Source: Octopus vulgaris (lineage: Eukaryota). Taken from it: a DNA stretch of 64,000 nucleotides. Made by a program: the position numbers and the translations under genes. The DNA is taken from the NCBI GenBank assembly GCA_951406725.2, contig OX597821.1, positions 68,262,001 through 68,326,000 of the forward strand, in the 5' to 3' direction. The notes under the pieces were generated by a model. It was not told the origin of the DNA. It was given only the letters and a program-made list of their open reading frames with translations, and made no database searches. This document shows, one piece after another, positions 1 to 64,000 of the stretch. Position 1 is the stretch's first letter, and every line of letters begins with the position of its first letter.

Positions 1-411
1 AACTTGTGTGTGCGTGCATGCTTATATATATGGGTATGGACATACATGTTGTGCATATGTATGTGTATGTATGTGTGTGCGTCATCATTATTACAGTCTG
101 TTGAATCTTGTATTTATATATTGTTATTAAGATCACATTTATGTATGTATAGATTTTTATAGATAAACATATATACCTGTTATATATGTTACTACACTCA
201 CATATATACTGTAAAAAAAATTACGTATGTATATATATATATATATATATTACATGCATGTCTTAATATCTATATATCGTATATATTATACATTTATATA
301 TATAATATATAAATATATATATATATATATACATACACATATGTGTGTATGTGTGTCTTTGTGAGTGAGCTGTATGTGGCGTGTGTGTTTGTTTATTGTG
401 TGCGTGTGTTT

Positions 412-448
<37 letters not shown>

Positions 449-582
449 TAAGAAACCAGACTCGGGCACAAGCATACATCCGTACATCTATTTGATACGT
501 ACATTATATAAATTTCATGTCTGAATAAAACAAAATGTGACACACAACACACATATGTACATACTCTCTCACACACACAGAA

Positions 583-648
<66 letters not shown>

Positions 649-1189
649 ATGTGAAGTCATATGCACAACACAAATATAGAGCGGGAGAGAGTAATTGATG
701 TTGTGTCTGATTGTGTATGGCGGAGTGCTTGGAAGTTGTTGCGCGTGCATTAATGAAAGAAGCATACATAGATGTACGCATACGATACGCATACTTATAT
801 AAATGACACACAAAAAGTGCATTGTTCGACTGATAGGCTTCTAAATATACACGATTGAGAAAGTATTTGCAAGAGCCATATAATGGTTGATGAAGTCATT
901 CACTGCAGCTAGGGAACTGTCTCACCTCACTAATGGGACTCAACCAAAAGCATTTTGATGTTCTCTCAGCGGGGTACCATCTCTATTTGTGTTCTGCATA
1001 CATACAATGGACGCATACATACATAAAAACAGACATGCACACGCAAATACCAGAGATACAGGCACTTACGCGTTCACACACACACACACACACATACATG
1101 TACACACACACGCAAATGTGTGTGCGTGTGTCTGTGTGTGTGTGTGTGTGTCCCATCGCCGTGATGCTGGAGGAACTAGGTGACCAGAT

Positions 1190-1273
<84 letters not shown>

Positions 1274-3011
1274 ATATGTATATACACATATACACGCGTA
1301 CACACACTCACATACACACACATGTATATATATTCATATACATATATAAATATGCATACATAACATTATATATATATATATATGTATGTAATATATATAT
1401 ATATGTGTATATATATATACATACATACATACATACATACATACATACATACATACATACATGTGTGTATGTGTGTGTTTGTGTGCGTGTGTGTCTGTGT
1501 GTGCGGGTTGGTGTTCGTGTAATAGGTGAGAAGAACGGCATAGAATAGAGAAGCACCGTAATAGTACTGGAACTGGTCCTGATATTTTAAATCTAGCATC
1601 CAGAACATGGGGAACAATATTCTAGCAGACAAGTATTAGCTCTAAGAAACGCCTAGGTCTAAGGAATAATAATAGAAAGATAAAAGAAGGACAAGTAGTT
1701 ACATATAATTTCCAATTATAAAAATCCGACTTAAACGTGAATATAACTTAGAAGGAAAATCTTATTCGTTAATAGATCTTTACAGTTGTTTCGAAAATTC
1801 GGTGACTGGTTGATTGCAATAATATGTATTATGTAAATGTGTGTGCATAATGCTGCAACCATACAGAGCAAAAAATGCTAGATGTTATATCATTGCACAT
1901 TTATGATGTGTAAATCAATTCAATTCTGAATTTTTCCATCGGAGGGGAGATATACAAAGAAAAATCTAGTAATAGTAAATACTAGATATAAGAAGGCGCT
2001 ACATCACTGAATACTAGATATAAGTAGGCGCTACAACGTGAATGAAGAGGAATATAATTACTAAAGCAGTAATAAAGTGGTGATAGGAATGCTAAGTTTT
2101 CAAAAGGAAATGCATATGACTAAAAGCGGAGGATGAGAGTAGGGAAAAGATAGACAGAGGCCAAAGAAGAAAGAATATTAAAAATATTAAAAATAATATA
2201 GCCTAGATTGTGTTAAAAACTTTTCAAACGACAATGAGCAGACAAGATCAGACGTATCATAAATCAAGATAGAAAAATATAGAATAAAGATGGAAGATCA
2301 AAGAAAAACAATTGAGAAGTGATTAGGTTCGAATCTCGTTAAGCAAATTTCAGGCTTAGTGTTAGCCTCCTGGATACTTTATAAGCATCCAAGCATGCAA
2401 AACATATGAGTGTCGTAAGAGAGGTTTCAAAATATGAAAATGACTAAAGGGTCAAAGACGGAAGAAAATTAAGAAGATCGATTTGAAATATGTAGGGAAA
2501 TATGTAAGAATATTTCATTAAATGACTACAAACAGAAAGGTAAGGACCTTGAAATCCCGTTAGTGTAAAGATATGCCGTAGATTGCACTATCCTCGGATG
2601 ATTTCATAAATATCTGAACAGGTGATTAACTTTCTGCGTAAAGTAACAAGTGATTAACTTTCTGCGTTAAGGTTCAGTGAGTTGAATTCGCTTATGTATG
2701 TATTGTTATATATCGTTACAGCAATATGTACACATGTTTGCATAATGCACATTATAGCGTCAATCGGTCATCAAATTTTTGAAACAGATGTAAAGATGTA
2801 TTGGGGACGATCTTTCTTCTTAATTAGTTTTTGTTTCTGTAACATCTTTAGAAATGATTTGATCTGCTTACCTATATGCTACATACATATATATATATGG
2901 TGAAATTGATTAATAACTAATTAACTTTACCCTCAATTGTTGATATATGTATATACCAAGATATGCCCAGCATGCCGGATGGCTGAAACAAGTAAAAGAG
3001 TAAAAGAGTAA

Positions 3012-3119
3012 TATATGTATATATATATATATATATGTATATGTACATATATATATATATATATGTATGTGTATGTGTGTGTGTGTATACATATGTATAT
3101 GTATGTGTGTGTATATATG

Positions 3120-3166
<47 letters not shown>

Positions 3167-3336
3167 GTATGTGTGTGTGTATATGTATATATATATATAT
3201 ATAAGTGTACGCGAGTATGTCGATGTATATGTAGGTATGTAGAGTTATGTGTATGTGCATGTATGTGTGTGTAGATACAGAATGTAGATGGGTATATATA
3301 TGTGTGTGTATATATACATATATATATGTATATGTA

Positions 3337-3383
<47 letters not shown>

Positions 3384-3796
3384 GTGGGTATGTAGAGTTA
3401 TACGTATGTGCATGTGTATGTGTATGTATATATATATATATATGTATGTGTATGTGTATGTATGTATATATATGTGTGTGTGTGTGTGTATGTGTGTATA
3501 TGTATGTATATATGTATATATGTGTATATGTGTAGGTGTGGGTATATATATATATGTATATATATATGTGTGTGTATATGTATGTGTCTATATGTATATA
3601 TGTATGTATATGTATGTATGTATGTGTAAATGTATATGTATGTGTATATATATATGTGTATGTGTGAATATATATATGTATACATACATGTATGTATGTA
3701 TGTATATATGTATGTATATATGTGTGTAAGTGTGTGTATATATGTATATGTAAGTGTGTGTGCGTGTATGAGTATGTATGTATGTTTGCACACATG

Positions 3797-3839
<43 letters not shown>

Positions 3840-3964
3840 ATGTGTGTGTGTGTGTGTATATATGTGTGTATGTGTGTGTGTGTGTATATATGTATGTGTG
3901 TGTGTGTATGTGTGTATATGTATATGTATGTGTATGTATGTATGTATATATGTATATATATATA

Positions 3965-4031
<67 letters not shown>

Positions 4032-4270
4032 ATGTGTATGTGTGTGTATGTATATGTATGTATATATGTGTGTATGTGTTTATATATATATATAGATATA
4101 TATAGATATATATATATATGTATATATGTGTGTATGTATATGTGTGTATGTATATGTATGTGTGTGTATGTGTATGTGTATATGTACATATACGTGTACG
4201 CTCGTGTGTTTATGTATATGTAGGTACGTAGAGTTATCTATGTGTGTATGTATATGTACATATGTGTAAG

Positions 4271-4345
<75 letters not shown>
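3012..4345. repeat. Compound (TA)n/(TG)n/(TATG)n microsatellite field
   Basis: Near-continuous alternating purine-pyrimidine repeats. Similar fields lie at about 4510-5220, 5340-5790, 11450-11980, 21000-21800 and 33070-33620. Confidence 0.97.
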
Positions 4346-4705
4346 AAGTTTATATGTATGTATCCGTCTGTATAATAGGTAACAGCACGTACATATACTT
4401 AATATTTATTATTTATTTATTTTTTGAGTATGCATGTATGAATAACTGCGCGTATATATATTTTATTATTTATTTTTTGAGTATGCATGTAAGTATGAAT
4501 ATAAGGAGGCGCGTGTGTGTGTGTGTGTATGTGTAAGCATAGATATATGTATACTTTTACGCATGTGTGTACTTATGTGTATATATGGATGCGCGTGTGT
4601 GTGTGTATGGGTACGCATGTACATGTGTATGTGCGTGTATGTGTATATGTGTATGTATGTGTGTGTGTATATTTGTATATGTATGTATGTATATGTATGT
4701 ATGTG

Positions 4706-4748
<43 letters not shown>

Positions 4749-4925
4749 GTGTATGTGTATGTATTTGTATGTGTATGCATGCGCGTATGTATATGTATGT
4801 ATATGTATACGTGTGGGTGTGTGTATGTGTATATATGTATGTATGTATGGATGTATGTATGTATGTATGTATGTATGTATGTATACGTATGTATATGTAT
4901 ATGTGTGTGTATGTATATGTGTGTA

Positions 4926-4984
<59 letters not shown>

Positions 4985-5784
4985 GTATGTATTTGTATGT
5001 AGGTGTATATGTATGTGTGTATATATATTTATTGGTGTATATGTATAGACTAGCCTTCTAAGAGTGTAGACATGAATCTGTAGGTACGCGTACGTATGTG
5101 TATATACGTGAATGTATGTAGATGTATGTATGTATGAATATAACGCGTGCGTGCGTGTATGTGTATGAGTGTACGAATGAGTGAGTGTGCGTGCTAATGA
5201 GTGTGCGTGCGTGAATGAGTGCTTGTTTTCAAGTAGAAAGATAAATGGACTTGCTGTCATAGCCAAGATGCTTGTGACCAGCGGTCAAAGATAACAAAAG
5301 TAATAAATGAAGATAATAAAATTAAAATTAGGGAATGGGTCTGTATTTGTATGTATATATATGTGTGTATGTGTAGGTATGTATAGGTACACATATGTAT
5401 ATATATATATATGTATATATATGTATATGTGTGTATGTGTATATATGTGTATATAGGGACTTGTGTGTTGTGTGTGCATGTGTGTATGTGGATATGTGTG
5501 TGTATGCGTGTATGTGTATGTGTGTGTATGTATTTATTTTTTGTGTGTATATGTATGTGTGGTCGTGTGTGTATATATACACATGTGTGTATATGTGTAT
5601 GCATGTATATGTGTGTATGTGTGTGTATATATATATATATATAGATATATATATATATATATATAGGTATGTGTAGATATATGTATGTATATGTATGTGT
5701 ATATATATGTATATGTGTGTGTGTGTATGTATGTGTGTATGTATATGTGTGTGTGTGTGTGTATATATGTATACATATGTGTAT

Positions 5785-6126
5785 AGGTATAAGTGAGAAT
5801 CTCCTTATTTACCTAAAACTCTATTCTTTTATATATTTTTTTATTCTTTTATTTATCCTTTTATCTAATTTGCCACTGACTCCTTGACCACTCCCCCAAG
5901 TATGATATTTTGCGCTATGCCTACCCCCAAAAAGTCCCCCCCACCCCTTTAAACCTGCCTAAATGTATAAATGCCAATACAATTCTTGTTAACTAGCTTC
6001 CTGAAGATTTCTCTTGAATGAAACAGTTCTAGTCCTGTAGAAGCTCCTTCTATATAATAAATTAATTTTACTCTGCTATGTATTGAGTACCTTATTTACT
6101 GTGGTTAACCCCGAATCAACCCGGGA

Positions 6127-6128
<2 letters not shown>
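5785..6128 (+). mobile_element. Small PLE/retrozyme-like element ending in (TA)n, carrying an HHR
   Basis: Complex-sequence island between TA/TG repeats. It contains a TATAAA (5966-5971), the HHR at 5995-6045 and AATAAA (6056-6061), then runs into (TA)n at 6129. Confidence 0.6.
5995..6045 (+). ncRNA. Type I hammerhead ribozyme motif
   Basis: Stem I AGCTTC/GAAGCT; core CTGAAGA; weak stem II ttc/gaa; GAAA; stem III CAG/CTG with an 8-nt loop; GTA cleavage triplet. Confidence 0.7.
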
Positions 6129-6192
<64 letters not shown>

Positions 6193-6296
6193 TACATAAA
6201 TATGCACACACACGCACACACATTGACACCTGTAAATGAATGAGTGAATGTATATATGTATATATATATATATATATATCTACATACATACATATG

Positions 6297-6346
<50 letters not shown>

Positions 6347-6352
<6 letters not shown>

Positions 6353-6510
6353 CTTTATTGCCCACAAGGGGCTAAACATAGAGGGGACAAGCAAGTACGG
6401 ACAAAGGGATAAAGTCGATTACATCGACCCCAGTGCGAAACTGGTACTTTATTTATCGATCCCGAAAGGATGAAAAGCAAAGTCTACCTCGGCGGAATTT
6501 GAACTCGAAA
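6347..6510 (-). mobile_element. SINE family B fragment
   Basis: Reverse complement of the GAGTTCAAATTCCGCCGAGGT.GACTTTGC.TTTCATCCTTTCGGG core shared with other copies in the window. Confidence 0.85.
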
Positions 6511-8070
6511 GCATATATATATATATACATTTTTATATATTTATATACATGTATGTATGCAAATACAATGTATATATGCAAGTACATATATTTCTGTTTC
6601 AGGTCTCTCTTTCTTTCCCTCTCTTTCTCTCTCTCTCACCCCCACATACACACACGCACACACACACACATACACGCACACACACACACAGACACACACA
6701 CACACACACACACACTCATGCCAGCATTACTTACTTTTGAAAGGAAAACATCTCAGCTCGACAGAAAACATTATGGAAGAGGATTTCAAAAGAGACCGAT
6801 ACACATTCCCTACCTTACTCCAACAATATATTTATTTAAGTATATACAATTGCGATTCTATTCTGTTGAGCTGCAGGTGTCAGGCAATTCTTTCTAGTTT
6901 TTGCGAAATCAAAACAGATACCAAATAACAGACAAGATTTACAAATAAATAATCTGTATAAATATACAAATAAATAATCGCCTATGTTGAAGAATACAGT
7001 GTAAGCGTGTACACACACACACACACACACACAGTTTTGCAATATTGTTTTCTTCTCTTTTGTCATATATTGATTTCACAAACTAAGTGCAACATTAGGC
7101 GACAAATAATGCAGTGATTGCTTTAAAATAAAAATACGACACTTGAATTTTGAAAGAACTAATACATTTGACACCAAAATAGTAAGGACGTTGTCTGAAA
7201 AATTTTTAAAGATTCATTATAAATCTGCTGTCGATTCAAATTTCTTTGCTAAACGATATTATTTAAGAAACACTGTTCGCCTGAAAATCAATAGGTAAAT
7301 TAGTGCTAAAATAATTAATACGTAAATTGTTAAAAGGTTAATTAGAAATAATTATGCGTTCAGAAAATAAAATGTTACTCAATGACTAATTTTAGCTTCA
7401 TTATCCTGGTAATTACGGAAGACAATTCCGGGCATAATTTGTTTTTATTCTGACCTCGACAGCGGAGCTATAATTAATCTCTAAACTATTCTATTTTCTA
7501 TTTTACTTTCTTTCTCCAATGCACCAAATTGAAATAGTACATAATTGCCCAGCACTTCCGTTAGTATGATGGTGACTTCGTTTCACTGTTGCGGTCAGAA
7601 AACGGACTTCGCAGCAAATATGAACCGGGTGACTTTCCGTAAATCTGATTATATTAAAACATCAACAGGTGTTGTTTCTTAGCCTTACCACTCAGTTTAA
7701 AGAAAGAATTGCTTTTGAGAAACCTGAATATTCGGGGCCGAATAGCCCAAGCAACAAGAACATCGTGTTTAGGATCATCTTCTATCTTTTACGTTTTACT
7801 TGTTTCGGTCTCTGGACTGTGACCAAGCTGGGGCACCAGCGTGAACGGTTTTAGTCAAACAATTCGAAATAATGGTCTCTTTTGCTGAACCTCTACGTTA
7901 TTAGGACGTAAGCAAACTAACACCAGCTGTGAAGTGCTATTTATATATATGTATATGTATGTGTGTGTAGAGGTGTGTGTGTCTTTGTGCTTATGTTTCT
8001 CTTCCATACCGCTTCACAGCTGATGTTAGTTTGCTTACGTCCCAATAACTTAGAGGTTCAGCAAAAGAGA

Positions 8071-8135
<65 letters not shown>

Positions 8136-8185
8136 TGTATGTGTGTATGTGTGTATGTATGCGTGTATGTATGTGTGTATGCATG

Positions 8186-8233
<48 letters not shown>

Positions 8234-8714
8234 CATACATACATGCATACAAACATACATACACACATAAGTGTGCAATTAGCACCTGTCATTGCTAGAA
8301 ATAAAAGCTAAAATATATAACTAAAAAAAAACACACAAAATCACCAACCTCATGAGATGTTGCGAGCGGCAAGTCACAACATCTTTCTCCAGCGAGATAA
8401 AACTCGCAGTTGAAGTAATATTATCAGACCCTGATATATGTATATGTATATATCTATATACGACACTTCCCGTCAATCAAATTCCCTCAAAAGGCATTGG
8501 TCATCTGAGGGCCATAATAGAGGAAACTTGTCCAAGGAACCACACAGGGAGTACTGCACCCGAAACCAGGTGGTTGCAAACGCAGGTTCTTAACCACACA
8601 GTTATGCCTGTGCCTATGTAAAGAAAAGCTAAGTAGAGGGTATGAGAAGTAAAGCTGGTGAGTAGGAGAGAAGACATCCTTCCACTACTGAAAAATAGAT
8701 AAACTATCTATACT

Positions 8715-9111
8715 GTCGTAGGAGTGGCTCTGTGGTAAGTAGCTTGCTTACCAACCACATGGTTTCAGGTTCAGACCCACTATGTGGCACCTTGGGCAAG
8801 TGTCTTCTACTATAGCCTCGGACCGACCAAAGCCTTATGAGTGGATTTGGGAGATGGAAATTGAAAGAAACCAGTCGTATATATTTATGTGTGTGTATAT
8901 ATTTGTATGTCTGTGTTTGTCCCCTCAACATCGCTTGACAACCGATGCTGGTGTGTTTATGTCCCCGTATCTTAGCAGTTCGGCAAAAGGGACCGATAGG
9001 ATAAGCACTAGGCTTACAAAGAATAAGTCCTAGGGTCGATTTGCTCGACAAAAGGCGGTGCTCCAGCATGACCACAATCACATGACTGAAACAAGTAAAA
9101 GAGTAAAAGAG
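8715..9111 (+). mobile_element. SINE family A (tRNA-like head, CORE-like block, central microsatellite, (GTAAAAGA)n tail), full length
   Basis: Head GAGTGGCTCTGTGGTAAG...GGTTCAGACCC, followed by GGCACCTTGGGCAAGTGTCTT. More than 15 homologous copies or fragments occur in the window. Confidence 0.92.
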
Positions 9112-9654
9112 TCAATTAAACATACGATACAATAAGATATTCATTATTTTGCGGTGTTTCATCAGTCGTTACGTTCTGAGCTCAAATTCTGGCTGGGTCT
9201 TTCATCCTTTCGGTGACAATGAAATAGGTACCAGTCATATATTAGAGTTGATGTAATCAGTTAGCCCTCTCCAAAAAATTTCGGGCTTTGTACCTTTAGT
9301 AGAAAGGGTTATTTTATTTCCTGGATTTAGTTACCAGGCTGCGGCCAGGCGGTAGTGCATTCATGAATTTTAGATGACCGTACCAAACCTGGCAATTATT
9401 TCAGATTAGTACTTAATTAATCGTTACCTTTTTGTCGAATTGTTAAGTTACTGTCCATAAAGAGACACAACGTTAAAAGAGTACACTGATTTTTCAAACC
9501 ACATTAAACATAAACATAGACACACACATATATATATACAGATGTATGGAGTTATACATTGTTTTGTGTGGTGGGTGTGTTGGCAAAAAGTAGCTAAAAG
9601 AAGATAAGTCAAAGAACTTTAAGACTTACTGAATTCGAAAATATAAAGGACGGA

Positions 9655-10060
9655 CGGCGAGCTGGCAGACTCATTAGCACGCCAGGGGAAATGCTTAGAG
9701 TTCAAATTCCGCCGAGGTCGACTTTGCCTTTCATCCTTTCGGGGTCGATTAAATAATTACCAGTTACGCATTGGGGTCGATATAATCGACTTAATCCGTT
9801 TGTCTGTCCTTGTTCGTCCTCTCTGTGTGTAGCCCCTTGTGGAGAGTAAAGAAATAAGAAACGTTAGCACGTCAGGCGGAATGCTTAGTGGTATTTCTTC
9901 TGTCTTCGTGTTCTGAGTTCAAATTCCGCCGAGGTCGACTTTGTCTTTCATCGTTTTGGGGTCGATAGATTAAGTACCAGTTGCGTACTGGGGTCGATCT
10001 AATCGACTGGCCCCACCCTCCCCAAAAATTTCGGGTCTTGTGCCTAGAGTAGAAAAGAAT
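9655..10060 (+). mobile_element. SINE family B, tandem dimer
   Basis: Head GGCGAGCTGGCAGA, B-box-like GAGTTCAAATTCC and the core GTCGACTTTG(C/T)CTTTCATC.TTT.GGGGTCGAT present twice. The core resembles the Meta/MESC-type SINE domain (from recall). Confidence 0.9.
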
Positions 10061-10439
10061 ATAAAGGAAGGGGCATACATGCTGCAAATGTATAGTTAGA
10101 AGGATGGTTTCAATGATATTGACCACAGAATGAGGAAGTATAGTGACTAGTAGGATGTGAGCAATGTAGTGAAGTGGCTTTTGTGTCATCCATGGATAAA
10201 GAGCAGGGTATAATAAGTCGAAAATTAATGTTCCTGTGAGGGACCATGTAAGATTGTGAGGAGAAGTGAGTACATATATGTAAGCGTATATACATGAGTG
10301 TGTGTATATGTGTGTTTATGCATATACATTGACAAATACATGCATACACAGACACTGTTTTGTAGGTGGGTAAATATGAATACATGTATGTGTATGTATA
10401 TATTTGTATATGTATATATTTATATATATATATATATAT

Positions 10440-10773
10440 TGTCAATAATAAAAGGGTAAAATTAATAAGTAGTGTTCAGTATGTAAAAAGACCATTTACG
10501 CTATATTTAAAACATTACGTTATATAATTAGGGTTCAGTAAAATAATTTACTTTACCACACACCGAACTTTTAGAAATAGCAGCCAAAAAATCTTAGCTA
10601 TTTCCTCTTCTATAAGAAAAGTCTCTCAGACAATGTATACTCAAAAATAACTCACGCAGGTATAGAGGGAAAAATAACGAAAGATCACACGTACATCGAT
10701 TACTTGAGAACGTCGTTCCTGGATTAGTTGGATATAGAGATCAACATTTCCAGAAATTTTGAGCTGATGATGG

Positions 10774-10777
<4 letters not shown>
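10440..10777 (-). mobile_element. (TA)n-flanked element with a terminus like the HHR-element class; no complete HHR seen
   Basis: Flanked by (TA)n on both sides. The terminus AATAAAAGGGTAAAATTAAT resembles, in reverse complement, the TTACCCT...ATT termini at about 2925-2945 and 17930-17952. Confidence 0.45.
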
Positions 10778-10848
<71 letters not shown>

Positions 10849-11551
10849 ATATATATATATATATGTATGTATATATATATATATATATGTATATATATTA
10901 ATATATATATATACATCATACATACATATGTATACTTATATATGCATATATGATGTATATAATCACGTTTACATAGATTAAATATATATATAAATATATC
11001 ATATTTATATATATATACAAGTATACATGTATTCTATGCATTTATATATATATATTTCTATGTACACGCACACACACACAGAAATACCCGCACGTGCGCA
11101 CACAGAGACTCCTTATGTAGATATACATTGTATGGGTTGAGAATCCTATTAAGAAATATTCTGATTCCATTGTTTGCAATTTCCTTAACACTTAACTTCT
11201 AGTCTTGCGATAAATAACAGCAAGCTCTCCAAGTCCCACTTTCCGATGATTGAGAAGCGCCCACCCAATAGCTCACGCTAGGAATATATATATACAATCC
11301 CCCAACGTAACACGTAACGTAACATTGGTTTACTCAGAGCTAAATTATTGAAACGGCAGATGTAGTTTAATTAAAATTACGTGTCAACTATAATTAAACT
11401 GATGAGCCTAGAGCGTAAAATCAACTTGAATGATGTAGTACCTAGGTTTTAGATAGATAGATGGATGGATGGATGGATAGACAGATATGTATGCATACAT
11501 ACATACATACATACATACATACATACATACATACATACATACATACATACA

Positions 11552-11585
<34 letters not shown>

Positions 11586-11977
11586 CAAACATATATACAT
11601 ATACATATATATGTGCATACATCATATATATATACATATATACATATATGTCTATATACATATACATATATGCATATATATATATATGTAGATATGGTGT
11701 ATATGTATATATATGCGTGTATGTGTATGTGTGTCTATATATTTATTTGTACGTATGTATCTATATATAGTGTATGCATATATACATGTATGTGTGTGTG
11801 TATATATACATATATATATATATGTATATATATATGTGTGTATGCATATATATGTATGTATTTATCTATATGTAGTGCATGCATTTATATATACATGTAT
11901 ATACATATATATACATACACACACCTACACCCACACATACACAAGCACACAAACACACACATACAGACATATATATA

Positions 11978-12256
11978 TAAGAGATAATGGTGTCATTGAT
12001 ACCCAAAGGTGTCAGGTAATGCTGAATAAGTGCTATAGACAGACCATAGTTAAATTCAATACCCATACATATCTTACATCTATTTTCTTTCCTCCACCTC
12101 ACTCTCTATTTGTATCACATCGAAACTAACTATGACTTAATTTTTCCTCTCACACCGTCTCCAATGAAGGAATATTATTAATTAATATCCTAGAAACAGC
12201 TGTAAGACCTTCTATCTATAAATGCTCTAATATATATCTCATTACGCAAAAAATTC

Positions 12257-12260
<4 letters not shown>
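11978..12260 (+). mobile_element. (TA)n-embedded PLE-like element with a degenerate HHR (12157-12208)
   Basis: gtct-CCAATGA-agg(a)atatt...aatatcct-a-GAAA-CAGCTG-TA-agac: stems I and II and a palindromic stem III are present; the core has two substitutions. Confidence 0.65.
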
Positions 12261-12321
<61 letters not shown>

Positions 12322-12322
<1 letters not shown>

Positions 12323-12622
12323 TAAAATGTTTTTTTGAATTGTAAAGCAATGCACTATAATACAAATAGTAGGCTACATACCTATTGTAATTTAGTCATC
12401 CATAGTATGATAATATTTCGAAATAAAATTCCTTCTTCATATATTCTTGGATGGAGTCGCTGCTATAATCGGTTTTCCCACAAGCGACTCCATCTAAGAA
12501 TATCTGAAGAAGGAATTTCATTTCGAAATATTATCATACTATGGATGACTAAATTACAACAGGTATATAGCCCACTATTTGTATTATAGTGCATTGTTGT
12601 ACCATTCAAAACTTTTTATTCT
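12322..12622. repeat. ~140-bp inverted repeat with a degenerate HHR in each arm, between (TA)n tracts
   Basis: About 12325-12461 is the reverse complement of about 12483-12620, roughly 90% identical by eye. The right arm reads CTGAAGA-a-ggaat/atttc-GAAA-tatta-TC-atac at 12500-12539. Confidence 0.85.
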
Positions 12623-12666
12623 TTACAAACAATACAGAATGCTTCAAGCGAACTACAATACTCTCC

Positions 12667-12794
<128 letters not shown>

Positions 12795-14104
12795 TTCATA
12801 TATACTTCAACAAAATCTAAAAATTATTAGCTGTTGATATTTACTTGGCTGCTAAAAAGAAAGCATTAGTAAATGCGTCGCATGCATCTATTACAGTTCC
12901 ATACTCAGAACACGTTATATACTTATCTATTCACTTATAAAAATAACTAACTGGTGTTCAATATCAGATCTTCAGTATCATAAGTATAAAACACACTTAT
13001 GTAAAAAAAAAAAGATACTAGTTAATGTTTTTTTATTGTTGATTACTGAACGCATTTTTCAATATGCGAACTTCTTTCAGAGAATGATAAATATATTTTC
13101 AACAAGTGTAACCATATTTAAAATACCACAATTCCTATCGATGTAGGTGTGCTCAAGAATTCATTAATACTGATATTTTGTTCAAAATTACAAACGGCTT
13201 AAGATACATTCGGAGTAGAGGGTGATCAGTAAGAATATTTTAAAACACAAAATGTAAAACGAAATATATGTTGTGATGTTCTATAAAGTCTAAATATTCG
13301 TTTCAATGTTGCCAGAATTACGTGAACAAATCATAAAAACGGAGAGGATTTATGCGATATTAATTATTTAAAAAAATGTCAGGCATGGAAAACAATATAC
13401 AAAACAAATGAATTGAGAGACCAATCATTTCGGTCCAATGAAAGAACACCACAGATTCGAGATAATCGTAACTACTAAGAGCGAATGTCCTCTTATAGTT
13501 GTATTCTCCGGTTTATGGGCGGGCTCATGTGTGAGAGTAGACTCATTTGATCAGGTCATAGACATACAACTCGCACAATCTTTCAGCAAATCTACTTTTG
13601 CACTTGGTCGTGTTTTTTGAGAAAATTAAATCAGTTAAATACGAATGGTAACACAACATTGTTGAAGCAGAAGAGGTTGGAAGCCGGGAGAGCTACAAGG
13701 CTGAGTAGAAAGAGAGAGAAAAGCGATAGAGCAGAGAGTGAGAGACAGAAGGGAAGAAAGAAAATCATGACAAAGAAAGAGGAACCAAATAAGTCACAAC
13801 ACTTTACACAACAGGGCGATATGTAAGAAAATGGTATTCGTCGGGAGCACTGAGGGATGAAATTCGGCACAAATAAAGAGACAAAACAATATTTGGAAGA
13901 AAAGAAAAATACCCTTCATCAGCTGATTCTCAATGAATTTTCCCGGTTTCGACACCTTAAACAGTTCGAGTATCTAGTGGCGTCAACAACTATTAGATCC
14001 GCAGGGAGGTAATGACATAGTGAAAATATAAGATACGAAATACAAGTTAATATGTAGTTATGTGTTAACGATTGGAATAGAGAAAACACAAGGTTATGCA
14101 TGAC

Positions 14105-14408
14105 TATAGGATTGCACCTAGAAAGTTTCCCTCCAAGGCACAAGTCCTGCAATGTTGTTTATGGAAGCCCAGCAGTCGCCCATGTATAGAGCCTCCCCTC
14201 CTAACGTCAGTGATGTTATCCAAGGAAGGTAAAGGCTGATACAGCATGGCACCAGTGACGTCACAACTAATTTCTACAGCTGTGTAAACTGAAACAGCGT
14301 AGAATAAAGTGTCTTGCTCAAGAACACAAAACATAAACCGGTCCAAGAATTGAACTTACTACCTCATGATCTTGAGCCCGACACTCTGACCACTGAGTCA
14401 TACGCCTT
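14105..14408 (-). mobile_element. SINE family D (tRNA head plus CORE-like block)
   Basis: Minus strand reads GACTCAGTGGTCAGAGTG...GAGTTCAATTC...TTCTTGAGCAAGACACTTTATT. Homologous to 61176-61500. Confidence 0.88.
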
Positions 14409-14498
14409 CACAAAAAATTAAGACTAAGCAACTGTATAATTAATGCATGATGATTTCACAATGATGCGAGTTTTGAATTAAGCACAAAGAATGCGCCA

Positions 14499-14622
14499 CG
14501 GGCATATGGTGTAGTGGTTAAGAGCGCGGGCTACTAACCCCAAGGTTCTGAGTTCGATTCCAAGCAGTCACATGAACAACGACAACAACAACAACATTAT
14601 ATTAATAATAATAATAATGATG

Positions 14623-14698
<76 letters not shown>

Positions 14699-14846
14699 CA
14701 TCGAAAAATACCTTAGGAATGAGAACCCAGGTTCGAAATTTCCCCAAGACACCTGATGAAGGCTGGAGGGTAAATCAGCTGAAACGTGTTAACAACAAAC
14801 AAGATGAGGACAAATATCCGTCAAATGTAAATAATGTAAAGGATGT
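14499..14846 (+). mobile_element. tRNA-headed SINE with (AAT)n spacer and an HHR-like 3' module, flanked by a 13-bp TSD
   Basis: A box TGGTGTAGTGG and B box GAGTTCGATTCC; gacac-CTGATGA-a-ggctg/cagct-GAAA-c-gtgtt at 14748-14790; flanks AAAGAATGCGCCA (14486-14498) and AAAGAATACGCCA (14847-14859). Confidence 0.8.
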
Positions 14847-15416
14847 AAAGAATACGCCAATTTTATAGGTAGGCTGAGATAAGATTATTCATCATGAAAC
14901 TCTACTCGGAGTTCATCGGCCCCATGGATTTCTTATACAGGTCTCGGCACGAACAGCAATGTCAACTGACAATGAAAATACAGGATTTCTAGTCATGTTA
15001 AGCTGAAAAATAACTTGGCGGGAAACTACTGCTGTATTGGCATAGTTGATTTTTGTGCGAGAGTAAATTGATGGGAAACTGAGAAATGTCTAAATTTTGC
15101 AAAGATTCTGAATAGAATTCAATTTAACAGCGCTTAAGTTGCGGTTATGTTATTAAACTTAGCTGCTCTTATATCACTTGACAGGTGGAGTTCTTCCTAC
15201 CCACATGAGTTCAGACAATACTAAGTTGATAAGATATACCTACGCACACAAACATAGACAGAATTATATCTAGACATATATATACATTTACAGATATGTA
15301 CATAAACATAGACGCATACACACAATCACACACACATTAATAAAAATAGCAAACACACACATATATATATATATACACACATTATATTATACATGTATAT
15401 GTATATGTAGATGTGC

Positions 15417-15463
<47 letters not shown>

Positions 15464-15974
15464 TGTATGTGTCTATGTATGCATTTGTATGCACATACAT
15501 ACACACACACACATACACACACACATATATATATATATATAGACTCACGTACCTTGATACATACATACATTTAAAATTGACTCGAAATCTAAAATTACAA
15601 AACTATAATACATTATCGTAAATAACCTGCCCGCGCTACAAACACTCAAACACATACGAGCGCACATGTACACACACAATCCTCCACAGTCATACATAAT
15701 CACACACAACCACATACACACATTGAGCCAAACATATATATACATGCACGTAGACAACACAATTGAGTATTGCACTGTTGCACATGAAACACACCTATAC
15801 TAAACTAAAACAACATATTTAGGGCAATAAATGATAAGGTTGCTGTGCATTTTTTATGAGTTGTAGAATATAATTGTGTGAGTGGTGATCATCTCGGCAA
15901 TAGAGGTCGTTAAGTGGTAATGGTCGGCTGTAATTACGTGACATTAGTAATAAATGGCTTGCAATTTCTGCAAT

Positions 15975-15999
15975 CTTCATCATCAACATCATCATCGTC

Positions 16000-16038
<39 letters not shown>

Positions 16039-16157
16039 TTCATCATCATCGTTGTTATCATCGTTTTCGTCGTCCTCACCGTCATCATCAGCAGCAGCAG
16101 CCGCAGCAGTAGTAGCAGCACCGACGCCACTACCACCACCGACACCACCACTACCAA

Positions 16158-16209
<52 letters not shown>

Positions 16210-16320
16210 GTCATCATCATCATCGTTGTTGTTGTCATCGTCAACGTCTTCGTCGTCTTTGTTACCGTCAGAGACATCATTATCATCATCGTCGTCGTCG
16301 TCGTTATCGTCATCATCATC
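15975..16320. repeat. (CAT)n/(CGT)n/(CAC)n trinucleotide field
   Basis: Seen directly. Similar fields lie at about 25335-26310, 40400-41220 and 50320-50670. Confidence 0.95.
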
Positions 16321-16356
16321 TTGTTCTAAGTGTTATTATTAGTATTATTTGTTGAT

Positions 16357-16570
16357 CGGCGAGTTGGCAAAATCGTTAGTACACCGGGCGAAATATTTAG
16401 CGGCATTTCGTCCGCCTGCACGTTCTGAGTTCAAATTTCGATGAGGTCGACTTTGCCTTTCAACCTCTCGGGGGTCAAGAAAATAAGTACCAGTTAAACA
16501 TTGGTGTCACCGTAATCGATTTATACCCTCCCTCGAAATTGCTAGCCTTGTGCCAAAATCTGAAACCATT
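16357..16570 (+). mobile_element. SINE family B
   Basis: Head GGCGAGTTGGCAAAATCGTTAG plus the shared core. Further copies lie at about 20073-20283 (+), 24515-24742 (+), 32830-33040 (-), 51600-51760 (+) and 62830-63042 (+). Confidence 0.88.
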
Positions 16571-16766
16571 ATTGATATTATTTATTCTAAAATTGTGCAG
16601 GTTTACAAAAATCGGTGACGCGATGGATGTCGTGCCTTGTGGTATTTAACTGCGCTCCTTTACCTTCCGGGTTCAAATCCGGGTAGGGCAACTAATTTCC
16701 ATGCCACCCTTTCGAGACTGATAAAATATTTTACCAATAAAATCAGTCGTTTCCATGTTCGAATAT

Positions 16767-17066
16767 ACTCTTTTACTCTTTTACTTGTTTCAGTCATTTG
16801 ACTGCGGCCATGCTGGAGCACCACGTTCAAGTCGAGCAAATCGACCCCAGGACTTATTCTTTGTAAGCCTACTACTTATTCTCTCGGTCTCTTTTGCCGA
16901 ATCGCTAAGTTACGGGGATGTAAACACACCAGCATCGTTTGTCAAGCGATCTTGGGGTGGGAGGGCAAACACAGACATACAAACACACACACATATATAT
17001 ATATACATGTACATATATACGACGGGCTTCTTTCAGTTTCCGACTACCAAATCCACTCACAAGGCT
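16767..17066 (-). mobile_element. SINE family A, 3' portion
   Basis: Reverse complement of the family A tail and body. Confidence 0.9.
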
Positions 17067-17487
17067 TGTTTTTATGTTGTTTTATGTTGTTTTTATTTAC
17101 TTATAATGGCAGTGATTCGACAGCAGTAGAACAGTAAATTAAATACTTGCGTATAAGACAACGTCCTTCTAATTTCCAAGTTCAAATGCTCTCGTCTCTG
17201 GCTTTGGCTTTCGTCTGTCTGAGAATTAGTGCTGTCATTAGAGCATCGGATACAAATGCCTTGTTGTGTTCAATCCAATCTTCTATGCACTGAGTTAAAT
17301 CCCACTGAAGTCAAATTTGTCTTATATCTTTTGTGGAGTCGATAAATATACTACCAGTCCCTTACTGGGGTCAGTTCTTCCGTTTTCTCACTTCCACATT
17401 CTTTTCAGATTTATACATATATGCATACATACATACATGTCCTGAAATAATCTTAGAAAATCCCACTGTTATGGAATACATTCATAA

Positions 17488-17952
17488 ACATGCTAGGCCA
17501 CTGGTAGTAGAAATTTCTAAAACTTTTATTACCCTGATATTATGAATTATTGATAATTGTTTCTGGAATATTTTCGAAGTAACGCCGGGCATTATTTTAC
17601 TTGCTGCCGACAAAAAACTGCGCTTGCGCGGTTGATTTGAAAAATTATAATATATAAGCACGGGGCACATGCTGGATTGCCTCGTACTTATATGTTTAAT
17701 CTATGCGTACCTGTTGATGAAGACTTCGCCTAGCAAATTATTTTATTTGCTGAAAACATTCAGAAACCATGGTTCAGGAGATAGCTGGTAAATGTTTTTT
17801 TATTTTTTTCCTATGACGGATACTTCTTATGCGTTTAAATGTACACTATATTTATATGAATAATATATAGTCTGTTGACTAATTTTTCTACACGCTAGGC
17901 CACTGGTAGTAGAAATTTCTAAAATGTTTATTACCCTGGTATTATTAATTAT
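17488..17952 (+). mobile_element. 402-bp-period element with 63-bp terminal direct repeat and a degenerate HHR (17710-17778)
   Basis: ACA(T/C)GCTAGGCCACTGGTAGTAGAAATTTCTAAAA...TTACCCTG occurs at 17488 and 17890. HHR: cctg-TTGATGA-...-GAAA-CCATGG-TT-cagg, with an internal hairpin agcaaat/atttgct. Confidence 0.75.
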
Positions 17953-17974
17953 ATATAAATATGTATATATTTAT

Positions 17975-18408
17975 GTGTCTGTGTCTTTGTGTCTGCGTTT
18001 GTCCCCTATCACCACGTGACAACCGGTGCTGGTGTGTTTACGTCCCCGTAACTTAACGGTTCAGCAAAAGGAGCTGATTGAATAATTACTATGCTTAATA
18101 ATATAATAGGTCTTGGGGTCGATTTGTTCGATTAAAATCCCCTCAAGGCAGTGCTCCATCATGGCCACAGTTATATGACTGAAACAAATAAAAGAATAAA
18201 AGTATGTGTGTGGGCCCACCCCTATAATCACTTCACAACCGGTGTTGGTGTGCATACATTCCCGTAACTTGGCGCTTCGACAAAAGAGACTTATAGAATA
18301 AGTACTAGGCTTTAAAAAATTAAGTCCTTGGGTCGATTTGTTCGACTAAAACCTTTCAAGGTAGTGCACCAACATGGCCAAAGCCAAATGACTGAAACAG
18401 GTAAAATG
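17975..18408 (+). mobile_element. Two tandem 3' halves of SINE family A
   Basis: The body CCGTAACTT...GGTCGATTTGTTCGA...ATGACTGAAACA occurs twice. Confidence 0.85.
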
Positions 18409-18929
18409 TTTTTTTTTTAAATAACAGAATAAGCCTCGACCGGAATAGCTTTTGTCGGGTTTCGATGCTCAGGACACGGTGTTTACCACGATCTCTCCAG
18501 TATGACCTTACCAAAGATTGAGAACCAAAAGCGAGGTAAAATAAGCATGGTCATATACTGAAGCCGACCGCCTGCAACCGTCCACCAAAATATGCAGAGC
18601 TTGTAGCTATGTTTGTAACCATTATCAGAAGAGTATGCTACATCCATTTCACCGTATCATTTTTCTTTCTTGTCTTATGTTTTCCATTTAAAATATGCTG
18701 ACTGGTGAAACGAGTGCTCCAGCATGCGTAACAACACTTCGCTTCAGCCATGTTAGCTTCACCTTAATAACAATAAAACTAATAGTATGCCTTCAGCTTC
18801 GCTGAGAAATTAGGCTCACAAGGAACTTTTCACCAGTCAAATAAAGCACCGTAAAGGTAGAAGTATAACGATATATATATATAAATTTGCACTGTTTATA
18901 ATTACACCATATTTTACGTATACATTTTT

Positions 18930-19765
<836 letters not shown>

Positions 19766-21026
19766 CACACACATACATATATGTACTAGATACACACATT
19801 CATACATATATACATACATAAATACATTCATACATGACCCTAGAGTCAAGCGAATTCTGATGAATTATTAAACAACAATGAAACTACTCATCTCAAATTG
19901 CCGAACAGTTCCCTGTGAACCTAATTTCACAACGGAACCACTTAAATATAGATACACGTTTATATATTTATTGAAAACTAACATCTTATTTGTATTCTAC
20001 TAATTATATTCGTTAATATATTAAGGCCAAACAGACAACGGTTCACACCTTTTTGCTATGAGGATGAAAGCTAAGGTGGAACGCTGACAGAATCGTTAGC
20101 GCTCGGACGAAATGCTTAGCGGCATTTCGTCCGTCTTTATGTTCTAAGTTCAAATTCCGCCGGGGTTTTCTTTGCCTTTCGAGGTTGATAAAATAAGCAC
20201 CATTTGAACACCGGGGTCGATGTAATCGACTTACCCACTTCCCTAAAATTGCAGGCCTTGTGACAAAATTTGAAACCGTAATGAGGATGAAGGTCATAGA
20301 CTCGATTCAGTACATTATTCGTACGGTATTCATCAACGTCCGGGTATGAAAACATGCAAAAACGACTTCAGCAGGATTTGAACTCACAACGTAGACAGAC
20401 ACACTTAAAAACTTCAAGCCATGTTTTCCTGAATTTCTACCCCACTGTATCTGCGATATCTTCTACCCTTACTGCCCGGAGATTCATCCATACATTAACT
20501 TCTGGCATATTTTTATCGACTCAGCGGAAAATATATCTCCAACGGAATTGTGCAGCTCGGAACTGAACATCATAAACCATCTAAATCTAATCCAAACTTT
20601 TCCTGTCTCTGACAATCCCAAAACACTAAATTTAAAGTTATTTAATCATATATCTATAATTCCATACTTAGCAAAAAGCATGTACAATCTGAAACTTATA
20701 CAAAATATTGGGGACGTGGATTAGTTTTTCCTATAGAAATGATTGAAAACGTGATATGAAATCTTAAAATTTGCTTTTCTTTATTTCACCATTTTCTTAC
20801 TTTTGTTTTTATCTTGAACGGATGCAACGAATCTTTTTCTTTTACTCCATGTTTATGCGTTTACGTGTGTATTTGCATATAATTGCATGTATGTGACAGT
20901 AAGTGTATGTAAGTAGTGTGTATGCATGTAGGTACGTACGTAGTTCATGGTTTTGTTCAAATTTGTATGTGCTAAGAAAATTGTGGAGTGTATGTATCAG
21001 TAAATATGTATATACATACATATATG

Positions 21027-21097
<71 letters not shown>

Positions 21098-21291
21098 ATA
21101 TATACATATATAGATAGATAGATAGATAGATAGGTAGAAAGATAGATATAGATATAGATATAGATATGTATATATGCATTTATATATATACGTATATATA
21201 TATGTATGTATATACAAACATATATATATGCATATATATAGATATATATATGTATGTATGTATGAATGTATGTATACATATATATGTGAGA

Positions 21292-21355
<64 letters not shown>

Positions 21356-21368
21356 ATATGTATATGTG

Positions 21369-21413
<45 letters not shown>

Positions 21414-21536
21414 GTGTGTATTGGAGAATGAATTCTGTGTGTATGTGTGCGTACGTGGGTGTTTCGATATATATTTCGGTATGTCTTCTGGACATTAAAC
21501 ACTGTACATGCATAGGAATTTATGTATGCATGCATG

Positions 21537-21600
<64 letters not shown>

Positions 21601-21710
21601 TATATACATACATACACACATACATGAATACATATGTGTATATGAGTGAATATATATATGTATATATGTGTATATATGTGCATGTGTGTGTCTATGTTTA
21701 TATGCCTGTA

Positions 21711-21769
<59 letters not shown>

Positions 21770-22635
21770 GTATATTCTATATATATACGCACACATATAT
21801 GCATATGCAATATTATATAACGAAATATTTATATCTATATATCTATCTGTTTATCTTTGTACGTGTGTGTGTGTGTGTGTTTAATGCGTTTGTGCATTTA
21901 TTTTTATGCGCTAATAAATTTTTTGTGGAAGTGTGTGTCTTAAGCGTATTCATTTAATTTTTCTTCGATTCCTTTCTTTGGCTGTGTTTCGTTGTATTTG
22001 TGCATGTGTGTGTGTGTGTGTGTGTGTGCGTGAGTGTGTGCGTGTGTGTGCGTGCGTGTATGTATAGGTCAATGCGTTGCAAATATGCCAATGTAGGATA
22101 ATATATGCCTATGTTTGTATAAGTTTAATTATGTTAGCGTACGTCTTCGTGCGTATTCGCATTTACACTCAGTATCTATGGATTTATTTACATGTGTGTT
22201 TATATATATTTTTTTTTTGTTTCATTGGTTGGTTGCTTACTCAGTTACATGTGTTTGTAAAAATCTTGCAGATTCTATCTCTATACATTTTATTGTGAAT
22301 TTACTTTCACTTTCACATTGCCCCCTCCCCTGTCAATTTCACAGCGAAAATATCCCTAGTTTGCACATACTGTGATTCTGTTCCGACAATCTTTCATAAT
22401 CATGTATACTTACATGGTGATACAGTAGTTGTTAATTCTTAAGACAGTTTGTAACAATTACAATTATCGTCTTTATGTACAATATTCTGAAGAACATTTC
22501 TAATCTTGTAAGAAAACGAACATGCTTTCCTGTTGTCGCCAAAAAAGAGATAGTAACAATGTGTCTAAATTAAAATAGCAAATATTAATCTAGTATTTTT
22601 TCCGTACAAAAGACATGAGTCTTTTAAATCGTGTA

Positions 22636-22829
22636 ACTCTTTTACTTGTTTCAGTCATTGGACTACGGCCATGCTAGGGCACTGCTTTAAACAGATTTAA
22701 TCGAACATATCGATCCCGGTAATCCTGCTTTTGTTTTAAAGTCTGGTAGTTATTTTGTAGGGCCATTTTGCTGAACCGCTACCTTACGGCATGTATGTAT
22801 GTATGTATGTATGTATGTATGTATGTATG

Positions 22830-22861
<32 letters not shown>

Positions 22862-23198
22862 AATGTATGTATGTATATATATGCCGGGCTTCCACATGGT
22901 TTCTGTTTATTAAATTAACGCACAGAAGGATTGGTAGGTCCTGAGTTATCGTAGAAGATATTTCCTCAAGGTGTCCTGCTGTGAGACTGAACCTGAAACC
23001 ATATGGTTTCTAAAAGATCTTCTTAATTTCACAGCCACCCTTGCTCGTATGTTAAGTACACTGCCTTCACATAAATATGACCTTATAGAAGTGATGATAA
23101 AATCTGAATGGTAAAATGACAGTATGACACGACGTCCCCTCCACTGTGTGACAGGCTTGTGAATGGATTTGGTAGACGGAAACTGAAAGAAGCCCGTC

Positions 23199-23264
<66 letters not shown>

Positions 23265-23465
23265 TGTGTATTCATGTTTGTCCCCCCAACGTCGCTTGAC
23301 AACCGATGCTGGTGTGTTTATGTCACCGTAACTTAGCGGTTCGGCAAAAGAACCGATAGAATAAGTACTTGGCTTCCAAAGAATAAGTCCTGGGGTCGAT
23401 TTGATTCGACTAAAGTCGGTGCTGCAGCATGGCCGCTGTCAAATGATTGAAACAAATAAGAAATA
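22636..23465. mobile_element. Two family A copies: degenerate minus-strand copy (22636-23045) and plus-strand 3' part (23155-23465)
   Basis: Homology to 8715-9111. Confidence 0.8.
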
Positions 23466-24373
23466 AATTATGAAGAACTGTGGCTGTACTTCAACCATAT
23501 CAACACTTTAGAAAAAATTACCACTAGAATTGTGGGAAATAATTTCAGTCCCCAAAATGTTAACTAGTCTATTGAAATTGGTTGGCACTTGCAATACATA
23601 AAATAAAAGAGAATCTTTGTCTGCTGTTTTTTTTGTTGTTTTTTTTTGTTTTTTTTTTTGTTTTTTACTCCTTTTAGGAGACTTGAAGTGAAGTAGAATT
23701 GACAACCTGGAGAGTAATTAGCCATTATTATTGCCACAAATGTACCTCATGAGAATGCAGTTGTGTCCGTCACACTAACTAATCTACGAGAGCTACAATG
23801 CAAAGGGAGACTGCAAAAGGAATGTAGGAAAGTGATTTTCGCGGTCTTCACTTGACAGCCAACTGTCCTACACGTGATTGTAGCAATTACACTTCATCAG
23901 GTCAGAGATCAGCGAAAACTGAACGAACGCATGGAGACAGGATTTGTCGATCCGCCATCATAACGTACACATCAGGCTGGCGGCATTGCTGTTTTGTTGA
24001 CTTAAATTCCAGACTATAAAGTCGCCCGAAAACGGTTGTTTATTTTTTTGTTGCTTTTTTCTTTTGTTTTTTCTTCAGAAAATCATTATAGTTTTTTTCG
24101 GATAATTCTTTGGTAAATTGAATCGTCGCTTATGCGGTCCACGAAAACCTACGTAGAATGTAAACGTTGAGGACTTGCAGGCCGCATTGATAGCTATAAG
24201 AGGGATGAAAAAAGAAAAAAAAAAGAAAGGCAGAAAGGAAGGAAGGAAGGAAGGAAGGAAGAGTGGGAGGGAGTTAGAAAGGAAGGAAGAAAAAAAGAAG
24301 GAGAGAAAATAGATAGATAGATAGATAGATAGATAGGGAAAAGGAAAAAGAGAAAGAAAGCAAGCAAGCAAGC

Positions 24374-24441
<68 letters not shown>

Positions 24442-24804
24442 AATGAAGGAAGGAAGGAAGGTAAAAGGGAAGGGGAGGGTTGGAGTTAGAAAGGAAGAAA
24501 GGAAGAATGAAAAGAATCCGTTTGTTTGTCCTTGCTTGTCCTCTCTGTGTTTAGCCCCTTGTGGGTAGTAAAGAAATAGGTATTTCGTCTGCCTTGACGC
24601 TCTGAGTTCAAATTCCGCTGAGGTCGACTTTGACTTTCATCCTTTCGGGATAAATAAAGTACCAGTTGCGCACTAGGGTCGATCTAATCGACTGGTTCCC
24701 CTCCCCCAAAATCCCTGGCCTTGTGTCTAAAGTAGAAAAGAATATATTGTACTGGTTTGATTAAGATGGGTGGCTGTGATGTCATGGTTGTCGTAGTATG
24801 TTTG

Positions 24805-25250
24805 TAGGGTATTGGGTATCTTCAGGCCTTGGACTGCGACCATGCTGGGGCACCACCTTGAAGAGTTTAGTTGAACCCAGTGACCTCAGTACTTATTTTA
24901 AAACTCTTCTCTTCCTGCCGAAACGTTAGGTTATGGGGATGTAAAGAACCTAACATCAGTCGTCACACACACACACACACACACATACACACAGAAGGCC
25001 CGAAATTTTGGGGGAGGGGGCCAGTCAATTGGATCGACCCAGTACGCAACTGGTACTTAATTTATCTACCCCGAAAGGACCTCGGCGTAAAGGAAGACGA
25101 AATACCTATTTCTTTACTACCCACAAGGGGTTAAAAACAGAGAGGCTTTGGTCGGCCCGAGACTATAGTAGAAGACACTTGCCCAAGGTGCCACGCAGAA
25201 CCATGTGGTTGGTAAGCGAGCTACTTACCACACAACCACTCCTGCGCCTT
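24805..25250 (-). mobile_element. Family A copy with a nested family B fragment (about 24995-25143)
   Basis: Family A 3' and 5' halves flank family B sequence at the central (CA)n. Confidence 0.75.
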
Positions 25251-26719
25251 AGATATATCAACAATAAAACCACAATAAAACAATAAAAACAACATTCTAT
25301 CATTACCATTCTCGAACGTCCGCTACAGATATGACTACCACCACCACCACCATCACCATCATCATTACAACGTATTGCAGTCATCCCCAGCATGGCCACC
25401 ACCACCAATTAGAACACCAAAATCATTACCATCTCCACAAGTATGTCACCTCCGTCGTCAGGCTATTATAATATTGCTACCACCTGTGTCATCATCTCAC
25501 GATAATACTGTCATCAACATAGCCACCAACATCATCATCTCAACACATTGCCACTACCATTTTTATCCTACCATATTGTCAATGCCAGCACTACCAACAC
25601 ACCATCACTATCATCATCATCATCATCATCATCGTAACATATTAACATCACCAACACCACCGTAACCATCGCTACCATCATCATTAAACCATCTTCACTA
25701 CCACCACACCGTTTCCACCACCTTCCTCACCATCTCCACCATCATCGTCAAGCCATCATCATCACCATCACCATTCTCGTCATCATATCATACCGCTATC
25801 ACCACCATCAGCGCCATCGTTATCATCTTCATCAAGGCATCATCACCACCAACACCATCATCATCATCATCATCGTATCACCACTGTTGCCACCACCTTC
25901 ACCACCATCACTACTATTACAATCACGCTAACATCACCTCCATCACCATCATCATCGCATCATATCGTTATTCCCCCACCACCACCACCACCACCATTTT
26001 CGCCAGCACCACTGCCACCACCTTCACCATCACCGCCAAGCTATCGTCACTACCACCACAACCGCCACAACCATTACCATCACCACCATCACCACCACCG
26101 CCATCGTTACCATAAATTGCCAACAACAACAACAACAATAACACAACTACCACAAACATCAATACAAACGCAAACATCAATGTAACTACCACCACCACCA
26201 CCACCACAACCAATAACATTAACCACTACAACCACAACCACAACTACTACAACCATCACCATTATCACCAGCACAAAACCTGTACTTCCAGCCAATTATA
26301 ATGTTACTACCCAGTGTAAGAACGTCTGAATATTGAACTTATTCAAAGACAATGGTCGGGATGTGATAGTGTGCTGCACCAGCTGCCGTTTCTCCAGGCC
26401 GTCGCGTATAACTTTTGTTATCCCCCTTGTCTCCAGGTGCTTTTCCGTGCTGTCAACACGATCTTCTGGACAGCATTTTTATAAAGATTTCATTTGTCAA
26501 TTTAGTGCCTTGGACTACACAATTGCGAGATTCAATAGCGATTTGTAATCAGCCAATTAATGTGGGAAGTTTCCTTCATGGTGCAGAGTCTTGCATTGAG
26601 TATTGTGTGGGTATAAACGAAGAGATGGTAGAGGTAGGTGGATTGAGAGATCGGGAAGAAGAGGGGGAGCGGTGGAGGTTAAAAGAGACGGAGAGGGTGA
26701 GAAGGCGGACAGAGCGAGA

Positions 26720-27402
<683 letters not shown>

Positions 27403-27872
27403 TGTTAATGACTAAGAAAGAGCGTAAGCAAGTAGGCAGATGGTAAAGCAGGGAGAGGGTATGGGGTGAAGTTCATAAAGAAAAAGTGGTTGAGAGCAAG
27501 ACAAGATTGGAGCGCCAATAAATTGGATGCTTTCTTGAGGAGAGCAAAACTTTCCGTCGTAAAAAAAACTGAAGCCAAGTGGTTTACTTTAGTTGTGAAT
27601 GTGTGTTTGCGTGAATGAGTATATGTCTGTACAAGCATGTATATTTATGTGTCTATGTGACTGTTTATTAATATGGGTGCATATAGACGTAGGGCCGTGG
27701 CTGTGCGGTAAGTAGCTTGCTTACCAACCACATCGTTCTGGGTTCAGTCCCACTGCGTGGCACCTTGAGCAAGTGTCTTCTACTATGGCCTCGGGACGAC
27801 CAAAGCCTTGTGAGTGGATTTGGTAGACGAAAACTGAAAAGAAGCCTGTCATATATACATATATATATATAC

Positions 27873-28561
27873 ATAGTGACCACTCTCTTATATTTATTTT
27901 GTAAAAATATTATAATATGTTATAAAATATTATAATAATCCAGGTTTCTCGTAGCACTAGGCCACTTGGTGTTGAATAAATATACTATTAAATTAGTATC
28001 TAATTCTCTCACCCTTATTAATTAATTATAATTATGCTGCATTTATTTCTAAATGCTGTATTTGTTTTCCGTGAAAGTTTGGCGCGCTGTTGGTTGGGGC
28101 ATTTGAATTATAACGTCGGATGTAATCAATTGAACCACACGCGTATTTATCGTTATGGTAAAATCTGGCGTGTGATTGAGTGGATTTCATCAAGATAGTC
28201 TTGGCTGACGAGCTACAAATGGATTTTTTTGTAAGTAATATTACATTTAATTCATTAATAGCGAAACAATTGTCCCAAAATAATCTGTATTTTTGTTATT
28301 TTTTATTTGCCCTGTCCGTGTGAGCTAACAGTCGTACTGGCTTTCATGGGAAACATGTATTTTCGTGGTTGAAACCTTTTAGATTAACTGGTGCTAGAGT
28401 GAGCAATATAGTGACCACTCTCTTATATTTATTTTGTAAAAATATTATAATATGTTATAAAATATTATAATAATCCAGGTTTCTCGTAGCACTAGGCCAC
28501 TTGGTGTTGAATAAATATACTATTAAATTAGTATCTAATTCTCTCACCCTTATTAATTAAT

Positions 28562-28565
<4 letters not shown>
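27873..28565 (+). mobile_element. 535-bp-period retrozyme/PLE-like element with identical 158-bp terminal direct repeats
   Basis: 27873-28030 equals 28408-28565 with no mismatch seen. It contains an intact HHR motif and is flanked by (TA)n. Confidence 0.88.
28201..28278 (+). ncRNA. Type I hammerhead ribozyme with extended stem II
   Basis: TTGG-CTGACGA-GCTA...[aatgga/ttcatt; tgtaa/ttaca]...TAGC-GAAA-CAATTG-TC-CCAA. All core nucleotides are canonical and stem III is palindromic. Confidence 0.8.
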
Positions 28566-28617
<52 letters not shown>

Positions 28618-28906
28618 GATGTATTATGTATGTGTGTATGTGTGTGTGTGTATTTGTGTGTCTGTGTTTGTCCTTATCACCATCGCTTGATAACCGATGC
28701 TGGCGTGTTTACGTCCCCGCAACTTAGCGATTCGGCAGATAAAATAAGTACTAGGCTTACGAAGAATAAGTCCTGGGGTTGATTTGTTCGACTAAAGGCG
28801 ATGCTCCAGCACGGCATCAGTCAAATGACTGAAACAAGTAAAAGAATAAAAGAATATATATGTATGTATGTGTGTATGTATGTATGTGTGTATGTATGTA
28901 TGTATG

Positions 28907-29323
28907 TCTCTTCTATTCTTTTATTCTTATAAATCTTCCACTGAGGAGGGAGCCGGTTTCCAACAAAGATACAAGGCTCCATCTTTGGGCTGTAGTTAAC
29001 ACAGACAAATTCCCATTTCGAACTTGAGAAAAGTCTTGCATATATTTACTGTTCCACTTGTAACGTACGAATTAGCGGGTCGATTTCTCTTTCTGAAAAT
29101 CCTAGTTTATCCAGATTCTCCTTTAAGCATTTACTAATAAAATCTAGTGCTCCAATTGTTATCGGTATGAATATGTATTCATAGTCTGGATATAGAAACT
29201 GGAGGTTTCGAAGCAGCTGTCCATAGATATCCACTTTTTCTTTGACTTTCAGAGATATCTATATCTACAGCGCATCTAACCTCTATGATGGTACATACCT
29301 TTGCCCCTCTGTCCCAAACAACA
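28907..29323 (-). mobile_element. 5'-truncated 3' end of a restriction-like-endonuclease non-LTR retrotransposon (R4/Dong-like), frameshifted
   Basis: Translates to VVWDRGAKVCTIIEVRC...KEKVDIYGQLLRNLQFLYPDYEYIFIPITIGALDFISKCL...GTVNICKTFLKFEM, typical of the RLE C-terminus (K...Y and IGALG-like motifs). The 3' UTR has AATAAA followed by (TACA)n. Confidence 0.85.
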
Positions 29324-29385
29324 TGTATGTATGTATGTATGTATGTATGTATGTATGTATGTATGTATGTATGTATGTATGTATG

Positions 29386-29660
29386 CAAATTTGTATGTTT
29401 TGTTTTATGTATATATCATCATGCATATAGTTGCATATCTAGACATGCTCATATATATTTAAATGATAAACTTCTGGAAAGTTTTACAGATTTTTACAAT
29501 TCCAGTGATGGATTGGATCTGTTGTCTTCGAATTGGCTTTTTCCATTCTGGTTTTGAGAAGCATAATATCTCAAGATTGGTATTTAGGCAGTGTGGTTAC
29601 ATATCCCAGGGCCCCAATAATTACAGGTTTGAACCTGAACTTGTAATCTAGATAGAGTAT
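29386..29660 (-). mobile_element. Second, distinct R4/Dong-like 3' end
   Basis: LYLDYKFRFKPVIIGALGYVT/CLNTNLEILCFSKPEWKKPIRRQQIQSITGIVKICKTFQKFII* (one frameshift). Different 3' UTR; (TACA)n on both sides. Confidence 0.85.
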
Positions 29661-29737
29661 TATGTATGTATGTATGTATGTATGTATGTATGTATGTATG
29701 TATGTATGTATGTTTGTATGTATGTATGTTTGTATGT

Positions 29738-29886
29738 AGAAGAAGAAGAAGAAGAAGAAGAAGAAGAAGAAAAAGAAGAAGAAGAAGAAGAAGAAGAAGA
29801 CGAAAAAGAAGAAGAAGAAGAAGAAGAAGAAGAAGAAGAAGAAGAAGAAGAAGAAGAAGAAGAAGAAGAAGAAGAAGAAGAAGACG
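29738..29886. repeat. (GAA)n
   Basis: Seen directly. Also at about 43278-43377 and 43777-43890. Confidence 0.97.
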
Positions 29887-30065
29887 ATAACAACAGAAGC
29901 CAGCGTTTTATTTGTATTGTTATTGATACATTTCACCATAGAAAGGCGGCGAGTTGACAGAAGCGTTAACACGCCGAGCGAAATGCATAGCTGTTATTCC
30001 TAATTGGATACCTGTAATTTTGATCTTAAGGATTAGTCCATAACATTGACTCCAGTACCTGACTG

Positions 30066-30463
30066 TTACTCTTTACTCTTTTACTCTTTTACTTGTTTCA
30101 GTCATTTGACTGCGGCAATGCTGGAGCATCGCCTTTAGTCGAGCAAATCGACCCCAGGACTTGTTCTTTAGAAGCTTATTACTTATTCTATCGGTGTCTT
30201 TTGCCGAACCGCTAAGTTACGGGGACGTAAACACACCATCATTGGTTGTCAAGCGATGTTGGGGGGACAAACACAGACATACAAACATATATACACACAT
30301 ACATATATATGATGGGCTTCTTTCAGTTTCCGTCTACCAAATCCGATCACAAGGCTTTGGTCGACCCGAGGCTAGAGTAGAAGACACTTACCCAAGGTGC
30401 CACACAGTGGGACTGAACCCGGAACCATGTGGTTGGTAAGCAAGCTACTTACCACAAAGCCAC
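30066..30463 (-). mobile_element. SINE family A, near full length, inside family B remnants
   Basis: Homology to 8715-9111. Family B-like sequence lies on both sides (about 30030-30065 and 30465-30600). Confidence 0.9.
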
Positions 30464-31467
30464 TTTATTTTATCGATCTTAAAAGACGAAAGGCAAAGTT
30501 AAGTTCGTCGGGCTTTGAACTCAGAATATAAGAGCTCATACCCAAATATATAATGCAAAGTATTTTTCCCGCCTCTCTATCGATTCTACCGGTCAACCAC
30601 TATATCTTATGTAGACATAGTCATACAATGAATTATATCTGCTGCTTCCGCCATTGTTATAAACCCTCATAGAACTTTTACCTCTACAAAGATGCATTGT
30701 CTTGAACTTTTCTAACACGCAGTATTACAGTTATTGCAGTGTTTTTCTTCTTTCCTCGTCTGTTCTTCCGAGTGAAAAATTTACGTTCACTAATCCAAAA
30801 AAGAACCCCCTCCTCATATAGAATTTGCGTGACCGGAATCTGCCGTAGGCTGCTTTTAAAATCGATCTGTCTTGTTCTTGTTGGATATGCATCTGAACGT
30901 AATTGTCTTTTCTTCCATTTACTCAGAAAATTCTTTTTCTGAATAATATTATTTCTTGCTCCCCACTGCCTTAGAGCCATACCTCTTCCATTTATTCATC
31001 CATCATATTGAGTTCTTGCCGAGCATATACAGCTCCTTCAGATGTATTTGCTCCCGTCGTTTTTATCCCAAAGCCAACCCATATTGAATACATATATGAT
31101 CAAAGTCATTCCGACCATGACCATCCACTATATTCAGAAGAGTGAGTGATTATTTATTTCATGATTCTATTTTAAGTGAATTATATCTGCTTAGCCTAGA
31201 GATTAAAGCGTTCGGTTTGGGATCATAAGATCATCTGTTCAAATCCCAGACAGGGCGGAGCGTTGTTTCCCTGTCCAAGGCGCTTCATTTCGCTTTGCCT
31301 CGATTCATTCAGTTGCAAATGAGGACCAGCTCAGTTTTATTCGCGTACATCTCTCAGTGGTCACATTCCAGATGTTCGGCTGAATTAAAAGCCGAGAAGC
31401 TGTTCATATTTGTTCGTAGCTACATTGACATCTAAAACAATGAACGAAAACTTAGTCCATGGCCCCC

Positions 31468-31620
31468 AAACCTTATTCTGTGTAAGCCTAGTACTTATTC
31501 TATCGGTCTCTTTTGCCGAACCGCTAAGTTACGGAGACGTAAAAACACCAGCATCGGTTGTCAAGCGATGTTGGGGGTGACAAACACAGACACACAAACA
31601 CATACACAGACATACATATT

Positions 31621-31692
<72 letters not shown>

Positions 31693-31780
31693 GATATACG
31701 ACGGGCTTCTTTCAGTTTCCATCTTCCAAATCCACTCACAAGGCTTCGTTCGGCCCGAGGCTATAGTAGAAGACACTTTG
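31468..31780 (-). mobile_element. SINE family A, internal fragment
   Basis: Homology to other family A copies. Confidence 0.88.
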
Positions 31781-31904
31781 CGCTAGTCAGTATTTTTCGG
31801 GGTGCGGCTCTATATTTCAGTTATAGCTGTTGCCGTTGTTGTTATTGCTGTTGCTGCTACTGTTTTGTTGTTGCTGTTATTGTTGTTGTTGCTTTTGTTG
31901 TTGT

Positions 31905-32390
31905 CACTTAGTCACAAGTCATCCCTGACTGAGCAGACCTGGAATTCACAGGCGCTCCAGCTATGACTGATATATATTTAGGGACTACATACTCCAACAT
32001 CACCTTCTTCATATGAAGGGGGGAAGCTATTAGAGTAGCGTTCATTTTTGTCAGTTATGAGACCATGTAAAGCCTCATTCGTTGGGTTCTTGTCAGTGTT
32101 GCTATTGCTTAATCCCAGCTTTACCTTGATCGAGCAGAACTATAGCATATGAGCAGAGAATGAACCTGTCCACAGACGCTAGACTTGCTAGAAATAGCAG
32201 CTAAATCGTTCTCACTCTCCATCCAATTATATGCCTTCGTAGATGCAGTTGTGGTGGGGTGAGTATGTGGTTGTTCTTTTTGTTATTTAGCTCCACATCA
32301 AACCTGTTTAAACAGACCTATAAGGAAAAATATTCCACTTGTGGCCATCCCATATATTTTCTAGTACATCGAGGACCATATTAACTGATG
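31905..32390 (+). repeat. Degenerate dispersed repeat (GAGCAGACCT... family), several fragments
   Basis: Similar motifs at about 31910, 32110, 32290, 52830 and 53655; unclassified. Confidence 0.5.
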
Positions 32391-33217
32391 TGTGTGTGTG
32401 TGAACGTGCGTATGTGTGTGCGTGTGTGTGTTTTCCTTCGAAATAGGGAGAAGGCACATGGCCTAGGGGTTAGGGGAGTTGCTCTCGTGATCGTTAGATC
32501 ATGATTTCGGTTTTTGCACTGGGCATTGCTTTATGTTCTTGAGCAAATTATTTCATTTCACGTTTGCTCCTACCTACTCAACTGTAAATCACTTCCAGCA
32601 AAACAGGGGAAGTCAACTCTGCAACAGAAGGGTAGTGTTGCAATCTCGGTCCTTTATATGCAGTGGAAATCAGGTTAAACTCCGGCCTTATGAATACTAG
32701 GGCTCATGACAGACCTAGATACAATAAAGGTGATTTGAAGGCGATTTAACTGCTAATTTTAGCAAGTCAGGCGAAAACGTAAAGTTGTGATATAATTGTT
32801 GCAATCGTTATCACAGTTGATCATATTGGTTTTACAGTTTGCCACAAGGCCAGCAATTTCAGGAGAGTGGGGTTAGTCGATTACATCGATCCCAGTGTTC
32901 AACAGGTACTTATTTTGCCGACCCCGAAAGGATGAAAGGCAAAGTCGATCTCGGGAGAATTTGAACTCGGAACGTGAAAACACGAAATGCCGCTAAGCAT
33001 TTTGTTCGGCGTAATAACAATTCTACCAGCTCGTTGCCTTATCACAGTTGGTCATATTAATTACTGTTATACATACATACATACGCACACACATACATAC
33101 ATGCATACACACACACACTTTTTATATATACATATATATATATATACATACATATATATATACATATATATACATATATATACATAGATACAGTATACAT
33201 ATATATATATATATACG

Positions 33218-33264
<47 letters not shown>

Positions 33265-33511
33265 CTGTGTGTGTACACACATATACACACACGTACACAC
33301 ACACACGCACACACAAACAAACATATGCTTAAGCACATACACACAATTCACTTTACATAGACATTAGTGTAGGTTTAATGAATATATGTACCTGTATGTG
33401 TGTGTGTGTCTGTGTGTGCGTGTGTGTGTGTGTTTGTGTGTGTGTGTATATGTGTGTGTGTATATGTGTGTACACACACATAGATACATATATACATATA
33501 CATACACATAC

Positions 33512-33584
<73 letters not shown>

Positions 33585-34003
33585 ATGTATGTATGTATAC
33601 AGTGTGTGTGAGCGCGCGCACCTACGTATTTATGAGTTTGTGTTTTTTTTTTTTTCTGGAGATAATATTTTTAGAACTTCTTCAGTCCATAACTAGATAA
33701 CATAAGTCGGACATTTATGGATATATTTCGAAAGTATTTCCTTTGTCGATTTGTTTCCTTTCCTTCACGTTTTACCAAGGAAGAAGGCTTTGGTGTAGAG
33801 CAGGGGAGGGGAGGGTTGGCGTCTATGTTTATCCAGAAATAGAAACAGGTTATTATGTCCTTGTTGCATTAATGGAGGAAATACGAAATCTCAATAAGAC
33901 AAAACTAATCGAAAATTATGTATATAAACACACATGCATACATGCATTTATATATGTGTGTGTGTATGTATGTGTGTAAGTATGCATAATATAAGTATGA
34001 ATA

Positions 34004-34052
<49 letters not shown>

Positions 34053-34055
<3 letters not shown>

Positions 34056-34472
34056 TTGTTATTCTCCTTGTCCTGTCTTTTACTGTTTATATTTTGTACT
34101 GTCGTTACTGTCCTGTTTTTGTTACCATTTTTACCCCTCTGCAACAAGATCTCAAATTTTATTTGATTTGCTTTTCGCAGGAAGGAAAGTTTCTATCGAA
34201 GATGCGTATCGCCTTCACCTTCGAAACGCAGAGTAGATGAAACCATGGCGACTGATGAAGGGGAATTTTCCTTGTGTTATTTGTCCTGTACTCTATTTTT
34301 TGTTGTTTAAGAAAAATGTCCAGTTCCTTGGTTTTGTGTTTATGTTTTCGTTTCTCATTGTGTTCGACGTTTTTTTTTTGGTGTCCTGTACCCATATATG
34401 CGTGTATATACACATGTAGAGGTAGGTACGTACATATACGTATATATATATATGCATATGTTTTATTTATTA

Positions 34473-34480
<8 letters not shown>
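34053..34480 (+). mobile_element. (TA)n-embedded dispersed element, unclassified (possibly PLE-derived)
   Basis: About 34285-34480 recurs in reverse orientation at about 41778-41972. Both copies are bounded by (TA)n; the strand is arbitrary. Confidence 0.7.
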
Positions 34481-34506
<26 letters not shown>

Positions 34507-34507
<1 letters not shown>

Positions 34508-35315
34508 AATAGAAATATTAAAATTACTAAGTCTCTCTAAAAGAGAACAACGGCAGCGTTTCCGGAAAATAATAGTTATCGCCATACTAATATAGCATTC
34601 TTATAAAAATAAGAATAAAGCTGTCCGCTTATTAGCTCCATGAGGCCATCGCCTTAAGTTAGCTATTTGATACACAAACTGTATCCATATAACCTTCGAA
34701 CAAGGGAGGTCAGTCGCTCCACACTACTTGACCGGCAGCTACAGACGCGTTTCGGGGTATTGCCCCTTTTCAATGCAGCGTAGCCAGACCAGTAGGTGTC
34801 GCTTCTAACAATCTCTGTTCGAAGGTTTTATTTACCTAGCTTCGGTGGAATACATCCACTTGTTTTCAATAATAGAAATATTAAAATTACTAAGTCTCTC
34901 TAAAAGAGAACAACGGCAGCGTTTCCGGAAAATAATAGTTATCGCGATACTAATATGGCATTCTTATAAAAATAAGAATAAAGCTGTCCGCTTATTAGCT
35001 CCATGAGGCCATCGCCTTAAGTTAGCTATTTGATACACAAACTGTATCCATATAACCTTCGAACAGAGATTGTCAGAAGCGACACCTACTGGTCTGGCTA
35101 CGCTGCATTGAAAAGGGGCAATACCCCAAAACGCGTCTGTAGCTGCCGGTCAAGTAGTGTGGAGCGACTGACCTCCCTTGTTCGAAGGTTATATGGATAC
35201 AGTTTGTGTATCAAATAGCTAACTTAAGGCGATGGCCTCATGGAGCTAATAAGCGGACAGCTTTATTCTTATTTTTATAAGAATGCCATATTAGTATGGC
35301 GATAACTATTATTTT
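34507..35315. mobile_element. 363-bp-period HHR element in tandem plus inverted arrangement
   Basis: 34507-34702 is repeated at 34870-35065, and 34565-34827 is inverted at 35054-35315. Copies are nearly identical and TA repeats flank both ends. Confidence 0.9.
34738..34779 (-). ncRNA. Minimal type I hammerhead ribozyme, U3-A8 variant
   Basis: Minus strand: GCTGCA-TTGAAAA-GGGG caata CCCC-GAAA-CGCG-TC-TGTAGC. The inverted copy at 35102-35143 (+) has GAAA changed to AAAA. Confidence 0.8.
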
Positions 35316-35485
35316 ATATATATGTATATATACATTTGTGTGTGTGTGTACCCTCTTATTCGTTTCAGTTATGTGGTTACGGTCATACTGAAGCACCACC
35401 GTGATTTCGTAATTTTACACATCATTTTCTGACTGATTTATTGAGGGTAGTGCGATTTCATATCAGAACACTTGTATGTATATAT

Positions 35486-35562
<77 letters not shown>

Positions 35563-36226
35563 TAGTATTATATATATATGAATTTATGTGTATATATATA
35601 TATTATACATATGTATATGCATGTTTGTGTTTGTGTGTGTGTGTGTGTTTTATTTTGGGAACAACACGAATGAATTATTGAAACAGAAACTATTAAGGAT
35701 ATCTTCTGACTGATGGGAATATTTTGGTGTTTGGAACATTCAATTACTTACTGTTGAGTTGAGAATCACAATATGAATATTTTTATTAGATACATTGAGA
35801 CTGTAATATACAGTGAATATGTTGGTTCGATAGACAAATATAGGGTTTAAACGTTGGCCGCTGAATTGGGCAGATAATAACTAGAAGGATATGCATTCTG
35901 TGTGTGTTGACTGTATTGGCTGGTACATTGTACAGTCGTTGACTGGATGGATAGATGTCACATGTTAACTGTAGACACACAGCATGCACATTAAGACAAT
36001 AAAGTATCCTTGCCACGTCAGTTTAAATACATTGTGTTTAGGTGCCGCTTAGATATATCCAATATGTAGAGGTTGGTGACTGAATGACAAAATCTGGTAG
36101 ACTTTTTCGTCGTTCCGACGATAGAGCTTTTAACAGGACATAGCTATAGACTTCTGTTAGTTCAAAAAATAAGAAATGGTGGTGGTGTCACGATTTACTG
36201 AACCATCTGCCGGTTGAATATTATTA

Positions 36227-36646
36227 GGATCTTTTCGGTTTGAACGGCAGTCTTTAACATAATTTCTAGGTAACTAAAAAATTTTCAACTTCGTATACTG
36301 GTAGAATGTGTTTATAAAACATTTTTTTCTCTTGGCTTTATTGAGAAAATTCTATAGTTTGTAAAATATTTGTTGTTTTTTCTTCAATTTCTGCAATTTC
36401 AACCAATCACTGACGTCTATTGAGGTAAAAAAAAAAAACATTCTGTGCTGTATGAATATGTCCCTCGTTAAAGAAACAGATTGGGTTTATTTACATTTGT
36501 GAAGAAAAAAAGATACCCTTCCCCCACCCCTAACCCTAACCCTAAAACAGATTGAAATGCAATAGATCGATACTAGGGTCATAATTATGGGTGAAAATTT
36601 CATATGACACCGCTAGAAAAAACTGCCGTTCAAACCGAAAAGATCC
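36227..36646. mobile_element. MITE with 25-bp TIRs, 8-bp TSD and internal (CCCTAA)3
   Basis: TIR GGATCTTTTCGGTTTGAACGGCAGT / ACTGCCGTTCAAACCGAAAAGATCC; TSD TATTATTA at 36219-36226 and 36647-36654. Confidence 0.92.
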
Positions 36647-37094
36647 TATTATTATAATAGCCATGGTTTGTCCAAAGTCAATCCCACACACTCGTCCTTC
36701 AAACCTTTATTGCTCTAACAGCGCAACAATATACCACGAGCTCAGTAGTTATCAGAACGCAGCACTAATATTGAGTTATCTTCTCTTAGATAAGCTTTAA
36801 ATAGCTGATGGGCTTCATTTGGCTCGAACTGCTTGTGAGTGGTCTTCTTCCAGAGACGGTTCCAAGACATGAGGATTAACCCACAGCTGAACCCTGACAG
36901 GTGCTTCTACTTCGGGTCAGTAGAGACCAGGTAAGAACAGTGGCTAAAAAGTGGTTCCACACTCCTCAATACTCTGGAACCCCCGAAACAGAACCCTACT
37001 ACCGGATGCAATTTCAAGTCTTACCCAAAACATACTACGTGTGTGTGTGCGTGTGCGTGTGTGTGTGTGAGTGTGTGTATGTGTGAGAGAGTGC

Positions 37095-37169
<75 letters not shown>

Positions 37170-38196
37170 GCTGTAGTGAACTTTGTGTAGTTAAGAATAT
37201 GCTGACTAGATAGACAAATGCATGGATTAGATATTATTAGACAGATGTTTTAGATCACATCTAGTTAAAATAATATACTGTGTAGATGTTTACTATGTTG
37301 ACACAGTGTGTAGCTGGTGACTTGATTTCAACCGTCTGGAGATGAAGATTATTTAAATGCAGACTGCGACAGCAATTGATGAGTATAAACAATAGATGCT
37401 GGTTTCAAGACGGAATCACTAGATGTGATGTTAATTGGATAGACATAGTCTTTGCAGATTGGGAACAGATTAAATAACTGAAGCCTATAATTGCCGCTGG
37501 CATCTACATAGTTTTTCTTTTTTTGTTCTCTGTTTAAAGTTTTGTTGCAGGATACTATTGTCTGAATAAAATTTAGTTGATTTCATCACTTCACATTCGC
37601 TTTAATTACTCCATCATCAGTTTTAATTAAATATTTCGAAAAGAAATCAATGAAATGAAAAAAAGAAAATATTTCAATGGAACACAAAGAAAGCATAATT
37701 CAGTATCAATGTGGTCACCAGTTTTAGAGTTGATGAGTTCTTTGGTAGTCTAGTTCTTTAGAAACTTGAAACCAATACATTTCTAATCATGCTGTTATAT
37801 TAACAATGTTTGTCATCATCTAATAACACCACCTAGAACTTGGCAGACAATGAACGACAAAACGTAACCTGGATGTCAATTCTGTAAGAACCTAAATGTT
37901 AGTTCTTCACGTCAACTACGGGAAAGCGAATACGTATATATCTCATATCTAACACAAATATCCGCTTTCATGTGTGTATTGTGTGTTTGTATGTATGCAT
38001 GTATGTGTGTATGTGTGTATGTGTGTATATGTGTCATTGTGTGTGTGTGTGTATGCACGCGTGTGTGTGTGTATGCACGCGTGTGTGTGTATGCACGCGT
38101 GTGTATGTGTGCGTACTCTACAAAAGTTTAATGAACCCATCAGATTAACGTAAAATCGATTTTATTATAACTGTACAAACATTAATAGACATTTAT

Positions 38197-38295
<99 letters not shown>

Positions 38296-38296
38296 T

Positions 38297-38680
38297 GATG
38301 GCACTCCGTCGGTTACGATGACGAGTGTTCCAGTTGATACGATCAACGGAACAACCTGCTCGTGAAATTAACGTGTAAGTGGCTGAGCACTCCACAGACA
38401 CGTGTACACTTTCACGTAGTTCTCGGAGAGATTCAGCGTGACACAGAGTGTGACAAGGCTGGTCCTTTCAAATACAGGTACAACAGAAACAGGAAAAAAG
38501 AGTGAGAGAAAGTTCTGGTGAAAGAGTACAGCAGGGTTCACCACCACGCCCTGCCAGAGCCTCGTGGAGCTTTAGGTGTTTTTGCTCAGTAAACACTCAC
38601 AACGCCCAATCTGGGAATCGAAACCGTGATCCTAAGACTGCGAGTACCCTGCTCTTACCACTGGGCCATTGATCCTCCAC
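38297..38680 (-). mobile_element. SINE family C (tRNA head)
   Basis: Minus strand TGGCCCAGTGGTAAGAGCAG...GGTTTCGATTCCC. Homologous to 60680-61060. Confidence 0.9.
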
Positions 38681-38715
38681 ATATATATATATATTTATAT
38701 ATATACACACACATA

Positions 38716-39305
38716 TTAGAGGGAAACCACTATGTGGACACCCTTATGCTAGAAATAGATCCGCTATGGTCTTACCACTAAGAAGTGTTCTCAAGAAAAA
38801 TTTAGCAAAACAACTAAAACGTAATCGAGCAAGACAAAAGAAAAAGCAATAAAAATACGGATTATTCGCATACATGTTTCACTATCAACATATCACGTAA
38901 TTTTACTTACATAAATGTCCGTAGATCATCGATGCGACCGTCCAGATGAATATAATTTGTTGAAAAAAAGCTATAAAAAACCTATTTATTATTACGACAG
39001 AAATTTTTCTTCTGGCCTGGGGAGACAGTCAGAAAGTTGCGGCCTTTTGCAACAACCTACCTTTGCAAACAGGGATTTTCCACTCTAATGAACATAAAAA
39101 CAGAGCAGAGTAATCGAGTGGGTCCTAATGACTGTATCCAAATTGCTCTGGCATCAAAATGTCCCAATTTTGATGTAATTGTAGCAAAAATGAAATGACA
39201 TAATTTCTCCAAAACTTGAAGTAAGAATGTTTCTAGAAAAATCTTTTTGTTTCATAATGAGAATATTGATTTATTTTATTGCATTTGTTTTATACTTTTT
39301 ATATA
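38716..39305 (-). mobile_element. TA-bounded element with an extended-stem-II HHR motif (38866-38937)
   Basis: Minus strand: TCGCA-TCGATGA-tCTA...atgtaa GTAAAA ttacgt...TAGt-GAAA-CATG-TA-TGCGA. Element ends are approximate. Confidence 0.65.
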
Positions 39306-39560
39306 TATAATTGTATTCTCCATATTTATAGATTCAATAAACCTTTTGAATCTTAAGAGGCTATAATTGTCTTCCTTTCAAATCAAGGGGGTAACGGCGG
39401 CGTAAATAAATATATTTTGGAGTAATTGGTTTAAAACGTTCCCCGACCACTGATGTAGTCACAATTTCAATGGCGAAAATGTTTGATTGACATACAAACG
39501 TACGAATGCATTATTTAGTTCACAAAGCCTGCGGACGATTCTACGATGTATGGTCTCTTT

Positions 39561-40013
39561 TACCCTATTACTCTTTTACTTGTCTCAGTCATCTGACTGC
39601 GGCCATGCTGGAGCACCGCCTTTAGTCGAGCTAATCGACCCCAGAACTTATTCCTTGTAAGCCTACTACTTATTCTGTCGGTCTCTTTTGCCAAACCGCT
39701 AAGTTACGGGGACGTAAACACACCAGCATCGGTCGTCAAGCGATGTTGGAGTGACAAACACAGACACACAAACATATACACACACACACATACATACATA
39801 CATATATATAAATATATATATATAGATATATATATATGTATGCATATATACGACGAGCTTCTTTCAGTTTCCGTCTACCAAACCCACTCACAAGGCTTTA
39901 GTCGGCCCGAGGCTATAGTAGAAGACAGTTGGCCAAGGTGCCACGCAGTGGGACTGAAACCAGAACCATGTGGTTGGTAAGCAAGCTACTTACCACACAG
40001 CCACTCCTGCGTC
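39561..40013 (-). mobile_element. SINE family A, full length
   Basis: Homology across head, body and tail. Confidence 0.92.
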
Positions 40014-40660
40014 TATGGTGTTATTATTTAACTAGCAACTTTCTGCACGTTCAATACGTCATATCTGACACCTAGCAATCCTTTCGCCTCCTACTCTCGC
40101 CTCCCACCAACGCTCACCACCACCACCACCACCAGCTGACTCCAAGCTAACACTTCTCTCAGACATATCGAGCTGTCGAAAATTTCGGAGATGTCATCTT
40201 ACTGGAGATTACGTCAGAGCTGACGTTCTGTCTGATCATCATTAACACACCCTTGCTATCACAGGCCAGCACGATATCTATAATCTTCACCAGCATCGCA
40301 TCCTCGACCTCCACTCCACCCCCAACCCTACCCCGCCCACCTCAATCGCTATCAACTCCTCGATCTCGATCGTCACCCTCCACCATTACCATTAACCATC
40401 CATCCATCCATCATCATTGTCGCCGTCGTCGTCGTCGCCATCATCATCATAATCGTCATCATCATCATCAGCATCATCAACATCGTCGTCGTCACCATCA
40501 TCATCATCATCAACATTGTCATCATCATCATCATGATCATCATCATCATCATAGACATCATCATCGTTTCAACCATCCTTTCCAACACACTCAATTACAC
40601 CATTACTTCCACTAACCCTGCCATCATACGCACTATCAGTATTAGTACTACTACCACCAC

Positions 40661-40693
<33 letters not shown>

Positions 40694-40862
40694 TATCATC
40701 GTCATCAGTACCATCACCATTATCATTATCGTCGTCAACATCATCATCAGTATCATCGTCGTCGTTATCGTCAATATCATCACATCGTTATCATCACTAT
40801 CACTATCACCATCATCACCACCATCATCATCACCACCACCACCACCTCCATCATCATCATCC

Positions 40863-40903
<41 letters not shown>

Positions 40904-40992
40904 GTCATCACCATCACCACCATCATCACCACGACCCTCATCATCATCATCATCTTCTTCTTCATCATCATCGTCATCATCACCATCACCAT

Positions 40993-41024
<32 letters not shown>

Positions 41025-41055
41025 TCATTCTCACCATCATCAACAACATCATCAA

Positions 41056-41097
<42 letters not shown>

Positions 41098-41671
41098 TTT
41101 CATAACTAATAGCGCACCGAACCCCCTTATTATGACCGTAATTTTCACAACCGTTACCACTACCGCCGCCACCACCACCACCACCACCACCACCACCACC
41201 ACCACCACCACCACCACCACCTCACTACCACTACCAATACTACTACAACAGCAAGCACATGTGGCATCCCTATTATTATTACCTCCACAACCCAGAATTA
41301 TCATCACACACAATAAATAGCACCACGAACACCAACTGAATAACCACCACCAACATTACCGTTAAATCTATAATGGCATGTCTTAAATTTAATGGTTTTT
41401 CAGACAAAACCAGAGCATTATAACACGATCAGTGTCAGGGTGAGTAGCAGAGGTTATTCCTTGACCTGAACACGAGTCTTCCTTATTGTTTCCGCTGGTA
41501 TTGTTGATGTTAAATTATGTGTTGTTTTGCTGTTGTGTCCTCTCTCTATATCCCATTATGCTTCGTGTTCACACTTTTCCTTTTTTCCGTGCGCACACAC
41601 ACGCATACACACTCACGTATTTATATATATAAAGATTTACATACACACACATACATACACACACACACACG

Positions 41672-41737
<66 letters not shown>

Positions 41738-41970
41738 CACACTCATATATATGTATATATTTGTGCATATATATATATAATAATAAAATAATAAATAAAA
41801 CATATGCATATATAGATACATATATGTACGTACCTACATCTATATGTATATACACATGTATATATGGGTACAGGACACCAAAAAACGTCGCACACAATGA
41901 GAAACGTAAACATAAAAACAAAACCAAGGAAATGGACATTTTTCTTAAACAACAAAAAAATAGAGTACAA

Positions 41971-42048
<78 letters not shown>

Positions 42049-42998
42049 GAGACCTATAGGTATATAGGCCTATGAGTATGTGTTTCTTCAGACAGACAGG
42101 CAGACAGATAGATTGATAGATAGATTTGAGTAAAATAAGTTATTTTTTTAATATGGGAGGTAAATATTTCTATTTCATATCCATATTTATGGTATAACAC
42201 ATGTTTTCATATAACACCCTAACTATTAAAATATTAGTGTATGTATTCACAAGGTGAGTTTTGCAAACGAAACAAATAGAATATCACATATTGCTGAAAA
42301 GTTTTTGTATAAAAATAAGTTTTCGTTGAAAAAGCTTTACTGAATATGTTTTTGTGCATATTGTAACTAAAGGTAGTTCTGTAAAAGTGACATCACGTTA
42401 CAAACCAGTTTTGTTAGCATGCTGTTTAAGAAAGTATAAAGTATGTTCAACAATACATTCTTTAACCATCTCGTAGGAGAGATGTTTAGCCAGTGCCCTC
42501 ATCAGAGTAAATTCATGTTAGAAGCATGGAACTCCCTCTTTGCCAACTAAAGTGATGCAGCCATCATCAGGCATTTTCAGCATAACTGGAACCTAACTAA
42601 GGAGATAACTCCGCTTCGCCCAAGGTGTTGACAGTAAAATTTCGTTCCGGAATTTGTTTTGTTTACTAATTAACAACCCGTGATATTTCCATCCTTCCAG
42701 CCGTCGAGAAGTTATGTACTTATGGCCATTTGAATCTGATGTGTGGCCTATACGGCTAAGCGCTTGATAGGTACGAAACTGAACGGCCATAACAAACAAT
42801 TTTCGAAATTTAAATTTATATATATATATATATATATAATTTTCTTAATATAATTTATATATACATACATAAATGTAACTTCTTTTATGCTTTATCTTTA
42901 CTTGATTCATAAGGTTTGGGTTGGCCCAAGGCTATAACAGAAGATATTTGTCCAAGGTATCACGCAGTCGGACTGAACTCGGAACCTTGTAATTGGGA

Positions 42999-43051
<53 letters not shown>

Positions 43052-43053
<2 letters not shown>

Positions 43054-43777
43054 CCTTTCTACTAAAAGCACAAGGCCTGAAATTTGTGGGGATAAATCGA
43101 TTACATTGACCCCAGTGTTTCACTAGTACTTAATTTATTGACCCCAAAAGGATGAAAGGCAAAGTCAACTTCGGCGGAATTTGAACTCAGGATGTGGCAA
43201 CGGGCGAAATACCGCTAAGCATATTGCCCGGCATGCTAACGATTCTGCCAGCTAACGATTCTGCCTTGAACCATAAAAGAAGAAGAAGAAGAAGAAGAAG
43301 AAGAAGAAGAAGAAGAAGAAGAAGAAGAAGAAGAAGAAGAAGAAGAAGAAGAAGAAGAAGAAGAAGAAGAAGAAGAATCCTTTCTACTGGAAGCACAAGG
43401 CCTCAATTTTTGGGGGAAGGGATTAAGCCGATTACATTGACCCCAATACGTAACTGGTACTAATTTTATCGATCCCCAAAGGATGAAAGGCAAAGTCGAC
43501 CTCGGCGGAATTCGAACTCAAAACCTAACGGCAAACGAAATACCTATTTCTTTACTACTCACAAGGGCTAAACACAGAGGGAACAAACAAGGACAGACAA
43601 ACGGATTAAGTCGATTACATCGACCCCAGTGCGTAACTGGTATTTAATTTATCGACTTCGAAAGGATGAAAGACAAGGTCGACATCGGCGGAACTTGAAC
43701 TCAGAACGTAACAGCAGACGAAATACCGCTAAGCATTTCACCCGGCGTGCTAACGATTCTGCCAGTTCACCGCCTTG
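43052..43777 (-). mobile_element. SINE family B cluster (monomer 43052-43268, dimer 43376-43777) interleaved with (AAT)n and (GAA)n
   Basis: Three copies of the family B core on the minus strand. Confidence 0.9.
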
Positions 43778-43905
43778 AAGAAGAAGAAGAAGAAGAAGAA
43801 GAAGAAGAAGAAGAAGAAGAAGAAGAAGAAGAAGAAGAAGAAGAAGAAGAAGAAGAAGAAGAAAAGAAGAAGAAGAAGAAGAAGAAGAAGAATACACAGA
43901 CAGAG

Positions 43906-43995
<90 letters not shown>

Positions 43996-44734
43996 GGAGT
44001 GTATTCATATAACACCTGTCTTTAGTACTTTTCATCTTTTGCTCTCATTGTATTTCACTGTCCTTTCTCTGTCTATTTACCTATCTTTTCCTTTAGCTAT
44101 CAACACATCTGTAAGTTTGTGTCTTTCGTTACATTATAGACGTGTGTTGTGAGTTTGTGTGTATTTATACGTATGTGTGTATTAGTTTGTTTTTTTTATC
44201 GATATGTATGTGCGTACATCTGTGAGTATTTGAACGCGTATTCATTTGTCATCAATCATTCATTGTTGATTATCTATTTATGTCAAAACATCAAACGATC
44301 GCATTCCGTATTCGTAATTAAGAATATAATATATACATATTACTACACTAACACAGTATAAAAGTGTCTTTGCGTCTCTTCTTTTCTTTTATCCCTTTTT
44401 CGTTTTTTTTTGTTCGTTTGTGTTTTTTATTTTTTAGAATCCGTGTACCAAAACATATTTACATATTTCAAAGCTATTTAGAAGCAGCTTAAATATGTTA
44501 ATAGTCTTAACTTTACTTATATGTTGAAATATCATGCTGTTCTGATACGTTTGTAGCTTCTTAACAGTTATGAAGTTATACAAATGTTTTCATTTTCTCC
44601 TTTATTTTTTTTTCTTTCTCTATGGTTTCGTACTTTTCAACAAACACGTTGGCATATTATTAACGAAACTGACGAGAGCTTAACAAACGTTCGAAACTCG
44701 AGCCATACTACCGGGACATAATGGTAATATAATG

Positions 44735-45307
44735 ACTTCAAATTTTGACACAAGGCCAGCAATTTCGATGTAGGTCGTTAGTCAATTACATCGACACCAA
44801 TATTCAAAGGATACATATTTTATCGAGCTCGAAGAGATGAATGACAAAATCAATGGCGCTAAGCATTTTATCCGACGGACTAGTGATGCTTATTTCTTTA
44901 TTGCCCACAAGGGGCTAAACATAGAGGGTACAAACAAGGACAGACAAACGGATTAAGTCGATTACAGCGACCCCAGTGCGTAACTGGTACTTATTTAATC
45001 GACCGCGAAAGGATGAAAGGCTAACTTTACCTGGGCGGAATTTGAACTCAGAACGTAGCGGCATACGAAATATCTATTTATCTACTACCCACAAGGGGCT
45101 AAACACAGAGAGGACAAACAAGGACAGACAAACGGATTAAGTCAATTATATCGACCCCAGTGCGTAACTGGTACTTATTTAATCCACCCTGAAAGGATGA
45201 AAGACAAAGTCGACCTCGGCGGAATTTGAACTCAGAACGTAACGACAGACGAAATACCACTAAGCATTTCACCCGGCGTGCTAACGTTTCTGCCAACTCG
45301 CCGCCTT
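44735..45307 (-). mobile_element. SINE family B multimer
   Basis: A ~185-bp unit occurs at about 44893 and 45078, next to an older copy at about 44735-44885. Confidence 0.9.
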
Positions 45308-46093
45308 CAAAACCGTAATATATTAACACTGTTTCGATTCACTGTAAGCTCTTACTTGTGCTTCTAACACACAGAACATAGCCTTTTGCTATAATATGGT
45401 GATTGCTTCATTTTCACGCACTGATTGCCATCTCTTTGAGCTTCCACCTTGTTAATGGCCTTTCTGACTTTCCAACCACGACTTCGCAGATGACAATTCA
45501 GTTCCGCTGCAAATATGCATGGTTTCCAACTAGTTAAGGTCCGCACACGTCACCATTCTTCCATCGCCAATGGACTTTCGATAGAACAACAAACGTCTCC
45601 ATAAACAGACATCCGTGCATCATTGAATTATAGTGACAAATGCTTGTACAACATGTGTACCACTTTCTGAGCCTCCGTGATTAGGACTCAGTGACAGGCC
45701 GAACCGTAATGACCAATAATCACGTGAAATCAGGGGTTTTGCATCAAACTGTACCGCTTCAAAAAGGATTCTACAGTAACTGGAAGGGGTCCCTCACACC
45801 CAGTTGTTTTACTGCACGGCCTGACACTAGCCGAAGTTAGTGTAAGGTTAGATCAGTTACATGCAAATTAACCCATTACTAGTTAATTGTTCTGAGCAGG
45901 ACTTTAAACTACATCCGGTAATGGGGCCCTAGTTTGGGAGTTCCAAGGTTTTGAAGAGTGTGGCACTAACTCTTAGCCACTAATGCGCCCAGATCTAAGC
46001 TGACCCGGTGTCACAATATGTAAACATAAATATACACTTACCTACACAGACATATACACTTACCTACACAGACATACATGCATAGATATATGG

Positions 46094-46155
46094 CTTTGTA
46101 GGAAACCAGCTCCCCCCTCAGTGGAAGATGTATAATAATTAAAAAATAGAAAAGA
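46094..46155 (+). mobile_element. Extreme 3' tip of the same R4/Dong-like family as 28907-29323
   Basis: GGAAACCAGCTCCCCCCTCAGTGGAAGATGTATAATAATTAAAAAATAGAAAAGA aligns with the minus strand of about 28907-28970 and is followed by (CATA)n. Confidence 0.8.
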
Positions 46156-47156
46156 CATACATACATACATACATACATGCATGCATGCATGCATACATAC
46201 ATACATACATACATACATACAAACATACATACATACATACACGCATGAAAACATACATACATACATACATACATACATACATAAATACATACATACATAC
46301 ATACTTACATACATACATACATACATACACGCATGAAAACATACATACATACATACATACATACATACATACATACTTACATACATACATACATACATAC
46401 ATACGTACGTACGTACGTACGTACGTACATACATACATACATACATACATACATACATACATACATACATACGTACGTACGTACATACATACATACATAC
46501 ATACATACATACATACATACATACATACATACATACATAGATAAATACATACATACATACATACATACATACATACATACATACATACATACATACATAC
46601 ATACACGCATGAAAACATACATACATACATGCATGCATGCATGCATGCATGCATGCATACATACATACATACATACATACATACATACATACATACATAC
46701 ATACATACATACATACATACATACATACATACATACATACATTCGTACGTACATACATACATACATACATACATACATACATACATACATACATACATAC
46801 ATACATACATACATACATTCGTACGTACGTACATACATACATACATACATACATACATACATTCGTACGTACATACATACATACATACATACATTCGTAC
46901 GTACATACATACATACATACATACATACATACATTCGTACGTACATACATACATACATACATACATACATACATACATACATACATACATACATACATGC
47001 ATACATACATACATACGTACATACATACATACACACACACATACATACATACATACATACATACATACATACATACATACATACATACATACATACATAC
47101 ATACGTACGTACATACATACATACATACATACATACATACGTACGTACGTACATAC
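46155..47156. repeat. ~1-kb (CATA)n array with repeated variant blocks
   Basis: ACACGCATGAAAAC occurs three times and ATTCGTACGT five times within the array. Confidence 0.97.
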
Positions 47157-47426
47157 TTGGATGTAAGCATCGACAGTTCAACCAACAAACCAACTGACCC
47201 GCATATTTAAAAACACTAGGAATTCTCATAACTCAGACAGTCTTGTCACTCTATTAGCGACCGGCTTCAACTCACCCAAGAACTTACATAAAACTCAAAG
47301 AAAAATCATACATACAGACAGAGACACGCATACACATACACACATAATCACGCGCGCAGATTCACACATATATACATACATACATACATACATACATACA
47401 TACATACATACATACATACATACATG

Positions 47427-48274
47427 CGCGGTTTGATCAATAAGTATCCGGACTGTTGCCATAGTAATATAGCTAAAGCACGCTTGGCACAGATTAACCG
47501 TGGACTCTACTGTGCATGCACACTAAGTTTTAACGTTCTAGCCCACTTTCACCGTATACAGGAGTGATTGAAAGGAACGTGTGTAGCGTGTGATCGTCGC
47601 ATTGACCATGACAGAGAAATTTGTCATGGCAATAACTGCTCAGAGACCTACGCAAATTTGCAGAAAGTGTATGGAGAGGAGTGTATGAGCTGCTCACAAG
47701 TGTACGAGTGGTTCAGACGTTTTCAGGATGGCCGAAAAAAATGTTGATAGTGAGAACTGTGAAAAACATTGCAGATATGCCTGCAGCTGTACGGGGAAAT
47801 TGTCGGATCACCATCCATGAGTTATCATAGGATATGCAGATTAGTTACGGTTCAGTTCAGTCCATTATCATTGAAGATTTGGGTATGAGACTCGTGTCTG
47901 CCAAATTTGTGCCAAAACTGCTTTCAGCAGACCAAAAAGCACATGGGTTTCGGTTACACAAGATCTTGATTGTGTAAAGAACAATGAAAACTTTTTGAAA
48001 ATTTTGCGTAGGCCTCTGAGCAAGTATCGCCAAGCTTTTGGCAAAATTGAATGCAGATTCTCTGCTCAACTCTCTGCCATGGTCAATACTTCGATCACAC
48101 GCTACACATGTTCTTTCCAAGCACTGCTGTAAACAACGGAAGTGAGCTAGAACGTTAAAACTTAGTGCGCATGCACAACAGAGTTCAAGATCGATCTGTG
48201 CCAAGCGGCTTCACTCTGCGTGCTTTAGCTTCGTTATTATGGCAACAGTCCGGGTACTTATTGATCCGACCTCG
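47427..48274 (+). mobile_element. Non-autonomous mariner derivative with ~190-bp inverted ends and a decayed transposase N-terminus
   Basis: Ends ...GATCAATAAGTATCCGGACTGTTGCCATA / TATGGCAACAGTCCGGGTACTTATTGATCCGACCTCG-TA. Translation includes ETYANLQKVYGEECMSCSQVYEWFRRFQDGR and ISYGSVQSIIIEDLGMRLVSAKFVPKLLSADQK (mariner HTH and WVPHEL-like linker). Confidence 0.9.
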
Positions 48275-48563
48275 TACTTACCATTGCTACAATCTATCGA
48301 AAGTACTGTCAAAATATGTGAAACATTGAAAAGGTACGCCATGCAGTAAGATCCATGTATGCAATGATATCGATGCCTGTTTCCAAATGCGCACGTGTAT
48401 ATACATATGTATATGAATACATGTGCGCACATACGTGTCCATCCATAAATTCACGCATACTATTCTGTTCTGCATGATGTTTTCTAAATTCCTATGAAAG
48501 GTCCTTGGACGGACGGACGGGCGGACGGACGGACGGGCGGGCGGGCGGACGGACGGACGGACG

Positions 48564-48670
<107 letters not shown>

Positions 48671-48844
48671 TTACAGAGATTTACAGACAGACGACGGGCT
48701 TCCACAAGGTTTCCGTTTACCAAACTTGCCCACAAGGCTCTGGTCGACCCGGAGCTATAGTAGCCCAATGGGCAGCGCAGAGGTTGTCAAACGATGGTGA
48801 GGGACAAACACAGACACACAAACACATACGTATATATATTCTGT

Positions 48845-49032
48845 TATTCTTTTATTTGTTTCAGTCATTTGACTGCGACCATGCTGGAGCACTGCCTTTA
48901 GTCAAAGAAATCGACCCCAGGACTTATTCTTTGCAAACCTAGTACTTATTCTAGCGATTTAAGTAACTTCTAGGTTACGGAGACGTAAACACACCAACAT
49001 CAATTGTTAATCGATGGTGGGGGGACAAAAAG

Positions 49033-49073
<41 letters not shown>

Positions 49074-49349
49074 ATAGGTGAATGAATTATCCTATGTTTA
49101 TCGTCAGCATGGAAAATTCGTTGAACCGAAACCAGGGTAGCAAATTCACGTCAGAAACACGGTTGAAGCGACCTGTCCAAGGGTAGAAACTCCGGGTTCA
49201 TGTGAAGAAATTTGTATGTTGTATATGAATAAATGAAAGAATGGAGTCGAACGAAGATGTTAACAAAATTCCTTTTCTCTCGACATATGTCGAGAGTAAA
49301 GGAATTTTGTTAACATCTTCGTTCGACTCCATTCTTTCATTTATTTATA

Positions 49350-49420
<71 letters not shown>

Positions 49421-49553
49421 GGCTTGCTTCTTTCAGTTTCCGTGTACCAAATCCACTCACAAGGCATTCTTTGGTCAGCCCGAGACTATAGTAGAAAAAG
49501 ACACGTCACCAAGGTGTCAAGCAGTGGGACTGAACCCGGAGCCATTTGGTTGG
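48845..49553 (-). mobile_element. SINE family A split by an insertion in its central microsatellite
   Basis: 3' half at 48845-49035 and 5' half at 49420-49553. Confidence 0.85.
49222..49351. repeat. Near-perfect 130-bp palindrome centred on GA-CATATG-TC
   Basis: 65-bp arms, no spacer, two mismatches; abuts (TA)n. Confidence 0.93.
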
Positions 49554-49739
49554 TGTATGTGTGTTGTGCTTTTGGTTGAAAGCGTGTATGTGTGTTTGCG
49601 TTTGCGCGTTGTGTGTATGTATGCGTGTAGAGATATAGAGAAAGAGACACAGAGACAGGCAGACAGATTGACAGACAGAGGAACTGATAGACATATAAAC
49701 AGACGATAGATAGATAAATAGATAGACAGACAGACAGAC

Positions 49740-49802
<63 letters not shown>

Positions 49803-50808
49803 CACAGACAGACAGACAAACGGACAGATGGAGAGAGATAAATTAAATTACGGCTGAGCATAAATGAACCAACTAAAACTTCGAAATGAAAACGAGATGT
49901 GTGTCTATCTATGGAAGCCGTAAAAACTCATATGAATCGAGCATTTTCGGAGTGCGTGCATGGAGGACAGTATTGTAATGGGTTGTTTGAATGTTGAAGT
50001 GACTTGTAAATAAAGCAAATGATAGGGATGTGTATAAAATATGAATACATTTGCTCGACAGGCAGATAATAACAGCAACAAACGATCTCATAAAGTGACA
50101 TGGACGAGGAAGATGGAAGATTAAAAGCGTAAAAGTAAAGCTGGACGGACCAAATATTCTGTCTTATGAAGAATAGGAGAGAGAGAGAGGGGGGGGAGAG
50201 GAGAGAAGGATGAGGAGGAGCTAGAAGGGTCGGGTCGAAACGTAGCAATGGATATTGGTTTGAGTAAAATAAAAGGAAATTGCCTTTAATAATTTATTGC
50301 TTAGCTTATAGTACTGGTGGCATCATATCGTCATCGTCGTCGTCGTCGTCGTCATCGTCATTATCAGCGTTATCGTCGTCGACGTTGTCATCATCATCAT
50401 CATCATCATCATCACCAGTATCATCATTCATCATCACCGTCCTTATCATCATTATCAGCAGCAGTAGCAGCAGCAGTAGCAGTAGTTGTAGTAGTCGTAG
50501 TAACTATGATGGCGATGGTGGTTGTGGTGACGTTCTTCTTGGTGGTTGTACTTGTGATGATGATGGTGGTGACGTTGTTCTTGGTTGTTGTACTTGTGAT
50601 GGTGGTGATGGCGGCGGCGGCGGCAGCGGTGGTGGTGGTGGTGGTGGTGGTGGTCATCGTCGTCGTCGTGGAGCGGGGTGGGGTGGGGGCGGTTCTCCGT
50701 ATTTCTTGCAGGCTTTCATGGCGCTATCCAATTCAAGTCAAATCGCTCGTTTCGTTTACTCCAGATTCGCTTGATAACAATCTCGATGCTGGTTACTGAA
50801 CATGCCAC

Positions 50809-50852
<44 letters not shown>

Positions 50853-50918
50853 CAACAGCAACAACAATAACATCTCATTAACATCGCAACAACAAACAAC
50901 AACAAAACAACAGCAACA

Positions 50919-50991
<73 letters not shown>

Positions 50992-51851
50992 TGTCATCGT
51001 CATCAGGATTGATTCAAATAATAGTCCAGATTATCTTGAAGATCTACCCACCGTCTTTGGCAAGAAAGAACGGTTAGTTTACTCTAATGGGTGCCCATAG
51101 CGAAGACGGTTGGTTGGCAATAAAAATATTTAAGGACAGTGTTTCTTCCCTCCTCCACTAACCTCTTCAACCAATTGAAGAAGAAGGCGAGAGTGGGGAG
51201 TGATGCTCTGCCCTCCAGTTTTTACGAAATATGGGTGATAGCGATAACGTCGACCAGGTTAATTGGGACTACTATGATAAAGTGGCCCTAAACAAACTAC
51301 AAGAAACTATGAAAAAGCCCTTTTTTTTTTTTTTGGTGCTTTAGAGTAATCCAGAGGTTTTTGCAAAGGATGACCCAAATTAACCTAGGTGCTTTATTTT
51401 ACCTTTTTAAAGATTTTTTTCTTTCTCCTAATGGAGAACTTATCTTGCAGACATTGTAATCCAGTGTTTTTGTGGAATTCGCCTTATTACTCGAACAAAA
51501 TTCCTACTGCTCTCGTGTTTCTTCATTGTACAGCCCCAGGATCATTTATGACCAATAAACGGAAATTAATCAAATAAAATACCTGATGGTATTTATTCTG
51601 ACACTTTACGGTTTAAGGTCAAATCCTACCAAAGTCAGCTATACCTTTCATCCTTCCAGGGTCGATGAAATAAAACAGCAGCCAAGTACTAGAGTCGGTA
51701 GTGTTGACTGTTTCTTTCCCCAACAAAATTTGAGGTTTCTGCCTATGTAAGAAATTGTTATTAGTTGACGGTGGTCGGTACTGCAGTGAATGTAAGTAGG
51801 TAGAGTATATACTATATGTATGCATGTGTATATACTATATGTATGCATATG

Positions 51852-52173
51852 AAGGCGTGTGGCTTAGTGGTTAGGGGCATTCGGCTTATGATCGTAAGGT
51901 TAGGAGTTCAATTCACGGCGGCACATTCTGTCCTTGAGCAAGACACTTTATTTCACGTTGCTCAAGTTCACTCAGCTGGCAAAAATGAGTAGTACCTGTA
52001 TTTCAAAGGGCCGGCCTTGTCACACACTGTGTCACGCTGAATCTCCCCGAGAACTACGTTAAGGGTACACGTGTTTGTGGAGTGCTCAGCCACCAACACG
52101 TGAATTTCACGAGCCAGCTGTTCCGTTGATCGTATTAGCTGGGACCCTCGTCGTCGCAACCGACGGAGTGCTC
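51852..52173 (+). mobile_element. Chimeric SINE: family D-like head and core joined to a family C 3' half
   Basis: CTTGAGCAAGACACTTTATTTCACGTTGCTC is followed by GTACCTGTATTTCAAAGGGCC...GACGGAGTGC. Confidence 0.85.
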
Positions 52174-53472
52174 CTATGCATGTGTATAAGTATGTATTAT
52201 GTATGTATGCACGTAACGTATGAGCTTCTTGTATGTATGTATTCTTCTATGTATATATGTATGTATATACGTATGTATGTATGTATGTATGTGTGTATGT
52301 ATGTAGTGCATGTATATATGCATGTATGTATGTATGCATGCACTGTATGTGTGTATATACAAATGTATGCATGTATGAATATAGCGTATATATATGTATG
52401 TATGCATATATGTATATATGTATGCCTGTACGTATGTATGTATGTATGTATTATGTATGTATGTTTGTATGTATGTACGTATCTTTGTATGTACATACGT
52501 ACGTATGTATTTGAATGCAGCATGTCTGAAGAGTTAAGACGTTCTCTTCGCAATCTTGAAGTCCAGAGTTATACTGTATATATGAATAAACGTGTGTGTG
52601 TTTGTGCCTCGCCCTTACCACTGCTTGATAAGAGGTCTTGGTTTGTTTACACCTCCGTAACGTTAGCGGTTCGGCAAAAGTTCACGATAGCATAAGTAAC
52701 AAACTTTCAAATATGTACTGCGGTCGAATTGTCCAACTAAACCATTCAAGGTGATGCCCCAGCATGGTCACTGTCCAGTGACTGAAAAAAGTGGTGGTGG
52801 TGGTGGTGTTTGTTATTGTTGTTGTTTAATACCAGGCCAGGTCTGGCCCTGCAGACTTATGACTAAAGGCTTTACTGTTATGATCATCCAGTTTTATATT
52901 CAGTTATATTCAGGCGTAATGTAACTAAGACTACTCGTAATGTGCTCTCTTCGTCTTATGATGTTGTAGTATGAGATGATCCTTTAACTGCGATATCTCG
53001 TCGGTTCATTTCCACCACCTCATTCTGACTCATGTGCGATTACAAGTGACACTCAAGACTACAGGTAAATTTAGCAAGGTATGTTATCATTTATAAGTCA
53101 TACAATGCTACAAACTTTAGAAAAAAATATAACACAACCGAGATAGAAAATGGAACGAGTCTGAGTCTGTGGTCAGGTTTCGATTCAGCCTTTCAGCCTT
53201 TCAATAAAGAACTTCGCTACATTTCAATTGATCCATCTTTGGGATATTGCTAAGGTGTTGTCTTGAGGTGCGGTAGTGACTAAGACCTTTATGGGTCCCA
53301 CTGAGAATAGCGATATCAATGTAGTTTTTACAGGAGTCTATATGGTATCAATTGAGGGACATTTGACTGCTGTTTCTAACAGATCAAGTAACCTTTTACA
53401 ACTCCCTACTGGCTCAATGGCCATATTTTTATTTGTAGAATATTTTTATGCCAATGTGAGAATTATTATAGG

Positions 53473-53473
53473 C

Positions 53474-53504
<31 letters not shown>

Positions 53505-53542
53505 GCTGCTGCTGCTGCTGCTGTTGTTGTTGTTGTTGTTGC

Positions 53543-53607
<65 letters not shown>

Positions 53608-53643
53608 TTGTTGTTGTTGTTGTTGTTGTTGTTGTTGCTGCTG
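53473..53643. repeat. (GTT)n/(GCT)n trinucleotide repeat
   Basis: Seen directly. Confidence 0.97.
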
Positions 53644-54551
53644 CATTTCATACTTAATCCCAAGCTAGACATATTCAAGTAGACCTGTGACCTATAACCT
53701 ATGACATTTCCGTATTGATCATCTCATATTTTTGCATATAAGGGACTGAAGTGTTTTTATTAATACTGAATCAATATGCCCTTTTTTTTTAAGACAGCGA
53801 AGTATAGTTTGAGAGAGATTTTGTGGCTAATTCTTGAAGTATTTGATCTCATGACCTTATGACCGTAAGCTGCAACCCCCTAACCACCAAACCACGCTCC
53901 TCCAGACATTTTGATGTATTGAATGTTATTCGTGTCTGCTATTGTAAGTATAACCCTGGTGTATGTAACGTTATTTATCGCATGTGTTGACTTAAATATA
54001 TCATTTACAGGCAGAAATATAGAGGCAATACATAAAGCAAAAACTGCAAACTTCTTTTGTTTTCCTAGTCATATGGTATATATAAATATTATATGAACGA
54101 GATGAAGTATGGCGTATCACCTTGTAATGTGGATGATAGTGAACATATCACCCCAAGTGATAAAACATACACAATCCTTATATGTGATTTATTGTATAAG
54201 ACCTTGAATTGTACAACACTGATGTCTTCATTGTATTCTCATATTCGACGTGTTGTTTATATACATGAATATATGTGATAAATGATCGTATCGCCGTGAT
54301 ATTATATGTATTTGTAATATATTGTAAGTACCGCAATATTTCATATATTAACACATTTTAGAGAGTTTTATACCATCTGATAAACTATATCACATTGAAA
54401 ATCTGATGCAAAAATGTATCACACAAATGCGTTGTATAGATCACCATATTGATATGTGGCATGGTGTTTCACCAGTCTGTTGGTTGATATGATTTCTAAC
54501 TCTTTAATATGCGATATATCGCATGCTTTGACTTAATGTATCATATACATA

Positions 54552-54772
54552 CGCCGGGGTGTTGGAAAGTTCCCGGCTTTAAGAATAATCTCGAAAGGCC
54601 TAGTTGGAGGCCCAGCCTTCCGAGTTCTTTTACAGGGCTTAGAGAAAAAACTGAAGGACCGCTGCAATAAGTGTGTGAACTTGAGAGAGGAATATGTCGA
54701 ATAAAATCATAACTAACTCATCCTCCTGTATTTTCTTTTACCTAAAGCTAGGAACTTTTCAGCACTTCCTCG
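54552..54772 (+). mobile_element. Mariner-derived MITE retaining the transposase C-terminus
   Basis: TA-flanked imperfect TIRs (GGGGTGTTGGAAAGTTCCCGGCTTTA / TAAAGCTAGGAACTTTTCAGCACTTCCTCG). Encodes KLKDRCNKCVNLREEYVE*. Confidence 0.85.
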
Positions 54773-55491
54773 TACAATTATTGTTTCTCTTTTTACTTGA
54801 AAGATAGTTGAAATAAAAAAAAACACTGTTATACAAAAAATGGACAACAAAACATCCAAACATACAATACAAAGAAAACAAGGACGAGTCATTCGGAGTT
54901 TTCTATCCTCAGTCGAGTTCTAGATTATCTTTACAATTTCGGCTGGTTATACTCGATATTGCTCTAATCTGGCCAACCCCAAGGAAAAACTAAGCCAAGA
55001 GTACTAGATTCCTTGGGAGAAGGTTCGAGTGTATACGTAAACAAGGACGGGAAAAAACGGAGAATGTTACACAAATACAATGCAAATAACAGGGCATAAC
55101 AACAGGTGTCTTTCGACTAAGGACGAATTAAATTAACCTGGCGTGTGTGGAAGTAAAGCCTTACGGCAGGGTCATGAGATTTTTCAGGCACAGGGAGGAA
55201 TATAGATGTTGCACGGATGGTAGTCGAACTAAGAAAGAAAGGTTAGGCTTGGCCGAATACCGGTCACGTGGAGAGAGAAGAGAGAGAGAAGTAGAGGTAG
55301 AAGGATAGAAGAATTAAAGAAGGGCAAGAAAGAAAAATGACAGGGACACAGTGAAGTGAAAAGGGGAGGGAAAGTGAGCATGAAGGCCAGGAAATGTGAA
55401 AGAGAGGGAAGGAAAGAACGAAGAGTGGAATGAACGAAGTAAGCGTGAAAGGGAAAGAATGAAGGAAAGAATGAAAGAAAAATAAAGTCGT

Positions 55492-55653
55492 AGGCGCAGG
55501 AGTGGCTATGTGGTAAGTAGCTTGTTTACTAACCACATGGTTCCGGTTCTGTCCCACTGCGTAGCACCTTGGGTAAGTATCTTCTACTGCAGCCTCAGGC
55601 CAACCAAAGCCTTGTGAGTGGATTTGGTAGACGGAAACTAAAAGAAGCCCATC

Positions 55654-55691
<38 letters not shown>

Positions 55692-55900
55692 TTTTATTCT
55701 TTTACTTTTTTCACTCATTTGACTATGCCCATGCTGGGTGTTTGTTTACGTCCGCGTAACTTAGCGGTTCCACAAATGAAATCGATAGAATAAGTACTAG
55801 GCTTACAAAATATAAGTCCTTGAGTCGATTTGTTCGACTAAAGGTGGTGCTCCAGCGTGGCCGCAGTCAAATGACTGAAACAAATGAAAGAATAAAAGAA
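55492..55900 (+). mobile_element. SINE family A
   Basis: Homology. Degenerate minus-strand copies also lie at about 56215-56800 and 57945-58320. Confidence 0.9.
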
Positions 55901-55917
55901 TATATACATACATATAC

Positions 55918-55988
<71 letters not shown>

Positions 55989-57478
55989 CAGATGATTATT
56001 CGACGGAATCAAATTATAAGAACTATGTAGTTTTTGCGTGCGTAATCAACAAAAGTCATGGGAAATAACCCCAACCAGTAATCGAAAACACGTCATTGGG
56101 AACTTCTATTAAAAAAAGGTATTTATGAAAGGGGAAAGCGTGGCAACATCAAACTGTAAGCCCTATACAAATTCTCTTAGGAAGTCTATTGCATTTAAAA
56201 TCGTTATCGGTTATCTTATACTTGTTTCAGTCATTAGACTACGGCCATGCTTGAGCACCACTTTATAGGATCTAGTCGAGCAAATCGCCCTCAACACTTT
56301 AACATATTTAAGCATGATACTTATTCTATCGATATCTTCGACCGAACCACTAAGTTACAAAGTCGTAACCAAATCAATACAGGTCGTCAAGTGTTGGCGG
56401 GAGACGAACACAAGCACAAATGCATACACACACACGCGCGCACACACAGATGTGTGTGCATGTGTTTGTGTGTGTATGTGTGTATGTGCGTGCATGAGTG
56501 TGTGTGTGTGTGTGTACAACAAGGCATAAACACTGGTTATTACATATTTCTTTATTGTACTAAATTTGACTTATTGCTGTTTCCAGTAGTCAGTACAGAT
56601 ACGCACGCGAGCATGTATGTGTGTGTGTGTGACTTCTACAGAGTTTCATTATACTAAATTTGCTCATCAGGCATTGGTTGGTTGGTTGGTTGGTTTGGAG
56701 CTACAGCAGAAGACATTTCTTCAAGGTGCAACGCAGTGGAACTGAACCTGAAACCACATGATTGCAAAGCGAGCTTCTTAATCACACAGACATGTCTTCA
56801 CCTATTATATATTTAAATGTGCAAGGCAGGAAAAATAAAACAAATACTCATAACAAAAAAAAACATAAGCAAACAAAGACATATCTAGAAATACGCCTAC
56901 AAGAAGTGAAATGGAATCTACAAGAAAGAATAAATATATAGAAATAAAAATAAAAACCAATTATATAAAATTGCCAACAATTTCAAGAAATTCCATTCAA
57001 GTGAAGAATGACGTAGGCACGAACTTGTAACGCTATTCTTTGGAGAAAAAGCCTTTTTATCAGAGACGGTAGGTAATTTATTCAGGGGAGGTAATCTAGT
57101 TAAGCGAACACAAAGCAGCAAAGCAGAGCGAACTAGGTAGCTATATAGACGTTAATTGCTTGTCAAATATTGAATTAATGGACGCCTCCTACCTGGCGGC
57201 CAAAATTACAAACCCAACGACTCTCTAGATAAAATTTCATTATTCCGAATACTTAATTAGATTGTAGAAACTGCACCTAGCAAGACGTCTGGACTGCTTT
57301 TGTCTTAATTCATCACATCATATACGATGACCGACATACACGTACATACATACATACATACATACATACATACATACATACATACATACATACATACATA
57401 CATGCAAGCATGCATGCATGAATACGTACACACATGATTATATATATATATATACATTTACCTGTGCACACGCACGTT

Positions 57479-57513
<35 letters not shown>

Positions 57514-58394
57514 CTCTCTCTCTCTCTTTCTTTTTCTCTCTCTCTCTCTTTCTCTCTCTTTTACTCTCTCTCTTTCCATCTTTTTCTCTCTTTCTCTCTC
57601 TCTTTCTCTCTTTCACTCTCGCTCTCGTTGAGTGAGTTTCAGTATGTATATATATGCGTGTATGTGTTTATAAACACAAGCACGCACGCGCGCACATGCA
57701 CAGGCGTCTGTTGGTGTGTGCATGTATATATACATATATATATATTTATGTATGTATGCATAAGTATACGTTTAGTAACAAGCGTATATATTATGGACGT
57801 GAATAAGATATAGATATATTTGTTAAACGTGTGTTTCACATGCGTCTAAATGAATATATATATATATATATACACACATATTTTATGTTTTAGATTTATC
57901 AGTCATTAGACGGATGTAATTAAAAGATAAAAGATAACTATACGCCCATGCTGGGGCACTTGCTTGAGGAAAGTTTAGTTGACCAAATCGACCCAGGACT
58001 TATTTTTTAAAAGCCTGGTACTTATTCTATCGGTGTCTTTCCGAACTGCTAAGTCAGACTTAAACACACCAACACTAGTGATGAGAGACAAACAGACAAA
58101 GACTCACACATACACACACACGTACAAACACACACACACGCACACACACATGTATATACGACACACCGAACCCACTGTTTCCGACTACCGAACCCACTCG
58201 CAAGGCTTTAGTCGGCCCGAGGCTATGGTAGAAGACACTTGCCTAAGGTTCCACGCAGTGGGACTGAAACTGGAACCATGCCACTGGGAAGCTACTTCTT
58301 ACTAAGCATCAACGCATGCGCATATATATATTTGCTAATGTATGTTTACTAATGTGTGCATGTGTGTGAATACGTGTGTGCATGAATGTATGCC

Positions 58395-58537
58395 GAAATT
58401 TATTTCCTCATATTCCTTTCTGTTGAAGAGCGTCGGCTCGAAATATAAAAGACTTTCTCACCTTCTCGGGCGTCAAACTAATACACCTTCTTGTTGTTTA
58501 TACACCTGTCTTCGTCTTTTGTTTTTCTGTAAATTTC

Positions 58538-58540
<3 letters not shown>
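58395..58540 (+). mobile_element. Short (TA)n-ended element with a degenerate minimal HHR (58416-58451)
   Basis: CTTT-CTGTTGA-a-GAGC gtcg GCTC-GAAA-ta-TA-AAAG. Confidence 0.55.
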
Positions 58541-58623
<83 letters not shown>

Positions 58624-58652
58624 ATATGTATGTTTGTTTGTGTGTATATGTG

Positions 58653-58700
<48 letters not shown>

Positions 58701-59307
58701 TGTCAATACTTGTATATTTTCTAGCGGCTAAACTTCTAGAACGGTCTACATATTTTCACTTTGTCATTTATTTGCGTATGTATGCATTTAAAGATATATA
58801 TGAATATATATTTTCGAGTGTACGCATGTGTGTATATGTTTAGATATGTGTTTATTCATGTATGTGTGTATCCATACAGATGCTAACCAAAGTGTCTGTT
58901 TATTAATTCCCCAAACGCTATCTAGAAAAGCTTATCTTTTAATGTCTGAGACTGATCATGAAACCCTCATTTAAAGCTATTTTTCGCTATAATCACCAAA
59001 TTATAATCTCGCTCTTTTTCTCTTTCGCTCTCTCTCTTTCTCTCTCTCTCTCCCTCTCTCCATTCATATACAAGTATTTACGAATCTATGCATTCTGTGT
59101 GTGTGTATATGTATGTATATTTATGTATGTGCGTATGTTTGTATGTATATAGCTATTTGTTCGTATTTTGGAGAAAGATGGAATTAAAACTTTTGGAGAT
59201 CAACGTTTAGTTTAAACGCAGACATACTTGAAGCAATAAAAGCTAAGCCTAGCCATATATAGATTCATGTATACACATATATGTGCGTGTGTGTACGTGG
59301 GTATGTT

Positions 59308-59365
<58 letters not shown>

Positions 59366-59417
59366 TGTCAGTCTGTTTGCTTGTCTATCTGTATGTATGT
59401 CTGTATGAATGTATGTA

Positions 59418-59629
59418 CAAGGTGTTCATAAATTATCTTTATAACTTCCACAATTTATTGTATCGTTTCGTCTAGATGTGTAGCGTGGCACCAACGGGAG
59501 CCACGTGGAAGTGTTCTGATATTTCTGATAAAATTTTATTTGTTTACCAATAAACTCTTCTGAGTTATCCTTATTTTTCATCTTCTCTTGACTCAATTTT
59601 TTTCAAATTGCAAAAGTAATTTATGGATA

Positions 59630-59634
<5 letters not shown>
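59418..59634 (+). mobile_element. Tc1/mariner-type MITE
   Basis: TA-CAAGGTGTTCATAAATTA ... TAATTTATGGATACTCTA-TA. Residual RLDV*RGTNGSHVEVF* resembles a transposase C-terminus. Confidence 0.7.
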
Positions 59635-59670
<36 letters not shown>

Positions 59671-59671
<1 letters not shown>

Positions 59672-60185
59672 TAGCAGTATCGCCCGGCGTTGCTAGGGTT
59701 TGTAAGGGAAATAACTATATAAGCATTTTTAGAGAGTTACTTCCCTTATAGATGCCAATTCGGGCTTTCTTAGCCATTTCTGTTTTGGTGTCTTCAAGCC
59801 ATGAAGTCGTTGTTCTAAAAGAACGCTGGTCTCCTTGACAACGCTTTACGACGTTGATTTCCTTACACTCCCTTCCCCACAGCTTCACGAGGGAGGGAAG
59901 AAGGGGGAGAAGCAAACAGGTGCAGGTGTGACCATGGACGCCAACTCCGCCGCCATCGACACACGAAAAATTATGCATTAAAATGGAATAAAAAATGATG
60001 TTAAATTATTTTTAAAATCGTAGACTCATCGTAGATGCGCGCTAATACTCAGACGGGCTCGATATGAATCACGACTATAAGATACTCGAATTTGGTTAAA
60101 CTGCACCGCAAAATGTGGGAGTAGTTAGGAATCTAAATCGAAGGGGACAGACACTCACACAACTACAGTTTTATATATATATAGA
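59671..60185 (-). mobile_element. Non-autonomous Helitron
   Basis: Minus strand begins A|TCTATATATATATAAAACTG and ends CCCTAGCAACGCCGGGCGATACTGCTAG|T: 5' TC, subterminal hairpin, 3' CTAG, AT target and no TSD. Confidence 0.88.
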
Positions 60186-60190
60186 TATAC

Positions 60191-60370
60191 AGGCGCAGCA
60201 GTGGATATGCGGTAAGTAGCTTGCTTACCAACCACATGGTTCCGGGTCCAGTCCCACTGCGTGGCACCTTGGGCAAGTGTCTTCTGCTATAGCTTTGGGC
60301 TGACCAAAGCCCTGTGAGTGGATTTGCTAGACGGAAACTGAAAGAAGTCCGTCATATATATGTGTGTATG

Positions 60371-60435
<65 letters not shown>

Positions 60436-60611
60436 TTGTGTGTCTGTGTTTGTCCCCCAACATCACTTGACAACCGATGCTTGTATGTTTACGTCCCCGT
60501 AACTTAGCGGTTCGGCAAAAGAACCGATAGAATAAGTACTAGTCTTCCAAAGAATAAGTCCTGGGGTCGATTTGCTCGACTAAAGGCGATGCTCCAGGTA
60601 AAAGAGAGAGT

Positions 60612-60616
<5 letters not shown>
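60191..60616 (+). mobile_element. SINE family A
   Basis: Homology; short deletion before the tail. Confidence 0.9.
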
Positions 60617-60679
<63 letters not shown>

Positions 60680-60682
<3 letters not shown>

Positions 60683-61060
60683 AGACGCAATGACCCAATG
60701 CTTAGGGCAGCGGACTCCCGGCCGTGGGATCGCGGTTTCGATTCCCACACTGGGCGTTGTGAATGTTTATTGAGCGAAAACACCTAAAAGCTTCACGAGG
60801 CTCTGGCAGTGGGTGGTGGTGAACCTTACTGTACTCTTTCACCACAACTTTCTCTCACTCTTTCCTCCTGTTTCTGTCGTACCTGTATTTCAAAGGGCCA
60901 GCCTTGTCACAGTCTGTGTCACACTGAATCTCCCCGAGAACTACATTAAGGGTACACGTGTCTGTGGAGTGCTCAGCCACTTGCACGTTAATTTCACGAG
61001 CAGGCTGTTCCGTTGATCGGATCGACCGGAATCCTTGTCGACGGAACCGACAGAGTGCCA
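60680..61060 (+). mobile_element. SINE family C
   Basis: tRNA-like head and a body homologous to 38297-38680. Confidence 0.9.
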
Positions 61061-61113
61061 CGATATATATATATATACGTATGTATATGTATGTATATAT
61101 GTATATATGTATG

Positions 61114-61147
<34 letters not shown>

Positions 61148-61175
61148 TGTATGTATGTATGTATGAATATGCTGA

Positions 61176-61500
61176 GACCCCCTTCCGTCATGACTGACCA
61201 TGGGATTGCACCTAGAAATTTACCCTCCGAGGCACAAATCCGGGCAAGGTTGTTTATGGAAGACCAGCAGTCGCCCTTGCATACCGACCTCCCCCACTCC
61301 ACGCCACCAGTGTTATCCAAGGGAATGGCAAAGGCTGATACAGCTTGGCACCTGTGACGTTGCAACTCATTTCTACAGCTGAGTGAACTGGAGCAACATG
61401 AAATAAAGTGTCTTGCTCAAGAACACAACACGAAGCCCGGTCCGGGAATCGAACTCCCACCCTCGCGATCGTAAGTTCGACGCTCTAACCACTGAGCCAT
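61176..61500 (-). mobile_element. SINE family D
   Basis: Minus strand TGGCTCAGTGGTTAGAGCG...GAGTTCGATTCCC plus a CORE-like block. Confidence 0.9.
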
Positions 61501-61799
61501 ATAGGTATGTGTGTGTATGCATATGTGTATATATGTATATATATATATGTATATGTGTGTGTATATATTATACATATATATAAATGATACATATATACAC
61601 ACATATGCATATATTATACATATATGTGTGAGTGTATGTATATATTATACATGTATATGTTATATATATATATATGTATATATATTATACATATGTATGT
61701 ATGTATGTATGTATGTACAAAAAAATCTTTTAAATCAGTCCAAACATTTGTGATATTTTCGATTTGTAAAATTCCATTTTTTTCTGCAATTTGTCATGG

Positions 61800-62280
61800 A
61801 GAAAATGCTCACTTTACGCAGTAGGTATCAAAACACCATTAGCGATCTTGAGGCGCTCTCTGGTAGAGTAATAAATGGATTTCTACTTCATTGGCTATCA
61901 TCAGTAAAAAGGTCAACCCTGAAATAACTTTGGAAGCTATAACCTCGTTTATAGAAAACCAGCTGAAACTATTAGCCGATGCCTGCGATCAACCATTAGA
62001 CTAGGATATATTATATCTTATGTGCACTAAACAAACTCTTAAATCAACTTAAATATGCTTGCAGCATATTTGATCTATAAAAAACCATTTTTCACTAGAG
62101 CTTGTCATGAAGAAATTTCACGATTTCCTGATTTTCTATAATCGTAATCATAGCTTCTACAGTCATTTCAGGGCTCTCCAGTTTGCGTAGTACCTAGTAT
62201 TGATGATAGCCATATTGCTAAAAATGCATTTATCTGAGTATCCAAGGTGTTTTAACTGCTATTGCCTGGAGCGATTGATT
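61800..62280. repeat. Old diverged inverted repeat with an HHR-like motif in each arm
   Basis: Minus strand of about 61870-61970 (TTTTCTATAAACGAGGTTATAGCTTC...TTTCAGGG...TACTGATGATAGCCA...GAAATCCATTTAT) aligns with plus strand 62125-62233 (TTTTCTATAATCGTAATCATAGCTTC...TTTCAGGG...TATTGATGATAGCCA...AAAATGCATTTAT). Confidence 0.65.
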
Positions 62281-62377
62281 TGAAACTTAGATTTTTTGCT
62301 TAAAATCTATGTTTAAACTGTGTGTTTTTCTTTTTTGGTATAAGACTTACAATATAGTTTTGGTATCTTTCTAAGTG

Positions 62378-62418
<41 letters not shown>

Positions 62419-63109
62419 CATACATACAAATACATATACATATAATACTCAACATGAACATACATATATATTGTGTATGTGTGTGTGTGTGCGCATGTGT
62501 CTTCGTACCAGAGTTTGTCCCCCACAACTGTTTGACAACTGATGTTGGTTTGTTTTCGGACTCGTAACCTATCGGTTCAGCAAAAAGAGAACGACAGAAT
62601 AAGTAGCAGGCTTTAAAATAAGCAACCTGTCGATCCGTTCGACTAAAATTCTTCAACGTGGTGTCGTGGTGCACCAGCATGGCCGCATGAAGACAACACT
62701 ATGCAAGTTATAAGAAATACTTTTACCTTCTATTTCAGTGGAGCTAGGACCCTTTCGGCCCTGAAATACTTTTAAAAAAAGGGTAAAAGTACGAACCATC
62801 GACTTGTTTTACTTTTCATAACTAAGCCGACCACCTAGCAGAATTGACATCGCGTCGAACAAAATGTTTAGCGGTATTTCTTCCGGCTCTTAACGTTCTG
62901 AGTTCAAATTCTCCCGAGGTCGATCTTGGCTTTCATCGTTTTGGAGTCGATAAAATAAGTACCAGTTGGACACTGGAACTGATGTAATGGACGTGCCCCT
63001 CCTTTAAAATCGCAGACCTTGTGCTAAATTTTAAAGCCATTATTTCTTACTACTTGAATGTTTCAGCTTAATAAAAAAGATTAAAAACACTTATACATAT
63101 CAGACGTAA

Positions 63110-63400
63110 AGGCACGTGGCTTAGTGGTTAGAGCAGCGGACTCGCGGTCGAGGGATCGCGGGTTCGAATCTCAGACCGGGCGATGTGTGTGTTTATAGGC
63201 GAAACACGTAAGCACCACGTGACTCCGGAAGAACTACTGCTGACTCTTTCGCTACAAGTTACTCTCAATCCTTTCTCCTGCATCGAGTAAATCACCCGCG
63301 ACGGACCGACATTCCATCCAGGTGGGGAACCTATGACGCCAATGAAACCGGGAAACCGGCCCATATGAGCCAGGTATGGCTAGAGAAGGAACAAACAACA
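63110..63400 (+). mobile_element. SINE with a family C head and a different 3' module
   Basis: TGGCTTAGTGGTTAGAGCAGCGGACTCGCGG...GGTTCGAATCTC, then GACGGACCGACATTCCATCCAGG...GAAACCGGCCCATATGAG and a (CAA)-rich tail. Confidence 0.8.
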
Positions 63401-63427
63401 GCAATACATACCAGACAACAACAACAA

Positions 63428-63466
<39 letters not shown>

Positions 63467-64000
63467 TTAAACATTAACACGAACGACTCAGTCCGAGAAA
63501 ATTATGAAAGACAATTCAGTTAGTAAATAAATATAATTACAGCATTCTTATATTAAATTTCATATTAACAATGTTTTGTGCACTTTGAAACGATTTTGTA
63601 ACAAGATAAAAGCCGAGTCAAAAAATACATTTTTTTTATGTTTATAATTTTAGTAAATAGCTTTCAATTCTCTTGAGGTCAACCAGGAAAAGTAATTTGA
63701 AAAAAATATTAGGATTAGATTTTTGTTTTTAAATTATCGTACAAAATACAATCTAACGCAATTAAAATATTGTAAATATTTTTCCTGTATTAATTTACTG
63801 CTGAAAATCTAATACAACTGTCAACTCAAAGTGACATTACCTTAAGTTTTCAGTAGAAATGTTGTTTTATTCCAATACTGGCTGTTTGGAATCAAGTCTG
63901 AAATTCTTAGTGTAATCAAATACTCCAAGTTTAGCATATTTGATCTCACTAGTTTTTTTTTTCTTTCTTATTTAAACACGTTTAGAGGCACAAAGCTGGC

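Follow-up and report, generated by a model that had tools for sequence, protein, structure and literature searches.

SINE-like elements with a hammerhead ribozyme, called Sm-alpha and Sj-alpha, are known from Schistosoma, where they were reportedly described by Ferbeyre in 1998 and Laha in 2000. Later papers present them as tRNA-related SINE-like elements that carry a hammerhead (PMC6765202, PMC2770079, PMC8490949). Penelope-like elements (PLEs) have minimal hammerheads, which sit in their pseudo-LTRs and are characterised by a nucleotide placed between 9 and 10.1, a G10.1-C11.1 pair, a palindromic 15.2-16.2 and a short stem I; single minimal PLE hammerheads showed no cleavage (Cervera and de la Pena 2014, PMC4209133). 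In PAc, a Poseidon PLE of the anole, the hammerhead lies upstream of an AC-rich stem-loop with two internal start sites of reverse transcription, and the span between these starts makes up an optional tail of 30-40 bp. Hammerhead mutants of PAc insert normally, and its cleavage needs protein (Frangieh 2024, PMC11167929). Craig et al. describe the tail as a PLE feature that is absent from LINE TPRT and PLE target-site duplications (TSDs) as variable (PMC8557442). PLE enzymes have been proposed to serve non-LTR retrozymes, which consist of tandem units with circular RNA intermediates (PMC7229834; bioRxiv 10.64898/2026.07.22.740005), and non-autonomous Chlamys derivatives such as MRC1 (PMC8557442). 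SINEs are described as borrowing the enzymes of LINEs via a common 3' end (PMC4824008). In the genome of Octopus vulgaris PLEs make up 6.83% and SINEs 11.6%, and of the 900 SINE families that were recently active 893 have no classification (PMC13282606). The octopus SINEs OR1 and OR2 are cited as CORE-SINEs (PMC4758252, PMC4824008).

In this paper we describe a short insertion in a stretch of 64,000 nucleotides of O. vulgaris DNA, which we call the window. The insertion is a decayed member of an Octopus repeat family of very high abundance, which has a PLE-type hammerhead throughout and PLE-like ends and is SINE-like in the copy of the window. Ohshima and Okada are said to have described three octopus tRNA-SINEs in 1994, the third of them named OK. 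Our element shares the genus and the tRNA-derived head with these, and the family may be one of the three and may already have a name.

As far as the cited passages describe them, Sm-alpha and Sj-alpha share with the octopus element the tRNA-related Pol III head, the type I hammerhead and the high copy number. Sm-alpha is described as often tandem, with multimeric RNA from which an active ribozyme releases monomers (PMC6765202), whereas the octopus copy is single, begins with its head and is flanked by a TSD; it also differs from Sm-alpha in its minimal PLE-type motif and its PLE-like optional tail. With the minimal hammerheads of PLEs and with PAc, as described in those papers, it has in common the bulged nucleotide before stem II, the G10.1-C11.1 pair, the palindrome, the short stem I, the AC-rich region downstream and a tail of about 30 nt. 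Unlike PLEs and PAc, it has neither an RT/GIY-YIG ORF nor tandem pseudo-LTRs, but it possesses a Pol III head, and its 5' edge is fixed at a microsatellite; its stem II is also shorter than that reported for Schistosoma PLEs. The element is non-coding like the retrozymes and MRC1, for which the available text mentions no tRNA head (the word tRNA has no occurrence in that of bioRxiv 10.64898/2026.07.22.740005).

Layout of the element in the window

The element at 14486..14859 is composed of a tRNA-like head, a microsatellite and a minimal hammerhead module with a tail, all between the two copies of a TSD. Its features are as follows.

14486..14498, plus strand: 5' TSD of 13 bp, identical to 14847-14859 in 12 of 13 bases
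14499..14574, plus strand: tRNA-like head with type 2 Pol III A-box and B-box and an anticodon-arm-like hairpin
14575..14695, plus strand: (AAC)n/(AAT)n linker; a similar microsatellite lies ahead of the module in other copies
14696..14747, plus strand: 5' part of the high-copy 3' module, from contig placement and the translations of other copies; probably derived from a PLE pseudo-LTR
14748..14790, plus strand: minimal type I hammerhead with stem I, CUGAUGA, a bulged A, stem II and GAAA
14791..14846, plus strand: AC-rich stretch and AATGTAAA-type repeats, forming the short 3' end
14847..14859, plus strand: 3' TSD, with AAAG microhomology to the tail repeat
14861..14864, plus strand: the first run of T4 that follows the head, beyond the element; a candidate Pol III terminator

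The two TSD copies enclose 348 bp, and the 13-mer has no third site within one mismatch in the 64 kb window. When the 3' zone was shuffled 2000 times, a match of this grade was obtained twice; it was also obtained in 18 of 720 real zone pairs of the window, which is rich in repeats. Given this number of real zone pairs, the duplication carries weight because it lies flush with the start of the head and the end of the tail. The first-pass annotation had named A and B boxes, hairpin, microsatellite, core, stem I, tail and duplication, all of which we find at 14486-14859, and its view that they were inserted as a single unit agrees with the flush duplication. The tail unit AATGTAAAG is repeated 3.3 times at 14824-14853. 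No second copy of the module was found by BLAST within the 64 kb window. The module frame has no Pfam match; a 117-aa frame across the module was considered as coding and rejected, as it is of low complexity and was equally open in 415 of 5000 shuffles, which is not significant.

The A-box of the head is found at 14507-14517, the B-box at 14552-14561 and the hairpin GGG-CTACTAA-CCC at 14528-14540. The combined A- and B-box pattern occurs four times in the window against a mean of 0.03 in shuffles, which bears out the proposed Pol III-type head. Over its full length the head can be aligned with four further SINE-type heads from the window, and neither the boxes nor the C-T in the anticodon-like loop vary among them. 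ARAGORN did not call the head a tRNA at the default, 90% or 80% thresholds and gave a different, poor fold only at 70% or below; Rfam made no tRNA call for it either. The stretch from 14499 to 14860 is free of T4. Alone among the heads of the window, that of the element passes directly into a microsatellite, and this microsatellite and the hammerhead module occupy the place of the body that the other SINEs of the window share.

Other SINEs are found close by. A different tRNA-headed SINE lies some 75 bp upstream at 14093-14411 on the minus strand; its head faces that of the element and its tail points away. Related copies are at 61187-61507 (79% identity over 315 nt) and 51850-51993. We assume that it may be a CORE-type octopus SINE. 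A further A/B-box head at 63109-63190 (plus strand) has a different body and represents another SINE family.

The microsatellite consists of (AAC)7.3 at 14575-14596 and (ATA)32.3 at 14599-14695. Contigs of the family were placed on 14688-14870 and so cover the module and not the head; they are silent beyond the microsatellite. Among the 24 loose contig ends listed of 753, on which all our statements about loose ends are based, the 5' end lies at 14697 in all four runs and reads (AAT)n(AAC)n. As this fixed edge reads microsatellite and none of the 3' loose ends listed is (AAT)n, the microsatellite looks like a part of the element and not of its target. The head is joined to the module in one copy, that of the window, where both lie inside its TSD. 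In P0004, a diverged copy with 58 aa of upstream sequence, nothing upstream resembles the head.

In the hammerhead of the window copy the core is at 14753-14759 and is followed by the extra A at 14760. Stem II pairs 14761-14765 with 14776-14780, the GAAA is at 14781-14784, and stem I pairs 14748-14752 with 14786-14790. Both stems are present in the minimum-energy fold, with pair probabilities of about 0.8 for the motif alone, and of about 0.25 for stem I and 0.5 for stem II in the whole transcript. In this copy stem III is short of 3 nt, the cleavage site or triplet is missing, and a G-U stands in place of the G10.1-C11.1 pair of the family. A relaxed hammerhead descriptor matched twice in the window, at the element and weakly at 28205, against a shuffle mean of 0.07. 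The weak match (28205-28280, plus strand) has 4-bp stems and long linkers and is likely due to chance. The fold of 14690-14850 is no more stable than those of shuffles (z -0.51). Rfam gave no hammerhead model match and nothing at the gathering threshold; the sub-threshold snoRNA and miRNA matches are irrelevant.

Abundance and consensus of the family

Contigs were placed on 14688-14870 in all four runs (17,737, 24,063, 14,720 and 3,619), which carry three organism labels. The module or a part of it is found in 20 of the 24 runs listed, with at least half of its words in 18; two insect-metagenome RNA runs with fewer than 5 module words were counted as no evidence. The ratio of peak depth to single-copy depth in three runs would put the family roughly between 5,000 and 190,000 copies, depth not being a copy number. 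A phmmer search gave 12 matches, of which 11 are translations of other copies (52-73% identity) and one is unrelated. P0005 (2124 aa, with repeated matches) was set aside as unrelated. Two of the module matches are UniRef entries of Octopus bimaculoides, which gives the genus to which the family belongs. One such entry, P0001 (A0A0L8FK86), is a WD40-repeat gene model that opens with 17 residues translated from the module; the match corresponds to 14719-14769 of the window and ends at a GT in loop II, and this start is either an exonisation or a gene-model artefact. P0004 and P0006-P0013, in contigs of about 1-2 kb where these were looked up, are diverged relatives of the module with 45-62% identity in the alignment. 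One of them is preceded by (ATG)n-like codons, and together they suggest subfamilies of greater age in which the linkers or heads differ.

The window copy departs from the majority at three places, which are 14773, 14780 and a 3-nt gap after 14785. At 14773 in loop II, T makes up 94-98% of the family depth. At 14780 a T>C change in 72-75% of the depth restores the G10.1-C11.1 pair. The loose-end consensus before 14786 ends GAAACGTT in all four runs, with 48-261 contigs per run and an agreement of 0.71-0.83, and the depth drops about fourfold at the gap site. Among the 11 translated copies 9 are without the gap; P0007 shares it, and P0009 has the Cys codon and is without the next. The 3-nt insertion was scored as a gap in only about 4% of the local depth, where short contigs are clipped. 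Our reading of the majority, GAAA-CG-UU followed by stem I, is therefore based on the loose ends, the depth trough and the 9 translations, and not on gap scoring. The first-pass annotation had found stem III about 3 nt too short and had proposed to check whether other copies restore GAAA-CG-UU. Most of them do, by these three kinds of evidence, and the shortening is a real gap that is peculiar to the window copy when compared with most other copies.

The family majority hence possesses the CUGANGA, GAAA and UH core together with stems I and II. The listed features of minimal PLE hammerheads are found in it, namely A14760 between positions 9 and 10.1, the G10.1-C11.1 pair, the palindromic 15.2-16.2 and the short stem I; the only exception is stem II, with 5-6 bp compared to 7-8 bp in the Schistosoma PLE motifs. 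Apart from this length, the earlier description of the motif as PLE-type is upheld, and the 3' module likely comes from a PLE. The free position N7 is the only non-CpG core site that varies at 3% or more (T>A in 12-17%, all runs). At 14757, the free core position, a T>C change reaches 11% of the depth in X14, the only run of organism B, against 0.1-0.2% in the other three, which suggests a lineage-specific subfamily. Of the constrained non-CpG C/G sites 0 of 14 reach 3%, while 11 of 26 do so elsewhere (p 0.004, or 0.035 inside homopolymer runs). This result is close to the 3% threshold, is confounded by homopolymer runs and disappears when single bases are compared (0 of 9 and 1 of 10). It is a hint of constraint in the source elements and no more than that. 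The CpG of stem III has decayed in 10-17%, compared to 10-19% for CpGs outside the motif, and so the ordinary copies are not selected as ribozymes.

As in the anole PLE, the module has first the hammerhead and then the AC-rich stretch; the short end lies some 55-60 nt beyond the cut site and the long end about 30 nt further on. The family thus has two 3' ends about 30 nt apart, and the window copy belongs to the short class. In all four runs the listed loose ends at 14837-14847 continue either with extra AATGTAAA repeats or with a common extension of about 30 nt. This extension is translated in P0002 and, by eye, appears to be present in P0007 with a shifted frame. An optional tail of the PLE kind, here about 30 nt long and present in part of the copies, is seen in the four runs as well as in P0002. 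In the tailed copies the AATGTAAA repeats are subterminal, whereas the repeats of LINE tails are not. The flanks that the listed 3' loose ends enter are long and mixed (for the DNA runs, with a median of up to 255 nt and an agreement of about 0.45), and among the 15 joints listed of 81 there is no strong head-to-tail joint.

Mobilisation of the element and competing explanations

The explanation that we favour, and which we hold to be as probable as all others together, is a Pol III SINE that is mobilised by a PLE from uncut RNA. Transcription by Pol III would proceed from the A and B boxes across a body that has no T4 and on into T runs of the flank. The RT/GIY-YIG protein of the PLE would then bind the 3' module and nick AT-rich DNA, and reverse transcription would have an internal start in the RNA, at one or the other of two sites that are separated by about 30 nt, which would lead to tail-less copies, such as that of the window, and to tailed ones. 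The productive template would be uncut, since cleavage would leave promoter head and priming end on separate pieces. As a monomer the hammerhead would be nearly silent, cutting only as a dimer via the palindromic stem III or with the help of protein, and might therefore mainly be an inherited part of the protein-recognition module. Inserted copies would decay neutrally. A more specific version, to which we give slightly less than an even chance, is that of a major Octopus SINE with thousands to more than 100,000 copies, tRNA-headed and PLE-mobilised by internal initiation, whose source elements would keep an intact hammerhead as a switch, gated by dimer formation or by protein, that can destroy the transcript.

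The first-pass annotation had offered two readings, a SINE partnered with a PLE or a Pol III-driven ribozyme RNA, and had called both unusual. For the PLE-partnered SINE, the TSD-bounded unit, the Pol III-type head, the PLE-type hammerhead and the optional tail of about 30 nt stand, while protein searches did not find an autonomous PLE with the module. The single copy with a linked head and the short stem II also count against it, and the tandem-repeat end, the junction microhomology and the 13-bp TSD would equally fit TPRT of the RTE/CR1/L2 type. The ribozyme RNA is a weak reading, since the motif is of the type that is inactive as a monomer, the window copy is defective, and decay at the CpG of stem III is like that at other CpGs. 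As regards novelty, the literature searched contains no report of an octopus hammerhead SINE or of a PLE-partnered SINE, most subscription papers and the repeat databases Repbase, Dfam and SINEBase being outside this search; the available text of the octopus repeat and SINE papers PMC13282606, PMC8967140, PMC9115989, PMC4758252, PMC4824008, PMC3531059 and PMC10886601 holds no such element. The combination of a tRNA-SINE with a hammerhead is less unusual than had been claimed, as it is known in Schistosoma.

The search for a partner was at the protein level and in collections with few octopus entries, so its blank result is weak. Word searches of proteins for an autonomous PLE with the module gave no candidate at 64-205 aa, and the one longer match is the WD40 gene model. 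The phmmer matches likewise contain no PLE partner, as the translations of copies are short or non-PLE. A search of viral contigs with P0002 gave 5 pattern matches, none of them confirmed. No RT or GIY-YIG was detected by Pfam in the 140 of 148 window frames scanned, and a minus-strand frame search aimed at proteins across module and head gave 36 candidates, none of which scored. The exact module pattern is absent from the viral contigs and prokaryote genomes searched, and blastn of the module against phages and plasmids gave nothing. A lone exact-pattern match in a metagenome lies inside a bacterial coding region and reads as chance. Elsewhere in the window, 47568-47744 (plus strand) is a Tc1/mariner transposase remnant (HTH_48, E 1.6e-10), the only Pfam match among 142 sequences scanned.

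A LINE might have mobilised the element instead. In this case a tRNA-SINE would have captured a fragment of a PLE pseudo-LTR as its body, the hammerhead would be a passenger, and an RT of the RTE/CR1/L2 type would prime on AATGTAAA. We consider this unlikely. In its favour, the window copy has a tandem-repeat 3' end with microhomology to its TSD, the tails of SINEs usually come from partner LINEs (PMC4824008), RTE, CR1 and Dong-R4 LINEs are reported as active in O. vulgaris (PMC13282606), and no PLE partner was found in the protein searches. However, many copies run past the repeats with a common stretch of about 30 nt, for which an optional PLE tail is a better explanation than a terminal LINE repeat, and there is little room 3' of the hammerhead for a separate LINE-derived tail. 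Less probable still is that the family is a headless end-piece or non-autonomous derivative of a PLE, and that the head is a local one-off join made when the module inserted into the (AAT)n tail of a simple SINE. PLEs favour AT-rich or microsatellite targets according to PMC11167929 and PMC8557442, the head linkage is seen in one copy only, and P0004 has no head-like sequence upstream. Against such a join, a single TSD encloses both head and module, the head runs straight into the microsatellite as no other head of the window does, and the listed loose ends share one microsatellite 5' edge at 14697 in the four runs and have 3' ends that are not (AAT)n.

The complete core and the palindromic stem III of the family could also belong to a system similar to Sm-alpha or the retrozymes, for which there is precedent (PMC6765202, PMC7229834, bioRxiv 10.64898/2026.07.22.740005). 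Dimeric hammerheads in tandem source arrays would then cut out monomers or circles that are reverse transcribed, and the dispersed copies would be dead offspring. We think this improbable. The window copy begins with its head, where a cut monomer would begin at the cleavage site; it stands alone between its TSDs, with no tandem arrangement in the window, and rare arrays elsewhere are possible; and the listed 3' loose ends lead into mixed flanks and not into a next unit, in line with the listed joints. Finally, the hammerhead likeness might be a chance feature of an ordinary SINE body, as might be supposed from the missing Rfam hammerhead match, the lack of a folding excess and the second match of the loose descriptor at 28205. 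This seems to us very improbable, because the family majority is a better hammerhead than the window copy at both of its defective sites, the variable core position is N7 and the descriptor expectation is 0.07 per window.

Meaning for SINEs and Penelope-like elements

The kinds of element that come closest, a tRNA-SINE with a hammerhead in Schistosoma and non-autonomous PLE derivatives, are already known. What would be new is a SINE driven by a PLE, and the chances of this appear to us about equal either way. If it is true, a dispersed Pol III SINE would have a PLE as its driver, which would add a new class of autonomous partner for SINEs. The module of 150 nt would then offer a natural outline of the minimum that a PLE protein requires for binding and priming, requirements that have been addressed in vitro for one element (PMC11167929). 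It would also bear on the function of PLE hammerheads, which is described as an open question in PMC8557442. Should a LINE be the partner, the element would be a more modest addition, namely an octopus counterpart of Sm-alpha. The family may furthermore serve to classify a sizeable share of the unclassified SINEs of O. vulgaris.

Follow-up and report, generated by a model that had tools for sequence, protein, structure and literature searches.

Introduction

The metazoan non-LTR retrozymes described by Cervera and de la Pena in 2020 (PMC7229834) are non-coding, low-GC tandem units with one type I hammerhead ribozyme per unit, as is the element reported here, and, again as here, they co-occur with Penelope-like elements. 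They yield abundant circular RNAs (PMC7229834); how their arrays are read through, how the circles avoid cutting themselves and which cis-signals are required are open questions (PMC7229834; PMC7761336). A recent preprint links non-LTR retrozymes with the pseudo-LTRs found in Penelope-like elements (bioRxiv 10.64898/2026.07.22.740005), and these elements are described as carrying introns in the 5' UTR whose start lies in the pseudo-LTR (PMC8557442). The Penelope element of Drosophila virilis likewise has a splice signal inside a Penelope-type hammerhead, and different ribozymes have been proposed for its spliced and unspliced RNA (PMC4209133). In mammalian RNAs, 5' splice-site motifs that stay unspliced are reported to act through U1 and to keep the RNA nuclear or chromatin-bound (PMC9074902, 10.1101/310433).

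We analysed a 64,000-nucleotide stretch of Octopus vulgaris DNA (the window). It contains a real, although so far predicted, hammerhead ribozyme with a conserved donor-like motif in its stem II, and there is no conserved 101-nt intron attached to that motif.

Results

A family-1 retrozyme insertion

The element is an insertion of 698 bp into a (TA)n tract and carries a 163-nt direct repeat at a spacing of 535 bp (Table 1). At least 215 genomic matches belong to the same family (family 1), a lower bound obtained by scoring 40 of 1,088 candidates; among the matches listed, identity is 95-100% and many stand in 535-bp tandem and inverted arrays. A 20-nt segment of stem II has 2,267 exact matches in the genome, and family 1 is an ORF-less 535-bp tandem retrozyme with more than 2,000 copies. 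No open frame of at least 120 aa was found over the element, and tblastn of the genome's own Penelope-like ORFs against the window gave no match; the element has no ORF for the reverse transcriptase and GIY-YIG nuclease by which an autonomous Penelope-like element is recognised. The GC content is 0.34 in the 2-kb bin that includes the hammerhead (28001-30000). With a type I hammerhead core and three helices, short tandem units and non-coding, low-GC sequence, the element fits a non-LTR retrozyme of the metazoan kind. The (TA)n tract around it separates two parts of a common interspersed repeat (27680-27850 and 28620-28860), presumably SINE-like, that recurs at 30080-30470 and 39570-40010.

Table 1. 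Features of the retrozyme loci; positions are those of the window, except for the pseudo-LTR in the last line.
Feature	Position	Strand	Evidence or remark
Family-1 retrozyme insertion	27873..28570	+	1.3 copies of the 535-bp monomer within a (TA)n tract
Terminal direct repeat, 5' copy (partial monomer)	27873..28035	+	99% identical to 28408-28570
Stem I, 5' strand	28198..28204	+	pairs with 28275-28281; two-sided changes in 6/6 counted pairs, 30 sequences
Catalytic box CTGACGA	28205..28211	+	motif match
Extended stem II	28212..28262	+	base of 4 bp, then internal loop, long helix and apical hairpin; 3/3 counted foot pairs covary
GTAAGTA, 5' splice-site-like (GTRAGTA), predicted U1 site	28231..28237	+	G90 T90 R91 A90 G87 T89 A89 of 91
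GAAA box (28263-28266), palindromic stem III CAATTG, GTC site	28263..28274	+	predicted cut after C28274
Stem I, 3' strand including the conserved AAT bulge	28275..28286	+	alignment and pair counts
CAG, proposed acceptor, not conserved	28329..28331	+	family 1: 925 AG, 1,221 non-AG
Two downstream AG columns, candidate acceptors	28389..28397	+	28390-91 (GG in this copy) and 28396-97; A85/G82 and A83/G87 of 90
AATAAA and ATTAAA hexamers, possible polyadenylation signals	28510..28527	+	near the 3' end of the monomer; weak
Element 2, a truncated member of a homologous retrozyme family	38714..38960	-	core 38932-38926 (TCGATGA), GTAAGTA 38910-38904
Neptune-like pseudo-LTR region	L094:744-1310 (G000:C6); also L091-L093, L096-L098		504-bp pseudo-LTR

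Hammerhead architecture

The type I core, the GTAAGT at 28231, the GAAA box, the T-rich tract and the CTAACAG that ends at 28331 (101 nt) all stand where the initial annotation had placed them, and GTAAGT does lie in the apical hairpin of an extended stem II, where GTAA forms the 5' strand of the helix and GTAATA the loop. The 55-nt fold of stem II has a z-score of -4.86, none of 200 shuffles being equally stable, and a pattern of the core, TGTAAGT and GAAAC has 1,374 matches in the genome against 16 for the reversed control, many more than chance would give. The Rfam scan gave no match at the gathering score for the hammerhead, probably because stem II is so long.

For comparison beyond family 1 we used a search pattern made of the hammerhead boxes without the GT motif, which had 733 matches against 129 for its control. 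The first 100 of the 733 gave 96 distinct matches, six of which were excluded for non-homologous flanks; the remaining 90 copies and the window copy make a superfamily alignment of 91 sequences in 23 clusters, with a mean between-cluster identity of 71%. Among 30 of these sequences (one or two per cluster), every counted pair of stem I and of the stem II foot shows two-sided changes, and RNAalifold agrees with the pairing, so that the predicted ribozyme fold is evidently under selection. The core itself varies at column 28206, where 22 of the 91 copies, whole clusters included, have CCGATGA and not CTGANGA.

The initial annotation had allowed that the apical loop might be conserved for a tertiary contact. 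The usual contact of stem I with stem II is more probably made at the internal loop, which lies 4 bp away from the core and some 17 bp below the apical loop.

A donor-like motif as the most constrained stretch outside the core

GTRAGTA, which we take to be the intron-side donor consensus and, from +1 to +7, fully complementary to the 5' end of U1 snRNA, is the most constrained stretch of the superfamily once the catalytic core is set aside, and its variation follows that of 5' splice sites alone. GTRAGT is present in 82 of the 91 copies, the GT being nearly invariant (Table 1), and the columns 28231-28237 show 14 tree changes, the fewest among the 185 windows of seven columns that leave out whatever the search pattern had itself fixed; these changes amount to few independent events because the clusters share ancestry. 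The sole shared variation is A or G at +3 (17 copies with G, four changes), which as GTAAGT/GTGAGT matches the 5' splice-site consensus, and all other departures are scattered single copies, among them one divergent copy (L200) without G+5. The bases G+5, T+6 and A+7 are unpaired in the fold and yet retained in 87-89 of the 91 copies. Within family 1, GTRAGT is kept in 2,158 of 2,267 copies, GTGAGT also occurring, once in tandem; as this rate is near that expected from low neutral divergence, the argument rests on the comparison across clusters.

Two other roles for the motif were considered and rejected. The motif TTATGTAA, presumably a transcription-factor binding site, is broken in the GTGAGT lineages, and a downstream CTTAC that could pair with GTAAG over a long range is lost in family 1 and several clusters and shows no compensation with GTGAG.

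The proposed 101-nt intron

The sequence from 28231 to 28331 had been read as an intron; its removal would take out the catalytic 3' half of the ribozyme and so give a splice-versus-cleave switch. Every canonical motif for such an intron is present in the window copy, of the 13 copies in another cluster 11 also have AG there, and in D. virilis an intron is described as overlapping the Penelope hammerhead (PMC4209133). The AG is nevertheless found in only 925 of 2,146 family-1 copies (Table 1) and in 17 of 89 across the superfamily, one of the 17 being a family-1 copy, with GG in 32 and TG in 25. All 100 of the non-AG family-1 copies listed have AA, many of them in long arrays of recent age, and the AA variant is also present in contigs of the set X14 (5,524 of a summed depth of 14,194; see below). 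A lack of AG conservation had been named beforehand as part of what would refute the intron, and it is observed: the A column alone has undergone 10 parsimony changes. The donor is kept and the proposed acceptor is not, and the 101-nt intron is therefore unlikely.

The remaining signals point the same way. CTAAC adjoins the AG and is specific to family 1; its branch A, itself not conserved, would lie 3 nt short of the intron's end, and no conserved branch point at a usable distance was found for 28231-28331 in the superfamily alignment. The conserved TAAT at 28281-84, after the cut site, was rejected as a branch point as it sits in the stem I bulge. No spliced junction of 28230 with 28332 was found among the genomic copies, although elements of the Penelope type frequently retain their introns. 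No ORF follows the intron, and in the displayed part of the alignment no conserved acceptor that could serve splicing from one unit into the next was seen 5' of the ribozyme. An ATG in stem II (28219-21) was considered as a start before a phase-0 intron and discarded; it is unconserved across clusters, and the spliced frame would have about 22 codons.

Four contig sets from four studies (X1, X2, X6 and X14), presumed to be RNA, were compared with family 1 only. The sole joint in them is the unit-to-unit junction, present in all four, which circular RNA, tandem DNA and multimers would yield alike. Unspliced contigs cross the donor (X14 record 11) and the cut site and acceptor (X2 record 21, X6 record 30). 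As contigs drop rare forms, the lack of a splice joint is a weak negative. Over window positions 28036-28570 the X2 contigs also differ in clusters, by A>G at 14 places and by T>C at 7, which suggests A-to-I hyper-editing of both strands.

Taken as a conserved mechanism, then, the 101-nt intron is largely refuted, and we regard the switch built on it as very improbable: the donor half of the original interpretation stands, with GTRAGTA conserved, and the intron half falls with the unconserved AG. A donor, a T-tract and an AG in one copy of an AT-rich repeat are no evidence of an intron.

Possible other acceptors and the search for an autonomous partner

The donor could still be truly spliced to another acceptor, at 28390-91 or 28396-97 (about 160-167 nt), in downstream host exons or in an autonomous parent element, and such splicing would again remove the 3' half of the ribozyme. 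The two AG columns are retained in 82-87 of 90 copies, and 5'-UTR introns of the pseudo-LTR are known in Penelope-like elements (PMC8557442); family 1, for its part, has GG at 28390-91, and of 30 sequences 28-30 pair these positions with 28337-38. Pair counts favour a stem of 28390-91 with 28334-28339 as likely, a stem that RNAalifold does not predict. Inspection showed neither a conserved branch point nor a zone free of AG ahead of these AG columns, and no contig of the four putative RNA sets joins the donor to either of them. One unexplained contig (X6 record 27) does leave the element near the donor, behind 28225; its break comes 5 nt ahead of the GT, and it continues for about 300 nt of other sequence, a 24-nt probe from which has no match in the genome. 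As to a parent, 150 of 6,136 GIY-YIG candidates were scored and 44 loci examined, among which no autonomous element with the 535-bp monomer was found. On this evidence, splicing to another acceptor is improbable.

The main GIY-YIG family has a different, short hammerhead-like motif and no blastn match to either retrozyme element. The genome holds a Neptune-like autonomous element with intact frames of 479 and 781 aa (RVT_1 and GIY-YIG), which also inserts in (TA)n and is without the 535-bp monomer. Its pseudo-LTR (L094; Table 1) has TATAAAA at 793, a donor-like AAG|GTAAAA at 871 and a hammerhead-like core TTGATAA at 1141, and in the loop of the hammerhead-like stem II there is an acceptor-like TTTCAG or TTTCAAG at 1159, upstream of the ORF1 ATG at 1307. 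L094:871-1159 is thus a candidate intron that would end inside a ribozyme and remove six upstream ATGs. If this intron is real, the splice-versus-cleave logic would suit the Neptune-like element better.

Element 2 and a second family with long stem II

The initial annotation had seen the same layout recur at 38.9 kb in an otherwise dissimilar element. The shared layout is confirmed, as element 2, on the minus strand, has the same hairpin at 38910-38897 and an AG at 38815-38814 (97 nt). The dissimilarity is not: the alignment with element 1, the family-1 insertion, runs from the ribozyme on into the region downstream, and in longer copies it takes in the 3' end as well. The common layout therefore reflects descent, and element 2, being a homologue, lends no independent support to the intron. 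Its AG is nearly private, found in one of the 15 other full-length copies of its family displayed, and with TCGATGA in place of CTGANGA its ribozyme is likely inactive. A dispersed repeat at 38974-39300 (three listed copies, 86-87% identity) adjoins its 5' break.

A second non-coding family has a type I hammerhead with long stem II (L222-L246, e.g. L231:1290-1812; some copies exceed 1 kb) and gave no alignment with family 1 above shuffles. Its apical hairpin is TTGTAA-TAC-TTACAA; with TAC as its loop it has no GTRAGT on the sense strand, and GTAAGTA occurs in antisense only, as an inversion of the loop would give.

Discussion

A possible U1 site or a structural hairpin

We tentatively prefer to see in GTRAGTA a U1 snRNP site that has no acceptor and sits on a weak hairpin, where it would probably help read-through or nuclear retention, and would give this reading a little less than an even chance. 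The signals themselves do not all favour it. Half of GTRAGTA lies within the predicted helix, which would hinder U1, and A or G at +3 is equally permitted by G-U wobble. In favour of U1, the four pairs that hold GTRA show no two-sided change in the 30 sequences, whereas all nine of the counted stem I and stem II-foot pairs do; the partner strand of GTRA drifts between TTAC, TTGC, CTGC and TTAT. Against it, the three bases before GTRAGTA (TRT) and those they pair with change little either and have no match to U1, so that the constraint covers the whole apical hairpin and not the donor alone.

Such a pattern, in which the apical helix and loop are kept with their non-U1 positions included, would also be left by a structural or protein-binding element in which the match to a donor is a relic or a coincidence, a reading that we consider possible if somewhat unlikely. 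The unalignable long-stem-II family speaks for the hairpin and against U1, having the same TGTAA/TTACA helix with a different loop and without the sense GTRAGT. Candidate partners would be Penelope's reverse transcriptase, a host protein by which the circle's ribozyme is blocked, or a second tertiary contact. A Penelope hammerhead is reported to have required its own protein for cleavage (PMC11167929), and the circles of metazoan retrozymes are thought to be blocked by something beyond self-pairing (PMC7229834). Against a purely structural role, the best-kept window is exactly the donor from +1 to +7, while the loop positions +8 to +10 differ between lineages, and the internal loop near the core is the better candidate for the usual tertiary contact.

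Returning to the U1 site, the life cycle of the element may be pictured as follows. A transcript of a tandem array would cut itself after position 28274 of every unit, and these monomers would circularise and be copied back by a Penelope-like reverse transcriptase, as in the known retrozyme model. The apical helix, with A-U and G-U pairs around one G-C pair, may be kept weak so that it opens for U1. The bound U1 would favour read-through past an AWTAAA near the unit end and hold the RNA in the nucleus, and may also slow the re-cleavage of the circle. AWTAAA is found there in 23 of 35 copies and 9 of 14 clusters (shuffle mean 5.0); that it is missing from the other 5 of the 14 speaks against this part of the U1 reading. 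An ancestral Penelope pseudo-LTR, with its 5'-UTR intron, is the probable source of the donor. The fuller proposal, by which U1 docked on the hairpin grafted onto stem II gates the hammerhead, setting read-through, the timing of cleavage and the nuclear retention of circular RNA without any splicing, is in our judgement unlikely as a whole.

Comparison with known systems

In the freely accessible literature searched, by title and beginning of the abstract, we found no donor motif in the hammerhead stem II of a retrozyme and no splicing-independent U1 site in a ribozyme or retrozyme. The sites of the latter kind that are described, in retention, telescripting and as pseudo-5' splice sites, likewise consist of a conserved 5' motif without a partner acceptor and are reported for mRNAs, lncRNAs and introns (PMC9074902, 10.1101/310433, PMC13100119). 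The intron of D. virilis Penelope is documented, has its 3' end in helix I and belongs to an autonomous element (PMC4209133), whereas here the 5' site lies in stem II, the element is non-coding and no acceptor is conserved at the proposed place. Compared with the metazoan retrozymes of PMC7229834, the monomer is longer (535 bp against about 300-390 bp) and stem II is extended by a long hairpin. Metazoan retrozymes are further reported to show no conserved motif that indicates their partner (PMC7761336), in contrast to the conserved donor-like motif of this superfamily, which offers a sharply defined 7-nt signal that persists across lineages sharing only 71% identity and that could be altered by mutation while the catalytic core is left intact.

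Follow-up and report, generated by a model that had tools for sequence, protein, structure and literature searches.

A 693-base insert at positions 27873-28565 of the window, the 64,000-nucleotide stretch of Octopus vulgaris DNA that was analysed, consists of 1.3 copies of a 535-base non-coding unit. The unit carries a single type I hammerhead motif, and the insert interrupts an older SINE-like repeat at its (TA)n centre. We favour, with moderate confidence, the reading that the insert belongs to a high-copy, non-autonomous family whose movement depends on proteins of Penelope-like elements (PLEs), and that its template was a transcript which exceeded one unit and had not been cut. A circular RNA template, a truncated autonomous PLE, a small LTR element and a local duplication are weighed below where the evidence bears on them.

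Architecture of the insert and its hammerhead

The two 158-bp ends of the insert (Table 1) are 100% identical at an offset of 535, as an earlier reading of this DNA, made from the letters alone (hereafter the sequence-only reading), had described. The divergence between them is zero, with a 95% upper bound of 1.9%. Microhomologies of three letters on the left and four on the right fit the flanking (TA)n equally well, so that the element-derived redundancy measures 151-158 bp. Any target-site duplication is likewise indistinguishable from the TA/TG repeat itself. The GC content of the insert is 30%. No stop-to-stop frame of at least 100 aa overlaps positions 27873-28565, and ATG frames on the circularised 535-nt unit reach 54 aa at most, which confirms the reported absence of an ORF. 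Among the contigs aligned from four public runs, none spans the whole 693 bp.

Table 1. Positions in the window of the insert, its target, the host repeat and a relative of the unit.
Feature	Position	Strand	Basis and remarks
Left half of SINE-like host repeat	27691..27851	+	15 matches in window, others 72-94% identical
Left (TA)n target remnant	27852..27872	none	Sequence; 21 bp
First 158-bp repeat	27873..28030	+	Exact repeat; would be a 5'-truncated upstream partial unit (pseudo-LTR-like)
Unique 377-bp part	28031..28407	+	Folds; ~28056-28118 predicted to pair with 28297-28363 in a long rod tipped by the hammerhead and a side hairpin
Type I hammerhead motif	28193..28286	+	Descriptor search; activity predicted only
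Second 158-bp repeat	28408..28565	+	Exact repeat; its end would be the reverse transcription start, 291 nt downstream of the predicted cut
Right (TA)n/(TG)n target remnant	28566..28640	none	Sequence; 75 bp
Right half of SINE-like host repeat	28641..28856	+	18 matches in window
Decayed relative of unit	38720..38950	-	nhmmer E 8.7e-07 and alignment; matches ~28187-28430

The insert separates the two halves of the host repeat. The left half bears what we take to be a tRNA-like head with A-box-like and B-box-like motifs, judged by eye against the consensus; ARAGORN found no tRNA gene. The right half lies downstream of 12 of the 15 left-half matches in the window. In 8 of the 11 other two-half copies the gap between the halves is just 13-117 nt, mostly TA/TG repeat, compared with 789 nt at the insert locus. 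The other copies are 66-94% identical to the insert-bearing copy, whereas the 158-bp ends show no difference, which indicates that the insert is younger than the SINE-like repeat. The sequence-only reading had placed the insertion in the (TA)n centre of an older SINE, and its placement and relative age both stand for a repeat that is SINE-like. Insertion into an AT-rich or (TA)n target is as in PLEs. Gaps of 269, 370 and 511 nt were observed as insertions in the TA centre of other SINE-like copies (window 19166-60597), suggesting that insertions may generally land in this centre.

The hammerhead comprises the core (28205-28211), a helix II of 4 bp (28212-28215 with 28259-28262) and the GAAA element (28263-28266). 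Helix III is formed by 2 bp with a palindromic tetraloop, the cut is predicted after C28274, and 10 of the 12 register positions of helix I are paired. A 43-nt hairpin insert replaces the small loop beyond helix II. With the strict descriptor, the motif is the sole match in the 64-kb window. No match was obtained in 3000 shuffled 693-mers with this descriptor and two in 2000 with a relaxed one, which excludes chance as the source of the motif. Two family variants each add a helix I pair: 28200 C>T, at 72% of depth in the run X4 and 9% in the run X2, and 28192 A>C, at 76% in X2 and ~100% in X4. Rfam gave no match in the window at the gathering score; at E up to 10, 13 weak matches were returned for 27600-28900 and none was a hammerhead. 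Compared with the canonical hammerhead as described in PMC4209133, the core and helix III agree with the label 'fully canonical' that the motif had been given, but the periphery does not, in view of the 43-nt insert on helix II and the lack of an Rfam hammerhead match. Mussel retrozyme hammerheads, in the account of PMC7229834, also miss most tertiary contacts. A splice-donor-like word (28232-28237) is located in the helix II insert and is kept in the decayed relative at 38720-38950. Introns near hammerheads are described for PLEs (PMC4209133); none of the five joints listed has GT..AG ends, which leaves the word at 28232 unsupported.

The predicted ground state pairs the hammerhead core with the cut site. 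The helix that would block the core has a pairing probability of 0.75-0.79, compared with 0.01 for helix III, and the active fold lies ~7 kcal/mol higher. The energy models leave the hammerhead core unscored, so that this blocking fold may be overstated. With one hammerhead, the insert could presumably cut a transcript once, and would not release unit-length RNA or a circle. Copies with two hammerheads were not seen among the aligned contigs, which are too short to reveal arrays. The folding z score of the 535-nt unit is -5.9 in linear form and -6.4 to -6.5 in circular form, and comes mainly from the unique part with its long rod (z -5.4). Four of 84 repeat-free controls scored as low as the unique part or lower, and 7 of 14 arbitrary 535-nt stretches of the window reached z -6.0 or lower, probably via TA tracts. 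By these predictions the unit is well structured, though not uniquely so. Seven of 17 variants fall in predicted pairs, of which six keep the pair and one breaks it; no two-sided compensatory change occurs among the 17, and the variants support the fold weakly.

A young multi-copy family and the ends of its copies

Words of the insert are present in 20 of the 24 public runs listed, at 0.58-0.89 of all its words, across three organisms and ten studies. Four of these 20 runs (X2, X4, X10 and X19), all consisting of assembled contigs, were aligned to the insert. X2 and X4 are probable DNA runs; one of them gave 2662 matching contigs, 1338 at 99% identity or more, and the other 1253, with 551 at that level. 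The summed depth of ~8e4 to 1.5e6 per bin in the probable DNA runs derives from overlapping contigs and hence gives no copy number. Thousands of near-identical contigs nevertheless rule out single-copy DNA and show a young multi-copy family. If single-copy DNA had been duplicated locally in tandem or misassembled, the perfect identity of the ends would be explained, and the lack of an aligned contig across the 693 bp would fit. The abundance of the unit in several organisms refutes this origin for the unit itself, and the SINE-like host repeat is cleanly interrupted. We assign this explanation almost no weight, and the single-copy local duplication that the sequence-only reading had named as its own refuter is excluded for the unit.

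Four TA-rich loose 3' ends were found among 23 of the 167 loose ends, at 28030 (equivalent to 28565), 28564, 28553 and 28429. Three of the four lie at 28553-28565, within 12 nt of the insert end, and one of the four possibly comes from the same locus. The aligned contigs showed no 5' flank belonging to another copy. The clustering of 3' ends that had been expected is therefore seen, on few contigs. The second 3' end, at ~28429, is 136 nt away from 28565. Such ends bear on the view that the insert is a TRIM or another small LTR element with fixed 158-bp LTRs, which the sequence-only reading had also set up as a refuter and which would readily provide identical direct terminal repeats around a short non-coding core. 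The repeats have neither a TG start nor a CA end, no PBS-like or purine-rich tract was visible beside them by eye, and other copies end at 28429 and 28553, within the would-be LTR. An LTR element of this kind is very unlikely.

Record 9 of X19 spans the join between repeat and unique part, extending 110 letters to one side and 161 to the other, and carries three variants that are absent from the insert. These variants identify the join as a feature of the family. Its presence in another copy indicates that the template exceeded one unit or was circular. A joint leading from 28565 back to 28031 is not among the five joints listed; a contig with such a joint would fit the first repeat too. The same record speaks against the view that the 535 bp are the 5'-truncated pLTR end of an autonomous PLE, to which a template jump or a second priming at this locus only would have added the extra 158 bp. 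Published work on PLEs describes 5'-truncated partial tandems as their usual insertion form and most of their hammerheads as single motifs in truncated copies, which agrees with this view. However, a join shared with a copy that has other variants is not private to the locus, and no loose end at 28031 leads to foreign sequence among 23 of the 167 loose ends. A truncated autonomous PLE is thus an improbable source.

The decayed relative on the opposite strand has a broken hammerhead core and ends in a TG/TA repeat at the position equivalent to ~28429. Loose ends at 28314 in both X2 and X4 resemble this relative, which likely stands for an older subfamily. Immediately ahead of 28281, two contigs in X4 run into other sequence (median length 135 letters), whose letters resemble the 3' half of a different hammerhead, hinting at a sister family that may share the downstream part. 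The loose ends of X2 at 28285 and 28520 have in common a palindromic foreign word, which we take to be a proximity-ligation linker, and were disregarded.

Searches of collections with the hammerhead pattern gave no match in viral contigs and none in metagenome contigs. A looser pattern returned 54 loci, which were judged to be chance matches: the best E value was 0.006, nearly all matched by the pattern only, and the core was found upstream in 0 of 54. No report of an octopod hammerhead element was found in the literature searched; the family may already stand in Repbase or Dfam or in supplements. Recently active Penelope families are reported for Octopus vulgaris (PMC13282606); the word ribozyme is absent from the main text of that study.

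Template and route of insertion

The internal cut site of the insert is intact, which rules out a cleaved linear monomer as template and leaves either uncut RNA exceeding one unit in length or a circle formed by religation. For the first of these, the favoured route through PLE proteins, the scheme starts from what is observed: copies of the family are numerous and young, and the repeat-to-unique join is present in at least one of them besides the insert. A tandem or partial-tandem copy would be transcribed by read-through. By analogy with the Anolis PLE, a PLE protein would then nick AT-rich DNA and start target-primed reverse transcription downstream of the hammerhead. The start would be a fixed internal RNA site, at 28565 in this insert and at ~28429 in some copies. 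The ribozyme would have stayed uncut in that molecule, perhaps aided by the predicted self-blocking fold. Synthesis would have passed the ribozyme into the next upstream unit and ended after 693 nt at the 3-nt microhomology.

The biochemistry described in PMC11167929 is compatible with this route. In vitro, a PLE reverse transcriptase starts on AT-rich nicks at internal RNA sites that lie downstream of the hammerhead, and hammerhead cleavage is not needed; for the Anolis PLE, uncut RNA is the dominant substrate and no reads are described as ending at the cut site. The Anolis PLE route on a linear tandem transcript gives the same 1.3-mer, and the 1.3-mer is therefore not specific to a circle. 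The proposal of the sequence-only reading, in which reverse transcription ran round a circle or jumped templates, is upheld insofar as a young, retroposed, multi-copy hammerhead unit is found. Its use of the 1.3-mer as a mark of a circle does not hold, and the evidence speaks against a template jump confined to this locus.

A second hammerhead element in the window has a layout that bears on the machinery. At 34507-35315, 6 kb from the insert, TA tracts flank an element made up, in this order, of a full 363-bp non-coding unit unrelated to the 535-nt one, a 196-bp partial tandem (99%) and a 266-bp inverted truncated copy (98.5%). The element has a minus-strand minimal hammerhead with a U3-A8 core at 34773 and a predicted cut after 34744, which was matched by 0 of 2000 shuffles; the GAAA is altered in the inverted copy. 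A hammerhead variant with the U3-A8 core and a layout of partial tandem plus inverted truncated copy are each described for PLEs in published accounts. This layout suggests that short hammerhead units in this genome are likely placed into (TA)n by PLE machinery. A partial tandem with an inversion is not expected from simple rolling round a circle. Hammerhead-like cores with helix II and GAAA, in which helix I was not found, were also observed at 12504, 14753 and 44669; these are possibly decayed minimal hammerheads of PLEs.

Several observations count against the PLE-transcript reading. Pfam was searched with 110 of the 130 non-repetitive frames in the window (from 300 frames of at least 70 aa) and gave no reverse transcriptase or GIY-YIG match; three weak matches all fell below the curated cut-offs. 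No autonomous PLE partner is thus found among these 110 frames. The helix III is of the canonical type seen in circle-forming invertebrate retrozymes, and this feature and the strong self-pairing suit a circle. The 3' ends stand 136 nt apart, compared with the 30-40 nt of the PLE 'tail', and the count of 3' ends comes from four contigs, one of which may be the insert locus.

These points lead to the second template, a 535-nt circle in the same family and with the same PLE helper. A copy with at least two hammerheads would be cut, a host ligase would close the product, and reverse transcription would proceed for 1.3 rounds. We regard this as possible though less probable. Published northern blots detect circles from repeats of coral, mussel and axolotl whose type I hammerheads are similar, and a cDNA longer than the unit is part of the published retrozyme model (PMC7229834, PMC7761336). 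In circular form, the unit has a favourable predicted fold (z -6.4). Both repeats carry the same allele at the family-variable positions 27952/28487 and 27979/28514, as would be expected from one template molecule, and six contigs of X19, overlapping by 28-30, together cover the unit in a closed ring. However, these observations also fit a tandem transcript, and a 1.3-mer transcript gives the same X19 graph. No copy with two hammerheads is seen in the aligned contigs, and one of nine retrozyme dimers was cleaved in the Xenopus test described in bioRxiv 10.64898/2026.07.22.740005. Editing-like changes on both strands, set out below, suggest passive read-through by the host and not a dominant plus-strand circle. 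Passage through a circular RNA is possible, but the 1.3-mer alone gives no pointer to it.

The runs X10 and X19 are RNA only by our guess, and none of the listed runs with insert words is recorded as RNA. In X10, 45 A>G and 19 T>C differences occur among 74 places, several of them clustered in single contigs. In X4, which has the same organism label as X10, 9 A>G and no T>C occur among 17 places, and X2 has 5 A>G and no T>C among 15 (Fisher p for X10 against X4 and X2, 0.004 and 6e-5). At 21 editing-like sites, drawn from 40 of 82 entries, a G is never found upstream, compared with a background of ~13%. Depletion of the upstream G is described as an ADAR signature, and hyper-editing as commonest in repeats (PMC5625713). 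ADAR editing of RNA from both strands of the family is the likely cause of the X10 changes. X19 shows no such excess (5 A>G and no T>C of 12 places). Changes on both strands fit read-through within host transcripts and say nothing for a circle.

In the DNA runs, the family variants on the plus strand favour A>G over T>C by 9:0 in X4 and 5:0 in X2, with naive p values of 4e-4 and 0.014 that count repeat sites twice and take the change as unpolarised. An editing imprint is one possibility for this bias, and selection for a G-U-tolerant fold yields the same bias. The fuller scheme, in which the family makes a 535-nt circular RNA with an unusual, long-armed hammerhead, ADAR edits this RNA and the circle serves as template for new genomic copies, so that the edits become heritable as DNA variants, seems doubtful to us. 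If the bias among DNA copies were an editing imprint, RNA edits would have been written back into the genome. If the fuller scheme were true, the variable overshoot lengths of dispersed copies would form a genome-wide record of rolling reverse transcription.

Comparison with retrozymes and Penelope-like elements

Whether retrozymes move through circles, and which enzyme moves them, are questions for which this family provides test material; its young dispersed copies and near-fixed 3' end suit it to that test. Non-LTR retrozymes are tied to PLE pseudo-LTRs in bioRxiv 10.64898/2026.07.22.740005, which gives consensus lengths of 51-972 bp. The 535-nt unit falls within this range, which corrects the sequence-only reading that it is longer than animal retrozymes. 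Among the retrozyme traits, the unit has the intact type I core, a short, non-coding, low-GC sequence lacking LTR, PBS and PPT, and many copies, but not the canonical loop 1/loop 2 periphery.

As metazoan non-LTR retrozymes are described (PMC7229834; bioRxiv 10.64898/2026.07.22.740005), the insert shares with them a non-coding, self-paired unit of low GC content (under 50%) that bears a single type I hammerhead, in which a palindromic tetraloop closes a helix III of 2 bp, as well as the lack of LTR, PBS and PPT, and a length in range; dispersed monomer-type copies are known there too. It differs from them in the 43-nt insert of helix II, in its (TA)n site without a visible target duplication and in a hammerhead whose cleavage is predicted only. 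By the test of the 2026 preprint, which asks for two consecutive units, the insert is unlike active retrozymes, being a 1.3-mer with one hammerhead.

The PLE hallmarks described in PMC8557442 and PMC4209133 are partial tandems, (TA)n or AT-rich targets, and hammerheads in the terminal repeats. Compared with PLE pseudo-LTRs, such as those of Poseidon in Anolis carolinensis (PMC11167929; PMC8557442), the insert likewise has a partial tandem that gives a direct terminal repeat, a hammerhead upstream of the 3' end, an AT-rich/(TA)n target and, across its family, more than one 3' end. In contrast, its hammerhead is not included in the duplicated part and differs from the minimal PLE type, and the distance from cut to end is 291 nt, compared with ~85-92 nt in the Anolis PLE as computed from the positions in PMC11167929. 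Unlike autonomous PLEs, the insert has no reverse transcriptase or GIY-YIG ORF. Short units that form pLTRs are also described for the non-autonomous Chlamys PLEs (MRC1, Chlamydomonas, PMC8557442), and elements of the MRC1 type were formerly taken for LTR elements. The Chlamys PLEs, compared here by description only, differ in being green-algal, mostly without canonical hammerheads, and in using (CA)n or (C)n targets. On sequence grounds, the Octopus element would work like a non-LTR retrozyme, and as a young and very abundant hammerhead-bearing mini-element it would be an addition to that known class.
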